DNA from: Dehalococcoidia bacterium
GTDB lineage: Bacteria > Chloroflexota > Dehalococcoidia > Lucifugimonadales > G958296245
Direction: 5' to 3'
Assembly: GCA_965262055.1 (NCBI GenBank)
Contig: CBDHEI010000001.1
Coordinates: 393,883-457,882, forward strand
Length of the DNA stretch: 64,000 bases
Every line of letters begins with the position of its first letter. Positions within the stretch are counted from its first letter, which is position 1. Shown piece after piece: positions 1-64,000 of the stretch. The notes under the pieces were generated by a model that saw nothing but the letters and a program-made list of their open reading frames with translations, did no database searches and was not told where the DNA came from. Position numbers and translations under genes: made by a program.

Positions 1-1600
1 CTGGAGGCACCCAATGGGTGAAAGCACCAACCCACGCGCCACGCTCCGTTTCGACCGACGTGTACGGTTGGAGTTTCGCGGCGCTACCATCACCTCGGAC
101 GCCGGACTGCTGGCCTGTCGCGAGTTGGATGATGCACTGGGACTGACGGAGACGGCGAGTGAGTGTTTGCAGGAGACTCGGGGCGGTCGTAACGTGCAGC
201 ACCGATTGGTGGGCCTTCTCAGGCAGTCGGTGTACAGTCGTCTGGCGGGCTACGAGGATACCAACGACGCTGAACGGCTGGCCCAGGACCCGACGATGCG
301 GATCATCGTTGGACGGCGAGGTGGTCCTGAGAGACCGGCCGCCAGCACCAACACCATGAGCCGGTTCGAGACCGAGGTGCTCACCCAAGACGGCAACGTG
401 GAAGGGTTGGGCCGACTGAACGCTAAGTGGGTGGATGGAGCTATGTCCCGCACGCCGCACCGGCGGGTGATCTTGGACATGGACAGTTCGGAGAGTCCGG
501 TACATGGAGAACAGGAGGGAGCATCGTACAACGGTCACTTTGGGAGCACGTGCTATCACCCATTGTTCGTGTTCAACCAGTTCGGGGACTGCGAGGGGGC
601 CATGCTCCGTGCGGGCAACGTACATAGCGCGCACAGGTGGCGTGATGTATTGGATCCGATCCTGTCGCGTTACGGGGCGACAGGAGTGCGACGGTACTTT
701 CGCGCCGATGCCGCATTCGCCAAGCCGGACATCTATGAGTACCTCGAGGAGCGGCAGGTACTTTACGCTATAAGACTCCCCGGCAACGAGGTGCTGCAAC
801 GGGAGATCGCCCCTCTGCTCAGGAGGCCGGTGGGGAGGCCGCCGAAGCGTCCAGTGATCCTATACGACGACTTTTGGTATCGTGCCGGGAGTTGGAACCG
901 TGCTCGGCGGGTGGTGGCCAAGGTGGAATGGCATAGGGGAGAGCTGTTCCCTCGGGTGGGCTTCATCGTCACGAACATGTCGGCTGGCCCGGAAGGGGTA
1001 GTGCATTTCTACAATGGTCGTGGGACAGCCGAGCAGTGGATCAAAGAGGGCAAGTACGCCCTGAACTGGACTCGGCTGTCGTGCCATCGGTTCGTGGCCA
1101 ACCGGGTGCGTCTATCTCTGTTCGTTCTGGCGTACAACCTTGGGAACTTCCTGCGCCGGTTATGTCTGCCCAAGGCGGTCAAGCACTGGTCGCTGAGGAG
1201 CGTGCAGGTCAAGCTGATCAAGATGGGAGGTCGGCTGGTGCGCCACTCCCGGCGGTTGATCTTTCAGTTGTCCGAGGTGTCGGTTCCTCGACGGTTGTTC
1301 CAGGGAGTGTTGGATCGTATCGGCCGGTTATCGCCGGCGCCAAGCTGAGGGAGGGTACAACCACGATCTTGCCAAGAGGGAGAACGCTCCAGGGAGTCGC
1401 TTTGTCTTCCATGCGCTTTCACCCCATTGGCGGGGAGCCTGAAGACGACAAAGACGGACAAGAAGCATGGTCCACGGCAAGAATCGCATCCCTTATCGGA
1501 TAGACCGGAGATTGACTGGCCTTGCAGACCTGAATATGATGCCACTATCTCGTTCGGGCTGCTCTTTGAGCCTGAAGACTCACAATATGGGAAATCCCGG
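1..1600 (+). mobile_element. IS1380-family insertion sequence, copy 1 (left end lies outside the window)
   Basis: Transposase ORF plus terminal AATATGGGAAATCCCGG at 1584-1600, the exact reverse complement of 27994-28010. The 3' non-coding part is homologous to copy 2. Confidence 0.9.
14..1348 (+). CDS. IS1380-family DDE transposase
   Basis: 444 aa with ITSDAGLL, GYEDTND, ILDMDSS, YNGHF, RADAAF, FYNGRGTAEQWIKEGK and FVANRVRL motifs typical of IS1380/DDE_Tnp_1_4. Confidence 0.95.
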   Translation: MGESTNPRATLRFDRRVRLEFRGATITSDAGLLACRELDDALGLTETASECLQETRGGRNVQHRLVGLLRQSVYSRLAGYEDTNDAERLAQDPTMRIIVGRRGGPERPAASTNTMSRFETEVLTQDGNVEGLGRLNAKWVDGAMSRTPHRRVILDMDSSESPVHGEQEGASYNGHFGSTCYHPLFVFNQFGDCEGAMLRAGNVHSAHRWRDVLDPILSRYGATGVRRYFRADAAFAKPDIYEYLEERQVLYAIRLPGNEVLQREIAPLLRRPVGRPPKRPVILYDDFWYRAGSWNRARRVVAKVEWHRGELFPRVGFIVTNMSAGPEGVVHFYNGRGTAEQWIKEGKYALNWTRLSCHRFVANRVRLSLFVLAYNLGNFLRRLCLPKAVKHWSLRSVQVKLIKMGGRLVRHSRRLIFQLSEVSVPRRLFQGVLDRIGRLSPAPS

Positions 1601-1908
1601 ACAAAGTGTTTCCCTACGGTATCATCTGTGCGCGCTACGCGGAAACCGCTCTGTCTAGGGCAGGATGATGCGAGCCAAGGAACGGAGGAGCAAGGTGGCC
1701 AAGAGACGAGGAGCAAAAGACCGACCGCGTCCAGCCATCCAAGCCGATACCGCCAATCTCCGGCACCTTCGAGAGCGTGCTCCAGGCTCTAGTCCGGCCA
1801 CGCCCTGCAAAGCAGCCCAAGCGCAGCCCCTAGGGTAGCGCCGATGATTGCCCTAACCCCCATCCGACGCCCAAACGGCCAAGAATACCCCCCTCAAGTG
1901 AGGTTGAC

Positions 1909-2355
1909 ATGCCGCGGAACATGAAACTTTGGGCCGGCGGTCTGCTCGGCGTGCTCTTGGTCGCGGCGTGCGGCGGGGGGCAAAGTGTCTTCTCGCTGGA
2001 GGTCGGAGACTGCTTTGACGACCCGGCCAGCCAGACCGCCGAGGTGTCGGACGTCGACGAAGCCTCATGCTCGGAGGGCCACGACAACGAGGTCTACGCG
2101 GTCGCCGACCACCCCGCGAGCGACGGCGCGCCGTTCCCCGGCGATGAAGTGCTTGACTTCTACAGCAGTGGCTACTGCCTCAGTGAATTCGAGACCTACG
2201 TCGGAATCACCTACGAGGAGTCCCGTCTCGACTTTGGTTACCTCTACCCTCTACGGGACGGATGGGAGCAGGACGGCGACCATGAGGTCACCTGCTACCT
2301 CTACGACCTGGAATTCGCCAAACTCACGGGGTCAATGAAGGGCAGTGGTGAGTAG
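1909..2355 (+). CDS. Lipoprotein with septum-formation-family (Septum_form-like) Cys-rich domain
   Basis: Lipobox LVAAC; pattern LEVGDCF..C..H.NEVY..C..F..YVG..YP...W..GD..V.C; GAGG RBS. Confidence 0.75.
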   Translation: MPRNMKLWAGGLLGVLLVAACGGGQSVFSLEVGDCFDDPASQTAEVSDVDEASCSEGHDNEVYAVADHPASDGAPFPGDEVLDFYSSGYCLSEFETYVGITYEESRLDFGYLYPLRDGWEQDGDHEVTCYLYDLEFAKLTGSMKGSGE

Positions 2356-2448
2356 CCCTCGCCGCGTGATCCAGCCTCGTGGGCAAAATCCCGCATAGGC
2401 CCCTTTGCTTTGGCCTGCGCCGCTATCCCGCCCGCTCCGCCCTCCGGC

Positions 2449-2471
2449 GGGGGCTGCGCCCCCTGCACCCC
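2449..2471. repeat. Short palindromic REP-like motif GGGGC-TGC-GCCCC-CTGCACCCC
   Basis: Hairpin; a related motif GGGGCTCCGCCCCTCTGCACAC occurs at about 38158-38179. Confidence 0.45.
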
Positions 2472-2496
2472 GATCGGCGAGACGATAGCCCGTATA

Positions 2497-3879
2497 ATGG
2501 CCCCGCTCCCGGCCCGGTACACAGACACAAGGCACACCACTCTGTATTCGGCAGCAACCATAGTGCAAGAACCAACCTCGGAGTGGGACGACGTATTCGA
2601 CCAGCTCGACTGGCTGCCAGGCGGCCGTCTCAACCTCGCGCACGAAGCGATAGACCGCCATGCCGCCACGGAAACCGCCGGCTCCACGGCGCTGATATGG
2701 GAGGGCGGCCTGGGTGAGCGGGAAGAGTACACCTTCGCGGAGATGAAGACGCTCTCGGACCTCTTCGCGTGCGTCCTGCGGAATCTGGGCGGCGTGAAGG
2801 GAGACCGCGTATTCATCCTTCTCGATTCGACGCCGGAGCTCTTCGTGGCGTACCTGGGGGCGCTGAAATTAGGCGCGATAGCCTGCGCTCTCCCGCCGGA
2901 GCTGGATGCCGACGACGCAAGGCGCAGGCTGGCGAGTGCGGGCGCCAAGATCGTCGTTACCGATCCCAGGGTGCGCCGGCGGCTCTCCTCGATCGTGTAC
3001 CATCTCTTCGATCTGCAGCACATCATCGTCGTCAACAAGGACGGGCGCGACCCGTTCCCCATCGATCCGGCTGACCTGAGCTACGAAGAAGAGATGGGGA
3101 AAGCATCCGGCGATTCGGTTATGGAAGCGACGGGCCAATACGATCCCGCACTCATTGACTACCCTCCGAGCGGCGGCGGCGAGCCTCTCGGGGCCCTGCA
3201 CCGCCACATATCGGCGGCGCAGCACCTCGTGACAGGCATGTGGGCGCTCTGCCTGGATAGAGGCGACGTCTACTGGTGCAATGCCCCGCCCGGAAGCCCT
3301 GCGTGGCCGTCCCTCGGCATGCTTGCGCCCTGGACGGCCGGCGCCACGGTGCTCTGTGTAGAAGTGGCGGTGGACGCCGATAACTGGGCTGATCTCGTCA
3401 GCCGCCACGGCGTATCCGTTGCCTACGTCGACGCCGATACGGCGCTGAGGTTAGCCTGTACCGCCCCGCCAAGCGACGACAGCCTAGCCCTGCGTCGTCT
3501 CCTGCTCGGCGCGGCCAACGACTCCTATGCCGTATCATGGCCCGAAGACGCCATGGGCGTCCCGTTCCGGCAGTGCTGGAGCCAGACGGAGACTGGGACC
3601 GTCGTAGTCGCCGACGCCGGCGAAGCACCGAGACGCGGCCCGGCCGGGATGCCAGCACCGGGGATCGGTGTGAGCATACGTGACGACGACATGGACCCCT
3701 TGCCTGCAGGAGAGGTAGGCCACCTAACGCTCCGGCCCGGCTGGCCGTCGATGTTCTCGACATACTGGGGCGACACAGAAGCCTACAACTCGCGCTTTAG
3801 CAGAGGATGGTACGTGACCGGAGAACTGGCTCGCATGGACGACGAGGGATATATCTGGCTCGAAGGGCCCCGAAAGTAA
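2497..3879 (+). CDS. Acetyl-CoA-synthetase-like AMP-binding protein, degenerate and lacking the C-terminal subdomain (start uncertain; GTG 2563 possible)
   Basis: LNLAHEAIDRH, KGDRVF, GALKLGAI, WSQTETG, LRPGWPSMF..YW, WYVTGE..RMDDEGYIW motifs; ORF ends right after the hinge. Confidence 0.75.
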   Translation: MAPLPARYTDTRHTTLYSAATIVQEPTSEWDDVFDQLDWLPGGRLNLAHEAIDRHAATETAGSTALIWEGGLGEREEYTFAEMKTLSDLFACVLRNLGGVKGDRVFILLDSTPELFVAYLGALKLGAIACALPPELDADDARRRLASAGAKIVVTDPRVRRRLSSIVYHLFDLQHIIVVNKDGRDPFPIDPADLSYEEEMGKASGDSVMEATGQYDPALIDYPPSGGGEPLGALHRHISAAQHLVTGMWALCLDRGDVYWCNAPPGSPAWPSLGMLAPWTAGATVLCVEVAVDADNWADLVSRHGVSVAYVDADTALRLACTAPPSDDSLALRRLLLGAANDSYAVSWPEDAMGVPFRQCWSQTETGTVVVADAGEAPRRGPAGMPAPGIGVSIRDDDMDPLPAGEVGHLTLRPGWPSMFSTYWGDTEAYNSRFSRGWYVTGELARMDDEGYIWLEGPRK

Positions 3880-3903
3880 CATGGAGTAAGGGAGGTTCAC
3901 ACG

Positions 3904-4950
3904 ATGGGAAGCAACGCTGCAGTGCCGTGGTTCAGGGAGACGGAGCTATTCACATCAGGCGCGGAGGGTTACCACACCTTCAGAATTCCAGGCCTCGTCG
4001 TGGCCGGCGACGGCACGATACTGGCCTTCACCGAGGGACGCCGGGACGGGCACCACGACTATCACGCCCTCTACATGCTGCTCAAGCGCAGCACCGACAA
4101 CGGGGCGACGTGGGGCCCCCTCCAGGTGCTCGACGGCGACGGGACGCGGACCCACCACAACCCGACCCCCGTCTACGACCGGGATACCGGCCTAGTCTGG
4201 CTGGCGTACAACATCGACGCGGACCGGTTCATGGTCATGAGCAGCGCCGACGCCGGCGCGACGTGGTCCGAGCCGATCGACGTATCCGACCAGGTGCGCA
4301 AGCCGGGCATGACCTTCTGCGTTGCCGGGCCGGGACACGGCATCCAGCTCAAGGACGGTTCGCTGGTCATTCCATGCGACCACCACATGGGGATGCGCAT
4401 GGACTCCATCTACAATACGTCCCACGTCGTAATCAGCAGCGACCACGGGGCGACCTGGCAGATGGGAGGCTCGCTCAGCGGGAGCACGGACGAGTGCGAA
4501 GTCGTCGAGACCCAGGACGGCTCGCTCTACATGGCGGTCCGAGGCCAGCGCAACCGGGCCGACTGCCGCTACTGCTCCTGGAGCAGCGACGGAGGGCTCA
4601 CGTGGTCCGACATAGAGATGCTTACCGAGATCCCCGACCCGCATTGCCAGGCGAGCATCACCAGGTTTACTTCAGAGGAAGGCCACGGCAAGAACAGGAT
4701 CCTCTTCTCCAACGTCTCCAGCGCGACGAGAGACCACCTCACCGTCAGGATCAGCTACGACGAGTGCAAGACCTGGACGTCGCCTAAGATCATATACCCG
4801 GGCCCGGCCGCTTACTCTGAGCTGGCCGTCGCCGCCGACATGTCGATCCTGTGCCTGTACGAGCGGGGTATCGACGGCCCGTACGAGAGCATCAGGATGG
4901 CCCAGTTCAACCTGGAGTGGCTGACCGACGGCCAAGACACCCTGGGGTAG
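3904..4950 (+). CDS. Sialidase/neuraminidase (GH33-like, BNR repeats)
   Basis: FRIP motif, Asp-boxes STDNGATW, SADAGATW, SSDHGATW, SSDGGLTW, SYDECKTW, and AYS near the C-terminus. Confidence 0.9.
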   Translation: MGSNAAVPWFRETELFTSGAEGYHTFRIPGLVVAGDGTILAFTEGRRDGHHDYHALYMLLKRSTDNGATWGPLQVLDGDGTRTHHNPTPVYDRDTGLVWLAYNIDADRFMVMSSADAGATWSEPIDVSDQVRKPGMTFCVAGPGHGIQLKDGSLVIPCDHHMGMRMDSIYNTSHVVISSDHGATWQMGGSLSGSTDECEVVETQDGSLYMAVRGQRNRADCRYCSWSSDGGLTWSDIEMLTEIPDPHCQASITRFTSEEGHGKNRILFSNVSSATRDHLTVRISYDECKTWTSPKIIYPGPAAYSELAVAADMSILCLYERGIDGPYESIRMAQFNLEWLTDGQDTLG

Positions 4951-5010
4951 CACTCGGCCATTGCCGGCAGGCGCGTCCCCGCCAAGAACCCAAACGAAAG
5001 GAAGCGGTTA

Positions 5011-6009
5011 ATGGACAGACTAAACGTTGCGGTCATCGGTTGCGGCTCACATGCGGAGAGCCACTTCCGGGAGATCGCCGACGAGCCGAGGCTGCGCCTG
5101 CAGGCCATCGCGGAGATCAACCCGGAGCGGCTCCAGGCTGCCGCCGCAAAGCACAAGCCCAACCACGCCTTCTCCGACTACCGCGAGATGCTGGACAAGG
5201 CCGAGATCGACATCGTCTACGTCGTCACGGTGCCCGGCCACCTCCTTCCAATCGTGCTTGACTGCCTCGACCGGGACGTGCACGTTTCGGTGGAGAAGTC
5301 GCCGGGAATGTCCTCGGACGAGACCCTGCAGATGGTCGACGCCGAGCGCAAGAGCAAGGCGAAGGCCATCGTCTCGTTCAATCGCCGGTACTTCCCGGAG
5401 GTACTCGCCGTCAGGCGGCTGGTCCAGCAGCAGGGCGGGGCCGTCCACTGCGCCGCCACCTACAACAAGCCCCTAACCGCCATTGGCACGCCCAGGACCC
5501 AGGAGCTCTTCCCCGACCCGCTCATCTGCGACTCGATCCACCTGGTAGACCTGCTCCGCTGGCTGTCCGGCCCGAACGACAGCGCCGCCCGCGCGACCGA
5601 GGTCTATTCGGAGGTCCAGGACGGCGACCGGCCCGGCGCCCACCGGAACAACGCCGTCATCAAGTTCGACAGCGGGTCCTTCGGCGCCATGATGAGCCAC
5701 TATGGCATCGGCTACCGCATCCAGCGCGCGGAAGTCCACGCCGAGGACACCTCGGCCTACTTCGAGTTGACGCGCGGCACCCACTACGACCTGTACCGGG
5801 CGCACCCGGCGGAAAACGACACTACGGCAGGCGCACTGATCGAGGAGCCTTTGGACCTGGAGCCCGTCGGCGGCAGCGGGTTCAACGAGACGCAGCACTT
5901 CGTAGACTGCATTCTCGAAGACCGCACGCCGTGGTCTTCGCTGGAGGACTCGGTGCACACCATGAAGCTGTGCGAGGCGATCAGGAACGGCCACAAGGGC
6001 GCCATTTAG
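5011..6009 (+). CDS. Gfo/Idh/MocA-family oxidoreductase
   Basis: VAVIGCG, VEKSP, FNRRY, IHLVDLL motifs. Confidence 0.9.
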   Translation: MDRLNVAVIGCGSHAESHFREIADEPRLRLQAIAEINPERLQAAAAKHKPNHAFSDYREMLDKAEIDIVYVVTVPGHLLPIVLDCLDRDVHVSVEKSPGMSSDETLQMVDAERKSKAKAIVSFNRRYFPEVLAVRRLVQQQGGAVHCAATYNKPLTAIGTPRTQELFPDPLICDSIHLVDLLRWLSGPNDSAARATEVYSEVQDGDRPGAHRNNAVIKFDSGSFGAMMSHYGIGYRIQRAEVHAEDTSAYFELTRGTHYDLYRAHPAENDTTAGALIEEPLDLEPVGGSGFNETQHFVDCILEDRTPWSSLEDSVHTMKLCEAIRNGHKGAI

Positions 6010-6141
6010 AGCATGAATTCCTCAGACAAACCGTCGTTCTGAGAATCGGCGGAGCCCCGAATAAGGCGTGAAAGCCGGCAGGTTGGAGCTAACGAATCCG
6101 ACAGTGTATAATGGCGTCGAACTTCACTCTAGGAGGTAGGA

Positions 6142-6432
6142 ATGCCAACGTTCACAGTCATGTCGCTAGAAGACGCGGCCATGTACTCCGCAACGGGGAA
6201 ACGGGCCCAGATCACCAGGGAATACGTCGGCTATATCGATGAGCTGAGAGCAGGACAGTCAGGCGTACTCCAGCTAGACGAAGGCGAGACAGTAACCACG
6301 GTAAAGCGCAGGCTGAGTACCGCCGCAAAGGCCGCGCGCAAGCAGGTCTCTGTCGACCGCGTGGCAAACAATTCCATCTACTTCTCGGTCAAGCGAAGGG
6401 GCCCGGGAAGGCCAAAAAAGAGCGAGGCGTAA
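6142..6432 (+). CDS. Small basic protein with C-terminal AT-hook-like motif
   Basis: 96 aa, AGGAGG RBS, upstream TATAAT, ends KRRGPGRPKK. Confidence 0.75.
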   Translation: MPTFTVMSLEDAAMYSATGKRAQITREYVGYIDELRAGQSGVLQLDEGETVTTVKRRLSTAAKAARKQVSVDRVANNSIYFSVKRRGPGRPKKSEA

Positions 6433-6457
6433 GTCGGCTGATAGGCAGCGTTTTCTG

Positions 6458-6503
6458 GGCGGATGCGGGATGGCTTATCGATGCGAAAACTCCCGCATCC
6501 GCC
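6458..6503. terminator. 13-bp inverted repeat between convergent genes
   Basis: GGCGGATGCGGGA (6458-6470) pairs with TCCCGCATCCGCC (6491-6503). Confidence 0.6.
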
Positions 6504-6550
6504 ATGCAATAGTTCCGATAGACTAACTCTCTACTCTCTCTTCCCCGCGG

Positions 6551-6985
6551 TCAATGGGACGAAATAGTGTCCTCGATCGCACCCCATGTCAGCAGCGCGC
6601 ACTTGATACGCACCGGGAACTCGCGTACGCCGACCAGCGTACTCAGCTCGCCCATGTTCTGACGCTCTTCGTCAGTCAATTCGCCCTTCATCATGCTGGC
6701 AAACGACGCCCTGAGGGCGTCGGCCTGCGCTAGGGTAAGGCCCAGGACGGCCTCCGACGCCATGGAGGCTGTCGCCTGGTTGATAGCGCAACCCTCAGCC
6801 TGCACGCCTACCTCGACGATACGCCCCTGCTCGAGGACCATCTGCACGGCGACCTCGTCGCCGCAGAACGGGTTTACTGCGCGGCCTGAGAGGTCGGGGC
6901 TGGATAGCTCGCGCCGGTTGCGCGGGTGGCGCCGGTGCTCCAGGATCGCGTCCTGGTACATCTCATCTAGCGGGCGAGCCTCCAT
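6551..6985 (-). CDS. sufU: SufU (NifU/IscU-like) sulfur-transfer protein, second copy
   Basis: YQDAILEH, NPFCGD, GCAINQA, RIKCA; directly follows sufS. Confidence 0.9.
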   Translation of the reverse strand: MEARPLDEMYQDAILEHRRHPRNRRELSSPDLSGRAVNPFCGDEVAVQMVLEQGRIVEVGVQAEGCAINQATASMASEAVLGLTLAQADALRASFASMMKGELTDEERQNMGELSTLVGVREFPVRIKCALLTWGAIEDTISSH

Positions 6986-8207
6986 CTGCAAAGTATCGCA
7001 ATGCCCGCTTCACCGCGTCAACCAGCGCGTCCACTTCCTGCTCGGTGTTGTAGACGTAGAGGCTCGCCCTGGCCGTGGCGGGCACTCCGAGCACGCCCAT
7101 CAGAGGCATGGTGCAGTGGTGGCCCGTCCTTATCGCCACGCCCTCCTGGTCCAGGAAAGTCCCCAGGTCGTGCGGATGCACGTCGAACGAGTGGAAGGAC
7201 AGGATCCCGCCCCGCCGGTCAACGTCCATCGGCCCGAACAGGTCTACCTCTTCCAGCTCCCTGAACGCGTCCAGCGCGTAGGCCGTAAGCTGCTTCTCGT
7301 GCTCGCGCACGTTTTCCATGCCCAAGCCCGTAAGGTAGTCGACGGCGACTCCCAGCGCTATTGCGTCGGCGATATTCGGCGTGCCGGCCTCGAAGCGCAT
7401 CGGCAGCTCGTTCCAGCTCGCGTTCTCGTACGACACCTCCAGCACCATCTCCCCGCCGTGGAGAAACGGCTCCATCTGCTCTAGAATCTCCCGCCGCGCG
7501 TAGAGGGCGCCGATGCCGGTCGGCCCCATCATCTTGTGCCCAGAGAGCGCAAGGAAGTCGCAACCTAAGTCCTCTACGTCCACCGGCTGGTGCGGTACGC
7601 TCTGCGCCCCGTCCACCAGCACTGCCGCGCCCACGGACCGGGCCATGCCGGCCAGCTTCTTGACCGGTACCACTGTGCCCAGCGAGTTGGACACCTGCGT
7701 TACGGCCAGCAGCTTCGTCTTGGCGTTTATCACCGAGGCCGCGCCGACCATGTCCACCGCCCCGTCCTCCGTCAGGTCCAGGAACCTCAGCGCGGCGCCA
7801 TTCCTGGCCGCGATCCTCTGCCAGGGCACAAGGTTGCTGTGGTGCTCCAGGCGGGTCACCACGATCTCGTCACCCTCGGAGATGTTGCTCTCCGCCCAGC
7901 TATGCGCGACGAGGTTGATCGACTCGGTCGCGTTGCGCGTCCAGATGATCGACTCCGGCGTCTCCGCGTTGATGAAGCGGGCGACCTTCTCGCGCGCCTC
8001 CTCGTACCGGTCCGTCGCCTCCATGCTCAGGGTGTGCACCCCTCGATGGACGTTGGAGTTGTACGTCTCGTAGTACTCGGTCAGCGCCTGGATTACGGCA
8101 CGGGGCTTCTGCGACGTCGCCGCGTTGTCCAGGTACACCAGCGGCTTCCCGTGGACCTTCCTGGACAGGATGGGAAAATCGTTCCTTATTCTCTCAACGT
8201 CAAGCAA
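6963..8207 (-). CDS. sufS: Cysteine desulfurase SufS
   Basis: YLDNAATSQKP, SGHKMMGPTGIG, RTGHHC (class II). Confidence 0.97.
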   Translation of the reverse strand: MLDVERIRNDFPILSRKVHGKPLVYLDNAATSQKPRAVIQALTEYYETYNSNVHRGVHTLSMEATDRYEEAREKVARFINAETPESIIWTRNATESINLVAHSWAESNISEGDEIVVTRLEHHSNLVPWQRIAARNGAALRFLDLTEDGAVDMVGAASVINAKTKLLAVTQVSNSLGTVVPVKKLAGMARSVGAAVLVDGAQSVPHQPVDVEDLGCDFLALSGHKMMGPTGIGALYARREILEQMEPFLHGGEMVLEVSYENASWNELPMRFEAGTPNIADAIALGVAVDYLTGLGMENVREHEKQLTAYALDAFRELEEVDLFGPMDVDRRGGILSFHSFDVHPHDLGTFLDQEGVAIRTGHHCTMPLMGVLGVPATARASLYVYNTEQEVDALVDAVKRALRYFADGGSPAR

Positions 8208-8220
8208 CGTAACTTCCTCG

Positions 8221-8526
8221 TCAGACCTCGATCTGTATCTCTTCGCCTTCTACCCTGACCGGAAAAGTGTCGACTCCCATGAATGCGGGGGCCGCCGTCG
8301 CCTCCCCCGTCCTGACGTCGAACCTTGCGCCGTGGAGCGGACACTCGATCTCGAAGCCCTCAAGCTCCCCCTCGTTCAGCTCGCCGTAGTCGTGCGTGCA
8401 GATGTTGCCGATGGCGCATATACGTCCCTCGGCGTTACAGATGGCTATGTCTCTGTCCCCCACCGTAACCGCCTTCGCCGTGCCGGCAGGCACGTCCGCG
8501 AGCTTTGCCACTGTGACGTATCCCAT
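8221..8526 (-). CDS. Rieske [2Fe-2S] ferredoxin
   Basis: CTH...CPLH motif, 101 aa. Confidence 0.92.
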   Translation of the reverse strand: MGYVTVAKLADVPAGTAKAVTVGDRDIAICNAEGRICAIGNICTHDYGELNEGELEGFEIECPLHGARFDVRTGEATAAPAFMGVDTFPVRVEGEEIQIEV

Positions 8527-8545
8527 TGATCCCTCCTCGAGGCTG

Positions 8546-8989
8546 CTATACGACCGCCAGCGGGCGTTGTTGTTCCGCCATACGCCGCGTCCGGTCCGTC
8601 AGGTCCGCAATCGTCGTGGAGTTGAGCACCCTTGCAATGGCCTCCTCGACCTCCTTCCACACCTCACGCTGCATGCACGACGGCGTAAGGTCGCACTGAT
8701 CGGCGTCGTCGAGACAGTTCACCAACGTCTGCGTCCCGCCGAGGTAGTCCATGACCATACCCATCGTTATCTCGGAAGGGTCGCGCGCCAGGGTGTGTCC
8801 GCCCTGCCGTCCACGGCGGCTACTGACCAAGCCCTCCTTCTGGAGAGTATGCAGCACCCGCGCAAGGTACGGCTCGGGTATGCTCATGCGCTTGGCGATC
8901 TGACCGGCGCGGACCGAGCCTTCGCCGGCGTGCTCCGTGAGGTCCACCAGCGCCCGTATGCCGTAGTCGACCTGTATGGGAACGTGCAT
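8546..8989 (-). CDS. Rrf2-family (IscR-like) transcriptional regulator
   Basis: YGIRAL, YLARVL..L...GLV.S.RG..GG..LAR and three Cys (CLDDADQCDLTPSC). Confidence 0.92.
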   Translation of the reverse strand: MHVPIQVDYGIRALVDLTEHAGEGSVRAGQIAKRMSIPEPYLARVLHTLQKEGLVSSRRGRQGGHTLARDPSEITMGMVMDYLGGTQTLVNCLDDADQCDLTPSCMQREVWKEVEEAIARVLNSTTIADLTDRTRRMAEQQRPLAVV

Positions 8990-9011
8990 CGGAGCCCTCC
9001 TCTACCGAGTC

Positions 9012-9470
9012 CTACTCAGTCTTGACGGTCTCATCCTGCTCGTTCAGCGCGGTCGCCAGAGCGTGCCACGCCAGCGTCGCGCACTTCACCCGGATGGGAA
9101 ACTCTGACACACCCGCAAGCATCTCGAGGTCCTCCAGCTCGTCGCCGGCCTCGAATTCCTCCCCGGGAGGCCGGGTAACCATGCTGCGGAACGACTCGAA
9201 GATCTCCCTCGCCTCGTCGACGCTCTTGTCCTTGATACTCTCCGTCATCATCGAAGCCGACGCCTTCGATATCGCGCACCCGCTCCCCTGGAACCCCACG
9301 TCCGAGATGACGCCGTTCTTGTCGACGCGGAGGCCCAGCGACACCTTGTCGCCGCACAGCGGGTTGAACCCCTCGGCACTGCGGTTGGCGTCGGGAAGCA
9401 GGCGGAAGTTGCTGGGCTTCCGCGAGTGCTCCAGGATCACATCCTGGTATAGGTCGTCCAGCATGGTCAT
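9012..9470 (-). CDS. sufU: SufU, first copy
   Basis: LYQDVILEH, NPLCGD, GCAISKASAS, RVKCATL. Confidence 0.93.
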   Translation of the reverse strand: MTMLDDLYQDVILEHSRKPSNFRLLPDANRSAEGFNPLCGDKVSLGLRVDKNGVISDVGFQGSGCAISKASASMMTESIKDKSVDEAREIFESFRSMVTRPPGEEFEAGDELEDLEMLAGVSEFPIRVKCATLAWHALATALNEQDETVKTE

Positions 9471-10792
9471 CGCCCGGCCCCCAAGATTCCGCCGCTGAGC
9501 ATCCGGTCCAGGTGGCCGCGCAGGGACGCCAGCTCTATCGCGTCGACTATCTCGCTGGCGAAGCCGTGGACCAACAGCGCGCGCGCCGTCTTCTCGTCCA
9601 CCCCCCGGCTCATCATGTAGAAGATGGCTTCATCGGCCACGGCCCCGGCCGTAGCCCCGTGGAAGCACTGCACATCGTCCGCGTATATCTCCAGGCTCGG
9701 CTTCGTGTTGATCCTCGCGCCGTCGGAGAGCAACACGTTCTTGTCGGCCTGGCGGGCGTACGTCTTCTGGGCGTTGGGCCTGACCAGCACCCGGCCGCTG
9801 AACACCGCCTTCGAGTTGTCGTCCAGGATGCCCTTGAAGTACTGGTCGCTCGACGCGCCCGGCCCCGCGTGGTCCACGTCTATGTGGTTGTCGATATGCT
9901 CCGATCCGGTGGTGTAGTAGAGCCCCTTCAGCACACACGACGCCCCCGGAGCCTCGAGCACCACGCTGAGCCCGTTCCTGGCTATCCGCGCCCCGCGTGC
10001 GAAGGACGTGGAGCGGAAGGAGCTGTCGCGCTCCAGGCGCACGAAAGAGCTCCCTACGTGGAACGCGTTGGCGCTCTCCGCCATGTACCTGTAGTGCTCT
10101 ACGTTGGAGCCCTCCTGTGCGACGATCTCGGTCACCGCGTTGGTCAGGTAGGAGCCGGCCCCTAGGCCGACGTAGCTCTCCAGCACCGTGACCCTGCTGT
10201 TCCGGCCAGCCACGACCAGCGTCCTCGGATGGTTGGCGGACGGCTTGTCGCGGTCCGTCGACACGTACACCAAGTGTACGGTGGACGGCGCGTCGGCGTC
10301 GGGCTGCGCCTCCACGACGACCCCGTCTCGCAGGAAGGACGTGTTGAGGGCCACGAACGCGTCGTCGCCGGGGCTGGCCAAGCTGCCCAGGCTGTGCGGT
10401 GCGGCGGAGCCGTTGGAAATCGGATAGGACGATATCCTGTCCAGTCGCAGGCCGGGGGCGCCCAGGGGATTCGAGAACTCCTCGGAGTAGTGGCCGTCGA
10501 CGAAGACCAGCCGCGCTTCGTTCTCGTCCCACGGAGCGGCGGCGCGTAACTCGCCTGTCCCGGCCAGTCCCGGCTCGAACGCGTACCCCAACACCGCCCG
10601 GCTAATCGGCACGACGCTCGTGTACTTCCATTTCTCGTTGCCGCGGCTGGCAGTCGGGAACCCGGTATCGGCAAAGGCCTCCATCCCGCGCCTGCGCAGG
10701 TCTGCGAGCCACCCGGCCCCCCCGGGCGCGCTCGCTTCCAGCTCCAGGAAGTCGGCCCTGTACGTGTCCAGCGGAGAAAGGGTCTGGGTCAT
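9467..10792 (-). CDS. sufD: Fe-S cluster assembly protein SufD
   Basis: EKWKYT, FVALN, AQKT, KPSLEIYADDVQCFHGAT, FYMMSRG. Confidence 0.95.
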   Translation of the reverse strand: MTQTLSPLDTYRADFLELEASAPGGAGWLADLRRRGMEAFADTGFPTASRGNEKWKYTSVVPISRAVLGYAFEPGLAGTGELRAAAPWDENEARLVFVDGHYSEEFSNPLGAPGLRLDRISSYPISNGSAAPHSLGSLASPGDDAFVALNTSFLRDGVVVEAQPDADAPSTVHLVYVSTDRDKPSANHPRTLVVAGRNSRVTVLESYVGLGAGSYLTNAVTEIVAQEGSNVEHYRYMAESANAFHVGSSFVRLERDSSFRSTSFARGARIARNGLSVVLEAPGASCVLKGLYYTTGSEHIDNHIDVDHAGPGASSDQYFKGILDDNSKAVFSGRVLVRPNAQKTYARQADKNVLLSDGARINTKPSLEIYADDVQCFHGATAGAVADEAIFYMMSRGVDEKTARALLVHGFASEIVDAIELASLRGHLDRMLSGGILGAGR

Positions 10793-10803
10793 GGCTATGT
10801 CGG

Positions 10804-11565
10804 CTATGCGCCTACCCCCTCCGCCGCCTGTCGCAGCCATTCGTAGCCCCTCTCTTCCAGCTCCAGCGCAAGCTCGCGCCCCCCCGACTGCGCGATTCTG
10901 CCGTCCAGGAGGACGTGAACGTAGTCCGGGGTGATGTAGCTCAGTATGCGCTGGTAGTGCGTCACCAGGACGGTCGCGTTGTCAGGGCGGCGGCGCTGGT
11001 TGACGATGCCCGCGACCAGCCTCAGTGCGTCGATGTCCAGCCCGGAGTCGGTCTCGTCCAGCAGGGCGAGCCTTGGGTCCAGGACGGTCATCTGAAGCAT
11101 CTCGCTCCGCTTCTTTTCCCCCCCGGAGAACCCCTCGTTCACACCGCGCTTCATCAGCTCTGCGCCGATGTCCACGGCTTTGACGGCCTCGCGGTACATC
11201 TTGTCGAATTCGCGTGCCGAAAGCTCCTCCCGCCCCTGGTGGGCGCGCACCGCGTCCAGGGCCGCCTTGAGGAACTGCCGATTGCGCACCCCCGGCAGCT
11301 CCACCGGGTACTGGAAGGCGAGAAAGACCCCCCTGCGCGCCCGCTCGTCAGGGATCATATTCAGCAGGCTCTCGCCGTCGTACAAGACATCGCCGCCGGT
11401 CACGCCGTAGCCCGGCCTGCCGGCTATGACGTTCGTAAGCGTGCTCTTGCCGCTGCCGTTCGGCCCCATGATCGCGTGGACCTCGCCCTCGCCGATGGTC
11501 AGGCTGACACCCTTTAGGATTTCGGCATCTCCGACGGATACCCTCAGATTGTTGATTTCTAGCAT
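10804..11565 (-). CDS. sufC: Fe-S cluster assembly ATPase SufC
   Basis: GPNGSGKS, FLAFQYP, NEGFSGGEKKR, LDETDSGLDIDAL, THYQRIL. Confidence 0.97.
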   Translation of the reverse strand: MLEINNLRVSVGDAEILKGVSLTIGEGEVHAIMGPNGSGKSTLTNVIAGRPGYGVTGGDVLYDGESLLNMIPDERARRGVFLAFQYPVELPGVRNRQFLKAALDAVRAHQGREELSAREFDKMYREAVKAVDIGAELMKRGVNEGFSGGEKKRSEMLQMTVLDPRLALLDETDSGLDIDALRLVAGIVNQRRRPDNATVLVTHYQRILSYITPDYVHVLLDGRIAQSGGRELALELEERGYEWLRQAAEGVGA

Positions 11566-12071
11566 TTTGGCGCTTTCCCGTTTGAGTTTGTGGTCTGGAA
11601 TCGTACCGGCGCTGTGGTTGCCTTGAGATACAGCGGGTGCCTGGGCTGCCCCTTCTTGGTCATTCCAAAGTGGTACATCTTGTCCGACAGGCCCTCGTCC
11701 TCGAGCATCCTCAGCACGCTCTCTCCCCTGTCTAGGTGCTGCCCGTCGTTCCCCCATGCGCATACCACGCTGTTCGCACCTCTCGCCCGCCTCATGATGT
11801 GCCCGTCATTCATCCGCCCTACCGGGTCCGGCGACTGCTTCAGGATCTCCGGCTGCGGCGAGCGCATGGCGAACAGGTTGCACACCCACAGCACCCCGAA
11901 TCCCCAAGCGCGCGCGAAGCCCTTGCACCTCGTTACCGTCGGGTCCGACCTCGATTCGTCCGCCCTGCTCGGGTTCAGCATCAGGAAAAGGCAGACGCCG
12001 GCCCTGTCGGACAACTTCGCTTCGAGCCAGTAGCGGTAGCGGCGGTCACGCGAAAACGAAACATTGTGCAT
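11559..12071 (-). CDS. DUF1643-family protein
   Basis: RYRYWL, MLNPS.AD, DPT..RC..FA, NLFA.R, AWG, G.P.HPLY motifs; overlaps the sufC start. Confidence 0.85.
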   Translation of the reverse strand: MHNVSFSRDRRYRYWLEAKLSDRAGVCLFLMLNPSRADESRSDPTVTRCKGFARAWGFGVLWVCNLFAMRSPQPEILKQSPDPVGRMNDGHIMRRARGANSVVCAWGNDGQHLDRGESVLRMLEDEGLSDKMYHFGMTKKGQPRHPLYLKATTAPVRFQTTNSNGKAPKC

Positions 12072-12072
12072 C

Positions 12073-12429
12073 TCACGACCCGGCGTACTCCAGCACCTGC
12101 TCCACGAATCGCCTCACCACACGGCGTCCTCTCGCTAGGTCGTCGTCCTCCATGAAACCAATGCCAGAGTTGGCGCGGAAACCCCGCGCGGCTACAAACC
12201 CGCCGACCAGCGCGTCGTCGCCAGTCTCACGGGCTATCCTGTCGGCCGCAGCCGCCAAGTGGCGTTGGCTGTCATACAGCCAACCACGTTCCTGGGCCAC
12301 CATCATCACGGCATGGGCCGCCGCGCCCCACATCTTCTCCGAGCCCTGCAGGTCGTCCCCAGCTTCGAACTCGCGGTCCGCGGCTTCCAGGAAGTCCTGG
12401 GCCGTCTGCGTATGCTCTGTCGTTTGCAT
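12073..12429 (-). CDS. PaREP1-like (HEPN-superfamily) small protein
   Basis: 118 aa; FLE.A..EF..GD..QGSEK.WGAAA.A...VA..RGW pattern; GGGGTAGGG upstream; starts 2 nt after the sufB stop. Confidence 0.75.
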   Translation of the reverse strand: MQTTEHTQTAQDFLEAADREFEAGDDLQGSEKMWGAAAHAVMMVAQERGWLYDSQRHLAAAADRIARETGDDALVGGFVAARGFRANSGIGFMEDDDLARGRRVVRRFVEQVLEYAGS

Positions 12430-12431
12430 CC

Positions 12432-13889
12432 CTACCCCACCGCGCCCTCCAGGCTGACCCGCAGAAGCTGCTGAGCCTCCATTGCGAACTCGAACGGCAG
12501 CTCCTGGAATATGTCCCGGCAGAAGCCGTTGATGATCATGTAACGCGCCTCCTCCTCGGATATGCCGCGCTGCATGCAGTAGAAGAGCTTGTCGTCGCTC
12601 ACCCTGGACGTGGAGGCCTCGTGCTCCATGCGCGCCGTCGAGTTGCGCACCTCGATGTATGGCACGGTGTGGGCGCCGCACTCGTCCCCCACCAGCAGCG
12701 AGTCGCATTGGGTGAAGTTGGTTGCGTTGTCCGCCAAGGGCATGATCTGCACCAGCCCGCGGTATGTGTTGTTACCCTTTCCCGCGGAGATACCCTTGGC
12801 TACGATGGTGCTCTTGGTGTTCTTCCCGACGTGGATCATCTTCGTGCCGGTGTCGGCCTGCTGGTGGTTGTTGACCAGGGCCACCGAGTAGAACTCGCCA
12901 GTCGAGTCGTCCCCCTGCAGGATCACGCTGGGGTACTTCCAGGTGATCGCCGAACCGGTCTCTACCTGCGTCCATGAGATCTTGGACCGCCTGCCGGCCG
13001 CCTTGCCGCGCTTGGTCACGAAGTTGTAGACCCCGCCATTGCCTTCCTTGTCGCCGGGGTACCAGTTCTGGAGGGTCGAGTACTTGATCTCGGCGTCCTC
13101 CAGGGCCACCAGCTCGACGATAGCGGCATGGAGCTGGTGCGACTTGCGCATCGGCGCGGTGCAGCCCTCCAGGTAGCTGACGTACGAGCCCTCGTCGGCG
13201 ATTATCAGCGTCCGCTCGAACTGCCCCGTCTCCTCCGCGTTGATACGGAAGTAGGTCATCAGCTCCATGGGACACCGCACGCCGGGCGGGACGTAGACGA
13301 AGGAGCCGTCGCTGAAGACGGCCGAGTTAAGCGCGGCGTAAAAGTTATCTGTGGCTGGCACCACCGAGCCCAGGTACTTCTCCACAAGCTCCGGGTGGTG
13401 CTGCACGGCCTCGCTGACCGAGCAGAAGATCACCCCGGAGTCCTCCAACACCTTCTGGTAGGTCGTGGCCACCGAGACGCTGTCGAAGATGGCGTCCACC
13501 GCCACGCCGGTCATCTTCTTCTGCTCCTCTATCGGGATGCCCAGCTTGTCGAACGCCTCGATCAGCTCGGGGTCCACGTCGTCGAGGCTCTCCGGCGAGT
13601 CGCCCTTCTTCACGGGCGACGCGTAGTAGTGGAGGTCCTGGAAGTCGATGGGCGGGAACTCGACCTTGGCCCAGTTCGGCTCCCTGTCGCCCATCTTGAG
13701 CCAGCGCTGGTATGCCTTCAGCCGGAAGTCCAGCAGGAACTTGGGCTCGTTCTTCTTGGCCGAGATCATGCGGACAATCTGCTCGTCCAACCCCTTGGGA
13801 GCGATCTCGGACTCGATGTCCGTTACGAAGCCGTACCTGTAGTCGGTCTCGATCTCCGAGGTCCTCGATATCACATTTGGCGCTACCAA
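12432..13889 (-). CDS. sufB: Fe-S cluster assembly protein SufB
   Basis: [57 protein letters not shown]. Confidence 0.98.
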
Positions 13890-13902
13890 CGACGCCCCCT
13901 TA

Positions 13903-13927
13903 TTTCTTGAGTAATATGGTCAACAAT
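13903..13927 (-). promoter_or_regulatory. IscR type-1-like Rrf2 operator
   Basis: Minus strand ATTGTTGACCATATTACTCAAGAAA matches 20/25 of the IscR type-1 consensus ATASYYGACTRWWWYAGTCRRSTAT; lies between the -10 and the RBS of sufB. Confidence 0.75.
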
Positions 13928-13928
13928 C

Positions 13929-13958
13929 ATTGTAGCCACAACCCAGCGCCCCCGTCAA
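13929..13958 (-). promoter_or_regulatory. Sigma70-type promoter of the suf operon
   Basis: TTGACG-18 nt-TACAAT on the minus strand. Confidence 0.65.
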
Positions 13959-14164
13959 ACGAATCGCAAGCCCGCAAGCCAACCCGGTAAGGCCCGCCAC
14001 CATGACCAAGGAAACAGTCTGTCACGCCGTCCGTCCCAATCAGGTGGGGAATCTGGGAGATGCACCGACGCGGAAGGGGACACTCAGGGACCCAGGTCGG
14101 CGCCGTGAACACCACCCCGTCCCTTGTCCGACAGCCGCCCGGTGCCGCACCGATTCATCAATGC

Positions 14165-16156
14165 CTACGGAGGCGTCGATACATCCAGCTCCGCTGTCGC
14201 CAGGGTCGTGTTGCCACGCTTGAGCACAGCCGTCACAGTCCCTCCACTACCCGTGCATAGGTGCACCGGCATCGTCCTCACAAACGACGTGTCCCCCGGC
14301 GACACCGGTATCGACTGCGCGTGGTAGTAGCACACCTGATAGTGGAGAGCTATGCCTACCCCGCCGGCAGGCTCGTCGTTTACCCTGCTCACATCGATGG
14401 TGTAGCTGTCCGAAGACTCAAGGTTCAACGCCTTTATACTCACCCAGAAGACCTCCCCCACCTCCATCTCGAGGCTGTCCAACACGGTCGAGTCAAGGGT
14501 GTCCAGGAACAATACCACCGGTCTGTCGGTCGGTATCGCAGTGGGCGCCGGTGTGGGCGTGGGTGTAGCTGTGGGTGTGGGGGTTGGCGTGGCGGTGGGG
14601 GTGGGCGTGGGCGTGGGGGCATCGTGCCTGCGGACGCGCAGCATCAGCTTGTCCCCCGCGCTCCAGGGCTGGGTGGGCGCCGTCCAGGTCAGCGTGCCGC
14701 CGTCCTCGGCAACGTCGGCGACGACCAGCGACAGCGTGGTGGTGCCGTCCAGGCCAATGAAGTCGAGGGCCTGCCCGGTCACGTCGATGTCCAGGTCTGC
14801 CGTGACCCGGCCCGCCTGCCATGAGATCGTGCCCACAGTCGTCGTGCCGGTGATCGATGTGTTGGAAGCGTACGAGTCGAAGAACGACTCGGCCAGCGTG
14901 CCGTCAGGTGCGCTGACCGTGAAGACGTACTCCTCCCTGTCCCGCAAGGAATCGGAGAAATAGCCGCACGGCTTGTAGATTGGGTGACGCACGTGGTAGA
15001 AGAGACGGTACTCTGCGGCGGGCAGGGGCCGGACGATCGTGATGATCCCCAGGTAGGCGTAGCCGAACAGCTGGGCGTCCGGCCCCGTGTACCAGACATC
15101 CGGGGGCTCGTAGTTTGGGGGCGGGGCGGTCGGGCGGTCGCGCCGGTTAGTGCCTTGGGCGTACATCCCTGTGCCGGCGGGCTGGCCAGACCCCATCCGG
15201 CGGTCATACCGAAGGCTCTCCTGCCACTCACCGCGCTCCTTGCGCTCCCCGATTTCGCGCTCCCTCCGGTAGGCCCCGTAGACGCAAGCCCGGGCCTGTT
15301 CGTCTCCACCGCTTTCAGTTATCCAGCGCTCAATCTCCGCGATCCGGTTGGAGACATCATCCGCCGAGGCCGTGGGGACCTGGACCACAGACACCGTGCC
15401 TCCGGCGGCGGACCTGGTGACTCCACGGACGTCGCGGCCTGACACGGATGCGACATCGAACGGGTCGTCCAGGAAGAATCTCTGCTGACCGGAGCTGGCC
15501 GCCGTTATAGTGCTACCCGCCGACCTAGCCGCCGTGCTAGTCGCCACAGCGGGCAACCACGCCTTGAAGTAATCGTCGGATACCGATACATTGAAGATAT
15601 CGGGGGAGTCCAGATTCAGGTACCCCAGCCAGTAGTGGTCTTCCGTCGCGGACTCCCGCAGGAAGACCAGGGCTTCCCGGTCCACCCACCTGTCGTCCCA
15701 GACGGCCAACAGGGCCTGGGCCTTCTGGCGGGCCGAGTCCTGGGCCGCGTGCGTCACGCGGTCGTCGTCCCGTGGGTTGGCCGCTCCGTAAGCCACGGCC
15801 TTGATCTGGGTGCCGCCCGTGCCCTTGAGGTATTCGAGCACCGTGAAGGTGAACTCCAGGGACGCGACGTACCCCAGGGGTTCCCCAAGGCCCAGGGGCT
15901 CGTGGAAGCCCTGATCCAGAATGGCCCGGTACGTCTGGGAGTGTATTCCCACGGGCTCCGCCCGCAGGAACCGCACCCTGGCGATGACCGCCGAGGCCGC
16001 GATCTTCTCGTCCAGTGAAGGCGCACCGCCGTAAGACAACAGGGGACGATTCGGCGACACGGGGTGGTGGGTCGTAACCTCCGTCCTTATGGCCGCGAAC
16101 GCCAGTACGGCCACAAGCACCGCCACAGTCACCAGAACTGCTATTGTGAGTCGCAT
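14165..16156 (-). CDS. Module 1 partner protein B1 (exported; variable N-region, PT linker, conserved C-terminal beta-rich domains)
   Basis: Hydrophobic N-terminus MRLTIAVLVTVAVLVAVLAFAA; paralogous to 18277-20297 and 21796-23802. Confidence 0.85.
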   Translation of the reverse strand: MRLTIAVLVTVAVLVAVLAFAAIRTEVTTHHPVSPNRPLLSYGGAPSLDEKIAASAVIARVRFLRAEPVGIHSQTYRAILDQGFHEPLGLGEPLGYVASLEFTFTVLEYLKGTGGTQIKAVAYGAANPRDDDRVTHAAQDSARQKAQALLAVWDDRWVDREALVFLRESATEDHYWLGYLNLDSPDIFNVSVSDDYFKAWLPAVATSTAARSAGSTITAASSGQQRFFLDDPFDVASVSGRDVRGVTRSAAGGTVSVVQVPTASADDVSNRIAEIERWITESGGDEQARACVYGAYRREREIGERKERGEWQESLRYDRRMGSGQPAGTGMYAQGTNRRDRPTAPPPNYEPPDVWYTGPDAQLFGYAYLGIITIVRPLPAAEYRLFYHVRHPIYKPCGYFSDSLRDREEYVFTVSAPDGTLAESFFDSYASNTSITGTTTVGTISWQAGRVTADLDIDVTGQALDFIGLDGTTTLSLVVADVAEDGGTLTWTAPTQPWSAGDKLMLRVRRHDAPTPTPTPTATPTPTPTATPTPTPAPTAIPTDRPVVLFLDTLDSTVLDSLEMEVGEVFWVSIKALNLESSDSYTIDVSRVNDEPAGGVGIALHYQVCYYHAQSIPVSPGDTSFVRTMPVHLCTGSGGTVTAVLKRGNTTLATAELDVSTPP

Positions 16157-16166
16157 GAGAAACCTC

Positions 16167-17796
16167 TCAGTGTGGCCGCCCACCGTGCTGGCGGTAGACT
16201 TGGTGAGCGTACTCGATGTCCGTGGCGGGTATGCCGCCGTTGGGCAGTGGCTTCCTGTAACCCATCAGGTAGTGGTACTTGAGCGACGGAAACGCGTACA
16301 GGTCGTCCAACATTAGGGTATGACCCCACTCGTGGAGTGCGGTCCGGTAAAACCAGAGATACTTCTTCCAGGGGTTGTGGTCGACTTCTTCCAGATGCCG
16401 GTCTTCGTCAAGTGTCCATAGCCCCCGGACCGGCAGCCCCAGGTAGTAGTCCATCGCGACCACCGGGGTCACGATGGTGAGGCTGGAGGCCGAGATGTGG
16501 TCCGTAAGAGGGTTGGTTAACGGCCTCGTGTTGTAGACGCACGCGACAGCGAAGGGGGGGCAACTTGTGGTAGGCGCCGTCCTGACCTGCACATTGGCCT
16601 CGTCGCGGTTGCGACCCCGGCATTCGGGGCGATTGGAAGGGATTTCGCAGAACACTATGTCCGGCCAGGAACCCGACAGGGCCCGATGCCAGGTGTAGGC
16701 GGCGGCCCGCAGCATGGGGTACACGTCTTGGAGACTCATGTCGTCGGCAAAAGAGTCTTCCGACTCCTCGTCCGGCAGAGGCTCGAAGTAGAAAAAGACC
16801 GCATGATCACGCTGGTGAAGGCCGCCGTGAGGCACCAGCTCCTGCCGCACCATTTCCAGGGTTAGCCTCGTGGTGGCATCGACGGCCTGAGGGTTGACCA
16901 ACCGGGCCTCCACCACGTAATTGCCGCGGTCAAGCCCCATGCCCAATCTGCTATTGAGGGTGTTGGACTCTAGGCTGTCGTTGTTTGAACGCAGGAGGCC
17001 TCTACGCTCGAACTCGTGGTCCGCCCGGTGGAGCAAGATCTCGGTGTCCAGCCCGTGGCCCTTCAGGTCGACAATCACGTGTCCGTCTATAGGTAGGTGG
17101 AACTTGAACAGCTGGCACGCATTCCGCCAGTCAGCCGTTACGTCCCTGGTGAGCACCAGAGGGTCCAGACTGTGTTCCAGACAATCTGGTGTGGGGGTCG
17201 CGGTGGGCGTTGCCGGCTCGGCCGTTGGCGGCACGGGCGTGTCTGTGGGCGGTGGCAGCACGGGCGTGTCTGTGGGCGGTGGCGGCACGGGCGTGTCCGT
17301 GGGCGGTGGCGGCACGGGCGTGGGCGGGACGGGCGTGGGTGGCACGGGCGTGGGTGGCACGGGCGTGGGTGGCACGGGCGTGGGTGGCACGGGCGTGGGT
17401 GGTACGGGCGTGGGCGGCACGGGCGTGGGCGGCACCGGGCGTGGGCGGCACGGGCGTGGGCGGCACAGGCGTGGGCGCCACGGGCGTGGGCGGCACAGGC
17501 GTGGGTGGCACGGGCGTGGGCGGCACGGGCGTGGGCGGCACGGGCGTGGGCGGCACAGGCGTGGGCGGCACGGGCGTAGGCGGCACGGGCGTAGCGGTCG
17601 GGGCTGGCGTTAGGATCCAGCAGTAATGAGGGTTGTCGCAGCAATCGAGGTCATCGGGGCCGTCGCAGGGATCGTACCCGCGGCCGGATGTCGCCGGATC
17701 CGCCGCCGCGCTCTGCCGGCGGCTCCTGCGCGTTGACGTAGAGAGCGAACGTGAGACGGACGCCAGAACGAGCAGACCGACTAGCAACCTCACCAT
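16167..17796 (-). pseudogene. Module 1 protease A1: leader, Cys motif, about 18 PPTPV repeats, PPC-like domain, metzincin-like domain; frameshifted in the repeat tract
   Basis: ORFs 17131-17796 and 16167-17435 join across an extra C at about 17436; HEWGHTLMLDDL with downstream YLMG Met-turn. Confidence 0.75.
17230..17600. repeat. 15-bp tandem repeat (GGCGGCACGGGCGTG-type) encoding PPTPV, plus PPPPTDTPV units
   Basis: About 18 consecutive units; one unit has a 1-nt insertion. Confidence 0.95.
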
Positions 17797-19030
17797 ACCG
17801 GCCTCGCAATGCGAAAGGGGAAATCGGGGTCACTGGGGGCGCTTGGACGCGTTGGCCGACGCTACTTGCGGGTTACGGCAGTATCGACGCGACACAGTAA
17901 TCATATCACACCGATACAAGGCCCACACACTTACACTCGCGCAGACATACAAAGACCATGAGACGACTTCCGTCGCAGAGGTGGAATGCGACCCAACTTA
18001 GCCTTCTGTAGGTTAAACGAGCGTCTGGTAAGGCCTCGATATTCGCAGGGTTCGGGCGGCGTGTACAATGCAGCCGCTGGGACATCCACCTCCATGAGGG
18101 CTCGGAGGGCTGAAGATGGCTGAATACGATTATGACTTGGTGGTCATAGGGTAGGGTCCAGCGGACCAGCGCGCACGCCGATCAAACATGCCAGGGCCGG
18201 GTCCGGATGCTCGGTACATCCACCCAAGGACGACAACCCTGCTCGAACGGCACGCCCGGCGACCGGCCACAAACATCTACGGAGGCGTGGATACCTCCAG
18301 GTCGGCGGTGGCCAACGTCGTATCCCCCTGTTTCAGCACTGCCGTCACAGTCCCCCCAGTCCCCGTGCACAGCTTGACAGCCATCGTCCTGGCATACGAC
18401 GTGTTCCCAGACGACACGTCTATCGACTGAGGCGTGTATCCGCACGCCTGATAGTGGAACACGATGCCAACCCCGCCGGCAGGCTCGTCGTTCACCCGCG
18501 TCAACTCGATCGTGTAGCTGGCCGACCGCGCCAGGTTCAACGCCTGTATACTCACCCAAAAGACCTCCCCCACCGCCATCTCGAGGCTATCCAACACGCT
18601 CGCGTCAAGGCTGTCCAGGAACAGTATCACCGGTCTGTCGGTCGGTATCGCAGTGGGCGCCGGTGTGGGCGTGGGTGTAGCCGTCGGTGTGGGTGTTGGC
18701 GTGGCTGTGGGGGTGGACGTCGGCGTGGGGGCATCGTGCCGGCGGACGCGGAGCATCAGCTTGTCGCCGGCGCTCCAGGGCTGCGTGGGCACCGTCCAAG
18801 TCAGCGTCCCGCCATCCTCCGTGGCGTCGGCGACGATCAGCGACAGCGTGGTCGTGCCGTCCAGGCCGATGAAGTCTAGGGCGTGGCCGGTGACGTCGAT
18901 GGTCAGGTCCGCGGTGACCCGCCCCGCCTGTCCTGAGCCTGCCGAAGGGGACTGCCATGAGATCGTGCCCACGGTCGTGGTGCCGGTGACCTGTCCGGCA
19001 GACAGGTCGGCGTAGGGGTCGAAGAACGAC
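17579..19030. repeat. Long direct repeat, copy 1 (5' end of A1, intergenic region, 3' end of B2)
   Basis: Near-identical to 21097-22540 at offset 3518/3519 for the first about 750 bp, then strongly similar through the B C-terminal region. Confidence 0.9.
18116..18175 (+). pseudogene. 5' remnant of a pyridine nucleotide-disulfide oxidoreductase (SthA/Lpd-like)
   Basis: Reads MAEYDYDLVVIG*GPADQRA after a GGAGG RBS and TACAAT; resembles the FAD-binding start YDYDLVVIGSGPAGQRAA. Confidence 0.65.
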
Positions 19031-20297
19031 TCGTGCATCGTGTCGGCGCTCGCCGTGACCGTCAGGTTGACCGCGAAGTTCCTGCGCCACACCTCCGGGG
19101 TCACGTCACACAGCCGCTGCTCGGCGGTCAGCCACCGGAGCCACGCGTGGTAGCTCCCCGCTGGCAGGGGGCGGGTCGCGACGATCACGAACGGCCAGAC
19201 GCCCGACAGCACGTCGCTGTCCGGCCCCTCCGTGAAGAAGACCTCGCCGCCCTCCGGGCCGGACGCGCGGAACTCCAGCCCCAGCGTCGAGGGCGTCTCC
19301 ATCACCCGCGTCCCCGAGGGCATCCCGGAGGCCATCTCCACCTCCCTGGGGGGGCTCGTCGTCGGGGTCGTCAGGGAGTTGCTGTGCCACTCGTACTTCG
19401 TGACGACGCAGCTGCGGTACGCCTGGGACCCATCGCCGCCAGTCAGCTCGCGCGAGATCTCCGAGACGGTGTCCCGGAGGCTCGAGAGCGTGGCGGTCGG
19501 CGCGCCGCCGACCGTGGGTGGGTCGACCGCCGACCGCCCCACGGAGCCGCCTCCCCCCGCCGACTCGTAGTCGGCGGGGTCGCGCAGCAGGAACCTCTGG
19601 GCCTGCGGCTCGAACCTCACGCCCGTGCCCCCGGAGGGAGCGTCGGCGTCCGGCAGCCAGGCCCTCCACAGCGTCGACGCGACCGTGTAGTCCCACTCGT
19701 GCCCCTCCTCCGCCCGCACCAGCCCCAGGAAGTGGTGGCGCTCGGCCTCATTCCACCGGAGGAACACCACGGCCTCCCTGTCGTCCCACCGGGAGTCCCG
19801 GAGGCCGAGCAGACGCCGACCCAGCTCGGTGGCCCCCTCGACGGTGGACGAGGCGTACTCGTCGCTCGGGTTGTTGAAGCCGTAGGCGTAGGCCACGATC
19901 GTCGTGCTGGCCGTGTCCCCCCTCAGGAGCTCCAGGACGTCGAGGGTGAGGGCCAGCGCCCCGTTGTAGCCGGTGGAGGGTCCGGCGTAGACCTCCGGCA
20001 TCCTGGCGGCAGCCGCCTCGACGCCACGGAGGCGCACCCTCGCCACGATGGAGGACTTCACGATCATCTCCTCCAGCGAGGCCGGGACGTCGAACGCTCG
20101 CCCCCACCAACTCTCGTAGACAACCTCCCCCGGCTCGGCCGTCGGCTCGGCGGTCGGCTCGGCGGTCGGCGGGACGGCCGTGGGGGCCGACGCGCGCGCG
20201 GGCTCCGGCACCGTGGCCGGGGGCCGGGGGCGGGGCCGTCCGAGCACGCCGCGAGCGCGAGCGCCGCGAGCGCGATGAGCGAGCGTATCCTGTGCAT
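18277..20297 (-). CDS. Module 2 partner B2, predicted lipoprotein; apparent frameshift in the C-rich run at about 20220-20237
   Basis: MHRIRSLIALAALALAAC lipobox from 20297 is out of frame with the 656-aa body (18277-20247), which is paralogous to B1 and B3. Confidence 0.75.
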
Positions 20298-20309
20298 CGG
20301 TGCCCTCCC

Positions 20310-21315
20310 CTAGTGAGAGATGTGGTCGCGGTATACCTGTAGCAGGTAGGCCCTGTCACGGTCCGTGAGCACCCGGTTGCCCCCAGCCGTGTGCATCACC
20401 ATCCCAACGTATCGCGGCACGGGGGGGTCCCGGAGGTCGTCCAGGCCGAGGGTGTGCCCCAGTTCGTGGAGGATGACTGCGGGGAGGTAACGGAAGTAGT
20501 CCGTCCCGACTAGCTTCCCGTTGTCCGCCGCCACATCCGTCCAGGTCACGAGCCTGCCCCTCCCGTACGCGGGGTTCTCGATCCTGAAGGTGAGCGCCCC
20601 CATGTGGCCGCTGATCGGGGGCTCGCCGTACATCACGCACGCGATGGTGCGCCCGCAGCCGACGCCGCTCCGGCTCGGTGGGGTGTTGACGCTCCTTGAG
20701 CCCACCACGACCTCGATGTCGGTGACGTGCCCCTCGGAGCCGCTGCAAGACCCCGACTCGCACACCTCCACCAGACCGTTCGAGGCCGCCTCCCACTGCC
20801 CGGCCAGCCCCTCCACGAGCGCGGAGCCCGCCCAGGCGGGCAGGGCGCTAGCGCCCGCCGCCACGGTCGGGCCGGTGTACGCGACCCTGCGGTCCCCCTG
20901 GTGGTGCCCGGCGTGGGTGTACTGTGGCTCCGCCCAAATCAACAGCTGGTAGGTGCTGCCCGCGAGGGGCGCTCGGCTGATCTCCGCCACGACGGTGTAC
21001 CCCCCAGGGGGGACGTTCCTGCCCAGCAGGGACTCCTCCCCGGACCCCTCCCACGTGTCGTCGTTGCTCGCCACCACGGGCGTGTCTGTGGGCGGTGGCG
21101 GCACGGGCGTAGCGGTCGGGGCTGGCGTTAGGATCCAGCAGTAATGAGGGTTGTCGCAGCAATCGAGCTCATCGGGGCCGTCGCAGGGATCGTACCCGCG
21201 GCCGGATGTCGCCGGATCCGCCGCCGCGCTCTGCCGGCGGCTCCTGCGCGTTGACGTAGAGAGCGAACGTGAAGACGGACGCCAGAACGAGCAGACCGAC
21301 TAGCAACCTCACCAT
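20310..21315 (-). pseudogene. Module 2 protease A2 (metzincin-like); signal peptide out of frame, repeat stalk and half of the PPC-like domain missing
   Basis: [17 protein letters not shown]; the frame starting MVRLLVGLLVLASVFTFALYVNAQE ends at TGA while GYDPCDG..NPHYCW continues in another frame. Confidence 0.7.
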
Positions 21316-22540
21316 ACCGGCCTCGCAATGCGAAAGGGGAAATCGGGGTCACTGGGGGCGCTTGGACGCGTTGGCCGACGCTACTTGCGGGTTACGGCAG
21401 TATCGACGCGACACAGTAATCATATCACACCGATACAAGGCCCACACACTTACACTCGCGCAGACATACAAAGACCATGAGACGACTTCCGTCGCAGAGG
21501 TGGAATGCGACCCAACTTAGCCTTCTGTAGGTTAAACGAGCGTCTGGTAAGGCCTCGATATTCGCAGGGTTCGGGCGGCGTGTACAATGCAGCCGCTGGG
21601 ACATCCACCTCCATGAGGGCTCGGAGGGCTGAAGATGGCTGAATACGATTATGACTTGGTGGTCATAGGGTAGGGTCCAGCGGACCAGCGCGCACGCCGA
21701 TCAAACATGCCAGGGCCGGGTCCGGATGCTCGGTACATCCACCCAAGGACGACAACCCTGCTCGAACGGCACGCCCGGCGACCGGCCACAAACATCTACG
21801 GAGGCGTGGATACCTCCAGGTCGGCGGTGGCCAACGTCGTATCACCCTGCTTGAGCACAGCCGTCACAGTCCCCCCAGTACCCGTGCACAGGTGGACCGC
21901 CATCGTCCTGACAAACGACGTGTTCCCCGACGACACCGGTATCGACTGCGCGTGGTAGTAGCACGCCTGATAGTGGAACACGATGCCAACCCCGCCGGCA
22001 GGCTCGTCGTTTACCCTGCTCACCTCGATGGTGTAGCTGTCCGACGACTCCAGGTTCAAGGCCTTCACACTCACCCAAAAGACCTCCCCCACCGCCATCT
22101 CGAGGCTATCCAACACGCTCGCGTCAAGGCTGTCCAGGAACAGTATCACCGGTCTGTCGGTCGGTATCGGAGTGGGTGTCGACGTGGGCGCAGGAGCCGG
22201 TGTGGGTGTGGGCGTAGCCGTCGGTGTGGGGGTAGGCGTGGGCGTGGAGGCATCGTGCCGGCGGACGCGGAGCATCAGCTTGTCCCCGGCGCTCCAGGGC
22301 TGCGTGGGCACCGTCCAGGTCAGCGTGCCGCCGCTCTCGGTCGCGTCGGCGACAATCAGCGACACCGTGGTCGTCCCGTCCAGCCCTATGAAGTCGAGGG
22401 CATGGCCGGTGACGTCTACGGTCAGGCCCGCCGTGACCCGGCCAGCCTGCCCTGAGCCCGCCGAAGGAGGCTGCCATGAGATAGTGCCCACGGTGGTCGT
22501 GCCGGTGACGGCGCCGGCGGCGGCGTACGGATCGAAGAAC
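21097..22540. repeat. Long direct repeat, copy 2
   Basis: Counterpart of 17579-19030. Confidence 0.9.
21635..21694 (+). pseudogene. Second copy of the SthA/Lpd-like 5' remnant
   Basis: Same sequence as 18116-18175, including the TAG. Confidence 0.65.
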
Positions 22541-23802
22541 GACTCCGTCAGGGTTCCGGGCGGTGCGGTCGCGGTGAAAACGTATTCCTCGTCGTGCCTA
22601 GATCCGGGGTAAACGTCGCAGATGGACATTGCGGTGCTTCGAGCAAGGTAGAACACCCGGTAACCCCCCGCCGGCAGCGACCGGGTGGCGACCACATGGC
22701 CCGGCTCCTCCATGCGTATCAGGTCGGCGTCCGGGCCCTCGAACCACTGGCCCGGCCCTGAACCCTCTGGCAGAGGCGGCGGCGGTATACTCCTGAAGGC
22801 GATGGCGAAGGAGTGGAGGATTCCGGCCTTGCCGGACTCGACCGCCTGATCGGTGCGCCAGTAGCTCCAGCCCACCGCCTTGCGACGGCTGATCTCGTGG
22901 TGGAGGTCTGCGATGCAGTCGCTGTAGGTCTCGGCGCTATGACCGGGCGCTGTCCGCTTCACCTCCGCAATCTGGCGCTCGACCGCCGCGATCCGGGCCT
23001 TCAGGTCGGACAGCCCGACGGACGGCACAACCGGGGTAGCCGGTGCTGCGCCCGCCCCTCCTGACCTGGCTGACCCTGCGGCGCTGCGGGTTGTTGCCCA
23101 CGGGCGCAGCCCAGGGTCTTCCGTAAGAAAGCGCTGCTCGACCTTGGGTTCATCACCTTCGCCGGAGCGAACCGCAGCCCTTGTCGTCGTGGCCGTCGTC
23201 GTGGCCGGAATACTCGCGTCGGGGAGCCATGCCTTGAACTCGGTGCTGCGCACCGTGAAGTTGCGGTATGAACGCTCCAGGTCGAGGAGGCCTAGCCAGT
23301 AATAGTCATGGGCGGGGACATGCCTGAGAAACAGGATAGCTTCGCGGTTCTCCCACCGGAGGTCTCGCACTTCCAGCAGGTTCTCGGCGAGCTTGGCTGC
23401 CTTCGCCTGAGTGGTCGCGTAGATAGCCGAATCGTCGTTGAATCCTTCAACATCCGACCCTACTGCATAGGCCGTGACCTGTGAGCCGCCGGAGCCCTTC
23501 AGGTACTCAAGGACCGTGAAGGTGTATTCCAGAGCGGCATAATATCCCGTGTCCTTCGTTGCGCTGGAGGGGTAGTTCTGTGGGGCGCGTTGCCCCACCG
23601 CCCGGACGGACGCGAACCGAACCCGCGCCACGACCTTCGAGCGGGCCGCCATCTCCTCGATGGAGGACGGCCCGACCTGCCCGTACACGTCGGTGGCCAT
23701 GACCAGTTCTTGCGTTCCCCAATTCTTGACCGCGAACAGCGCACCGCCGAGCAGTGCCAGCAGGACAATGACCGCTATGGACACGCTTACGAGTATACGC
23801 AT
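21796..23802 (-). CDS. Module 3 partner B3 (exported or membrane-anchored)
   Basis: 668 aa, hydrophobic N-terminus, strong RBS, paralogous to B1 and B2. Confidence 0.88.
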   Translation of the reverse strand: MRILVSVSIAVIVLLALLGGALFAVKNWGTQELVMATDVYGQVGPSSIEEMAARSKVVARVRFASVRAVGQRAPQNYPSSATKDTGYYAALEYTFTVLEYLKGSGGSQVTAYAVGSDVEGFNDDSAIYATTQAKAAKLAENLLEVRDLRWENREAILFLRHVPAHDYYWLGLLDLERSYRNFTVRSTEFKAWLPDASIPATTTATTTRAAVRSGEGDEPKVEQRFLTEDPGLRPWATTRSAAGSARSGGAGAAPATPVVPSVGLSDLKARIAAVERQIAEVKRTAPGHSAETYSDCIADLHHEISRRKAVGWSYWRTDQAVESGKAGILHSFAIAFRSIPPPPLPEGSGPGQWFEGPDADLIRMEEPGHVVATRSLPAGGYRVFYLARSTAMSICDVYPGSRHDEEYVFTATAPPGTLTESFFDPYAAAGAVTGTTTVGTISWQPPSAGSGQAGRVTAGLTVDVTGHALDFIGLDGTTTVSLIVADATESGGTLTWTVPTQPWSAGDKLMLRVRRHDASTPTPTPTPTATPTPTPAPAPTSTPTPIPTDRPVILFLDSLDASVLDSLEMAVGEVFWVSVKALNLESSDSYTIEVSRVNDEPAGGVGIVFHYQACYYHAQSIPVSSGNTSFVRTMAVHLCTGTGGTVTAVLKQGDTTLATADLEVSTPP

Positions 23803-23814
23803 AGCTTCCCCCCT

Positions 23815-25053
23815 CTAGTGATCATGCTCGCGGACGACCTGGTGCATGTACTGGATGTCTTTGGACGGTACGGTGTTGCGCTTCACGGACGAGCCCATGA
23901 GGTAGCTGGGGAGAGTAGGAAGGTCATCGAGTCCCAACGTGTGCCCGAACTCGTGAAGCATGACCCCGGGCATGTAGGCATATAAGACCCCCATAAACTC
24001 CACGTTATGCAGGTCTGGATCGGAGTCTTGCCAAGTAAATACGCGCCTGTGTGCAGTCGGTGGCTGCTCTATGTCGAATGTCGGTCTGATGTGGATGGGA
24101 GGGCCCAGCAGCACGGGCCACCTTGGTCCGAATTTCGCGCACGCATAACTCCCATTTCCACAGGCCCCGGCGTCGTTGGTCACGGTGATAGGGATCACGT
24201 GGTCGTCGCTGTTCCGGTCGTCGCACAACGTGTCGCTTGCCAGACAGACCCGCTGATTCGGCCAGAAACCTCCGACCGCGACGTTCCAGGCGTTGGCCGC
24301 GCCGCTGATCGACCTGCTGAACAGCCGCCCCACTTCCGTCGCGATCGACGGCATATTGTGGAGGCTGTAGGCAGACGTGCCGTCCGGCTGGTGTCGTCCG
24401 TCATGCGGAATGTGTATCCAGCGCTGGAGCTGGATCGTGAGCACTTTGGAAGCTGTCGCCTGCGAAGGGTCCTTGAGCCGGGCCTCAATGACATGGCTCC
24501 CCGCCTGAAGATGCCGCCCCAAGCGCGAGTCGATGCTCCCGCGGGTCTCCGGGTTATCGTCATTGTACCCCAGGGTCTCCGTGATGGACGTGGCACCCCG
24601 CCCGCGATGCAGTTTCAGTGTGACGTCCAGCCCGGAGCCCTTGATGTCCACCAGAACGTGGGCACCGTGAGACGAGACATAGAAGACGAAATAGCGGCAG
24701 GCCAGGCCCCAGTCGTCCGTGTCGATGATCGTGCTGCCCGGCGTCAGCACCTTGGGGTCCACGTCTCTCTGGGTGCAGGTAGTGGGGTTTGGCGTGGGCG
24801 TGGGTGTCGGCGTGAGGGTAGCCGTCTTGGTCGGTGTCGGCGTCGGTGTTCTGGTCGGTGTCGGGGTAGCCGTCTTGGTCGGTGTCGGCGTCGGTGTTCT
24901 GGTCGGTGTCGGGGTAGCCGTCTTGGTCGGTGTCGGGGTCGGTGTTCTGGTCGGCGTGGGCGTGCTGGTCGGCGGCCAGCAGTGTGGGTTGAAAGCGTAG
25001 TAGTCGGGATCGCTGCAACTCTCTGGGGTAGTCCTGCGCTGGCCTGAGCTCTC
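23815..25053 (-). pseudogene. Module 3 protease A3 (PT/KT stalk, PPC-like domain, metzincin-like domain) with decayed 5' end
   Basis: [16 protein letters not shown]. The frame is open upstream through the stalk and [14 protein letters not shown] to a TAG at about 25054-25056, with no start codon before the stalk. Confidence 0.7.
24790..24970. repeat. 48-bp tandem repeat (about 3 copies) encoding [16 protein letters not shown]
   Basis: GTAGCCGTCTTGG recurs at 24818, 24866 and 24914. Confidence 0.9.
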
Positions 25054-25112
25054 CTACGGGTTAGCGTAGCAGCGAACCTGGCAAAGCGCTCATATCACAC
25101 AAGAAAGAGACC

Positions 25113-25141
25113 TTGACAGCAACGAACGCATGTCCTATTCT
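25113..25141 (+). promoter_or_regulatory. Sigma70 promoter with a LexA-like box in the spacer
   Basis: TTGACA-17 nt-TATTCT; GAAC-GCAT-GTCC at 25124-25135 is one mismatch from GAAC-N4-GTTC. Confidence 0.6.
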
Positions 25142-25234
25142 ATGCCCATGAGAACAGCAGATGACCGCCGCGCCGGGACGCCCCCGCTGGCCCTCGGCCT
25201 GCCAGGAGCCTCGCGGAAAGAGGCCGTTGACGCC

Positions 25235-25314
25235 GTGTCACATCCCGTCACATCGGCGTCCCTTCCAGTCACATCCGTGTCACGTCGTGTCAGGTTCGTA
25301 TCACGCCCCTGTAA
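25235..25314. repeat. Helically phased GTCAC-like repeat array
   Basis: Cores at 25237, 25247, 25258, 25268, 25279, 25289, 25300 and 25311. Confidence 0.7.
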
Positions 25315-25340
25315 GGTGGGCCAAAGCTGAAAGGGGCAAA

Positions 25341-25829
25341 ATGTTACAAAACGTTGCGGACACAGAGAATTCCAGCCCACCCGACGAGCAAGACCGGAGC
25401 GCCGAAGACCTTCCCGCTCCCGCCGATTCTCCACACGCTGACGAGCCGGTCCGTCTCACGCACAGGCAGATCACCGCGCTCCCATACCTCCTCTCCTCCG
25501 GGACGGTAGCAGAAGGGAGCAAGCTGGCTGGTATATCGCGCACCACCTTCTACCGCTGGATGGAAGACGAAGCCTTCAGGGCCCAGTTCGAGGAACTCCG
25601 GGCCGACGTCCAGAGCTACGCCTACGCCGAGCTGCGAGGCCTCACCCTCAAGGGTGCCCTCGTCCTCGCGCAAATGCTCGAAGACCCATCGTCCGCCATT
25701 AGGCTCAAGGCCGCGCAGATGGCCGTCTCCGCGGGCATGAGGGTCGGCGACCAGGCTGACTTCCAGAAGAAGCTCGCCCGCATCGAAGACGCATTCTCAG
25801 TCCACCAGTCGAGAAAGACCATCCTGTGA
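25341..25829 (+). CDS. HTH protein resembling phBC6A51-like / terminase-small-subunit-like proteins
   Basis: LTHRQITAL..LL....VAE....AGISRTTFYRW..DEAF, followed by a helical region with IRLKAA. Confidence 0.65.
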   Translation: MLQNVADTENSSPPDEQDRSAEDLPAPADSPHADEPVRLTHRQITALPYLLSSGTVAEGSKLAGISRTTFYRWMEDEAFRAQFEELRADVQSYAYAELRGLTLKGALVLAQMLEDPSSAIRLKAAQMAVSAGMRVGDQADFQKKLARIEDAFSVHQSRKTIL

Positions 25830-26170
25830 AGGCTAGGCTCAGAGCCCTGGAACGCGCCCTCGTCCTCGAGCTCACCGAGATCGCTCTGGCCGAAGCCCTC
25901 GAGCAGCTCAAGGGCAGGTGGGATCGCGCCGCCTCCGACGGAGGCCCCGAGCCCAGCTCCTTCGACCTCGCCGACGCCCTGCGCGACGCCGGAGTCGCCG
26001 GAGTCCCGGCACTCCCCTACGCCCTTAGCTACGTCGACCGCCACGCCCGCGACGACGGAGGCCCCGACTGCGCCCAGATCTTCAAGATACTCCTGCGAGG
26101 CTCCCCCGTACCCGCCACCCTGGAACGGCCCCAACCCCCAGAGCGGGAATCTACTCCCGGTAGGTCGTAA
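25826..26170 (+). CDS. Hypothetical protein, translationally coupled to the HTH gene
   Basis: GTGA start/stop overlap; begins KARLRALE. Confidence 0.6.
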   Translation: MKARLRALERALVLELTEIALAEALEQLKGRWDRAASDGGPEPSSFDLADALRDAGVAGVPALPYALSYVDRHARDDGGPDCAQIFKILLRGSPVPATLERPQPPERESTPGRS

Positions 26171-27479
26171 CGTCCAGGATGCTCCTCAACAGGCTCAGGT
26201 AGCGCTCCTTCGTCATCGGGGCCTTGTAGGCGGCCTTGATCTCGTGGGCGCGCTTGGCCCCGCCGGAAAGCAGGTCTATGACCGTCATGGCCATCGCCTT
26301 CGCCGCCGTCGGCACGGCCAGCTCGTAGTCGTCTATCAGGTAGTCGGCCCCGTGGGCGCGCCCGGCCGAGGCCCTGACGTACGGGTGGATGACCGGCATC
26401 AGCTGCGATACGTCCCCCATGTCGGTGGAGCCGGAGCGGTGGCCCAGGTCTACGACCTTGTCCGCCCCCACCAGGTCGGAAGCATTGCGCCGGAACAGGT
26501 TGACCATCGACTCGTCGCTGCGGATGGGGAAGTAGCCGGGCAGGGTCTGAATGGTAACGCTCCCCCCCACGGCGAGGGCGCCCGCGCGCAGCGCCCGGTC
26601 CACCTTGGCGGCGGCGGAGGTCACCGCCTCCACGCTGCGGGCGCGCACGAAGGTCTCCAGCCGCACGTCCGCTGGCACCGAGCTCACCGCAGCGCCGCCG
26701 CGTGTGATGATCGGGTGTATTCGCACCGAGTCCTCGTCCCGGTGGGTCTCCCTCTGCGCGTGGATCGCCGTCAGCGCGATCATCGACGCGTTCAGGGCAT
26801 TGACTCCCGCGTGAGGCGCAGCTCCAGCGTGAGCCGCCACCCCCTCGAACCTGACGAGCTTTGCCACCATCCCGTTGTTGGAGCCGCCCACGGCGAACTT
26901 TGCTGTTTCTGGGGAGGACACGGTATGGGTCATCATGGCCATATCCACGTCGTCGAGCGCTCCCAGCCTGATGAACTCCGGCTTGCCCGCCAGGAACTCC
27001 AGCGCGCCGTCCCGCCTCAGCTCGTCCCTGTACCCGATCTCGATATACTCCTCGGCAGGCACGACCACGAGGGCGACGCGCCCCGAAAGCTCCTCCATGA
27101 CACCGGGCGCCATGAGGCCCGTCGCAACCGCCATCAACGCGCCGATCTGGCAGTGGTGGCCGCAGGCGTGTGCCGCCCCGGTCTCGGGGTCGGCGTGAGG
27201 ATGTCCGGGCACGATGAGCGAGTCCAATTCCGCCATCACGGCGACCGTGGGGCCGGGCCTCCCGGAATCGAGAACGGCCTTCAGGCCGGTCACCGCGATG
27301 CCGTCCTCGAACGGGATCGACAGCCGCCTGAACGCCTCGGCGACGCGCGCCGCCGTCTTCACCTCCCGGAACCCGGCCTCGGGCGCGTTCAGTATCTCCT
27401 TGGACAACGCCACAGCCTCGTGCCCGTGGCGGTCTATCTCGGCGCTGGCCGCGCCCTTAAGCTCTTCCGGTGTCATCAT
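26151..27479 (-). CDS. M20-family amidohydrolase
   Basis: PEAGFRE, AELD, HACGH, PAEE, AHAG..PH.G.NAL, GSTDMGDVS. Confidence 0.92.
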   Translation of the reverse strand: MMTPEELKGAASAEIDRHGHEAVALSKEILNAPEAGFREVKTAARVAEAFRRLSIPFEDGIAVTGLKAVLDSGRPGPTVAVMAELDSLIVPGHPHADPETGAAHACGHHCQIGALMAVATGLMAPGVMEELSGRVALVVVPAEEYIEIGYRDELRRDGALEFLAGKPEFIRLGALDDVDMAMMTHTVSSPETAKFAVGGSNNGMVAKLVRFEGVAAHAGAAPHAGVNALNASMIALTAIHAQRETHRDEDSVRIHPIITRGGAAVSSVPADVRLETFVRARSVEAVTSAAAKVDRALRAGALAVGGSVTIQTLPGYFPIRSDESMVNLFRRNASDLVGADKVVDLGHRSGSTDMGDVSQLMPVIHPYVRASAGRAHGADYLIDDYELAVPTAAKAMAMTVIDLLSGGAKRAHEIKAAYKAPMTKERYLSLLRSILDVTTYRE

Positions 27480-27589
27480 GCGCCGCTCCTCTCAAGCATA
27501 ATCGAGCCGCGCCGATTCTAGCAGAGCCTCGATTCCACAAGCTAGGATTGGTATATACCCAAATCTCTCGCTCGAAGAGGGTTGAGAAC

Positions 27590-27802
27590 CTGAGTCTCCA
27601 GGACATACACACAGACCTAGTAGCGGATGAGGTGATCCAGCTACACGCCTTCGCACGGGCGATAGAGACGGGCGAGGGCCGCGACTGGCTTCACAACTCG
27701 GCGCTGGCGACCTGGGTGCTGATGGAGGCGTGCAACGAGTCGGCGCGCACGGGGAGGCGGGTGGACGTGAAGGCGATGCATGATGATGTACTGGGGGGGT
27801 AA
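27590..27802 (+). pseudogene. C-terminal fragment of a Gfo/Idh/MocA-like oxidoreductase
   Basis: L.AFARAIETG...ALAT..LMEAC.ESARTGRRV resembles the family C-terminus; no N-terminal domain; lies near an IS end. Confidence 0.5.
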
Positions 27803-27835
27803 GGGGGCTCGGGTGGCGCTGTTGGTCAGCTTCAC

Positions 27836-27873
27836 CCGTTCGCCCTGAGCTCGTGTGTGGGTCGTTCATGGTT
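27836..27873 (-). repeat. Intergenic REP-like element
   Basis: Reverse complement AACCATGAA..CCC....C.AGCTCAGGGCGAACGG matches 61146-61183. Confidence 0.65.
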
Positions 27874-27993
27874 AGGCAGGCCCGCCTCGTCTACGGCGAT
27901 CTGCTGCCCAACAACAAGGCTTGGGCGCTTCTCCGCTTCCTAGTCGACGGTAGGGCTCCCAGGCTGCACAGATAGACCTACAAACGAGTTCAG

Positions 27994-29741
27994 CCGGGAT
28001 TTCCCATATTGGGAGTCTTCAGGCTCAAGGGGCAGCCCAAACGAGATGTTAGCATCATAGTCAGGTCCTGCAAGGCCAGTCAATCGCCGGTCTATCCGAT
28101 AAGAGATGCGTTTGCAGTCGTAGAGCACCCTTCTTGTCCGTCTTCATCGTCCTCGTGTCCCCTGCCAGTGGGGTGAAAGCGCATTGAAGACAAGGCGACT
28201 CCCTGGAGCGCTCTCCCCCTCTTGGCAAGATCGTGGTGGCATCCTCCCTCAGCTTGGCGCCGGCGATAACCGGCCGATACGATCCAACACTCCCTGGAAC
28301 AACCGTCGAGGAACCGACACCTCGGACAACTGAAAGATCAACCACCGGGAGTGCCGCACCAGACGGCCTCCCATCTTGATCAGCTTGACCTGCACGCTCC
28401 GCAGCGACCAGTGCTTGACCGCCTTGGGCAGACACAGCCGGCGAAGGAAGTTCCCAAGGTTGTACGCCAGGACGAACAGAGACAGACGCACCCGGTTGGC
28501 CACGAACCGATGGCACGACAGCCGAGTCCAGTTCAGGGCGTACTTACCCTCCTTGATCCACTGCTCGGCTGTCCCGCGACCATTGTAGAATCGCACCACT
28601 CCTTCGGGGCCAGCCGTCATGTTCGTGACGATGAAGCCCACTCGGGGGAACAGCTCTCCCCTGTGCCACTCCACCTTGGCCACCACCCGCCGTGCCCGGT
28701 CCCAACTCCCGGCACGATACCAAAAGTCGTCGTATAGGATCACTGGACGCTTCGGCGGCCTCCCCACCGGCCTCCTGAGCAGAGGGGCGATCTCCCGTTG
28801 CAGCACCTCGTTGCCGGGGAGTCTTATAGCGTAAAGGACGTGCCGCTCCTCGAGGTACTCATAGATGTCCGGCTTAGCGAATGCGGCATCGGCGCGAAAG
28901 TACCGTCGCACTCCTGTCGCCCCGTAACGCGACAGGATCGGATCCAATACATCACGCCACCTGTGCGCGCTATGTACGTTCCCCGCACGCAGCTTGGCGC
29001 CCTCGCAGTCACCGAACTGGTTGAACACGAACAGAGGGTGACAGCACGTGCTCCCAAAGTGTCCGTTGTACGACGCTCCCTCCTGTTCTCCATGTACCGG
29101 ACTTTCCGAACTGTCCATGTCCAAGATCACCCGCCGGTGCGGCGTGCGGGACATAGCTCCATCCACCCACTTAGCGTTCAGTCGGCCCAACCCTTCCACG
29201 TTGCCGTCTTGGGTGAGCACCTCGGTCTCGAACCGGCTCATGGTGTTGGTGCTGGCGGCCGGTCTCTCAGGACCACCTCGCCGTCCAACGATGATCCGCA
29301 TCGTCGGGTCCTGGGCCAGCCGTTCAGCGTCGTTGGTATCCTCGTAGCCCGCCAGACGACTGTACACCGACTGCCTGAGAAGGCCCACCAATCGGTGCTG
29401 CACGTTGCGACCGCCCCGACTCTCCTGCAGACACTCATTCGTCGTCTCCGTCAGTCCCAGCGCATCATCCAGCTCGCGACAGGCCAACAGTCCGGCGTCT
29501 GAGGTAATAGTGGCACCGTGGAACTCCAACCGTACACGTCGGTCGAAACGGAGCTTGGCGCGGAGGTTTGTGCTTTCACCCATTGGGTGCCTCCAGAGTG
29601 GGTACGTTATCAAGATCTAAAGCAGTCTATCACGACCAGTCTAGCACTCATGATCACCACTGTGCTCTGCTATGCGGCTACATCGGGTAGTTCCGTTGCT
29701 GATTACGGCAAGCCCTGCAGGGTTGATATGGGAAATGTGGG
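27994..29741 (-). mobile_element. IS1380-family insertion sequence, copy 2 (complete)
   Basis: Imperfect terminal inverted repeats CCGGGATTTCCCATATT (27994) and GATATGGGAAATGTGGG (29725-29741); no target duplication seen. Confidence 0.88.
28249..29583 (-). CDS. IS1380-family DDE transposase
   Basis: 444 aa from ATG 29583; about 13 amino-acid differences from copy 1 by eye. Confidence 0.95.
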   Translation of the reverse strand: MGESTNLRAKLRFDRRVRLEFHGATITSDAGLLACRELDDALGLTETTNECLQESRGGRNVQHRLVGLLRQSVYSRLAGYEDTNDAERLAQDPTMRIIVGRRGGPERPAASTNTMSRFETEVLTQDGNVEGLGRLNAKWVDGAMSRTPHRRVILDMDSSESPVHGEQEGASYNGHFGSTCCHPLFVFNQFGDCEGAKLRAGNVHSAHRWRDVLDPILSRYGATGVRRYFRADAAFAKPDIYEYLEERHVLYAIRLPGNEVLQREIAPLLRRPVGRPPKRPVILYDDFWYRAGSWDRARRVVAKVEWHRGELFPRVGFIVTNMTAGPEGVVRFYNGRGTAEQWIKEGKYALNWTRLSCHRFVANRVRLSLFVLAYNLGNFLRRLCLPKAVKHWSLRSVQVKLIKMGGRLVRHSRWLIFQLSEVSVPRRLFQGVLDRIGRLSPAPS

Positions 29742-29774
29742 ATATAATCGCCCGCGACCGCCCGGAGCAGCCCA

Positions 29775-30929
29775 ATGAAAGTCGTAATCGCCCCCCAGAC
29801 GTTCAAAGGAAGCATCTCCGCCCTTGAGGTAGCCGCAGCCATCGCGGAGGGCGTCCGGCGGGTAGTCCCGGACGCCTACACCGACCTCGTGCCAGTCGCC
29901 GACGGCGGCGACGGGACCTTGGAGACGCTGGTCGAGGCGACTGGCGGCGAGGTCCACACGGCAGTAGTCACCGGCCCACTAGGCGACACCGTCGAGGCCG
30001 GCTGGGGAGCCCTGGGCGACGGCCGCACAGCGGTCATTGAGATGGCCCGCACCTCCGGGCTGGCCCTCGTCCCACCCGACAAGCGTAACCCCCTGGTAGC
30101 CACCACGTACGGTCTGGGCGAGATCATCGCACAGGCGCTGGACGCCGAGTTTCGCAGCTTTATAGTCGGAATAGGTGGTAGCGCCACCAACGACGCGGGA
30201 GCCGGTATGGCCCAGGCCCTGGGCGTCCGGCTGCTGGACTCCGATGGAAGCGACCTGGCGCCGGGAGGCGCCGCGCTCGCACAACTGGAGCGCATCGACA
30301 TGTCGGGGCTCGACCCAAGGGCGCAGGAGTCAACCTTCTCGGTTGCCTGCGATGTCAGCAACCCGCTGACCGGACCGGAGGGCGCGGCGGCGGTCTACGG
30401 CCCGCAGAAGGGGGCGACCCCGGAGATGGTCGCGCAACTCGACTCAGCGCTCTGCCACCTGGCCGATGTGGCGGGCCGTGACCTTGGCAAGTCGATCAGC
30501 GACGTAGCCGGGGCCGGGGCCGCCGGAGGCCTCGGAGGGGGCATGATCGCCTTCCTGGGAGGCACTCTGAGGGCAGGCGTGGACATCGTGCTGGACGCCG
30601 TTGACCTCCGCTCCCACCTGCAGGGCGCCGACCTGGTCATCACGGGAGAGGGGCAACTGGACTTCCAGACGGTGTACAACAAGGCGCCTATAGGGGTTGC
30701 CCGGCTGGCCAAGAAGCGTGGCATCCCTGTCATAGCGATATCCGGCTCGCTGGGGAAAGGCTTCACCGACGTCCACGAGCACGGGATCGACGCCGCGCTG
30801 GCCATAACCCCCGCCCCCATGACCCTGGAGGAGTCATCTCGCCGGGCACGAGAGCTTGCGGCTTCCGCGGCCGAGCAGGCCATGCGCCTGATATCGGTCG
30901 GACCCAGGGTCTTCTCGGCCAGCCGCTAG
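29775..30929 (+). CDS. glxK: Glycerate kinase (GlxK/GarK family)
   Basis: IAP..FKGS, PVADGG.GT, GIGGSATND, GPQKGA, GAGAAGG, TGEG..D.QT. Confidence 0.93.
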   Translation: MKVVIAPQTFKGSISALEVAAAIAEGVRRVVPDAYTDLVPVADGGDGTLETLVEATGGEVHTAVVTGPLGDTVEAGWGALGDGRTAVIEMARTSGLALVPPDKRNPLVATTYGLGEIIAQALDAEFRSFIVGIGGSATNDAGAGMAQALGVRLLDSDGSDLAPGGAALAQLERIDMSGLDPRAQESTFSVACDVSNPLTGPEGAAAVYGPQKGATPEMVAQLDSALCHLADVAGRDLGKSISDVAGAGAAGGLGGGMIAFLGGTLRAGVDIVLDAVDLRSHLQGADLVITGEGQLDFQTVYNKAPIGVARLAKKRGIPVIAISGSLGKGFTDVHEHGIDAALAITPAPMTLEESSRRARELAASAAEQAMRLISVGPRVFSASR

Positions 30930-31684
30930 GCCGGGTCCACCAGCAGCATGTGAACGTTCCCAGGCCCGTGCACGCCCTTGACTATGGTCTGCTCGATGTC
31001 GGCGGACCTGCTAGGGCCGGTCACGATGTTCATGTATCCGAGCGGACGCCCCTCGATGTGTCCGCGGCGCCGCAGCGTGAACAGCTCGTCGAGGCTCGGC
31101 AGCACCTGCCCTCTTTCCACGACAGCTACGTGTACCGGAGGCAGCAGCGCCACCACCCGGCTCACGCCGGTACGCGCCAACAGCACGCAGCTGCCCGTCT
31201 CTGCGATCGCGTAGTCCACCCCGGTAACCCCGAGGTCGGCGTGGATGGCCGCCTCACGCACCGCCTTCCGCTCATGCGCCCTTTCGTCGTCGGCGCTGGC
31301 TGAGGTGTCCATGACCGTGACCTCGGCTCCCGCCGAGGCCAGCGCCTCCTCCACGCGCATGCGCTCCATCACCTCGTGCCTGGACCGTACCGCCGAACGC
31401 GCGCCCAGCTCTCTGGCCAGCGTTTCGACGTAGTCGGACGCCTCCGCGAGAGAGGCGAGCCGGGCGACGGTCCAGCCGGCAGCTTCCGCAGTGCGCTCCA
31501 GCTCGTCGAGCAGCGGGCCCGCAAGCTCGGCGGCATTCTCCAGGGCCGTCTCTGCCCTCACGCGTACCGCGTCATCGTCCTGCGCCGCCTCACCGGGCAT
31601 CCGGGGCGCGTCCGTGCGCTCGCCGCCCAGGGCACGGCGAATGGTATCGAAGAAGGCTTCCCGTCCGGCGCCGTCCTGGCTCAC
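30926..31684 (-). CDS. LUD-domain (LutC/YkgG-like) protein
   Basis: AIAETGS, LLPPVHVAV, TGPSRSADIE, GVHGP. Confidence 0.9.
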   Translation of the reverse strand: MSQDGAGREAFFDTIRRALGGERTDAPRMPGEAAQDDDAVRVRAETALENAAELAGPLLDELERTAEAAGWTVARLASLAEASDYVETLARELGARSAVRSRHEVMERMRVEEALASAGAEVTVMDTSASADDERAHERKAVREAAIHADLGVTGVDYAIAETGSCVLLARTGVSRVVALLPPVHVAVVERGQVLPSLDELFTLRRRGHIEGRPLGYMNIVTGPSRSADIEQTIVKGVHGPGNVHMLLVDPA

Positions 31685-31693
31685 AGGGGCGTC

Positions 31694-32056
31694 TCAATCG
31701 GTGATGTCATCAATCACCAGCACACCGTCTTCATCGTGGTACTTTACCGTGACCGGCTCCCCCAGGACCATGTGCTCCCTGAGATGGGACGGCGTGAAGT
31801 CGCCAGGGTCGCTGTAGCCTCGCGCCTCGAATTTCCACCGCTTGCCATCTCCATCCATGATCTCTGCCGACGTGAGCTCCAGCAACGACTCGGACTGAAC
31901 GTCCACCAAGTGGCCGCGGATCGCCCCGGACTGGCTCCCGCATGCTCCCAGCGTGAGAAGCAACGCGACCGCGATCGCGGCTACTACGGGAAGTCGCCAC
32001 GGGCTGCCCCACCGACGCACCGACCAGGACGCGCACCTCATCATCGTGCCGGGCAA
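31694..32056 (-). CDS. Small hypothetical lipoprotein (start uncertain)
   Basis: Hydrophobic stretch with LGAC; beta-rich body containing HLREHM. Confidence 0.65.
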   Translation of the reverse strand: MPGTMMRCASWSVRRWGSPWRLPVVAAIAVALLLTLGACGSQSGAIRGHLVDVQSESLLELTSAEIMDGDGKRWKFEARGYSDPGDFTPSHLREHMVLGEPVTVKYHDEDGVLVIDDITD

Positions 32057-32207
32057 TTATAGCGCAGCGCGCCTGGCGGCACGGCCTTCCAGGCGGATTC
32101 GTAAGCAAAACTGAAACTTTCTCAACTTTTGGACAAAAAGAGAACCGACTTCTGATTGACCGCCAGATTGTGCGTTGTATAGCTTGGTTCTCAAGTGGAG
32201 GTGGAGA

Positions 32208-34472
32208 ATGACCAGACTGGGTGTTTTCCTAACAGTCGCCGCCGTCGCGGCTTTCTTTTTCGTGAACGTTGAGGTGTCCGAAGCCGAGAGTGTCGGTGCT
32301 CGGCAGATGGCCGTGGTGATCGCCGACAGGGACGCGATCCGCGCTTCTGAGGACAGCGGGTACCTGTTCGAGTCCCTCTTCGGGCTGCTAACAACGCTGC
32401 GCCCAGAGGACCGGATGGCCTTCGTGCCCGTGCAGGAGCCTGAGGATGTCGTTGGGCCCGTGGGAGGCGCTGAGGCCGATTTACGCCTCATGATCGCGGA
32501 CATCGATAGCATAATGGCCGGCACGCCGCTGGAGCCTGCGTCTCTTGTAGACGCAATGGTAGAGGCCAGCTCGGTCATGGGCGACGAACGGGCCCTGTCG
32601 GGTTCCGACGTATACTTGATTGTCGCCGACGATGCGCGTGTAGCGCTCGACAGGCAGCATTCCAACCTCGCCCCTCTGCTTTCGCGGTTCCAGGAGAACG
32701 GCTGGCGTGTCAACGGGATCATGCTCCCTGAAACTACCAGCAGTGTTAAGCAGTTCCTTGGAAAGATGGCCGAGGATAGCGGCGGGAGTGTCTACGACCT
32801 CTCTGCGGAAGGCGGTCTCACCGAGCTTGGCCAGGCAATCCTGAGCGAGGACCTCAGGGGCAGCCTGTCGCAACTCGGCCAGCGCGATCTGTACCCTTCC
32901 GAAGTGATGACGACAGCCGTCGACGTCTCGCCTGGCACCGAAGAGACTACCGTGATAATCGTCAAGGAGACCCCGGATGGGTCTCTGCGGATCAGCAATC
33001 CCGACGGACTGGATTCTTCGCAGGGAGACAGGTCGTCCTCCAGGGTTATCGAAACGCCCCACGTGGTGGCGTGGAAGCTGACAGACCCGGCAGTGGGTTC
33101 CTGGATGGTAGATATCGGCGGCGTAGAGGGCCGTGTCTCGGTGTGGAGCCACTCTACAAACCGGTACAGTCTCGTGCTTGGGAATAGCGAACCGATCCCT
33201 ACCGGCCAGCCCGCGACGATCTCGGCGTACATAACGGAGGACGGTCGTCCGGTCAAGCTGCATGGCATCACGGTGGTCGCCAGACTGACGACTCCAGACG
33301 GAGCCAATCTCGCGTACACGATGAACGATAACGGCGAGAACGGGGACGTCGTCTCCGGCGACGGCTACTATTCGGTAGGGTTAGGCCCGCTGCAGAGCAT
33401 CGGGGAATACGAGACCGTACTGGAGATGTGGTGGCCCGATCACACCTACATGGTAAGCTCGGGCTCCAGCTTCACTACGTCCGCGTTCCCGGCCATCAGG
33501 GTAGAGCCTGGGAAGCTCAATGAGCTCGAGTCCGGCGTGCGAGCGCTTGTCGCCACCGTTTACGTCCACGTCCAGGGCGAGCCTTACGCGATTCAGAGCG
33601 AGCAGCTCACGGCATCCATAGGCACACCGTTCGAGCAGGGACGGCGGGCAGCTCTGGGTCAAGGAAAAGTCGCCCAAGGGACCGAAGGACAGTCCCTGCC
33701 CACGCCGACCTCCGCGCCGGAAGGGTTCGGTCTACTCGAGGTGGAGCCTCAGCGGCTGTTCGGTGACGGGCCTGCCTGGGAGTACCAGGTCTACTACACG
33801 CCCAGCAGCGAAGGAAGGCGTGACCTGTTCTTCGACCTCGATCTAGAATACTCGGGGGTGCGGTACGCGCACTCGTCGAAGGCGTTGAGGCTGACCTCGC
33901 TGGCTCCAGTGGTGCCCGAGGCGGCTCCAGTCGTGCCCGAGGTGGCCCCGGTGGCGCCCGTAGCGGCAGAAATCTCGCCGCCAGCGGTGCCGGTAACCGT
34001 GCCTGTGACGATCTCGCCCACACCCGCGACCGTGGTAGCCGAGACTCAATCGATGGCGGTGTGGCCGGTGGTCGTGGCGCTCGTGCTAATCATTGCCGTG
34101 ATAGCGACCGTCCTAGCCTACCTGCTGACGCAGGCACGGCCTCGCGGCTACCTGTACAACGACCTCAACGAGCCAATCGTCGACTTCTCGAAGCTGAAGA
34201 GGGGGCCGGCCGTGGCGTTGTTCCTCAAGAACCTCGTCCCCGGGAAGGACCTCAACGTACCGGAGTTGAGCGGGCTGGTCTTCATGTTCACGCGATCGGG
34301 GGTGAAGCTGCGGTCCGCAGGCGAGCACCCGACGGTGAGGGTCAACAACCAACCGCTGATCAACGAGGCCGAGATCGACGACCAGACGTGGATCGGCAGC
34401 GGCGGCAAGCTCTTCACGTTCATGTTGTCGCCGGCGCAGGACCAGAACCCTCTCCCAATGCCCGCGGAGTGA
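32208..34472 (+). CDS. Membrane-anchored protein: signal peptide, vWA-like domain, Ig-like/choice-of-anchor-X-like region, Pro/Val linker, TM helix, FHA-like tail
   Basis: NDNGENGDVVSGDGYYS motif, TM VWPVVVALVLIIAVIATVLAYLL, tail TVRVNNQPL...I.....I.SGG..F.F. Confidence 0.7.
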   Translation: MTRLGVFLTVAAVAAFFFVNVEVSEAESVGARQMAVVIADRDAIRASEDSGYLFESLFGLLTTLRPEDRMAFVPVQEPEDVVGPVGGAEADLRLMIADIDSIMAGTPLEPASLVDAMVEASSVMGDERALSGSDVYLIVADDARVALDRQHSNLAPLLSRFQENGWRVNGIMLPETTSSVKQFLGKMAEDSGGSVYDLSAEGGLTELGQAILSEDLRGSLSQLGQRDLYPSEVMTTAVDVSPGTEETTVIIVKETPDGSLRISNPDGLDSSQGDRSSSRVIETPHVVAWKLTDPAVGSWMVDIGGVEGRVSVWSHSTNRYSLVLGNSEPIPTGQPATISAYITEDGRPVKLHGITVVARLTTPDGANLAYTMNDNGENGDVVSGDGYYSVGLGPLQSIGEYETVLEMWWPDHTYMVSSGSSFTTSAFPAIRVEPGKLNELESGVRALVATVYVHVQGEPYAIQSEQLTASIGTPFEQGRRAALGQGKVAQGTEGQSLPTPTSAPEGFGLLEVEPQRLFGDGPAWEYQVYYTPSSEGRRDLFFDLDLEYSGVRYAHSSKALRLTSLAPVVPEAAPVVPEVAPVAPVAAEISPPAVPVTVPVTISPTPATVVAETQSMAVWPVVVALVLIIAVIATVLAYLLTQARPRGYLYNDLNEPIVDFSKLKRGPAVALFLKNLVPGKDLNVPELSGLVFMFTRSGVKLRSAGEHPTVRVNNQPLINEAEIDDQTWIGSGGKLFTFMLSPAQDQNPLPMPAE

Positions 34473-34506
34473 TTGCTGAGGGATAAGGCGAGGAAGACCC
34501 TATGAA

Positions 34507-34538
34507 AAGAGGGGCGGGGCATAGTCCCCGCCCCTCTT
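34507..34538 (+). terminator. 13-bp stem-loop after the vWA-like gene
   Basis: AAGAGGGGCGGGG-catagt-CCCCGCCCCTCTT. Confidence 0.7.
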
Positions 34539-34587
34539 ACGTTCCAAGTGAAAGGGCCGAAACGGACCCTGGGAGGAGGCCGCATTG

Positions 34588-35781
34588 ATGGCCGAGCGCA
34601 AGAAGGTCGCAGCAATCGTAACAACCTACTTTCCCCATTCCCACGCCGACCTGATAGTGTCCAAGTTCGCCGCCGGCTTCCCCACCCACGACGGCCTCGT
34701 CGAGCCCTCGGTCGACCTCGTCTCGATGTACATGGACCAGCTCCACCCCGCCGACGTGGGCATGGAGCTTGCACGGGAGCACGGCGTCGAGGTCTATCCC
34801 AGCATACGCGGCGCCCTCACCCTGACGCCCCCCAGCGCCACCGGCCACTGGCCCACGGCCTCCGACTGGAAGGTAGGAGATCTGGCCGTGGACGGGGTGC
34901 TGATCATCGCCGAGCACGGCGACTACTGCGGCAACGAGCGCGGCCGGCAGATGTACCCGCGCAGGTACTTCTTCGAGCAGGTCTGCGGCGTCCTGGCAGC
35001 GTCGGACCGGGCCGTGCCCATCTTCAACGACAAGCACCTTGCCTACAGCTGGGCCGACTGCGTGTGGATGTACGAGAGGGCGAGAGAGCTAGGCGCCCCC
35101 TTCAAGGCGGGGTCTTCAATTCCGGTCATCGAACGTATACCGGAGTTGGAGCACGAAGCCGGAACGCACATCGAGGAGGCGCTGTCACTGGGCTACTTCC
35201 ACTCTTACGTCAACGGGCTGGACTCCTACGGGTTCCACGGGCTGGAGGGCCTGCAGTGCATGGTGGAGCGCCGCCAGGGCGGCGAGACCGGGATCAGTGC
35301 CGTCCAGTGCCTCGAGGGCGACGCGGTTTGGGAAGCTGCGCAGGAGGGGCTGTGGCCCCGCGAGCTTGCCGAAGCTGCGGAAGCACATATCCGACAGAGG
35401 GACCCTGGGAGCATGGAGGAGAATTGCGTGAACCCCGCGGTCTTCCTGCTGGAGTACTCCAACGGGCTCCGCGCCTCAACGCTGATGCTGGACAGGCACC
35501 TGAAGGGGTTTGGCTACGCGGCCCGGGTGGGCGGCGAGGTGGTGAGCACCGGGTACCAGACAGACGAGAGGCACCTGCCGTTCAGCTACCAGGGGCTCAA
35601 CATCCAGGAGATGTTCCTGACGGGCTGCCCCCAGTACCCCGTGGAGCGGACGCTGCTGGTGAGCGGCGCCCTCGACGCACTCATGGAGTCCCGCTACCTC
35701 GGCCACGTCCGAATTGAAACTCCCCACCTCCGGGTGGCCTACAGCCCCCCTGAGAAGCCACCGATGCGGCCGGGCGTGTAG
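34588..35781 (+). CDS. Conserved hypothetical protein, distant Gfo/Idh/MocA-like fold
   Basis: SHAD.I, VDGVLIIAEHGDY, FNDKHL, AGSS, YGFHGLE..QCMVERR, YPVERTLL. Confidence 0.75.
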   Translation: MAERKKVAAIVTTYFPHSHADLIVSKFAAGFPTHDGLVEPSVDLVSMYMDQLHPADVGMELAREHGVEVYPSIRGALTLTPPSATGHWPTASDWKVGDLAVDGVLIIAEHGDYCGNERGRQMYPRRYFFEQVCGVLAASDRAVPIFNDKHLAYSWADCVWMYERARELGAPFKAGSSIPVIERIPELEHEAGTHIEEALSLGYFHSYVNGLDSYGFHGLEGLQCMVERRQGGETGISAVQCLEGDAVWEAAQEGLWPRELAEAAEAHIRQRDPGSMEENCVNPAVFLLEYSNGLRASTLMLDRHLKGFGYAARVGGEVVSTGYQTDERHLPFSYQGLNIQEMFLTGCPQYPVERTLLVSGALDALMESRYLGHVRIETPHLRVAYSPPEKPPMRPGV

Positions 35782-37017
35782 CTACCCGACGATATCCCTG
35801 AAGACCCTGAGGTAGTTCAGGCCGAGCAGCTTCCGGAGCTCCTCTTCATTGTAGCCGCGCTCGGCCAGCTTCAGTGTGATGTTGGGCCAGTCGGAGAACT
35901 GGTCGAAGCCGTCGATCCGGTGGTCCTGGCTCAGCCTGTGCTCGGGCCGGAAGCCCGACCAGTTGAACCCCTGGGGCTTGCTCCTTGGGTCCGGGTCCTC
36001 TTTGTACATGTGCGACTGGTCGAACGGGCCCAGCTCGTCGGGGAAGAGGACGTTGGACTCGGTGCCCGGCCCGGGGCCGCACTTGTCGCATCCGATTCCG
36101 ACGTGGTCAATTCCCATAACGTCAACGAGGTGGTCGACGTGGTCGGCGAAGTGGTCCAGCGTCGCCTCCGTCGTCTCGGAGAGGAAACCTCCGATGGCGG
36201 CGAGGCCGAAGTAGCCGCCCTGGTCGGCTATGGCCCTGGCGAGGTCGTCGTCCTTGCCGCGGTCGTGGTAGCAGACGCCGTTGCTGGCCGAGTGGGTGAC
36301 GATGACCGGCGACGAGGAGGCCTCGATGGCGTCCCAGCCCACCTGCTGGCTGCAGTGGCTAACGTCCACGGCCATTCCAAGCTCGTTCAGGCGCTCCACC
36401 ACCTCCAAGCCGAAGTAGGTCAGGCCGGTCTTGTAGCGCTCTGTGCAGCCGTCCCCGACCAGGTTCCGCAGGTTGTAGGTGAGCTGTACGACGCGGAGGC
36501 CCAGATTCCTGAACAACTCGATCCTGTCCAGGTCGCTGCCGAAGGGCGTCGTGTCCTGGAAGTCGAATATGACGCCGCGCTTGCCGTCGGCATAAGCGCG
36601 TTCTATGTCATCAGCCGTCAGGACGAGGCGCACCTCGTCCCGTAGGGCGTCGATCATGGCGCGGGCCTGGGTCATCACCTTGAGCGAGGTCTCAAACGCG
36701 ATGTTCGGGGAGATTGGCCCGGCGTAGGTTGCGCTCGCGACATCGACGCCCGACTTCTCCCAGACGGCCATGTACTCACGGCGGGCGTCGGCAGACGTCT
36801 GGACCTCCTGTACGGCCATGTCCCGGAGGCGTTGGGCGATCTCGCCCCTGGACAGTTTGCCTTCGCGCACGTACTCGTCCAAGGCGGCCTTCATGTTGTC
36901 GTTGAAGAGCATGCCGCTGGTGGCGCCGGGCTGCTGGCTGTCGATCACCAACGCCTCTTCGTGAAGGCGGCGGGCCTCGTCAGGGGTCAGAGCCGGGCCT
37001 CTTCGTGTGGTAGCCAT
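35782..37017 (-). CDS. Membrane dipeptidase (M19) family protein
   Basis: GLRVVQLTYN, GLT.FG..VV..LN.LG..VD.SH, THS, GIDHVGIG, LGLNYLRV. Confidence 0.88.
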   Translation of the reverse strand: MATTRRGPALTPDEARRLHEEALVIDSQQPGATSGMLFNDNMKAALDEYVREGKLSRGEIAQRLRDMAVQEVQTSADARREYMAVWEKSGVDVASATYAGPISPNIAFETSLKVMTQARAMIDALRDEVRLVLTADDIERAYADGKRGVIFDFQDTTPFGSDLDRIELFRNLGLRVVQLTYNLRNLVGDGCTERYKTGLTYFGLEVVERLNELGMAVDVSHCSQQVGWDAIEASSSPVIVTHSASNGVCYHDRGKDDDLARAIADQGGYFGLAAIGGFLSETTEATLDHFADHVDHLVDVMGIDHVGIGCDKCGPGPGTESNVLFPDELGPFDQSHMYKEDPDPRSKPQGFNWSGFRPEHRLSQDHRIDGFDQFSDWPNITLKLAERGYNEEELRKLLGLNYLRVFRDIVG

Positions 37018-37088
37018 CCGATTCTCCTCGTCAGGATCAAAATTCGCAGGACTAATAGACTACCAGAATCGGGCAGTTCCGACGGGTC

Positions 37089-38012
37089 CTACGGCACGGG
37101 CCAGCCGACTCCGCGCAGCACGGCCCTGAGCTCATCCATCTCGTCGTCAGTCATCGGGCCGGACGGGGGCCTTGAGGCCCCGCATGGCCGGCCCATTGCG
37201 GCCATCATGCCCTTCTTCACGACGCCCTGCCCACCCGTCCGCTCGCCGACCTTGCGGAATATCTCGTCGAGCGGGTTGTTCACCGAGTCGAGAAGCTCCT
37301 GGGCCTCGTCCCAGCGTTCGGCCTCGAGGAGGTCCAGCACCTTGAGATCGTGGGGAGGGTATATGTCGACAGTGTGGTTGATATATCCGTGGCCGCCGAG
37401 CTTGTAGCACCTTACCGCGCCGCTCCCGTTGTTGATGATGTTGAACCTATCCTTCAGCTCGAAGATGTCCTCGTAGTCGCCAACCACCGGACTCCACTTG
37501 ACGCCGGCCACGTTCTCGAAGTCGGTCATGCGGCGGTAGGTGTCCATGTAGATGGGGCAGTTCATGCCCCGGGTGACGTAGACGAGGATCCCGATGTCTA
37601 TGGCGTCGGAGAGGTCGCTGTAGTAGGCGAGGATATCGTCCTGCGTGGGGAGGTTGAAAATGGGCGGGCTAACCTGGAGGCCGTGTGCCCCAAGGTCCTG
37701 GGCGCGCCTGGCGTCTTCGATGGTGCGCTTGGTGTCCTTGTAGTGCAGTCCGCACACGATGGCCGCCTTATCGTCGGCAGCCTGGACCACCGTGCGGAGC
37801 AGCATGGCCCACTCGTCATCCTTCAGCATCGGCCCTTCGCCCATCGCCGCGGCGACCTTGATCACGGACCTGCCCTTGACCAACCCACTCTCTACCCACC
37901 ACTCGGTCAGCTCGGCCATCAGGCCGTGGTCCACCTCGAAGTCGTCGTCGAACGGCGTCGGCACCGTGGCGATCGGGCCAACGAGCAGGCTCCTGCTCTC
38001 TTCTCGGTCCAT
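37089..38012 (-). CDS. Dihydrodipicolinate-synthase-family aldolase/lyase
   Basis: TPF, MGE, ILVY, VAGVKWS (Schiff-base Lys), G.SRPP. Confidence 0.88.
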   Translation of the reverse strand: MDREESRSLLVGPIATVPTPFDDDFEVDHGLMAELTEWWVESGLVKGRSVIKVAAAMGEGPMLKDDEWAMLLRTVVQAADDKAAIVCGLHYKDTKRTIEDARRAQDLGAHGLQVSPPIFNLPTQDDILAYYSDLSDAIDIGILVYVTRGMNCPIYMDTYRRMTDFENVAGVKWSPVVGDYEDIFELKDRFNIINNGSGAVRCYKLGGHGYINHTVDIYPPHDLKVLDLLEAERWDEAQELLDSVNNPLDEIFRKVGERTGGQGVVKKGMMAAMGRPCGASRPPSGPMTDDEMDELRAVLRGVGWPVP

Positions 38013-38103
38013 CGTAGTTACCTCCCTCACGCACTTAGCGGCGGAAGAATTCTTCCAGACCTTCATTAGCATCCCTTCCTAACCAGGAAGGAGAGAATCT
38101 ATA

Positions 38104-38182
38104 TCTGAGGGACAGCCCTTCGAACGACTCAGGGCAGACTCTCAGACTCCCGGCAAAGGGGCTCCGCCCCTCTGCACACTCC
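38104..38182. repeat. Composite intergenic palindromic element
   Basis: TCTGAG..CTCAGA stem interrupted by CCCTTCGAACGACTCAGGGCAG, followed by a GGGGCTCCGCCCC hairpin. Confidence 0.55.
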
Positions 38183-38218
38183 GTTTGTTAGCATGGTGCT
38201 AGACGGGCTTGTTCTACT

Positions 38219-38983
38219 CTACACCCACTGCCCGCTCTTTCTTGCGCTCTGCACCAGCATCCTCACGCGGTCCGCGTCGGTCATGAAGGGCTCATACTTC
38301 GAGACGAACTCGGCCAGCGATTCCTCAACGGACTGCGATCCGGTGTCGACGGTGATCTTGTTCCCGAACCGGGACAACTCGTACTCCTCCTCGAACCTCG
38401 CCACGACCATATCGACGTCCTTCTCCTGCACGACGGCGTTGGGATGCGGGTTCTCGTTCATGCGGCGCCGTATGACGTCGGGGGAGGCCTTGCACAGAGC
38501 GAGCACCGTGTCCGGGGCGCGCTCGATCATCGTCTCCTCGGCGTGCCGTGCGTACTGCTTCCTGTCGGCGTACTCGCCGTCTCCGCCGTAGCCGTAGTAG
38601 AGGCCGGCGTAGACCGCTTCGTCGATGTGCATCCCCACAAGGTTATGGTGATCGTATGAGTAGAAGGTGGGCGATACATGGTACTCCATGTGATAGCGCT
38701 GGAACGCCTCTTTCTGCTTGGGCGTGAGCGCCAGGAGCAGAGTCTGCTCCTCATCGTCGTACCCCATCATGGTCGGGTCCTCGCCCCTGCCCTCGGCCCA
38801 CGCCTGGAAGGCCGCGTCACTCTCTTCCGGGGTCTCGGCGGGCGGATGGTTGAGGTGCGGAATCTTCCAGTGGTCATGGAACCCGAACCCGCCAACGCCA
38901 AAGGCCTCCTTGGCCCAATTAGAGATGGCCAAAGCCAGGGTGCTGGTCCCAGAATACTCGCAGCCGATGAGTACGAGGTGCAT
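38219..38983 (-). CDS. Nucleoside-monophosphate-kinase-like P-loop protein
   Basis: LIGCEYSGTST, LCKASPDVI.RR, VDT....VEE; AAGGAGG RBS. Confidence 0.65.
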   Translation of the reverse strand: MHLVLIGCEYSGTSTLALAISNWAKEAFGVGGFGFHDHWKIPHLNHPPAETPEESDAAFQAWAEGRGEDPTMMGYDDEEQTLLLALTPKQKEAFQRYHMEYHVSPTFYSYDHHNLVGMHIDEAVYAGLYYGYGGDGEYADRKQYARHAEETMIERAPDTVLALCKASPDVIRRRMNENPHPNAVVQEKDVDMVVARFEEEYELSRFGNKITVDTGSQSVEESLAEFVSKYEPFMTDADRVRMLVQSARKSGQWV

Positions 38984-39082
38984 GTCTTCTCCTCCTTGGA
39001 GATTCTATCTGCCGTTTTGCCGGTTGGACGGCGGGCATTGTATACGAGTTTCGCCACGCATGGGCGGGCCGGACGCAGCCAT

Positions 39083-40546
39083 TCACACCCCCGCGCAGGC
39101 CGCGGCGTTCGCGCCCGCGATGCGGCCGGTGGCGAAGGTCCAGGCAAGCGCGTGGCCGTGGCCGGCGATAAGGACGTTGGAGGAACCGGTCATACCGGCG
39201 GCGGATAGGCGGTGGATCGGGCGCCCTTCGGCATCAAGGACGCGCATCTTCCTGTCGACCTTGAGGCCACCGCTGGAGCCCAGCACGGCCTTGATCGGCC
39301 CTAGCGCGTAGAAGGGCGGCGTGAAGGAGCCGACGCAGGAGAAGTCGCGTCCGAAGGGGTCAGGAGCGCGTCCGTCAGCCGCATGGTTGAGGCGCTCGAG
39401 CGTGCGCTGCACCGCCGACGCCGAGGCCTGGATGAACTCTGCCAGCCCTGGGGCGTCTGCGGCCTCTGTGAAGTACTCAGTACGCTGCCGGTAGTCCTCC
39501 ACGTAGGCGTATCCTATCTCCGGGAAGGTCGAGAGGGCCATTGTGCCCTCGCGGAACCAGCCGTCGCGTGACGGGGGGGCGTCCGCGTCCACCGTGGCGA
39601 CGAGGGAGGCCAGACGCGAATCGAACACCACGAAGGCCACCTTTCCCGGCTGGCTGCTGGTGGCCAGCTCGGCGCCCTCCAGTTCGTTCGCATACCTGTT
39701 GCCGGCGCGGTTGAGCAGTATCGCACCCGCCTCGAAGATGGGCGCCGGAGGGTGGATGTAGGGCCTGGAGACTGTCCTGAAGTGTGGAGGCGCAGCGGCG
39801 CTCATCCCGGAAGTGGCGGCTCCCAGGGCGACGGCAAGGGTCACGCCGTCGCCGGTCGCGCCGTCGAAGAGAGGTTCCACGCCGTCGTGCTCTGGGGGCC
39901 TGCCGTGGGCGCGGGAGAGCTCCGCGTTGGCGCTGAAGTAGCCCGTGGCCAGCACGACGCCGCCCCGGACCTCTATGGTGCGGCGTTCGGAGCCTGTCAC
40001 GTCCGCGAGCTCCGCCCCGCACACGGCGCCGTTGGCGTCCACCGCAAGGCTCGCGGCCACAGCGCCGGTGCGCGTCTCCACACCCGCTTCGGAAGCAGCC
40101 CGTTGCAGCGCGTCGGTGTAGGCGGTGGCGTCCGGGACGGCGTTGTGCATACGGTACTTCGTATGGGGCGGCTCCGGCTGCGGCCCCCTGAGCTCCACGC
40201 CAAGCTCCACCATGCGCTCCACGACTGATGGGGCGAGCTCTACCAGCATGCGGGTCAGCTCGAGGTCGTATTCACCGGCGTCGCGGCCCGGCTCTATGAA
40301 CTTGAGGTAGTCCCGGAAGTGGGCATCGACGGAGTCCTCGATGCCCGCCGCCTTCTGCAGAGCCGTGCCCGCCGCCGACAGGGCGCCGACAGCCATCGCA
40401 GTGGAGCCGCCGATCTCCGGCTGGCGCTCCACCAGAAGGACGCTCGCGCCCGTCTCGGCTGCTTCAACGGCGGCCATCAAGCCGGCACCGCCGCCACCAA
40501 CCACGAGGACATCGTACGCGTCTCTCAGACCGCTCAGCCTGGACAT
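39083..40546 (-). CDS. FAD-dependent oxidoreductase (flavocytochrome c / FAD_binding_2 family)
   Basis: DVLVVGGGGAG, GGST, VVLATG, TGDG, G.RYANE, GGL.VD, L.AAG, GRIAG. Confidence 0.88.
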   Translation of the reverse strand: MSRLSGLRDAYDVLVVGGGGAGLMAAVEAAETGASVLLVERQPEIGGSTAMAVGALSAAGTALQKAAGIEDSVDAHFRDYLKFIEPGRDAGEYDLELTRMLVELAPSVVERMVELGVELRGPQPEPPHTKYRMHNAVPDATAYTDALQRAASEAGVETRTGAVAASLAVDANGAVCGAELADVTGSERRTIEVRGGVVLATGYFSANAELSRAHGRPPEHDGVEPLFDGATGDGVTLAVALGAATSGMSAAAPPHFRTVSRPYIHPPAPIFEAGAILLNRAGNRYANELEGAELATSSQPGKVAFVVFDSRLASLVATVDADAPPSRDGWFREGTMALSTFPEIGYAYVEDYRQRTEYFTEAADAPGLAEFIQASASAVQRTLERLNHAADGRAPDPFGRDFSCVGSFTPPFYALGPIKAVLGSSGGLKVDRKMRVLDAEGRPIHRLSAAGMTGSSNVLIAGHGHALAWTFATGRIAGANAAACAGV

Positions 40547-40680
40547 TGGATCTCCTGGACCGCTACGCGGCCGGCCCATGCTACCACAGCGGTGAGGGAA
40601 GTTATCCGCGAATAACGCGAAGGGCACAGAGGGACTGCCCGCGAGGCTCACGGTGCTATAATCGCGGCCCGGAGATAGCT

Positions 40681-41781
40681 TTGCCCCACTTCGTACTGAG
40701 ATGCACGAACTGCGATGCCGAGCACGCTGCCACCATGCGTACGCTTACCTGCCCGGCGTGCGACTCTCCTCTACGGGTCAGCTATCTCGATGCGGAAGGG
40801 TCCGGGTCGCCGATGCCGGTGCCGCTGCACAGGCCGTCCGAGGCCCTGACGCTGGGCGAGGGGAATACGCCCATCGTGGCAATGCCGTCCGTCGGCGGGG
40901 CCGCCGGGGTGGAGCGGCTGTACGGCAAGCTGGAGTTCGCCAGCCCGACGGGGTCATTCAAGGACCGGGGAGCGGCCATGATGATGTCGGCTGCGGTCGA
41001 GCACGGCGTGACGGAGGTGGTCGAAGACTCGTCGGGCAACGCTGGCGCGGCGGTGTCTGCCTACGCCGCCCATGCCGGCATCTCTGCCCACATATTCGCG
41101 CCGGCCTCCGCGCCCTCGGCAAAGCTGGGCCAGATCTCGGTGTACGGCGCAACGCTGCACACGATAGAGGGGCCGCGCGAGGCAACCACCGCAGCCGCCA
41201 TGCGCTTCGCCGAGAGCCGCGGCATGGTCTACGCCTCGCACGCGCTGAGCCCTTTCTTTATCGAGGGCATGAAGGGCTTTGCCTACGAGGTGTGCGAGCA
41301 GTTATCCCCCAAGATGCCCGACCACGTCGTGTTACCCGTCGGCAACGGGTCGCTGCTGATTGGCGCCTACATGGGGTTCTCGGAGCTGGCCGCGCGGGGC
41401 AGCCTGTCCCGGATACCAGCGCTCCACGCTGTGCAGTCCGAGGCGGTGTCGCCCGTGGTGGCGGCCTTCCACGGCCGACCGTGGAGCAAGGCCGAGGGGG
41501 CCCAGACCGTCGCCGGGGGCATATCGGTCGCCGAGCCGCCACAGCTACACCGGATGGTGCAGGCGCTCCGCGCCTCAGGAGGCAGCGCCGTCGCCGTCAA
41601 GGACGACGAGATCCTGAGATGGCAGCGGCTCCTCGCCGAGAGCGAGGGCATCTTCGCCGAGTCCTCCGCGGCGGCGGCGCTTGCGGGGCTCGAAACGCTC
41701 GTAGCGCAAGGGGCGATCAGTCACGGCGACACGGTGCTGTGGCCGGTTACTGGCTTCGGGCTCAAGGAGAGCCCGGGGTAG
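40681..41781 (+). CDS. Threonine-synthase-like PLP enzyme with N-terminal Zn ribbon
   Basis: CxxC..CxxC, LGEGNTP, PTGSFKDRG, SSGNAG, PVGNG, TG.GLK. Confidence 0.88.
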   Translation: MPHFVLRCTNCDAEHAATMRTLTCPACDSPLRVSYLDAEGSGSPMPVPLHRPSEALTLGEGNTPIVAMPSVGGAAGVERLYGKLEFASPTGSFKDRGAAMMMSAAVEHGVTEVVEDSSGNAGAAVSAYAAHAGISAHIFAPASAPSAKLGQISVYGATLHTIEGPREATTAAAMRFAESRGMVYASHALSPFFIEGMKGFAYEVCEQLSPKMPDHVVLPVGNGSLLIGAYMGFSELAARGSLSRIPALHAVQSEAVSPVVAAFHGRPWSKAEGAQTVAGGISVAEPPQLHRMVQALRASGGSAVAVKDDEILRWQRLLAESEGIFAESSAAAALAGLETLVAQGAISHGDTVLWPVTGFGLKESPG

Positions 41782-41860
41782 AGCCCCCCGACCGGCTCTA
41801 CCCCGGCTGCCTTCAGGGTCCTGGATGCAGCACCGCTGCGGGCCAGCGGCTAACCACCTG

Positions 41861-43129
41861 CTACTCGGTCCTCAAGGCCTCTATCGGGCGAAGCCGCGAG
41901 GCGCGGCTCGCGGGGTATATCCCGAAGAAGAGGCCGACGGCCGCCGAGACCGCGACGGCGAGGGTCGCTATGTCTCCGCTGACGACGGTCTGTAACGTCG
42001 CCCCCTCTCCCAAGCTCACGCCGCTCACCAACGCGGAGACACCCATGCCCAGAAGTATCCCCAGGACGCCGCCGCTCACCGTAAGTAGGACCGCTTCAAA
42101 GACGAACTGGAGAAGGATGTCGCGCCGCTTGGCGCCCATGGCCTTGCGGATACCTATCTCACGCGTCCTCTCCACCACCGACACCAGCATGATGTTCATG
42201 ATGCCGATGCCTCCTACCAGCAGCGAGACGCCTGCTATGGCGCCCAAGAAGACGACGAACGCGTCGACCGCCCCGGCCAGTGCCTCAATCGCTTCCCGCT
42301 GGCTTGTTATCGTAAAGTCGTCGTCCTCTGTGATGCGGTGGCGCAGTCGGAGCACGGTCCTGATTTCGTTGAACGCCGCGTCCACGACATCGCTACTCGC
42401 GGCCTGCACGTAAATCTGCTCTACGACGACCCCATGTCCACTCCTTCTATCGAGCCGATAGTAGGCGGTGGTCACGGGCACCATCACCTGGCGGTCGAAC
42501 CAATCCAAGAATCCGTAGAAGGAGCCATCCTGACTCTGGCCCTCTCTCTGCAGCACGCCGATCACCGTGAAACGGCGGGCGTTGATCCTTACAGGCTGTC
42601 CTACGGGATCTCGGAGGCCGAACAGGATCTCGGCGAGTGCCGACCCCAACACGACGACCTCGTCCTTGTTGGCGACGTGTGTGGATGCGATGAATATACC
42701 CGATAGCATCGAAAGGTCTCTAACCTGTAAGTAATCCGAGGTGACACCGAGAATCTCTACACTCGCTCTATTCCCTCTGGCCGCGATCTGGCCGCCGGTC
42801 CGCATCTGGGCCGCCACGGCCTTGACCGACGGCGTCAGCTCCGGGTCCGACAGCGCCTCGGCGTCCGCAAGGGTCAACGGCCGGGCGATCCTAAACGAGG
42901 ATTCTCCGCTCACGTCTCGAAAGGGCGAGCCGCCGAAACTTACGAGAAGCAGGTTGGTCCCCAAAGACTCGATGCTCGACGTAATCTCCGCCTGTATGCC
43001 GCGGCCGATCGACATCAGGGTGACTACGGAAGCTACGCCTATGACGATGCCCAAGAGCGCGAGCGCCGCTCGCAGACGGTTGACGCCCAGGGAGCTAATT
43101 GCTGTTCTCAAGATGGCCGGGACGTTCAA
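41861..43129 (-). CDS. MacB/FtsX-type ABC permease
   Basis: LGIVIGV, GGIGIMNIMLVSV.ERTREIGIRKA.GA, PIEALR.E. Confidence 0.95.
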   Translation of the reverse strand: MNVPAILRTAISSLGVNRLRAALALLGIVIGVASVVTLMSIGRGIQAEITSSIESLGTNLLLVSFGGSPFRDVSGESSFRIARPLTLADAEALSDPELTPSVKAVAAQMRTGGQIAARGNRASVEILGVTSDYLQVRDLSMLSGIFIASTHVANKDEVVVLGSALAEILFGLRDPVGQPVRINARRFTVIGVLQREGQSQDGSFYGFLDWFDRQVMVPVTTAYYRLDRRSGHGVVVEQIYVQAASSDVVDAAFNEIRTVLRLRHRITEDDDFTITSQREAIEALAGAVDAFVVFLGAIAGVSLLVGGIGIMNIMLVSVVERTREIGIRKAMGAKRRDILLQFVFEAVLLTVSGGVLGILLGMGVSALVSGVSLGEGATLQTVVSGDIATLAVAVSAAVGLFFGIYPASRASRLRPIEALRTE

Positions 43130-43139
43130 CTCAGCTCTC

Positions 43140-43832
43140 CTACCGTGTCAAACTGTCGTCCGCCACGCGCCCATCTTCCATAGAGACGACGCGCTGAGAG
43201 AGTCGGGCCATATCGGGGTCGTGAGTGACGAACACCACTGTTAGCCCGTCGTCGTGATTGAGCCGTGCGATGATGCTCATGATCTCCATGCCGGTCGCTC
43301 TATCGAGGTTTCCGGTCGGCTCATCGGCCAGCAGAATGGCCGGCTCCTTGACCAACGCCCTGGCGATGCCGACACGCTGCTGCTCTCCACCGGAGAGCTC
43401 GGCCGGCCGGTGGCTGGCACGGTCCCCCAGCCCCACCCTCTCCAGCGCCGCCGTGCTTCGCTCCTTACCGCCGCCTCCGTACATCAGCGGAAGCGCGACA
43501 TTGGCGATGGCCGTCAGTCTCGGCAGGAGGCTGTATGTCTGGAAGACGAACCCCACTTTCCGGCTACGAATCTCCGCCAGGTGGTCGTCGCTCATGCCAA
43601 CGACGTCCTCGTCCTCCAGGATGTATCTGCCCGATGTTGGGACGTCCAGGCAGCCTATGATGTTCATGAGCGTCGATTTCCCCGAGCCCGAGCGTCCCAC
43701 GATAGCCACCATCTCTCCCTTGCGTATGGACAGGCTGACGCCTTGGAGGGCCCGGACCTCCACTTGGCCAAGCCCGTACACTTTGGTCACGTCGACCAGT
43801 TCGATAAGAGGGCGATCCTGGGGCGTCTTCAT
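43140..43832 (-). CDS. MacB/LolD-type ABC ATP-binding protein
   Basis: GRSGSGKS, FVFQ, LSGGEQQRV, LADEPTGNLD, VTHD. Confidence 0.96.
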   Translation of the reverse strand: MKTPQDRPLIELVDVTKVYGLGQVEVRALQGVSLSIRKGEMVAIVGRSGSGKSTLMNIIGCLDVPTSGRYILEDEDVVGMSDDHLAEIRSRKVGFVFQTYSLLPRLTAIANVALPLMYGGGGKERSTAALERVGLGDRASHRPAELSGGEQQRVGIARALVKEPAILLADEPTGNLDRATGMEIMSIIARLNHDDGLTVVFVTHDPDMARLSQRVVSMEDGRVADDSLTR

Positions 43833-43868
43833 AGTCGCGCCGACAGCTTGGGGGCAGACGGCCCCCCG

Positions 43869-46800
43869 CTACTGGAAGTCATACGGGTTGCCCGGCCTTG
43901 GCGGCCGCACCTCCGTCACAACCATTTCTCCCTCCGTCAGCCCCTCCGTGACGACCGTCCAGAAGTCATCGCTGATACCGAGCACAACGGGTCGGTCCTC
44001 AGGTCCATTCTCGCCCTGCACCCTAACGGTCGGGCTGTCGAAGCCGCCGCGCAGCGCCTGTACGGGTATAAGCAAAGCGTCCTTTTCTTCCCTGATTACC
44101 ACCTTGGCCAAGGCGCTCAGTCCCTCCGGCAGCTCGAGTTCGTCCGGCGTCGTGACCCTGACACTGATCGCGTACGTGACGGTACTCTGCGACGGCCCTG
44201 CGAACGGGGCGAAGCCCCCGCCTCCCGTTTCCCGCGACCCGGCGGTCGCGCCGATTCTTGAAACCTCTCCCTGTAATGCCTGGTCCGGCAGAGCATCCAG
44301 CGTTACGACGGCGGAGGTACCCTCGTGAACGGACAGGACGTCTATCTCGTCGATGAAGCCGTCGATCTCTATCGTAGACGTGTCGACAAGCACGAGGGCG
44401 GTCGCGTCCTGATCGATCTTCTGACCCGACTTGATCTCGACCTCCTCTACCAAGCCCGGCCAGGGGGCTTTCAACGTTGCGGACTCCACGGCATCTAATG
44501 CAGAGTCCAGGGCAGCACTGGCCGCCGGAACGTCCGCTTGGAGCAGCTCTATCTGAAGCTCGTCAAGCCTCTCTAGCCCCTCTAGCGCCGCCTCCGCATC
44601 CGCAAGGCTCGCCACCGCGAGATCGACGGCCGCCTCTCTGGCGGCCATCTCCAGTGGGTCCGTGTCGCCGACGAGCTTCTGCAAGTCTCTCTGAGCCTGC
44701 TCGAGGCCGGTCTGCGCAACTGCGACCTTCCGGTCCAAGGCCTCGAGATCGGCGGCGTTTGGCTCCCCAGTCAGCGCCTGCAGGTCTGCCTCGGCCCTCT
44801 TCAGACCGGCCTGCGCTACCTCGACCCTTTGCTCCAGTACCTCCAGCTCGACGGCATCGGCTTCGCCCAAGAGGCCGCTGAGCTTGTCTTCAGCCGCCAG
44901 CATCTCAGCCTCGGCCAGCGCCACCTGCCGCTCCAATACCTCCAGCTCGACGGCATCCGCCTCACCCAAGAGGCCGCTGAGCTTGTCTTCAGCCGCCAGC
45001 ATCTCAGCCTCGGCCAGCGCCACCTGCCGCTCCAATACCTCTAGCTGGACGGCATCGACTTCACCCAAAAGACCACTGAGTTTGTCCGCGGCCACCTGCA
45101 GCTCAGCCTCGGCCAGCGCCACCTGCCGCTCCAATACCTCTAGTTCGACCGGGTCGGCGTCAGCGGTAAGAACGGCCAAGTCTTCCCTCGCCTGGGTGAG
45201 CGCAACCAAGGTCAGGTCGACCTCCTGCCTCTTGACTTCCAAGGCCGCCGGGTCAGGGCCGCCCTCTAATGCCTCCAGGTCCGCCTCAGCCTCGCCTAAC
45301 TTGGCCTCGGCTAGGGCCACAGCAGTCCTCTGGTTTCTGACTTCGAGAGGGGTTGGGAGGACACTCAACTCATCCAGGGCTTTCCGCCGCTCGGCTAGCA
45401 GGTCCTCTGAGTCGGCCAAGACCTTCTCGGCAAGACCAACCGCCTTGGTACGCTGCAAGCTGATGTCTTCCACACCGTCCCGAGCTTCCTGAAGCGCCTG
45501 ATACGCGTCGTCCATCTCTCCGCCGATGCACAGCGCGGCGAAGGAAGTCGTGTCGTTATCGCAGGAAATCACCAAGGTGCCGGGGAACAAGACGAGCCAA
45601 GCGTATACGATGATCTCATCCCAGGGTGTAGACGGGTCGTCACGAGGCGCCACGTTGCGTGAGAATCCACTCGTCTTGTCGTCGAACACTACGTCCAGGT
45701 CGACACCCAGGGAATCCAAGACAATATCGGGAGAAGAGTCGGCGCTTGGCTCGACCTCGATACCGAGCCACCGCCGGAACACATTTGCGTACGCGCGCTG
45801 CGCCGCGTCCAGACTGGAAGAAACCGTATCCACCTTGTCGTTCCAGTCGCGTCTGACCGCCGCCAGGTCTGCTCCAGCCGTCGCCAAGGCGGACTCTGCC
45901 GATTCGACCATCTTCCGAGCGGAGGCCATCTCGTCCTCAGACGCGCCACTCAGGAGGTCTTCCAGGACCTGCCGGGCGCCCTGGAGCGAGACCTGTGCGG
46001 CGGCGATCGCAGACTCGCCTTCGGCCAAGGATATTACCGGTGGGTTCTGCAGTCTTTCGAGCGCATGTAGCGCAGCTTCATGAGCCGCCTTGGCGTCGGC
46101 GACCGCGGCGCGCGCCTCAACTGTCTCAAGGGCCGAGGGTCCACCTAGCAGGCGATCGCGCTCCCGCTCCGCAGACTTTAGGGCCATGCTGGCCTTGGCC
46201 ACCGTTGAGTGCGCCTCAGCCATCTCAAGCACCGAGGGCCCACCCAGCAGGCGGCCGCGCTCCTGTTCCGCAGACTCTAGGGCCATACTGGCCTTGGCCA
46301 CCGTTGAGTGCGCCTCAGCCATCTCGAGGGCCGAAGGCCCACCTAAGTGGCGGTCGCGCGCCTCTCGCGCAGACCTGACGACTGCCCGCGCATCAGCAAC
46401 CTCGGCTTGCGATTCGGCCAACTCAAGAGCAGTCGCCCCCACCAACAGCCTGTGGCGCGCCGCCAGTGCCGACTGCAGACCCGCCTGCGCGTCCGCGACC
46501 GCGAGACGTGCTTTAGCTAGGTCAGCGTCGGACGATGTTACCAACCCGTCTCGGGCCTCGCGAGCCGACGCTAGGGCTACCTGTGCATCAGCGACCGCAG
46601 AGTGGGCCCGGGCAAGTTCCTGAGGGGACGGCGACTTCAGAGACTCCAGCGACTGTTGGGCTGTACGCAGCGATATGCGCGCGTCGGCGACATCGGAGAC
46701 CGCCTTAGCGACGCTTAGGTTCGAGGGCGGGGATCTTGCGGCTTCCAGCGCCTCCTCCGCCCCCCGAAGATCGATCCTAGCTCGTACGACGTCCCTCTCC

Positions 46801-47114
46801 AGGGATGCAATCGTCTCGGGGTTGAGCCTTGCCAAGAGTTGTCCGGTTCCTACACGTTGGCCTGTCTCGACGAGTACCTCGCCGACAACGCCTTGACTTC
46901 CGAAGCTAAGCGTCTCCCTACTTGAGTACTTGAGCGTGCCGTTGATAGAGACGGCGTCGACAAGGCCTCCACGCCTGACCGGGATAAGCTGTGTGCCCTC
47001 CTCGGACACACTGTCTCCCGGACCAGTGGCCCAGGTGTAGGCGAAGTAGGCGCCGGCGAGAGCGACCCCCACTACGATGAGGACGACTATTGGCCGCCTC
47101 TTGAGTGCTCTCAT
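43869..47114 (-). CDS. Giant MacA/HlyD-family membrane fusion protein (1081 aa)
   Basis: N-terminal TM, lipoyl half-motifs (G.V.EV.V..GQ.V..GQ.LA; LKAP..G.V), DEID, ALLIP..AL, GL.EGE.VV, and about 750 aa of helical repeats. Confidence 0.88.
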   Translation of the reverse strand: MRALKRRPIVVLIVVGVALAGAYFAYTWATGPGDSVSEEGTQLIPVRRGGLVDAVSINGTLKYSSRETLSFGSQGVVGEVLVETGQRVGTGQLLARLNPETIASLERDVVRARIDLRGAEEALEAARSPPSNLSVAKAVSDVADARISLRTAQQSLESLKSPSPQELARAHSAVADAQVALASAREARDGLVTSSDADLAKARLAVADAQAGLQSALAARHRLLVGATALELAESQAEVADARAVVRSAREARDRHLGGPSALEMAEAHSTVAKASMALESAEQERGRLLGGPSVLEMAEAHSTVAKASMALKSAERERDRLLGGPSALETVEARAAVADAKAAHEAALHALERLQNPPVISLAEGESAIAAAQVSLQGARQVLEDLLSGASEDEMASARKMVESAESALATAGADLAAVRRDWNDKVDTVSSSLDAAQRAYANVFRRWLGIEVEPSADSSPDIVLDSLGVDLDVVFDDKTSGFSRNVAPRDDPSTPWDEIIVYAWLVLFPGTLVISCDNDTTSFAALCIGGEMDDAYQALQEARDGVEDISLQRTKAVGLAEKVLADSEDLLAERRKALDELSVLPTPLEVRNQRTAVALAEAKLGEAEADLEALEGGPDPAALEVKRQEVDLTLVALTQAREDLAVLTADADPVELEVLERQVALAEAELQVAADKLSGLLGEVDAVQLEVLERQVALAEAEMLAAEDKLSGLLGEADAVELEVLERQVALAEAEMLAAEDKLSGLLGEADAVELEVLEQRVEVAQAGLKRAEADLQALTGEPNAADLEALDRKVAVAQTGLEQAQRDLQKLVGDTDPLEMAAREAAVDLAVASLADAEAALEGLERLDELQIELLQADVPAASAALDSALDAVESATLKAPWPGLVEEVEIKSGQKIDQDATALVLVDTSTIEIDGFIDEIDVLSVHEGTSAVVTLDALPDQALQGEVSRIGATAGSRETGGGGFAPFAGPSQSTVTYAISVRVTTPDELELPEGLSALAKVVIREEKDALLIPVQALRGGFDSPTVRVQGENGPEDRPVVLGISDDFWTVVTEGLTEGEMVVTEVRPPRPGNPYDFQ
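44830..45150. repeat. 99-bp tandem repeat (about 3 copies) in the C-arm of the fusion protein
   Basis: AGCTTGTCTTCAGCCGCCAGC at 44881 and 44980; unit LLGEADAVELEVLERQVALAEAEMLAAEDKLSG. Confidence 0.9.
46130..46345. repeat. 99-bp tandem repeat (2-3 copies) in the N-arm of the fusion protein
   Basis: Unit LLGGPSVLEMAEAHSTVAKASMALKSAERERDR. Confidence 0.88.
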
Positions 47115-47138
47115 CGCCCCGCCAAACTCTCGGCGTAT

Positions 47139-47567
47139 CTATAGGTTCTCGACCAGCTCTACCCAGTTGCCCTCGGGGTCCTGGAGGTAGCACCGCCACT
47201 GGCCGGGGGCGACCTCCTGCGGAGGGTTCAGCTCCTTGGCGCCCCGCGACATGAGGAGATCGAAAGTCCCCTGTATGTCCTCGCACGTGAAGGCCACGTG
47301 GCTGGCGCCTAGGACGTTGCGCTCCTCCGTGGGGCGATCGGACGGCGGGGGATTGATGTACTGGATAAGCTCCAAGGTGGGGCCGTCTCCGGGCGTCATG
47401 TGGGCACCCTTGAAGTGTATTTCGTCATAGCCGAGCAGCTTGGATGGCGCCTCACCGGTCCGCTCCATCCTGGTCTTGACCTCCAGGCTGACTACGTCTC
47501 GATAGAAGGCAATCGCCTTGTCCAGGTCCTGAACGATAAGGCCGGCGTGGTTGATTCCGGTGATCAT
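47139..47567 (-). CDS. VOC/glyoxalase-family protein
   Basis: INHAGL.V.DLD....FY, LELIQY, HVAF, DPEGNWVEL. Confidence 0.92.
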   Translation of the reverse strand: MITGINHAGLIVQDLDKAIAFYRDVVSLEVKTRMERTGEAPSKLLGYDEIHFKGAHMTPGDGPTLELIQYINPPPSDRPTEERNVLGASHVAFTCEDIQGTFDLLMSRGAKELNPPQEVAPGQWRCYLQDPEGNWVELVENL

Positions 47568-47620
47568 CTCTCTCCCTTTCCTTGGTGTCGGAGTAGTCTA
47601 GTTCAGACGTGTTTGACTGG

Positions 47621-48082
47621 CTAGCCGGGCCAGGCGGATTCCAGGGCCAGAACTTTGCCCAGCCTACGCTCATGCCGGGCCTCCCCGGAGAAGGTAGCGT
47701 TCATGAAGGCGGCGACCACCTCTTTGGCAAGCTCTTCTCCAACGATGCGGGCGCCGAGGCACAGTACGTTCATATCGTCGTGCTCCACGCCCTGGCGCGC
47801 CGAGTAGGTGTCGTGGCAGACGCTGGCGCGGACTCCCTTGACCTTGTTGGCGGCTATGCACGCGCCCACGCCGCTGCCGCAGACGATGACGCCCCGACCC
47901 GACGACGCGGCTACCCGCTGGGCCACCGCGCCGGCGAAGTCCGGGTAGTCGTCTTGCGCGTCGTAGGTGTGGGCCCCTAGGTCGACCACGTCGTGGCCAA
48001 GCTCCCGGAGCTGGCCCGCAAGCATCGACTTGAGCTCAAACCCACCGTGGTCTGCGCCTAACGCTACCTGCATACTTTCCAC
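47621..48082 (-). CDS. rpiB: Ribose-5-phosphate isomerase B
   Basis: ADHGG, DYPD, CGSGVG...AANKV.GVRA, H.D.NVLCLG, RH.RR. Confidence 0.95.
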   Translation of the reverse strand: MESMQVALGADHGGFELKSMLAGQLRELGHDVVDLGAHTYDAQDDYPDFAGAVAQRVAASSGRGVIVCGSGVGACIAANKVKGVRASVCHDTYSARQGVEHDDMNVLCLGARIVGEELAKEVVAAFMNATFSGEARHERRLGKVLALESAWPG

Positions 48083-48114
48083 CTCTTGCTGCTACCCAAG
48101 AGGATAGCACCCGC

Positions 48115-49257
48115 CTACCCCTCCCACCAGTCCCGGTATGGATTCTCGCGGTCCGCGAGCGGGAACGTGACCCTGCCCCCGGCCCTCTGGGACTGGTGCA
48201 CCGCCATGATCATCTCCAGCGCGGCGCGTCCGTCCTCGCCGCTGGAGACCGCCTCCACGTCGCGGTCGTCCATGACGGCGCTGGCGAGCTCGTCCGCGAG
48301 CAGGCGGTTACTGAGGTGCATCGCCTCGTCGTATGTCCTAGTGCTCCCGTCAGGTCGCTTCTCCCAGTCGTCCAGTAGCACGCGTTCCCACTTCCCGGCG
48401 CCGTCGTCGGGTATCCACTGCCCGTATGGGTAGATGTACATCTCGCCCCTGGGAGAGTTGCGCAGAGAGATGATGCCGCCGGTCCCGTGGACCTCGAAGC
48501 CGAACCAGCGCCTTGTGCGGTCGGCGGACAGGTCGGTCGGGTGCGACTCGAAGTGGCCGGTGATCCCGTTGTCGAACGCGAAGTAGGCTGCCACGCCATT
48601 GCCGGCGATGAGCCCGATCTCCTCGCCGCCCACGCGGACATCGCCTGCCTCCACCTCGCGCCCGTCCTGGGTCACGTGACCGTGGGCCCAGACCGGGTCG
48701 GCGGCCGAGAAGTGCCGCATGCTGTCCATCATGTGCGTGCCGAGCACCATGAGGTCCTCGGCGCCGGAGCGGTGGTCGGCCTTGCCGTGCGTCCGGATGA
48801 CCTGCACCTCGCCGATCTCCCCGGCGTCGACCAGCTTCTTCGCGTGCATCTCGTAGGCGTTGGTGCGCCGGTGGGCCACGGCCATCCTGACGCCGTTGGC
48901 GCGGCACGCCTCTACCATCGCGTCGGCGTCGACCAGCGTCGGCGCCATCGGCTTCTCGCAGAGGATGCCCTTGGCCCCCGACTCTGCAGCGGCGACAACC
49001 ATGTCCCTGTGGCAGTCCACCCAGCGGGGGCAGACGTTGACCAGGTCGAGGTCCTCCGCTTCCAGCATCTCGCGGTAGTCGGTGTACAGGTGTGCGGCAC
49101 CGGTGCGCTTGCCGGCGTGCTGGCGGCCCGCGGGGTCGTCGTCCGCCACGGCGACGACCTCCACACCCGACACCCACTGGTAGGCAGTGTCCAGGTGATG
49201 GCCGTAGTCCCCTCTACCCGTTCTGCCTATGATGCCGGCCCGCAGCTTGGTCTTCAC
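48115..49257 (-). CDS. Gfo/Idh/MocA-family oxidoreductase
   Basis: CEKPM, GTHMMD, ALEMI.AV..S. Confidence 0.9.
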   Translation of the reverse strand: MKTKLRAGIIGRTGRGDYGHHLDTAYQWVSGVEVVAVADDDPAGRQHAGKRTGAAHLYTDYREMLEAEDLDLVNVCPRWVDCHRDMVVAAAESGAKGILCEKPMAPTLVDADAMVEACRANGVRMAVAHRRTNAYEMHAKKLVDAGEIGEVQVIRTHGKADHRSGAEDLMVLGTHMMDSMRHFSAADPVWAHGHVTQDGREVEAGDVRVGGEEIGLIAGNGVAAYFAFDNGITGHFESHPTDLSADRTRRWFGFEVHGTGGIISLRNSPRGEMYIYPYGQWIPDDGAGKWERVLLDDWEKRPDGSTRTYDEAMHLSNRLLADELASAVMDDRDVEAVSSGEDGRAALEMIMAVHQSQRAGGRVTFPLADRENPYRDWWEG

Positions 49258-49267
49258 GGTGCTGCTC

Positions 49268-51826
49268 CTAGAGCGACAGGCCGAGGGCCTGAACGCGCCG
49301 CTCGATGGACTGTCGCGCCTCCACGAATGGGCGCTGGAGGTGGGCGATGTGGTCCGCCTCGCCGTGGGGGTGAGTTGTCGTACCCGGCAGGTGCTGGACC
49401 GAGGTATGCTCCATGTAAGCCATGCCGCCCTCGATCAGCTTGAGCATCAGTCTCGCCGTGTCGGGGTCGAACATCCACCAGTCGCCGCCAGAGGCCACGT
49501 AGATGGGTGACGTATGGGCGAAGGTGCCGCTCCTCCAGTTGTTGTAGAAGTAATCGCCTATCTGTAGGCCCGCGGCGTCGTCGTCCCTTCCTGGGAAGGC
49601 CTCGGGCGATAGGTAGCCAGGACCGCCGCACCGGGCGGCTATCCAAGTGTGGCCGTCGATCCTGAGGCGCTCCCGCACCTCCAGCCGTCGGTTGCCCTTC
49701 TCCGACTGCGCCGACGCGACTACCCTGCCCGCCTGCACGATCTCGAGGCGGTGAATCGGGAAGAGGCTCTCCGCGCTTGCGTGGACCTCGACCGTGCCGG
49801 GGCCCGACATGTTGAGGGTGCTGCCGATAGGCTGGCCGTCCACGGTGAGCTCAAGGATGGGGCCGCCGCTGAGGAAGGTGCGCCCAGCCGCTACGGCAGC
49901 GCACCAGTTGTCGTAGGTGAACTCCTGGTCGGGAGGGATGTAGGCGTAGGTCCGGTAGCTGCCCACGGCCACGTCGCTGGACATCTTGTCGGTGCCGCCC
50001 ACGAGGGGAAGCCTGTAGCCGCAGTTGAGCGCCTGGTAGTAGTCCCTGTGATTGGTGGTGCTGTGGCTGATGAACTCGACGCCTCTGACACGGCCCGTCG
50101 CTATCAGCGCCACTGCCTCCCCCGTAAGGCCTCCGTAGTGGGCGGCTATCGCGGTGCCGCCCTGCTCGTGCGTCGCGTCTGCCCAGTCGCTCAGGGTAGC
50201 CTCCAGGGTACCGCCGACCTCGGCCTCGCCCAGGCCGTCGGAGCACCAGGGCATCACCGGCTTCTTGAGGCCCCAGAGCAGCATGTGGCCCATCAGGTGC
50301 TGCCTATTCTCCTGTCCCACGTAGACGATGGACTGGCCGTCCTTCGAGACGCTGGGCTCTCCGGTGAAGTCCTCGGTGTTGGTGAAGTGGTTGCCCCACT
50401 GCGACTGGAGCAGGTTGACGACATTGAGGTCCTCGGCGCGGGCCTCTGTGTGAGAGCCCTGCGCCGAGAGCCAGTGGACGTGGGAGTCGCCGCTGAACCA
50501 GCGGCGGGCGTTCATGTTCGTCCAGCGCTTGAGCCGGAGCGTCAACTCCTGCTGGCCGGGCTCGATGCGCACCCTCGTTCGCAGGGGTTCGTACTCGAAG
50601 CCGCGGGCGGCGTCGACGATGACTTCGCCCCTTGGCAGCCAACCCTGGCAAGTGCCGTCGATGTAGGCGTAGGTGACGTGGCCCAGCCTGAGATCGCCGC
50701 CGACGTCCGTGTACCAGGTGCCCAGGTCGGAGTGGACGTGGCTGTGATGGCCGTGCGGCTGGTACGGCACGCCGTCGGGGGAGCGGAAGTGGACGCGGCA
50801 CGGCACGGGCTGTCCGGTGTCGTCGTCGACGACGGTAACATTCACCCAATTCCGGCCGGGGTCGGTCAGCTCGAAGCGCACCTGCTCGGTCTCTACCGCG
50901 CCTCCGCTCTGAATATCGCCCCAACGGGCGCTGCCGACATCCTCGCCAGACTGCTTCACGGTGACGGTAGCAGAGGGTGTCGCGGAGACTTCAACGTAAG
51001 CCGGGCTGGACGTCCGGTTGGGCGCCTGGCCCCAACCCTTGAAGGGGTCGACGACGAACTGGTCGCTCGACTCCCGTGGGAGGGCGAACGCGTAGGTGTT
51101 CTCGCCCCTGTCTACCTCGACGTCAAGGTCGAATGGGCGGCTGGCCCGCTCCGCGTCCTTGAGGACGAGTTTCACCGGACGCCTGCCGGTCCTGACCAGC
51201 GGGTTTTCGTCCACACTGCCCAGGGTGATTCCCGCAACCAGAAAGCGAGGTCCCTTCGGTACGATCTCGATGGCGTCGATGCTCTGCTCGCGACGGGGGT
51301 TCTCCCATGCCCACAGGTAGTAGTGCTGCGCGCTTCCCGACTCCGCCTCGAACTGACGGCGCCCCATGGCGTCCCACGGCCCGGAAGTGCGGGGCATCGG
51401 CTCCGCGCCATGGTCGGGCACGGCGAGGTACGGCATTCCGGCCCTGCCGCCAAGCCCTCCTCGGCCCGACAGGCCGGCTATCTCGAATCGCTCCCGGATT
51501 GCGGCGCGCTCGACACTGCCGTCGGCAAGGTGGAAGACGTACTCTGCGACATCCACTCCCAGCGGCCCGCCCTCTGCAAGCTTAGACTCCAGGAGGCGGT
51601 GGGCAAAGACGACGCGCAGCGCGGAGCGGCCGACCGCGACAGCGACGGGCGCGTCTCCGCCCTTCAAGTCTATGAAGCAGGCGCCGTCCGGCTCGCCATC
51701 ATCCTGCCCGACGAGAAAGGGCAGGCCCAGGAGGCTCTGCCGGCCCAGGGTGGGCGATTCCTCTTCCAGCACGCCGGCCCCGGAGTTGCACCAACGAGAG
51801 ATGTCCATCGGATCGTAGTCCTGCAT
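49268..51826 (-). CDS. CehA/McbA-like PHP-fold metallohydrolase
   Basis: RGFEY.P, W.SGDSHVH, GH, AH, LNCG.RLP..GGTD, G.TF.S.GP, AHTSPIYV. Confidence 0.8.
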   Translation of the reverse strand: MQDYDPMDISRWCNSGAGVLEEESPTLGRQSLLGLPFLVGQDDGEPDGACFIDLKGGDAPVAVAVGRSALRVVFAHRLLESKLAEGGPLGVDVAEYVFHLADGSVERAAIRERFEIAGLSGRGGLGGRAGMPYLAVPDHGAEPMPRTSGPWDAMGRRQFEAESGSAQHYYLWAWENPRREQSIDAIEIVPKGPRFLVAGITLGSVDENPLVRTGRRPVKLVLKDAERASRPFDLDVEVDRGENTYAFALPRESSDQFVVDPFKGWGQAPNRTSSPAYVEVSATPSATVTVKQSGEDVGSARWGDIQSGGAVETEQVRFELTDPGRNWVNVTVVDDDTGQPVPCRVHFRSPDGVPYQPHGHHSHVHSDLGTWYTDVGGDLRLGHVTYAYIDGTCQGWLPRGEVIVDAARGFEYEPLRTRVRIEPGQQELTLRLKRWTNMNARRWFSGDSHVHWLSAQGSHTEARAEDLNVVNLLQSQWGNHFTNTEDFTGEPSVSKDGQSIVYVGQENRQHLMGHMLLWGLKKPVMPWCSDGLGEAEVGGTLEATLSDWADATHEQGGTAIAAHYGGLTGEAVALIATGRVRGVEFISHSTTNHRDYYQALNCGYRLPLVGGTDKMSSDVAVGSYRTYAYIPPDQEFTYDNWCAAVAAGRTFLSGGPILELTVDGQPIGSTLNMSGPGTVEVHASAESLFPIHRLEIVQAGRVVASAQSEKGNRRLEVRERLRIDGHTWIAARCGGPGYLSPEAFPGRDDDAAGLQIGDYFYNNWRSGTFAHTSPIYVASGGDWWMFDPDTARLMLKLIEGGMAYMEHTSVQHLPGTTTHPHGEADHIAHLQRPFVEARQSIERRVQALGLSL

Positions 51827-51946
51827 ACCGGCTACCTCCGTCTATCGCGTCGTCGGGCTCACATCCGCCACGATACCACAGTCTCACCAGTCGCAAGTCA
51901 GCTTGTCGGTGTCCCCTCCCTGTACTCCCTGTAGTACCATCCGAAT

Positions 51947-52144
51947 ATGCAGAAGGACTTCACCGCCGTGATTGAAAAAGAGGATGGCTGGTACATAGCG
52001 TACTGTCCTGAAATTCCCGGCGCCAACGGTCAAGGGATGACCGAGGAAACCGCCCGAGAGAGTCTCGTTGAGGCGATCGCACTCATCCTCGAAGACCGAC
52101 GACCGGATGCAGAGCGCCACGGTCCGACTGACATGTTAAAATGA
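51947..52144 (+). CDS. hicB: HicB-like antitoxin, with no hicA nearby
   Basis: FTAVIE...GWY.AYCPE.PGANGQG.T.E.A...L.EAI.L.L. Confidence 0.75.
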   Translation: MQKDFTAVIEKEDGWYIAYCPEIPGANGQGMTEETARESLVEAIALILEDRRPDAERHGPTDMLK

Positions 52145-52178
52145 TCCATCCATAGTAGCCTCTACGGCAGACCCGTTA

Positions 52179-52253
52179 GCCAACGTAGCTCAGCGGTAGA
52201 GCAGCGGTTTCGTAAACCGCAGGCCGTGGGTTCGAGTCCCACCGTTGGCTCCA
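52179..52253 (+). tRNA. tRNA-Thr (CGT)
   Basis: Acceptor GCCAACG/CGTTGGC, D-arm TAGCTCAGCGGTAGAGC, anticodon stem GCGGT/ACCGC with loop TTCGTAA, GGTTCGAGTCC, 3' CCA. Confidence 0.97.
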
Positions 52254-52285
52254 TCTCCATCTTCCGATAGCGCGAGGGAAGAGCC

Positions 52286-53347
52286 ATGGCCAAGGCGAGA
52301 ATAGGCGTGATCGGCGCCGGATGGTGGGCGACCCAGTTCCATATCCCCAGCCTGAAGACGTACGAGAAGGCGGACCTTGTCGGCATTGCCGATATCAAGC
52401 CGGAGAAGGCCGCGGCCGCGGCCGACTACTACGACATCAGTAACACCTACGACGACCACCGGGACCTGCTTGCCGCGGGGGTCGACGGCGTCGTCATAGC
52501 GGTCCAGCACGCCTACCACTACGAGGTTGCCCGCGACGCATTGGACGCGGGCGTGCACGTGCTCGTTGAGAAGCCGATGACACTTACCGCGGCCCACGCC
52601 TGGGATCTCGTTGAGCGGGCGAAGAGCAACGGGCTGCACCTGATGGTCGGCTACACCTCCCAGTTCACCCGGCACGCGCAGGCGGCGCGTGAGATCGTTC
52701 AGTCGGGCAAGATCGGCGAGCTACAGCTCGTTTCCGGCATATACACCTCCTGGGTCGAGTCCTACCTGCGGGGCAGGCCCCAGGACTACGCCGAGGCGTT
52801 CGGCTACCCCATCACGGGCCCGGAGCCCAACAGCTACTCGGACCCGAAGATGGCCGGGGGCGGCCAGGGCCACCTGCAGGTGACGCACCCAATGGGCATG
52901 GCGCTATGGGTCACCGGCCGGCGGGCGGTCGAGGTCTTTGCCTTCATGGAGAGCTACGACCTCGCGGTGGACCTCGTGAACTCGTTCAGCTACAGGCTGG
53001 ACAACGGGGGGATGGGCACGATGGCGTCCACCGGCGCCATGCGCCCGCACCAACAGCTCGACCAAGGGTTCGTGTACTCCGGTAGCAAGGGCTTCGTGCG
53101 GCAGGACCTGGCCGGGGGCCGCCTGGAGGCCCAGTACAACGACGGCACGTCCGAGCAGTTCCCGGACCTGTCGCAGGAGGAGCTGTACCCAGCGCACCTC
53201 CCGTCGCGCGGGCTTACGGATCTGATCCTTGGCGAGGGCGAGAACCGCGCTCCGGGCGAGGTGGGAGCGCGCGTCGTCGAGTTCCTGGAGGCAGGCTACC
53301 AGTCGGCAGACACCCGGCTCCCCGTAAGGGTCGATTCCCTGCTGTAA
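52286..53347 (+). CDS. Gfo/Idh/MocA-family oxidoreductase
   Basis: IGVIGAGWWA, HVLVEKPM, GGG.....TH. Confidence 0.92.
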   Translation: MAKARIGVIGAGWWATQFHIPSLKTYEKADLVGIADIKPEKAAAAADYYDISNTYDDHRDLLAAGVDGVVIAVQHAYHYEVARDALDAGVHVLVEKPMTLTAAHAWDLVERAKSNGLHLMVGYTSQFTRHAQAAREIVQSGKIGELQLVSGIYTSWVESYLRGRPQDYAEAFGYPITGPEPNSYSDPKMAGGGQGHLQVTHPMGMALWVTGRRAVEVFAFMESYDLAVDLVNSFSYRLDNGGMGTMASTGAMRPHQQLDQGFVYSGSKGFVRQDLAGGRLEAQYNDGTSEQFPDLSQEELYPAHLPSRGLTDLILGEGENRAPGEVGARVVEFLEAGYQSADTRLPVRVDSLL

Positions 53348-53386
53348 TGGCGGCGGGCGCCGCGATATCCTTTGACATAGGAGATT

Positions 53387-54265
53387 GTGCCCATGGACAA
53401 GCTGGAGTTCGTCGATACGCACGTCCATTTCTACGACATGCAGCACCCGGAGCTCGTCTACGACCACTGGCAGCCCGGCGTTCCGCATCCGACCCTGGGT
53501 GACCAGATACAGAAGCTGGCGGAGAGGAACTACATCGCCGAGGACTACATCGCCGAGACCCGGAACGCGAACGTGACCAAGGCGGTGCACGTGCAGGCCG
53601 CCATCGGCAGCCCTGACCCGGTCACGGAGACCGAGTGGCTACAGGAGGCGGCGGACCGTACGGGGTATCCCCACGGCATCGTCGCGCACGCCGACCTGCG
53701 CGACCCGGGCGTCGACGAGGTGCTGGCGCGCCACTGCAAGTCCCCCAACATGCGGGGCATACGCGACTTTTCTTACGGCGACTACCTGGTCGAGCCGGAC
53801 TACCACCGGGGTTTCGCCCTGCTGGAGAAGTACAACCTGGTGTCGAGCATGCCTGCCAACTGGCAGGACATGGAGAAGCTCCGGGCGCTGGCAAACAAGT
53901 TTCCCAACATCACCATCGTCGTCGATCACACGGGGTCTCCCGCGGAGCGCACGGACGAGTACTTCGAGAAGTGGAAATGCGGCGTAGCCGTCGCGGCCAC
54001 CTGCGACAACATCCGCTGGAAGATCTCCGGCCTAGGCATGGGCGACCACAACTGGACGGCCGACAGCATCAGGCGGTGGGTGCTAACGTCCATCGAGACG
54101 GTTGGCGTGGACCGCTGCTTCTTCGCCACCAACTGGCCGGTGGACTGGCTATGGAGCACCTACGACGAGGTGGCAGACGCCTACACGGAGATCATCTCCG
54201 GCTTCAGCCGGGACGAGCAGACCGCGCTCTTCTCCAAGAACGCCGAGGAGCTGTACCGCATCTGA
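53387..54265 (+). CDS. Amidohydrolase_2-family lactonase-like protein
   Basis: DTHVH, AVHVQA, RGIR, VDH.G, KISG, F.TNWPV, NA..LY. Confidence 0.88.
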   Translation: MPMDKLEFVDTHVHFYDMQHPELVYDHWQPGVPHPTLGDQIQKLAERNYIAEDYIAETRNANVTKAVHVQAAIGSPDPVTETEWLQEAADRTGYPHGIVAHADLRDPGVDEVLARHCKSPNMRGIRDFSYGDYLVEPDYHRGFALLEKYNLVSSMPANWQDMEKLRALANKFPNITIVVDHTGSPAERTDEYFEKWKCGVAVAATCDNIRWKISGLGMGDHNWTADSIRRWVLTSIETVGVDRCFFATNWPVDWLWSTYDEVADAYTEIISGFSRDEQTALFSKNAEELYRI

Positions 54266-54314
54266 CGGTGGCCGCTGGACTAGGGCCATGACAATTCGGA
54301 CTCGGGGGCTATAG

Positions 54315-55586
54315 ATGGCGCTTCTTCAACTTGCACAGGCCGGGTGCGGCGGGATGGGCCTCCGCCACGTGTATGGACTGGCCGAGCTCCGGCGGTGCGG
54401 CTTCGACACGTTCGAGCTTGCCGCGCTGTGCGACCTGCACAGCTCCGCCGCCGAGCACGTGGCCCGTGTAGCCGAGACGGAGCTGGGTCTGAGGCCGCGC
54501 GTCTACACGGACTTCCGGGCCATGCTTGACGCCGAGCCCGGCCTGGACGCAGTCAACATCGTAACCGACACCCGGATGCACCACGTCTTTGCGGTGGACG
54601 CCTTCGACGCGGGCCTCAACGTGGCGGTGGAGAAGCCCATGGGGCTGACGGTACGGGCATGCCGCAGGATGATCGGCGCGGCGAACGCAGCGGGCAAGGT
54701 CCTCTCCGTCTCAGAAAACTACCGGCGCGACCCGATGAACCGCCTCACGAAGGCGCTCCTGCGCGGCGGGGTCATCGGCGAGCCCCGGCTGGCCATCAAC
54801 GTCGCCACCTCCGGAGGGCGCGGCGTCCGGCAGGTCGTTGCCTGGCGGCACATGAAGGAACGGGGCGGTCTGATCCTGGAGTACGGCGTGCACACGTCGG
54901 ACCTGACGCTATACCTGATGGGCGGCGTGGAGCGTGTGTTCGCCGAGACGCACCTCTGGGAAAAGACGCGCACGATGGTAGAGACAGCACAGCCCATGCA
55001 GCGCTTCTACGAACACCGAGTGAAGGAAGATGCGGAGAAGGCCGAGGCGATAGAGGCGACCGCCGAGGACACCGGACTGGCCCTGGTCCGGTTCGCCTCG
55101 GGCGCCATAGGCCAGACCACCTATAGCGACGCCGCCCCCGGTGAGCCGTCGGATACGGACATCATCTACGGCAGCGAGGGATCGCTGCGGCTGCCGGGCA
55201 GCCGGTCGGGCCGTCCGGTCCAAGTGACAATGTCAGACGGAGGGTCCCCTGTAGGCCAGAAAGACCTGCTCGCACAGGCGCCCGATTTCAGGCTCGACGA
55301 GACGACATCCAGGATGTTCGGCGGCAGGGACAGAATCTCGTCATACGACGCTCCGTTCGAGCAGCCGGACCGCAAGCTCATAGCCATCGAGCTACAGGAC
55401 TTCGCCGACGCCATCTTGAACGGGCGCAGGCCCGAGGTGACGGGGGAGGAAGGACTGGACGCCGTGGCGCTCTCCTACGCCATCCTGGAATCGGGCCACC
55501 TCGTGCAGCCGGTCAGCTTCGACGACGTTCGCAGCGACCGCGTCAACGCGTACCAGCAGCAGATCAACCAAGCCGCTAAACTGTAG
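54315..55586 (+). CDS. Gfo/Idh/MocA-family oxidoreductase, tandem paralogue 1
   Basis: GCGGMG, VEKPMG, ENYRRDP, GVH..D. Confidence 0.92.
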   Translation: MALLQLAQAGCGGMGLRHVYGLAELRRCGFDTFELAALCDLHSSAAEHVARVAETELGLRPRVYTDFRAMLDAEPGLDAVNIVTDTRMHHVFAVDAFDAGLNVAVEKPMGLTVRACRRMIGAANAAGKVLSVSENYRRDPMNRLTKALLRGGVIGEPRLAINVATSGGRGVRQVVAWRHMKERGGLILEYGVHTSDLTLYLMGGVERVFAETHLWEKTRTMVETAQPMQRFYEHRVKEDAEKAEAIEATAEDTGLALVRFASGAIGQTTYSDAAPGEPSDTDIIYGSEGSLRLPGSRSGRPVQVTMSDGGSPVGQKDLLAQAPDFRLDETTSRMFGGRDRISSYDAPFEQPDRKLIAIELQDFADAILNGRRPEVTGEEGLDAVALSYAILESGHLVQPVSFDDVRSDRVNAYQQQINQAAKL

Positions 55587-55676
55587 GCCCTTCTCCAAAA
55601 ACGCACAGGGGCTGTACGCATCCAACGTCGACCCCCGAGCGTTGACTCCACAATTCGGACCAAGGGGGGCTATGCA

Positions 55677-56945
55677 GTGGCGCTTCTTCAACTCGCCCAA
55701 GCCGGGTGCGGCGGACAGGGCCTGCGCCACGTGTACGGACTGGCCGTGCTCCGGCGGCACGGCTTCGATAGCTTCGCACTCACCGCGCTGTGCGACCTGC
55801 ACCGCTCCGCCGCCGAGCACGTGGCGCGCGTAGCCGAGGCGGAGCTAGGCCTGAAGCCGCGCATCTACACGGATTTCCGGGCAATGCTCGAAGCCGAGCG
55901 CGGCCTGGACGCCGTCAATATCGTCACCGACACACGGATGCACCACCCTTTCGCGCTGGACGCCTTCGACGCCGGTCTCCACGTCGCCGTCGAGAAGCCC
56001 ATGGGCATTACGGTCCGGGCGTGCCTCAGGATGATGGAGGCGGCGAGCGCGAAGGGCAGGGTCCTGTCCGTCTCCGAGAACGTCCGCCGCGACCCGATGT
56101 ACCGCCTTGCCAGGGCGCTGCTGCGCGGCGGGGTCATCGGCGAGCCCCGTCTGCACATGCATGTCTCCACGTCCGGGTCGCGCGCCGTCGAACAGTTGGT
56201 TGCCTGGTGGCACATGAAGGACCGGGGCGGGTGGCTCCTGGAGCAGGGTGTGCACACGTCCGACCTGACACTGTACTTGATGGGGGACGTTGAGCGAGTC
56301 TTCGCGGAGACCCACCTCTGGGAGAGGACCATCAAGATAGCCAGGCCTGAGCAGCCGACGGAGCTCTATGCACACCGCGTCAGGGAGGAGATCGAGGAGG
56401 CCGATACTGTAGAGGCAACTGCCGAAGACACCGGACTGACCCTGATGAGGTTCTCCTCGGGCGCCATCGGCCAGACCACCTTCAGCGACGCCGCCCCCGG
56501 AGAGCAGTCGAGCGCGCACGTCATCTTCGGTAGCGAGGGCTCCCTGCGCCTGCCAGGCTTCCGGGCAGGCCGGCCGGTCCAGGTCACCCTCGCCGGCGGG
56601 CTGTCACCGGTCGCGCAGAAAGACCTGATGAGGCAGGTCCCCGACTTCAGGCTCGACGAGACGACCGCCAGGGTGTTCGGTGGCAGGGACAAGCTCTATT
56701 CCTACGACGCCCCGATTGAGCAGACGACCCGCAAGATCCTGGCCGTCGCGCTGCAGGACTTTGCCGACGCCATATTGAGCGGCCGCAGGCCTGAGGTGGC
56801 GGGGGAGGAGGGGCTGGACGCCGTGGCGCTCTCCTACGCCATCCTGGAGTCGGGCCATGTAGCACAGCCGGTCAGCTTCGACGACGTTCGCAGCGACCGC
56901 GTGAACACCTACCAGCAGGAGATTAACGAGTCCGTCGGCCTGTAG
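55677..56945 (+). CDS. Gfo/Idh/MocA-family oxidoreductase, tandem paralogue 2
   Basis: Collinear with and highly similar to 54315-55586. Confidence 0.92.
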   Translation: MALLQLAQAGCGGQGLRHVYGLAVLRRHGFDSFALTALCDLHRSAAEHVARVAEAELGLKPRIYTDFRAMLEAERGLDAVNIVTDTRMHHPFALDAFDAGLHVAVEKPMGITVRACLRMMEAASAKGRVLSVSENVRRDPMYRLARALLRGGVIGEPRLHMHVSTSGSRAVEQLVAWWHMKDRGGWLLEQGVHTSDLTLYLMGDVERVFAETHLWERTIKIARPEQPTELYAHRVREEIEEADTVEATAEDTGLTLMRFSSGAIGQTTFSDAAPGEQSSAHVIFGSEGSLRLPGFRAGRPVQVTLAGGLSPVAQKDLMRQVPDFRLDETTARVFGGRDKLYSYDAPIEQTTRKILAVALQDFADAILSGRRPEVAGEEGLDAVALSYAILESGHVAQPVSFDDVRSDRVNTYQQEINESVGL

Positions 56946-56984
56946 GCTGCGCCGCCTGTCTTGCGGAAGGACTCGGGCCTATCT

Positions 56985-58010
56985 TCAAGCTCGCTGGTAG
57001 ACCTGGATGCGGTGGCGGTTGCGGTCGGTGACGAGCAGCCGGCCAGCGTCGTCGAGCTTCACCGAGACGGGGGCCCAGAACCTCTTCTCCACGTGGTACG
57101 GCTCGTCCCGCACCTCGACGCCCAGAGTTCGGACATCGGGCTCCATGTCAGAACGGTCCCTCGCCTCTCTCTCCTCCACGTTTGAGTCAAGGTAGTCCCT
57201 GGCCCACGGCGACAGGGTAGCCTCGCCCATGACGGCGCAGACGAAGCCTCCATCGGGATCGAAAACCTGTACCCGGTTGTTGCCCCAATCGGCAGCGTAT
57301 ACGTAGCCCTCGTCGTCGACGGCGACGCTCGAGGGGCGGAGGAGCTGGCCGTCCTCGCTCCCGGAGCAACCGTAGGAGCTGAGGTATTCGCCGTCCGGTG
57401 TGAAGCGCAGGATACGGTCGTTTCCCCAATCGGCGACGTACAGGTCGCCGTCGGGCGCCACGGTAACGCCCCACGGGAGGTGCATCTGACCTTCGCCGCT
57501 GCCCCCTACGCCGAAGCCGGAGAGGTGACGGCCTTCCAGCGTGAACCTCTGCAGGCGCGCGTTCCTGTGGTCCACTATCCAGAGGCGCTGGTCTGCGTCG
57601 AGGGCCATGCCGGACGGCCCGTCCAACTCTCCTTCGCCCGTGCCCGGGTCGCCCCACTTCCGCAGGAATGTCCCCGACTCGTCGAAGATGCTGATGCGGT
57701 TGAGGTATTCGTCACTTACGTGGACCTGCCCCTCGGCGTCCACCACTATGGCTGATGTCCAGGTGAACTGCCCGTCAGCCTCGCCTATCGACCCGAAGAC
57801 GTCGTAGTAACCGCCGTCGTGGTCGGTGATGCAGACTTGGACGCCGCGGGTATCTCCTTCGTGCGCGCGGCCAAGCACGTAGAGGCGTCCGTTGGGCGCG
57901 ATGCCCACGTCGTTCGGGTAGTAGAAGCCACGCCCTTCCATGGCGGCAACGCCCAAAGTGTAGTTATAGCGCAGGAACCCAAGCTGCGGGCCTGCGGCAG
58001 TTGCAGCCAT
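56985..58010 (-). CDS. NHL-repeat beta-propeller protein
   Basis: Repeated P.G.A.D..G..YVADWGN.R.Q.F...G units. Confidence 0.92.
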   Translation of the reverse strand: MAATAAGPQLGFLRYNYTLGVAAMEGRGFYYPNDVGIAPNGRLYVLGRAHEGDTRGVQVCITDHDGGYYDVFGSIGEADGQFTWTSAIVVDAEGQVHVSDEYLNRISIFDESGTFLRKWGDPGTGEGELDGPSGMALDADQRLWIVDHRNARLQRFTLEGRHLSGFGVGGSGEGQMHLPWGVTVAPDGDLYVADWGNDRILRFTPDGEYLSSYGCSGSEDGQLLRPSSVAVDDEGYVYAADWGNNRVQVFDPDGGFVCAVMGEATLSPWARDYLDSNVEEREARDRSDMEPDVRTLGVEVRDEPYHVEKRFWAPVSVKLDDAGRLLVTDRNRHRIQVYQRA

Positions 58011-58012
58011 GT

Positions 58013-59437
58013 CTATTCCCTCTGGAAGTCGGGGGTTGCGGCCACCAGTTCGACGAGCTCCGCGACGTTCTCAGCCGATCCTCCGCCCTCTCCGGTCCCG
58101 CGCTCGGCGGCGAACTCGACGAGCGCTTCTCGGGTGCTTTCCTTAACGGAGATCGCCCCCATGTGGTCCAGGCAGGCCTGGACCAGGCTTTCCGCCGTGG
58201 CGTCGCCGTTGCCCGACGCGGCGATCACGTTGCCCACAAGCCGCTTCACGCCGGGTAGCGCAGGATCGGAGAGCTGCTGCACGGCGTAGTTGATCCGCTC
58301 GACCGCAGTGCCGGTGTCTATCCACTCGGTCCCCTGGTGCCAGCCTTCGACGCTGGGCGGGTTGATTAGGGTCTGTCCCATGAAGGTCAACAGGTTGGCG
58401 TCGCCCTGCAGCCTTGGATCGGGCATACGGTAACGTCCGGTCAGCCTGAGAAGCCCAGCCACGAGCTCGGCGGGGCCCTTCACCTTCCTGAACCAGGAGG
58501 ACCTGGACTTGAAGAATTCGGACTTGAAGAGCACCCGCAGCATCTCGTCGATCCTGTAGTCGTGCTCGAAGTAGGCCTGCGCGAGGATGTCGATTGCCTC
58601 CGGATCGGCCGGGGGATGCAGTGACCACTGCGGTACGGGAGGCTCGTCGGCGACAAAGAAATGGTACATGTGGCGCGCGATGAAGCGTGCTGTGGCCGGC
58701 TGTGCGCATATTATGTCCACGACGTCCCGGCCGTCGAAACCGCCCGTGTGCCCTAGGAACTCCTTCTCGCCACCGTCATGGTCGTCGGCGCGGTACTCGA
58801 ACCGCATGGACATGCGCCCGTATGGCCAGAGCGAGTCGCGCTGCGCCTTCATGGCGACGTAGTCGATGTTGGCGGTCGTCCATCCCGTGAAGGCGCGGGC
58901 GCACTCCTTCACGTCCTGCTCGGTATAGTTTCCGACGCCCATGGAGAAGAGCTCCAGCAGCTCGCGCCCGTAGTTCTCATTGACCGCGCCCGCGTGGTTC
59001 TCGTTATTGTCCAGCCACAGCACCATGCACGGGTCCTTGGAGATCTCGACCAGCAGGTCCCGGAAGCTCCCCATGCCGTGCTTTCGGAACATGCCTATCT
59101 GGTTCATCATGCCCCTGCCCTGGGTCACCTTCTGGTAGCCCGTGGCGAAGACAGAGTGCCAGAAGAGGGACATCTTCTCGTGGAGGGGACCACCGGTGTT
59201 GACCATGCGGTATAGCCAGTAGGCGGCGGCGCCCGCCATACCGAGGCCGCCCTGGTGGTCGGGGTGGTAGCGGTACAGGAGGAGGTCGTCGATGCCTTCC
59301 TGGCTGTCGGTGGCGATGAGCTCGTCCACCGTCGCCTCGTAGCCCTTCCCCGCCCTGGCCTCCAGCTCCTTGTAGCCGGCGCCGAAGCCGGCCCGCCGCA
59401 TCAGGTGCCCCATAAGCTCGACATCATGTGTGCTCAT
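58013..59437 (-). CDS. DUF1800-family protein
   Basis: HL.RRAGFG, EKM.LFWH, NENYGRELLELF.MG, ARAFTGW, PPSV.GW. Confidence 0.92.
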   Translation of the reverse strand: MSTHDVELMGHLMRRAGFGAGYKELEARAGKGYEATVDELIATDSQEGIDDLLLYRYHPDHQGGLGMAGAAAYWLYRMVNTGGPLHEKMSLFWHSVFATGYQKVTQGRGMMNQIGMFRKHGMGSFRDLLVEISKDPCMVLWLDNNENHAGAVNENYGRELLELFSMGVGNYTEQDVKECARAFTGWTTANIDYVAMKAQRDSLWPYGRMSMRFEYRADDHDGGEKEFLGHTGGFDGRDVVDIICAQPATARFIARHMYHFFVADEPPVPQWSLHPPADPEAIDILAQAYFEHDYRIDEMLRVLFKSEFFKSRSSWFRKVKGPAELVAGLLRLTGRYRMPDPRLQGDANLLTFMGQTLINPPSVEGWHQGTEWIDTGTAVERINYAVQQLSDPALPGVKRLVGNVIAASGNGDATAESLVQACLDHMGAISVKESTREALVEFAAERGTGEGGGSAENVAELVELVAATPDFQRE

Positions 59438-59719
59438 AGCTTGCTCCCTTACTGCTCAGACTCGATGGAGGATAGGGGGGGATTGTACTCAGGCACGACG
59501 CCTGGAATCAACTACCGGCTGGCAACGAGGTGGCCGTCGTTGCGCTTGGTTGGGTTCGTAGACGGGCTCCCCGTGTGCCTGCTGGGATCTGGATTGTGCC
59601 TCTCGTGCTTGCTCGCTCGGCCTGCAGGTGCTAGCCTTCCCCGCAGCGCGGCGCAGCGGTTATTCCGAACAGGTTGGGAGCCGTCAGGCGCGCACTATGA
59701 AATCAGGACCTGCACGCAC

Positions 59720-61126
59720 ATGAGTGACGATCTGGTCTTCGCACCCGCTACCGAACTGGCCGAGCAAATTCGCAGCAAGTCCGTCTCCCCGACGGAGGTG
59801 ATGCAGGCGCACCTCTCGCGCATCGAGAGCGTCAACCCGAAGCTCAACGCCATAGTCACGCCCGACGAGACCGCCATGGACCAGGCGCGCGAAGCCGAGG
59901 ACGCGCTGATGCGGGGGGAGCTGCGGGGTCCGTTGCACGGCGTTCCATTCACGGCGAAGGATTCCGTCGACGTAGGCGGGCTCCGCACCACGCGCGGGTC
60001 CAGGTTCTTCGAGAACAACGTCCCCGACGCCGACGCGGTGGTGATTACCCGCTTAAAGGACGCCGGGGCTGTCTTCCTGGGGCATACTAACGTCCCGGAG
60101 TTCGTGTTCTGGTTCGAGACGGACAACGCGGTCTTCGGCAGGACCGAGAACCCGTGGAAGCTGGGGCGCACGACCGGGGGCTCGAGCGGCGGGGAGGCGG
60201 CAGCGCTGTCCTCCGGCATGTCCCCGCTGGGACTGGGCAGCGACGTCGGGTGCTCGATCCGTCTGCCGGCGGCGTACTGCGGCGTCGTGGGACTGAAGCC
60301 GACGCACGGGCGCGTGCCGCTGACGGGACACTGGCCCGACGCCCTGCTGCGCTTCATGCACGTCGGGCCGATGGCGCGCACGGTCAAAGACGTGGCCGTT
60401 GCGCTATCCCTGCTCTCCGGGCCGGACGGCCTCGACCCTTACGCCATGCCAGTGCCGGTACCGGCACTCGACAGGCTGGACGGGCCGATAAGCGGGCTCA
60501 GGGTCGGCTGGTGCGCGGAGGGGCCCTTTGCTCCGGTCTCCGGGGAGATTCAGGCCGCCGTGGCCAGAGCGGCATCCGCACTGGAGGAGATGGGCTGCGA
60601 GGTGGAGGAGGTTGACCTTAAGGAGTGGGACGAGCTACAGGGCCAGGACATCTCTATATCCCTGTACGGCGCGGAGGTGGGCCACGCCCTGGCCCCGATG
60701 ATTGCGGGCCGCCACGATATGCTGTCCGCGCCGCTTCGCGGCAGGCTCACCGGCCCAAAGCCGTCCCTAGAAGAGTACCTCGATGCGCTCGACAAGTGCG
60801 AGCGTCTGCGCCTGGAATCCGCCCGGTACTTCTCCGAATACGACATACTCCTCTGCCCGGCGAGCGTCGTACCGGCCCATCCATGCAGCGCGTCGGAGCT
60901 GGACGTGGACGGAACCAAGGCGCCTCCCAGGAACGCGCTCAGGGCAATGGTCCCTTTCGACCTGACTGGCTCTCCCGCCATAGCCGTGCCATTCGCAGAG
61001 AGCGGCGACGGGCTGCCACTGGCGGTGCAGATCGTGGGACGCCACTTCGAGGAGGCACCCCTTCTCAGAGTTGCGGCGGCGCTGGAGGGCGTCGATGGCG
61101 CCGGGTACAGGCGTCCTCCGGTCTAG
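59720..61126 (+). CDS. Amidase-signature-family enzyme
   Basis: GPLHGVP...KD, GGSSGG, GSD.G.SIR.PA..CG..GLKPT, GLPL.VQ.VG. Confidence 0.93.
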   Translation: MSDDLVFAPATELAEQIRSKSVSPTEVMQAHLSRIESVNPKLNAIVTPDETAMDQAREAEDALMRGELRGPLHGVPFTAKDSVDVGGLRTTRGSRFFENNVPDADAVVITRLKDAGAVFLGHTNVPEFVFWFETDNAVFGRTENPWKLGRTTGGSSGGEAAALSSGMSPLGLGSDVGCSIRLPAAYCGVVGLKPTHGRVPLTGHWPDALLRFMHVGPMARTVKDVAVALSLLSGPDGLDPYAMPVPVPALDRLDGPISGLRVGWCAEGPFAPVSGEIQAAVARAASALEEMGCEVEEVDLKEWDELQGQDISISLYGAEVGHALAPMIAGRHDMLSAPLRGRLTGPKPSLEEYLDALDKCERLRLESARYFSEYDILLCPASVVPAHPCSASELDVDGTKAPPRNALRAMVPFDLTGSPAIAVPFAESGDGLPLAVQIVGRHFEEAPLLRVAAALEGVDGAGYRRPPV

Positions 61127-61145
61127 CAGATTGCGACGGCCAGCG

Positions 61146-61183
61146 AACCATGAATCTCCCTTCGACAAGCTCAGGGCGAACGG
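61146..61183 (+). repeat. Intergenic REP-like element CCCTTCGACAAGCTCAGGGCGAACGG
   Basis: Related copies at 27836-27873 and 38116-38139, and inside CDSs at 18928-18951 and 22447-22470. Confidence 0.7.
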
Positions 61184-61213
61184 GACATTAGAGACAACCA
61201 ACAGGAGACGACG

Positions 61214-62326
61214 ATGACCAGTACGGGCGCGCCCAACATCGCGGGTAAAGTCATGACGGTCCTGGGGGCTGTGGACCCAGACGTCCTCGGCGTGACGCTG
61301 ACGCACGAGCATCTATTCATCGACCTGCGGAAGACCCATCAGCCCTACCGGAAATTCCTGGTGCAGGACGGGCGTCTCGTCGCGGACCCGCCCGACGACG
61401 ACTTTCCCGCCACCGAGCTGCACCAGTGGGAGGCCAAGCTCGACCTCAGCAACATGCAACTGGCACGCAACGTCGCCCCGATTTCGGACAACTACTTCCT
61501 CGACGATGAGGACCTGGCAGTGCGGGAGGTGGCAGAGTACAAGCGGCACGGCGGCAATGCCATCGTCGAGATGACGAGCATCGGCATCAAGAGAGACCCC
61601 GAGGCCCTGCGGCGTGTCTCCGAGCAGACCGGCGTCCACATAGTGATGGGGACCGCATACTACCAGCGAGTGTACCACCCGGACGACATGGACTCGCGCA
61701 CCGTGGAGCAACTCACGGACGTAATCGTGCGCGACGTCACCGTGGGGGTCCGGGAGACAGGGGTGCGGTCCGGAATCGTGGGGGAGGTGGGAATCAACGG
61801 CGGTCCGCTGACGGACAACGAGCTCAAGAGCATGCGGGCTGCGGCGCGCGCCGCAAGGCTAACCGGTGCGCCCGTCTGCGTACACCTCGGCGGCGTGGGA
61901 GCGGAGAAGCACCGCATGCTGGACATCGCCGCAGACGAGGGCGTCGACCTGGAGCGTGTCATCATGGGCCACTGCGACGAGCTGGTAGACGACATGCCCC
62001 TGCTGTACGAGCTGCTGGAGCGTGGGGCCTACGTGGCGTTCGACAACCTGGGCCGGGAGCCGGAAGTGGTAACCGCGAGCCGCACCGCCGTGATCGCGCA
62101 GGCGATACCGGGCATCATAGAAGCGGGCTACGTCGACCGCGTGCTAATCTCGCAGGACGTCTGCTGGAAGATGCACCTCAAGGCCTACGGGGGCTTCGGC
62201 TACTCCTTCCTGCTGGAGCGGTTCATACCAGGCCTGAAGACGCTGGGCGTGACCGATTCGCAGGTCCACACCATCATGGTGGAGAACGCCCGGCGCATCC
62301 TGACGTTCACCGCGCCGCAGCAGTAG
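61214..62326 (+). CDS. Phosphotriesterase-family protein
   Basis: TVLG, TL.HEH, GEVG, TGAP..VH, GH.D, LISQD. Confidence 0.92.
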   Translation: MTSTGAPNIAGKVMTVLGAVDPDVLGVTLTHEHLFIDLRKTHQPYRKFLVQDGRLVADPPDDDFPATELHQWEAKLDLSNMQLARNVAPISDNYFLDDEDLAVREVAEYKRHGGNAIVEMTSIGIKRDPEALRRVSEQTGVHIVMGTAYYQRVYHPDDMDSRTVEQLTDVIVRDVTVGVRETGVRSGIVGEVGINGGPLTDNELKSMRAAARAARLTGAPVCVHLGGVGAEKHRMLDIAADEGVDLERVIMGHCDELVDDMPLLYELLERGAYVAFDNLGREPEVVTASRTAVIAQAIPGIIEAGYVDRVLISQDVCWKMHLKAYGGFGYSFLLERFIPGLKTLGVTDSQVHTIMVENARRILTFTAPQQ

Positions 62327-62356
62327 CGACACCCATCCGATGGCCAACTTCCGCTG

Positions 62357-63637
62357 ATGCCAGCTGGCGACCCTCCGCAGCAGGCCGGGCACAGCTACAA
62401 GCCCTGGTCCGTCTTCAGCCACCGCGACTTCAACATCCTGCTGGCAAGCGGCGTGGCGATGGTGGTCAGCCACTCGCTGACCACTCTGGTCAGCGCGCAG
62501 TGGCTCTACGAGGAGACTGGGTCCGCGGCGCAGCTTGGGCTCCTCGGGGCGGTGCACCTGGTACAGATGCCCATCGCCCTGTACGGCGGCACACTGGCGG
62601 ACAGCGTCGACCGCAAGAAGCTGATGACCCTGACGCAGGGCGTCGCCTTCGCCGTGCTGCTGGCGCTCACGGTGCTGGCCGCGTTGGACCGGCTTGTGCC
62701 CTGGCACATCTTCGCGGCGACCGGGGTCTCCGGCGTCGCAGGGCTGCTGGGAGGGTCGGCGAGGCCGGCGATGCTCCCGCGCGTCGTCCCCAGGAGACTC
62801 CTGATCAACGGCGTGACGAGCCAGAACGTCACTTCCCAGATCGCTGCCGTGGGGGCGCCGTTCATATTCTGGCAGATGTTCGAGACCTTCGGCGTTACGG
62901 TCTCGTTCGCGGCGTCGACGGCTATCGCGCTCGCGGCCGCCGCGGCCCCCAGCATGCTCAGGGCGTCCGGGAAGGCGGACGGCGGGTCGGCGCTGGCCCC
63001 GCTCCGGTCGCTGAAGGAGGGGTACGGGTTCGTCATGGGCCATCAGCTACTGCCGGGGCTGTTCCTGCTTGACATCGGCGTGACCGTCGTCAGCTTCTAC
63101 CGCATGCTCTTCCCGGTCTTCGCGGACCACCTCTACGGGCTGGGGGCTTCCGGTACGGGCCTTCTGAGCGCCGCCAACTCCATCGGCGCCATACTCGGCA
63201 GCTCATTCGTCTTTGTCACGGACAGGTTCGCGCGCAAGGGGATGCTGGTGCTGGTGGCCACCCTGGTATACGCCTTTCTGCTGTTCGCCTTCGGGCTGAA
63301 CAAGGTCTTCGTGCTCGGCCTGGTAATCGTCGCGTCGCTGGGAGCGATGGACTCGATAGGACAGACGATGAGGCAGGCCGTCGCCCAGCTCACCACGCCG
63401 GACAAGCTCCTGGGCAGGGCGAGCAGCGCTCACTCCTTCTCGGCGATGGGCGCAAACAACCTGGGCCAGATCGAGGTCGGCGTGCTATCGGCTGCCATCG
63501 GGGCCGGCGCCACGATGGTGGTCGGCGGCGCTATATCGGTTGCGGCGGTGCTGGCAATCTGGTGGCTGGTGCCGAGGATACGCCGGTACAGGTACGACCC
63601 GAACGATCCTTTTAGCCGGAGCGACCTGGACCCGTGA
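62357..63637 (+). CDS. MFS transporter (EntS/DHA3-like)
   Basis: About 12 hydrophobic segments, GG.LAD..DRK motif A, Q..TP..LLGR. Confidence 0.92.
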   Translation: MPAGDPPQQAGHSYKPWSVFSHRDFNILLASGVAMVVSHSLTTLVSAQWLYEETGSAAQLGLLGAVHLVQMPIALYGGTLADSVDRKKLMTLTQGVAFAVLLALTVLAALDRLVPWHIFAATGVSGVAGLLGGSARPAMLPRVVPRRLLINGVTSQNVTSQIAAVGAPFIFWQMFETFGVTVSFAASTAIALAAAAAPSMLRASGKADGGSALAPLRSLKEGYGFVMGHQLLPGLFLLDIGVTVVSFYRMLFPVFADHLYGLGASGTGLLSAANSIGAILGSSFVFVTDRFARKGMLVLVATLVYAFLLFAFGLNKVFVLGLVIVASLGAMDSIGQTMRQAVAQLTTPDKLLGRASSAHSFSAMGANNLGQIEVGVLSAAIGAGATMVVGGAISVAAVLAIWWLVPRIRRYRYDPNDPFSRSDLDP

Positions 63638-63928
63638 TTGAGACCTGTGATTCGTTCAATGGCGGCGGACCAAGCCCTTCCCTGTCGGGTTGCCACCCAT
63701 GTTAATGCCCTTTCGTGGGAAACTGTTCAGACTCCGTGAGATCCGAAGAAGGCTGCCGCCTGCAGCAGGCAGGGGGTCTGGGGGCTACTCACTCTCCAGC
63801 TACGAATCGAGGGGGTGGTGTCACTTGTGGTGTGACTTCTCGCAGGGGGGTTTGGAGGTGCTTCCGCTGGTGCGGTGCTGGTGAGTTCGTGGGGAAGACT
63901 TTAGCACGAGCGTTTGGGCGTCGCATGA

Positions 63929-63985
63929 CCTCAGAAATATGGTTACCGAAGTAGAGAATGTGCCTCAAAATTACGGTTACCGAAG
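63929..63985. repeat. Two 23-bp direct repeats 34 bp apart
   Basis: CCTCAGAAATATGGTTACCGAAG and CCTCAAAATTACGGTTACCGAAG (20/23 identical). Confidence 0.6.
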
Positions 63986-64000
63986 ACGTGGAGGTGACGC

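Follow-up and report, generated by a model that had tools for sequence, protein, structure and literature searches.

Organisation of the locus

The window (the whole stretch of 64,000 nucleotides that was analysed) contains three tandem copies of a two-gene operon family, A followed by B, which is limited to some Dehalococcoidia lineages. As originally predicted, the three A-B pairs lie head to tail on the minus strand; the coordinates below bear this out. The distance from the stop codon of A to the ATG of B is indeed very short, with 12, 12 and 10 nt in units 1, 2 and 3, and these spacers are purine-rich. The features of the array are as follows.

13973-25322, no strand: the entire array, which forms an insertion when compared with two congeners (homology comparison with G001 and G002)
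23815-25035, minus: A1, paired with B1; open frame without start or leader
24976-25017, minus: Cys motif of A1, followed by the Pro/Thr stalk and the PPC-like segment
24382-24405, minus: H.G.HQ.D of A1
23920-23955, minus: HExGHxLxLDDL of A1
23893-23904, minus: YLMG of A1
21796-23802, minus: B1, intact, 668 aa, hydrophobic N-terminal anchor; ESFFD at 22531-22545, conserved arm at 21796-22545
21316-21795, minus: spacer arm between B1 and A2, 100% identical to 17797-18276
20310-21315, minus: A2; signal peptide with its ATG at 21315, in a frame that ends at about 21171; the body, from about 21200 on, is in another frame
20433-20468, minus: HExGHxLxLDDL of A2
18277-20297, minus: B2; lipoprotein leader with ATG at 20297 and lipobox LAAC, ORF at 18277-20247, conserved arm at 18277-19032
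17797-18276, minus: spacer arm between B2 and A3
16167-17796, minus: A3; N-terminal part at 17131-17796 (leader, Cys motif, 15-nt PTPVP repeats) and C-terminal part at 16167-17435 (stalk, PPC, protease) in different frames
16299-16334, minus: HEWGHTLMLDDL, the HExGHxLxLDDL of A3
14165-16156, minus: B3, intact, 663 aa, hydrophobic N-terminal anchor; ESFFD at 14876-14890, conserved arm at 14165-14935

The array occupies a variable slot beside sufB. Homology to the congeners reaches 13962-13973 next to sufB and picks up again at 25322 (G001) or 26145 (G002), and neither of them carries the array between sufB and the gene of the M20 peptidase. There were no Rfam matches between 13000 and 26500, and a scan for promoters and terminators gave nothing above chance that bears on the units. 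Among the contigs of other samples that were aligned to the array, none bridges 17288-18769, 21843-22288 or the stalk of A3.

In this genome, the array is partly decayed. All genes had been assumed to be intact and every A to possess a leader, which does not hold: A1, A2, A3 and B2 are all affected, and only B1 and B3 are intact. Upstream of the Cys motif of A1, a TAG and a TGA close the frame within 25 codons and there is no export signal. The signal peptide of A2 lies in a different frame from the remainder of the gene. In A3, an apparent 1-nt insertion at about 17436, within the 15-nt repeat array, parts leader and stalk from PPC and protease; compared with A2, A3 lacks 1 nt at 17754, whereby its ATG and Cys motif come to share a frame. 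The lipoprotein leader of B2 is out of frame with its ORF. An alternative genetic code that would explain the two stops upstream of A1 was rejected, as one of them is TGA and the other TAG and the genes on either side read normally.

Other samples contain alleles of A2 and B2 that would be in frame, as revealed by a comparison with assembled contigs of other runs, in which joints with short sides were disregarded. In run X7, one base is missing at 21197, by which the two frames of A2 are joined, and runs X5 and X7 have an extra G at 20218 in B2, where a one-base change would join leader and ORF. The deletion at 21272 in a contig of run X1 has the near-identical A3 copy as its probable source and is uninformative on A2. 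For this genome the message is the more modest one that most A genes of the array, or all three, look disabled, and therefore this strain may possess no active module. RNA contigs of run X15 fall on A3, B3 and B1, with DNA carry-over being possible; none of the RNA contigs bridges an A-B junction.

Properties of the A and B proteins

A is predicted to be an exported protein. It is made up of signal peptide, small Cys motif, Pro/Thr stalk, PPC-like domain and, with about 195 aa, a matrixin-like metzincin domain. All motifs named in the original prediction were found, namely NPH(Y)CW, H.G.HQ.D and HE.GH.L.LDDL in A and STPP in every B. ESFFD too is present in every B, and the expected Met-turn is present as YLMG in A1 and A3 and as MVMH in A2. 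A PPC-like domain had been claimed for every A. A1 and A3 have a PPC-like segment, but A2, which has a short stalk, possesses only about half of it: A1 covers positions 5-306 of the A profile and A2 starts only at position 49.

The proposed assignment of A to the Asp-type metzincins is supported at the level of both motif and profile, with Asp occupying the third zinc-ligand position. Among 59 aligned A sequences, H270, E271, H274, G277, D280 and M289 are near-invariant, and there are conserved extra cysteines. A comparison of the family profile with the PDB detected MMP-8 (E 4e-5), fragilysin BFT-3 (7e-5) and snapalysin-type proteins (0.02), the alignment being limited to profile positions 223-303, from the zinc helix through the Met-turn to the final helix. 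The snapalysin entries 1c7k and 4hx3 (E 0.02) align over 19 positions only, and the Met-turn of A aligns with the Met-turn region of MMP-8 at the sequence level only. A probably resembles matrixins (M10A), fragilysin and snapalysin (M7) in HExxHxxGxxH/D, Met-turn and terminal helix (E 4e-5 to 2e-2), but only the last 50-70 residues align, the PPC-like domain is placed N-terminal to the catalytic domain and the extra cysteines are found in A. Snapalysin has an Asp as third zinc ligand and is a small single domain of about 130 aa. In A, an Asp is present at the ligand position, and the domain measures about 195 aa.

The A proteins of the window match no Pfam or NCBIfam family, or M10 at 13.9 bits compared to a cut-off of 24 bits, and phmmer with A1 against the PDB gave just two irrelevant matches (E 0.1). 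Peptidase_M10 (PF00413) matches 12 of the 59 A relatives at E <= 0.01; PPC (PF04151) matches none of the A proteins of the window and five of the 59 relatives (best E 4.5e-6). When protein homologues were searched with the 406-aa A1 frame, matches to the Pro/Thr stalk dominated, and the sole close match was the window's own protein.

B is predicted to be a surface protein of about 660 aa, anchored by a lipid or a transmembrane segment. It consists of an N-region of about 380 aa, the invariant ESFFDP, a segment of about 100 aa that we call the sandwich (a label chosen from the sequence pattern only), a Pro/Thr linker and a tail of about 115 aa. A lipobox is present at the N-terminus of 29 out of 75 B sequences, and a further 37 are otherwise hydrophobic. 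For the core of about 500 aa, no relative was found in Pfam, NCBIfam or the PDB, where the B profile matched with its linker only, and Pfam, NCBIfam, PADLOC and PHROGs searches with the A and B proteins gave nothing beyond motif-level or Pro/Thr-linker matches. A-B appears to be an undescribed two-gene family, and in the literature library searched, no paper combined a metzincin with Dehalococcoidia. A likeness of the N-terminal strand pattern of B to TIMP/NTR modules was dropped, since no search backed it. Internal stops occur at 24 of the 82 listed B places, and a pseudogene count based on them was set aside, as shorter B forms have their natural end near profile position 497.

Divergent cores between homogenised ends

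The family is present in 31 of 301 sampled genomes of the class, with up to 20 B matches in one congener, and is thus expanded in some uncultured Dehalococcoidia. The view that A and B form a linked module is supported: with G000 left out, a B match lies directly downstream of 21 of the 22 distinct A genes (E <= 3e-5). A-B pairs number 32 in the window plus 33 loci, and the order A-then-B as well as the spacing of 10-12 nt are kept in at least seven genomes of several families. No A-B fusion protein is found among the 150 A relatives listed. B occurs without A at 18 places, some of them fragments or duplicates, and therefore B seems to have a role of its own. A contig search of genomes yielded one locus, and of 352 pattern matches in JGI metagenome contigs none was confirmed.

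Divergence is not uniform along the units, in agreement with the original prediction. From the ESFFD codons on, the B genes are 77-97% identical (dS 0.15-0.5), and upstream of them 20-50% (dS about 1 or more). In 40-aa windows, B identity is 0.03-0.47 up to about residue 405 of B1 and 0.55-1.00 beyond this residue, and the DNA alignment of B1 and B2 begins exactly at the ESFFD codons (22545 and 19032). The 480-nt spacer is 100% identical between both junctions and the 5' ends of A2 and A3 are 98% identical. As a whole, 21799-21090 (end of B1, spacer and 5' end of A2) is 99.4% identical to its B2/A3 counterpart at 18280-17572 over 710 nt. Overall, dS amounts to 0-0.5 in the arms and to about 0.4-1.5 in the cores. 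The window dN/dS of the coding cores is 0.16-0.66, and therefore no arms race is shown.

A divergent block of A protease and B N-region between conserved arms, as had been described for this array, is also seen in the relatives. For 22 pairs from seven genomes, the identity within versus between genomes is 0.89 versus 0.45 for the B sandwich, and for the same number of pairs 0.37 versus 0.32 for the B N-region and 0.35 versus 0.31 for the A protease. In G001, G024 and G015, units that lie dispersed are joined by DNA arms of 80-99% identity. The C-tail of P0001, a 97%-identical relative of B1, has a B2 patch where B1 has a B3 patch. We read the unit ends (B from ESFFD to its stop, the spacer, and leader and stalk of A) as having been homogenised within the genome, probably by gene conversion or unequal recombination. 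The same pattern of end homogenisation was present in every relative examined.

The three units themselves are three old core types, each of which is more similar to units found in other species than to the units beside it. The nearest cores in a congener are only 36-44% identical, with SufB being 96% and glycerate kinase 88% identical. The expected congruence between the trees of A protease and B N-region was also observed: both contain the same three clades, in which each G000 unit groups with units of G001 or G023 (support 99/98, 98/92 and 89/90). The identities of A protease and B N-region correlate with r = 0.71 for all pairs and 0.84 within genomes, and none of 5000 within-genome permutations reached these values. 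The nearest neighbour by identity agreed between A and B for only 11 of the 22 units.

In surface-protein multigene families, concerted evolution homogenises one segment within a genome, recognisable by a low dS, beside old segments. The A-B units share with such families the low-dS segment next to old segments and the mosaic patches, but their homogenised tract spans two genes and a spacer, and the process seems to act also on chromosomally dispersed units. With its sharp boundary at a conserved motif, the array would be an unusually clean natural case of segment-specific concerted evolution.

In the original prediction, this architecture was read as an exchangeable protease/cognate-partner cassette system with the layout of polymorphic toxin-immunity cassettes. 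Spelled out, such a model has polymorphic protease-immunity cassettes directed against competitors, with cores swapped by recombination in the arms. The constant ends and the variable middle do exist, the B-only copies could be orphan immunity genes, and on contig C2 a solitary B carries an in-frame fusion to a domain of the MvaI/BcnI restriction-endonuclease family (E 8.6e-10). However, the data do not support exchangeability. The cores appear to belong to one fold and fall into old clades common to species at the low identity given above, the arms are young, and therefore gene conversion of the arms fits better than swapping of the cores. Moreover, the same cores are found at approximately 97-99% identity in other samples, and therefore no recent swapping is seen. 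Polymorphic toxin-immunity cassettes such as Rhs and CDI have a constant N-part, a variable C-part, a variable downstream partner and partner-only copies. The A-B units share this constant/variable layout, the variable partner downstream and the partner-only copies, but the toxin-immunity analogy is weak. In contrast to C-terminal toxin domains of differing folds, however, the variable parts all belong to one profile family, and instead of a small downstream immunity protein, B is a large protein of about 660 aa with an export or anchor signal and a constant C-terminus of its own. There were also no PADLOC matches, and dN/dS of the cores is below 1. We therefore regard such cassettes as very unlikely.

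Possible roles of the A-B pair

We lean slightly towards an explanation in which old core types are combined with homogenised ends, A is an extracellular protease and the N-region of B is its cognate tethered partner. Accordingly worded, A may act outside the cell and the variable N-region of each B may bind its own A while tethered to the membrane. B would hold, mask or fold the protease at the cell surface, following the logic of potempin-type or foldase-type partners, and the constant ends would keep export, stalk and tail functions uniform across the copies. If B proves to bind the protease, it would extend the regulators of bacterial matrixin-like enzymes by a new type. Several observations speak against the partner model. 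Co-divergence is also expected from a plain co-duplication of adjacent genes, and nearest neighbours agree for only half of the units (11/22). Furthermore, B is about five times larger than known co-transcribed inhibitors, and the 150 A relatives listed include no fusion, with 18 B lacking an A.

Comparable gene pairs are known. In lipase-foldase operons (LipA-Lif), the gene of a secreted enzyme is followed by that of an N-terminally anchored, enzyme-specific partner with a flexible linker. A-B has the same order, with a putatively anchored partner close downstream, but there is no homology. To our knowledge, foldases are not found in tandem arrays that lack the enzyme; B, in contrast, is.

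A closer parallel in some respects is found in Tannerella forsythia. Several paralogous loci are reported to encode KLIKK peptidases there, some of which are metzincins, paired with co-transcribed, membrane-anchored lipoproteins, the potempins (PMC9890683, PMC4404884). In the first of these reports, the two genes are a few bases apart, orphan partner-like ORFs exist, a near-identical C-terminus is common to otherwise divergent peptidase genes, and the potempins are described as having 98-132 residues, being encoded upstream of the peptidase and having proven inhibitory activity (PMC9890683). Both systems have paralogous loci for a secreted peptidase and an anchored partner, a shared near-identical terminal region and partner-only ORFs. 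B likewise appears to be an anchored partner adjoining its peptidase, judged from the 10-12 nt spacing, the lipobox in 29 of 75 B sequences and the B2 leader. However, B has about 660 residues and is encoded downstream, and there is no sequence relation to the potempins as described there. The shared region comprises the peptidase C-terminus in the KLIKK loci but the protease N-terminus and the partner C-terminus in A-B, and inhibition, which the same source reports as shown for the potempins, is only a guess for B.

It is rather unlikely that B is instead the substrate and A a dedicated maturase or sheddase of its cognate B, cleaving for instance near ESFFDP and thereby freeing or activating sandwich, linker and tail. 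B is better conserved and can stand alone, which A almost never does, and the invariant ESFFD coincides exactly with the boundary between core and arm. This boundary might, however, mark a mere domain border. Tails of at least 60 aa are present in 25 of 29 A-linked B proteins but in only four of 17 without A, three of these four being split or duplicated pieces of A-linked genes; the association is drawn from related genomes, which are not independent.

There might also be no direct interplay, with a degradative protease and an adhesin-like surface protein simply being co-expressed and duplicated together. Congruent trees would result from co-duplication by itself, and in the relatives the B tails carry cadherin, LRR, fn3 and Ig domains and the N-extensions of A fn3, cadherin-like and Ig domains. 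We consider this unlikely, as the close coupling and the A-B order are kept across at least seven genomes of several families and A is almost never found without B.

Two further explanations concern the ends of the units. In a plug-and-play surface protease system, the ends would be a common docking or export scaffold, kept identical by gene conversion for this very reason, and the cores cognate protease-regulator pairs of differing specificity. We consider such a system quite improbable; if real, the B core of about 500 aa would be a new class of membrane-tethered metzincin-binding domain. Equally, we give little credence to the idea that the constant ends themselves dock in a dockerin/cohesin-like manner, the Cys motif and stalk of A binding the tail of B, so that any A could be placed on any B of the same genome. 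This is pure inference, but it would account for the genome-by-genome homogenisation of both ends, which are indeed genome-specific and homogenised. The adjacency of the B 3' end and the 5' end of the next A explains their joint conversion in tandem arrays only, whereas dispersed units convert the two ends separately, for which no interaction is needed. The length of the A N-extension correlates with that of the B tail (Spearman 0.68, n = 26, the pairs not being independent), and in the four pairs whose B tail is below 20 aa, the A N-extension is short as well. Within G001, all eight matches to the A leader and Cys module lie at A loci.

Anatomy of the array and its genomic slot

The array lies in the genome of a Dehalococcoidia bacterium, of which the following stretch was analysed:

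G000:C1:393883-457882, the window (genome of 4.22 Mb in two contigs, approximately 65% G+C)

The three A-B units comprise six long frames, all on the minus strand. All three A genes possess the Cys motif ending NPH(Y)CW, a Pro/Thr stalk, H.G.HQ.D and HE.GH.L.LDDL; YLMG is found in A1 and A3, whereas A2 has MVMH at that place. ESFFD and a terminal STPP occur in all three B genes, and the A stop is separated from the B ATG by 12, 12 and 10 nt with GGAGG-like spacers. The original prediction was largely right about the three units, their motifs and their mosaic build, but it took the genes to be intact, and A1, A2, A3 and B2 are broken.

The leader formerly ascribed to every A is a case in point. 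In A1, a TAG and a TGA close the frame just upstream of the Cys motif, and no export signal is present; the place of the missing leader is the edge of the array. A2 has a good signal peptide (ATG 21315), but a stop follows at approximately 21171 and the body is in another frame. Compared to A2, a 1-nt deletion at 17754 brings the ATG of A3 into the Cys-motif frame, and an extra G at approximately 17436, within a 15-nt PTPVP repeat array, splits the gene into leader and stalk (17131-17796) and PPC domain and protease (16167-17435). The lipoprotein leader of B2 (ATG 20297, LAAC) is out of frame with the B2 body. B1 and B3 are intact. The A3 stalk insertion and the unit order are given as assembled, and no contig of the public sequencing runs spans the repeats.

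The frame breaks were compared with contigs of the runs X1, X5 and X7, the latter two from other studies. X1 is the same as the window at 20218 and is not independent, since it is possibly the source sample. X5 (depth 40.3/40.3) and X7 (19/19) have an extra G at 20218, which would bring the B2 leader in frame. X7 also has one base fewer at 21197 (20.1/20.1), which would join leader and body of A2, and X5 keeps this base (deletion 0/60.9). The A2 and B2 frameshifts are therefore natural polymorphisms in short G runs and not obvious assembly errors. The congener G001 has eight copies of the A leader module, each at an A locus; in three of them the frame is not that of the protease, and broken A genes are therefore common in the family. 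The array in the G000 strain is partly decayed.

Downstream of the array the SUF operon is intact (SufB 12432-13889, SufC, SufD, SufS), and upstream there are genes for an HTH protein (25161-25829), an M20 peptidase and a DDE transposase. In the congener G002 the slot is empty, the M20 gene following approximately 170 nt after sufB, and in G001 a BNR-repeat protein and an alpha/beta-hydrolase are encoded between sufB and the HTH/M20 genes. Since neither congener has an A or B gene at this slot, the 11.3-kb array (13973-25322) is an insertion into a slot that varies among the congeners (loci L051 and L052).

Some further observations concern these surroundings. The DDE transposase gene (28249-29613) is likewise absent here in both congeners. 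A 211-aa ORF with a match to the archaeal PaREP1/PaREP8 family (E 2e-7) lies between sufB and the sufC-like gene (12073-12708, minus strand), an odd insert for a SUF operon. The HTH protein (plus strand) gives weak matches to an IS-type HTH (Pfam, E 1.7e-4) and to small-terminase families of phages (PHROGs, E 1.4e-6). Of the 480-nt spacer between the units, about 140 nt (21418-21557) have a 90% copy on contig C1 approximately 23 kb before the window, and a 60-100-nt piece left of A1 (25233-25330) has five copies on contig C2 (73-86%); both may be small dispersed repeats.

Identity and linkage of A and B

A search of 1.84 billion representatives with A1 gave 177 relatives at E ≤ 1e-3, of which 52 reach ≤ 1e-10 and 9 reach ≤ 1e-30. 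In an alignment of 59 A sequences, H270, E271, H274, G277, D280 and M289 are (near-)invariant, as are G122, H124, Q125, D127 and several Cys. With the A profile, matches were obtained to MMP-8 (E 4e-5), fragilysin BFT-3 (7e-5) and snapalysin-type enzymes (0.02), in each case over the C-terminal third. Pfam detects Peptidase_M10 in 12, fn3 in 7 and PPC in 5 of the 59 members; the A proteins of the window itself stay below the Pfam and NCBIfam thresholds. The protease of the relatives is always C-terminal, and their long N-extensions consist of stalks and fn3, cadherin-like and Ig domains. Judged by motif conservation and the profile and Pfam matches, A is predicted to be a distant member of the matrixin-like metzincins in which Asp takes the third-ligand position.

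B has 97 relatives, none of which is named and none of which has a Pfam domain in the B core. A profile of 75 sequences matched only linkers and tail domains in PDB and Pfam, the tails recognized by Pfam being cadherin (3), fn3 (2), LRR (1) and Ig-like. Invariant residues include C296, C395, R374 and E420-S-F-F-D-P. By a rule-based classification, the N-terminus carries a lipobox in 29/75, another hydrophobic anchor in 37/75 and neither in 9/75; the last class includes B2, and in several of its other members a lipobox-like AC or GC end can be seen. B is a modular surface protein, exported and anchored.

Of the 22 distinct A genes outside G000 (E ≤ 3e-5), 21 are followed directly by a B hit, the sole exception being G023:C3:299872; this supports the proposed A-B linkage. 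In all, 32 A-B pairs were found across the window and 33 further loci, next to 18 B frames without upstream A, which include fragments or duplicates of split genes. A tail of at least 60 aa beyond the sandwich (the B segment after ESFFD) is present in 25/29 A-linked B proteins versus 4/17 without A. Beyond the array, contig C2 of G000 carries a solo B and a B fragment; a further A was not found in this genome. Within the order, which comprises many families, 9 of 40 relatives have B matches at E ≤ 1e-20, with 20 in one congener and no strong one in the other. Class-wide, 31 of 301 sampled genomes have a match, mostly those of a few families. A and B form a lineage-specific operon family of a putative exported metzincin and an anchored partner.

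In the solo B (L053:3254-5581) a lipoprotein leader and the whole B core are present, and the same frame goes on to encode a complete MvaI/BcnI restriction-endonuclease-family domain (PF15515, E 8.6e-10; residues 583-777, counted in the stop-to-stop frame); a DDE transposase gene is directly downstream. L027:5448-8507 (1020 aa) and the protein P0013 (932 aa) each hold two B cores, joined head to tail within a single frame. G001 also has B-only tandem arrays without A and without C-tails (L026, L027).

Homogenized arms

The predicted divergent block between conserved arms was recovered. Compared in 40-aa windows, the G000 B proteins have an identity of 0.03-0.47 as far as residue ~405 and of 0.55-1.00 thereafter, and the B1/B2 DNA alignment starts at the ESFFD codons. 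Both substitution rates drop at residue ~420, dN from 0.5-1.2 to 0.02-0.2 and dS from ~0.7-1.7 (3.6 in one window) to 0.15-0.7. The two junctions share the 480-nt spacer at 100% identity, and the 5' ends of A2 and A3 match at 98.2%. Dispersed G001 units and those of the relatives G024 and G015 have the same layout, with B 3' ends and A 5' ends of 80-99% DNA identity and middles that were not found at an 80%/150-nt cut-off.

For 22 complete pairs from seven genomes, identity within versus between genomes is 0.89 versus 0.45 in the sandwich, 0.37 versus 0.32 in the B N-region and 0.35 versus 0.31 in the A protease. Paralogue pairs of G024 and G001 show a dS of 0.00-0.1 in the A N-extensions versus 0.4-1.2 in the protease. 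The low dS of the arms reflects recent common descent by conversion and not constraint. The C-tail is itself mosaic: P0001, a relative 97% identical to B1, has a B2-type patch where B1 has a B3-type one. The ends of the units have been homogenized by gene conversion.

In run X5, more than 30 differences fall within approximately 130 nt at the B1 core/arm boundary (22564-22694) and the remainder of the contig differs little; this dense cluster resembles a tract left by recombination or conversion.

Old cores and the relation between A and B

The A-protease and B-N trees, both quick trees with several long branches, share three clades (SH-aLRT 99/98, 98/92 and 89/90), in which each G000 unit joins units of G001 or G023; three label changes are needed for the G000 units on either tree. 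On the sandwich tree, of the same kind, each genome forms one group (support 90 for G000, 99 for G024, 100 for G015). The A-protease and B-N identity matrices correlate with r = 0.71 for all pairs and 0.84 within genomes, values reached by none of 5000 within-genome permutations. Nearest neighbours agree in 11 of 22 units. The nearest cores of the congener are 36-44% identical, versus 96% for SufB and 88% for glycerate kinase. Window dN/dS of the coding cores (0.16-0.66) is relaxed but purifying, with no positive selection evident. Three old core types thus stand in tandem in the array.

The earlier reading as exchangeable toxin-immunity cassettes was too bold, and toxin-immunity has little probability. 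We rather suppose that the variable B N-region may be a cognate, surface-tethered partner of the protease; that B is a substrate of A is unlikely, a lack of any interplay between A and B is quite unlikely, and docking of A and B via the constant ends is very improbable. In the searched literature no paper joins a metzincin with Dehalococcoidia, or Dehalococcoidia with gene conversion and a metalloprotease. The nearest worked-out analogy is offered by the potempin/KLIKK system, where co-transcription links every secreted peptidase to a specific lipoprotein inhibitor (PMC9890683).
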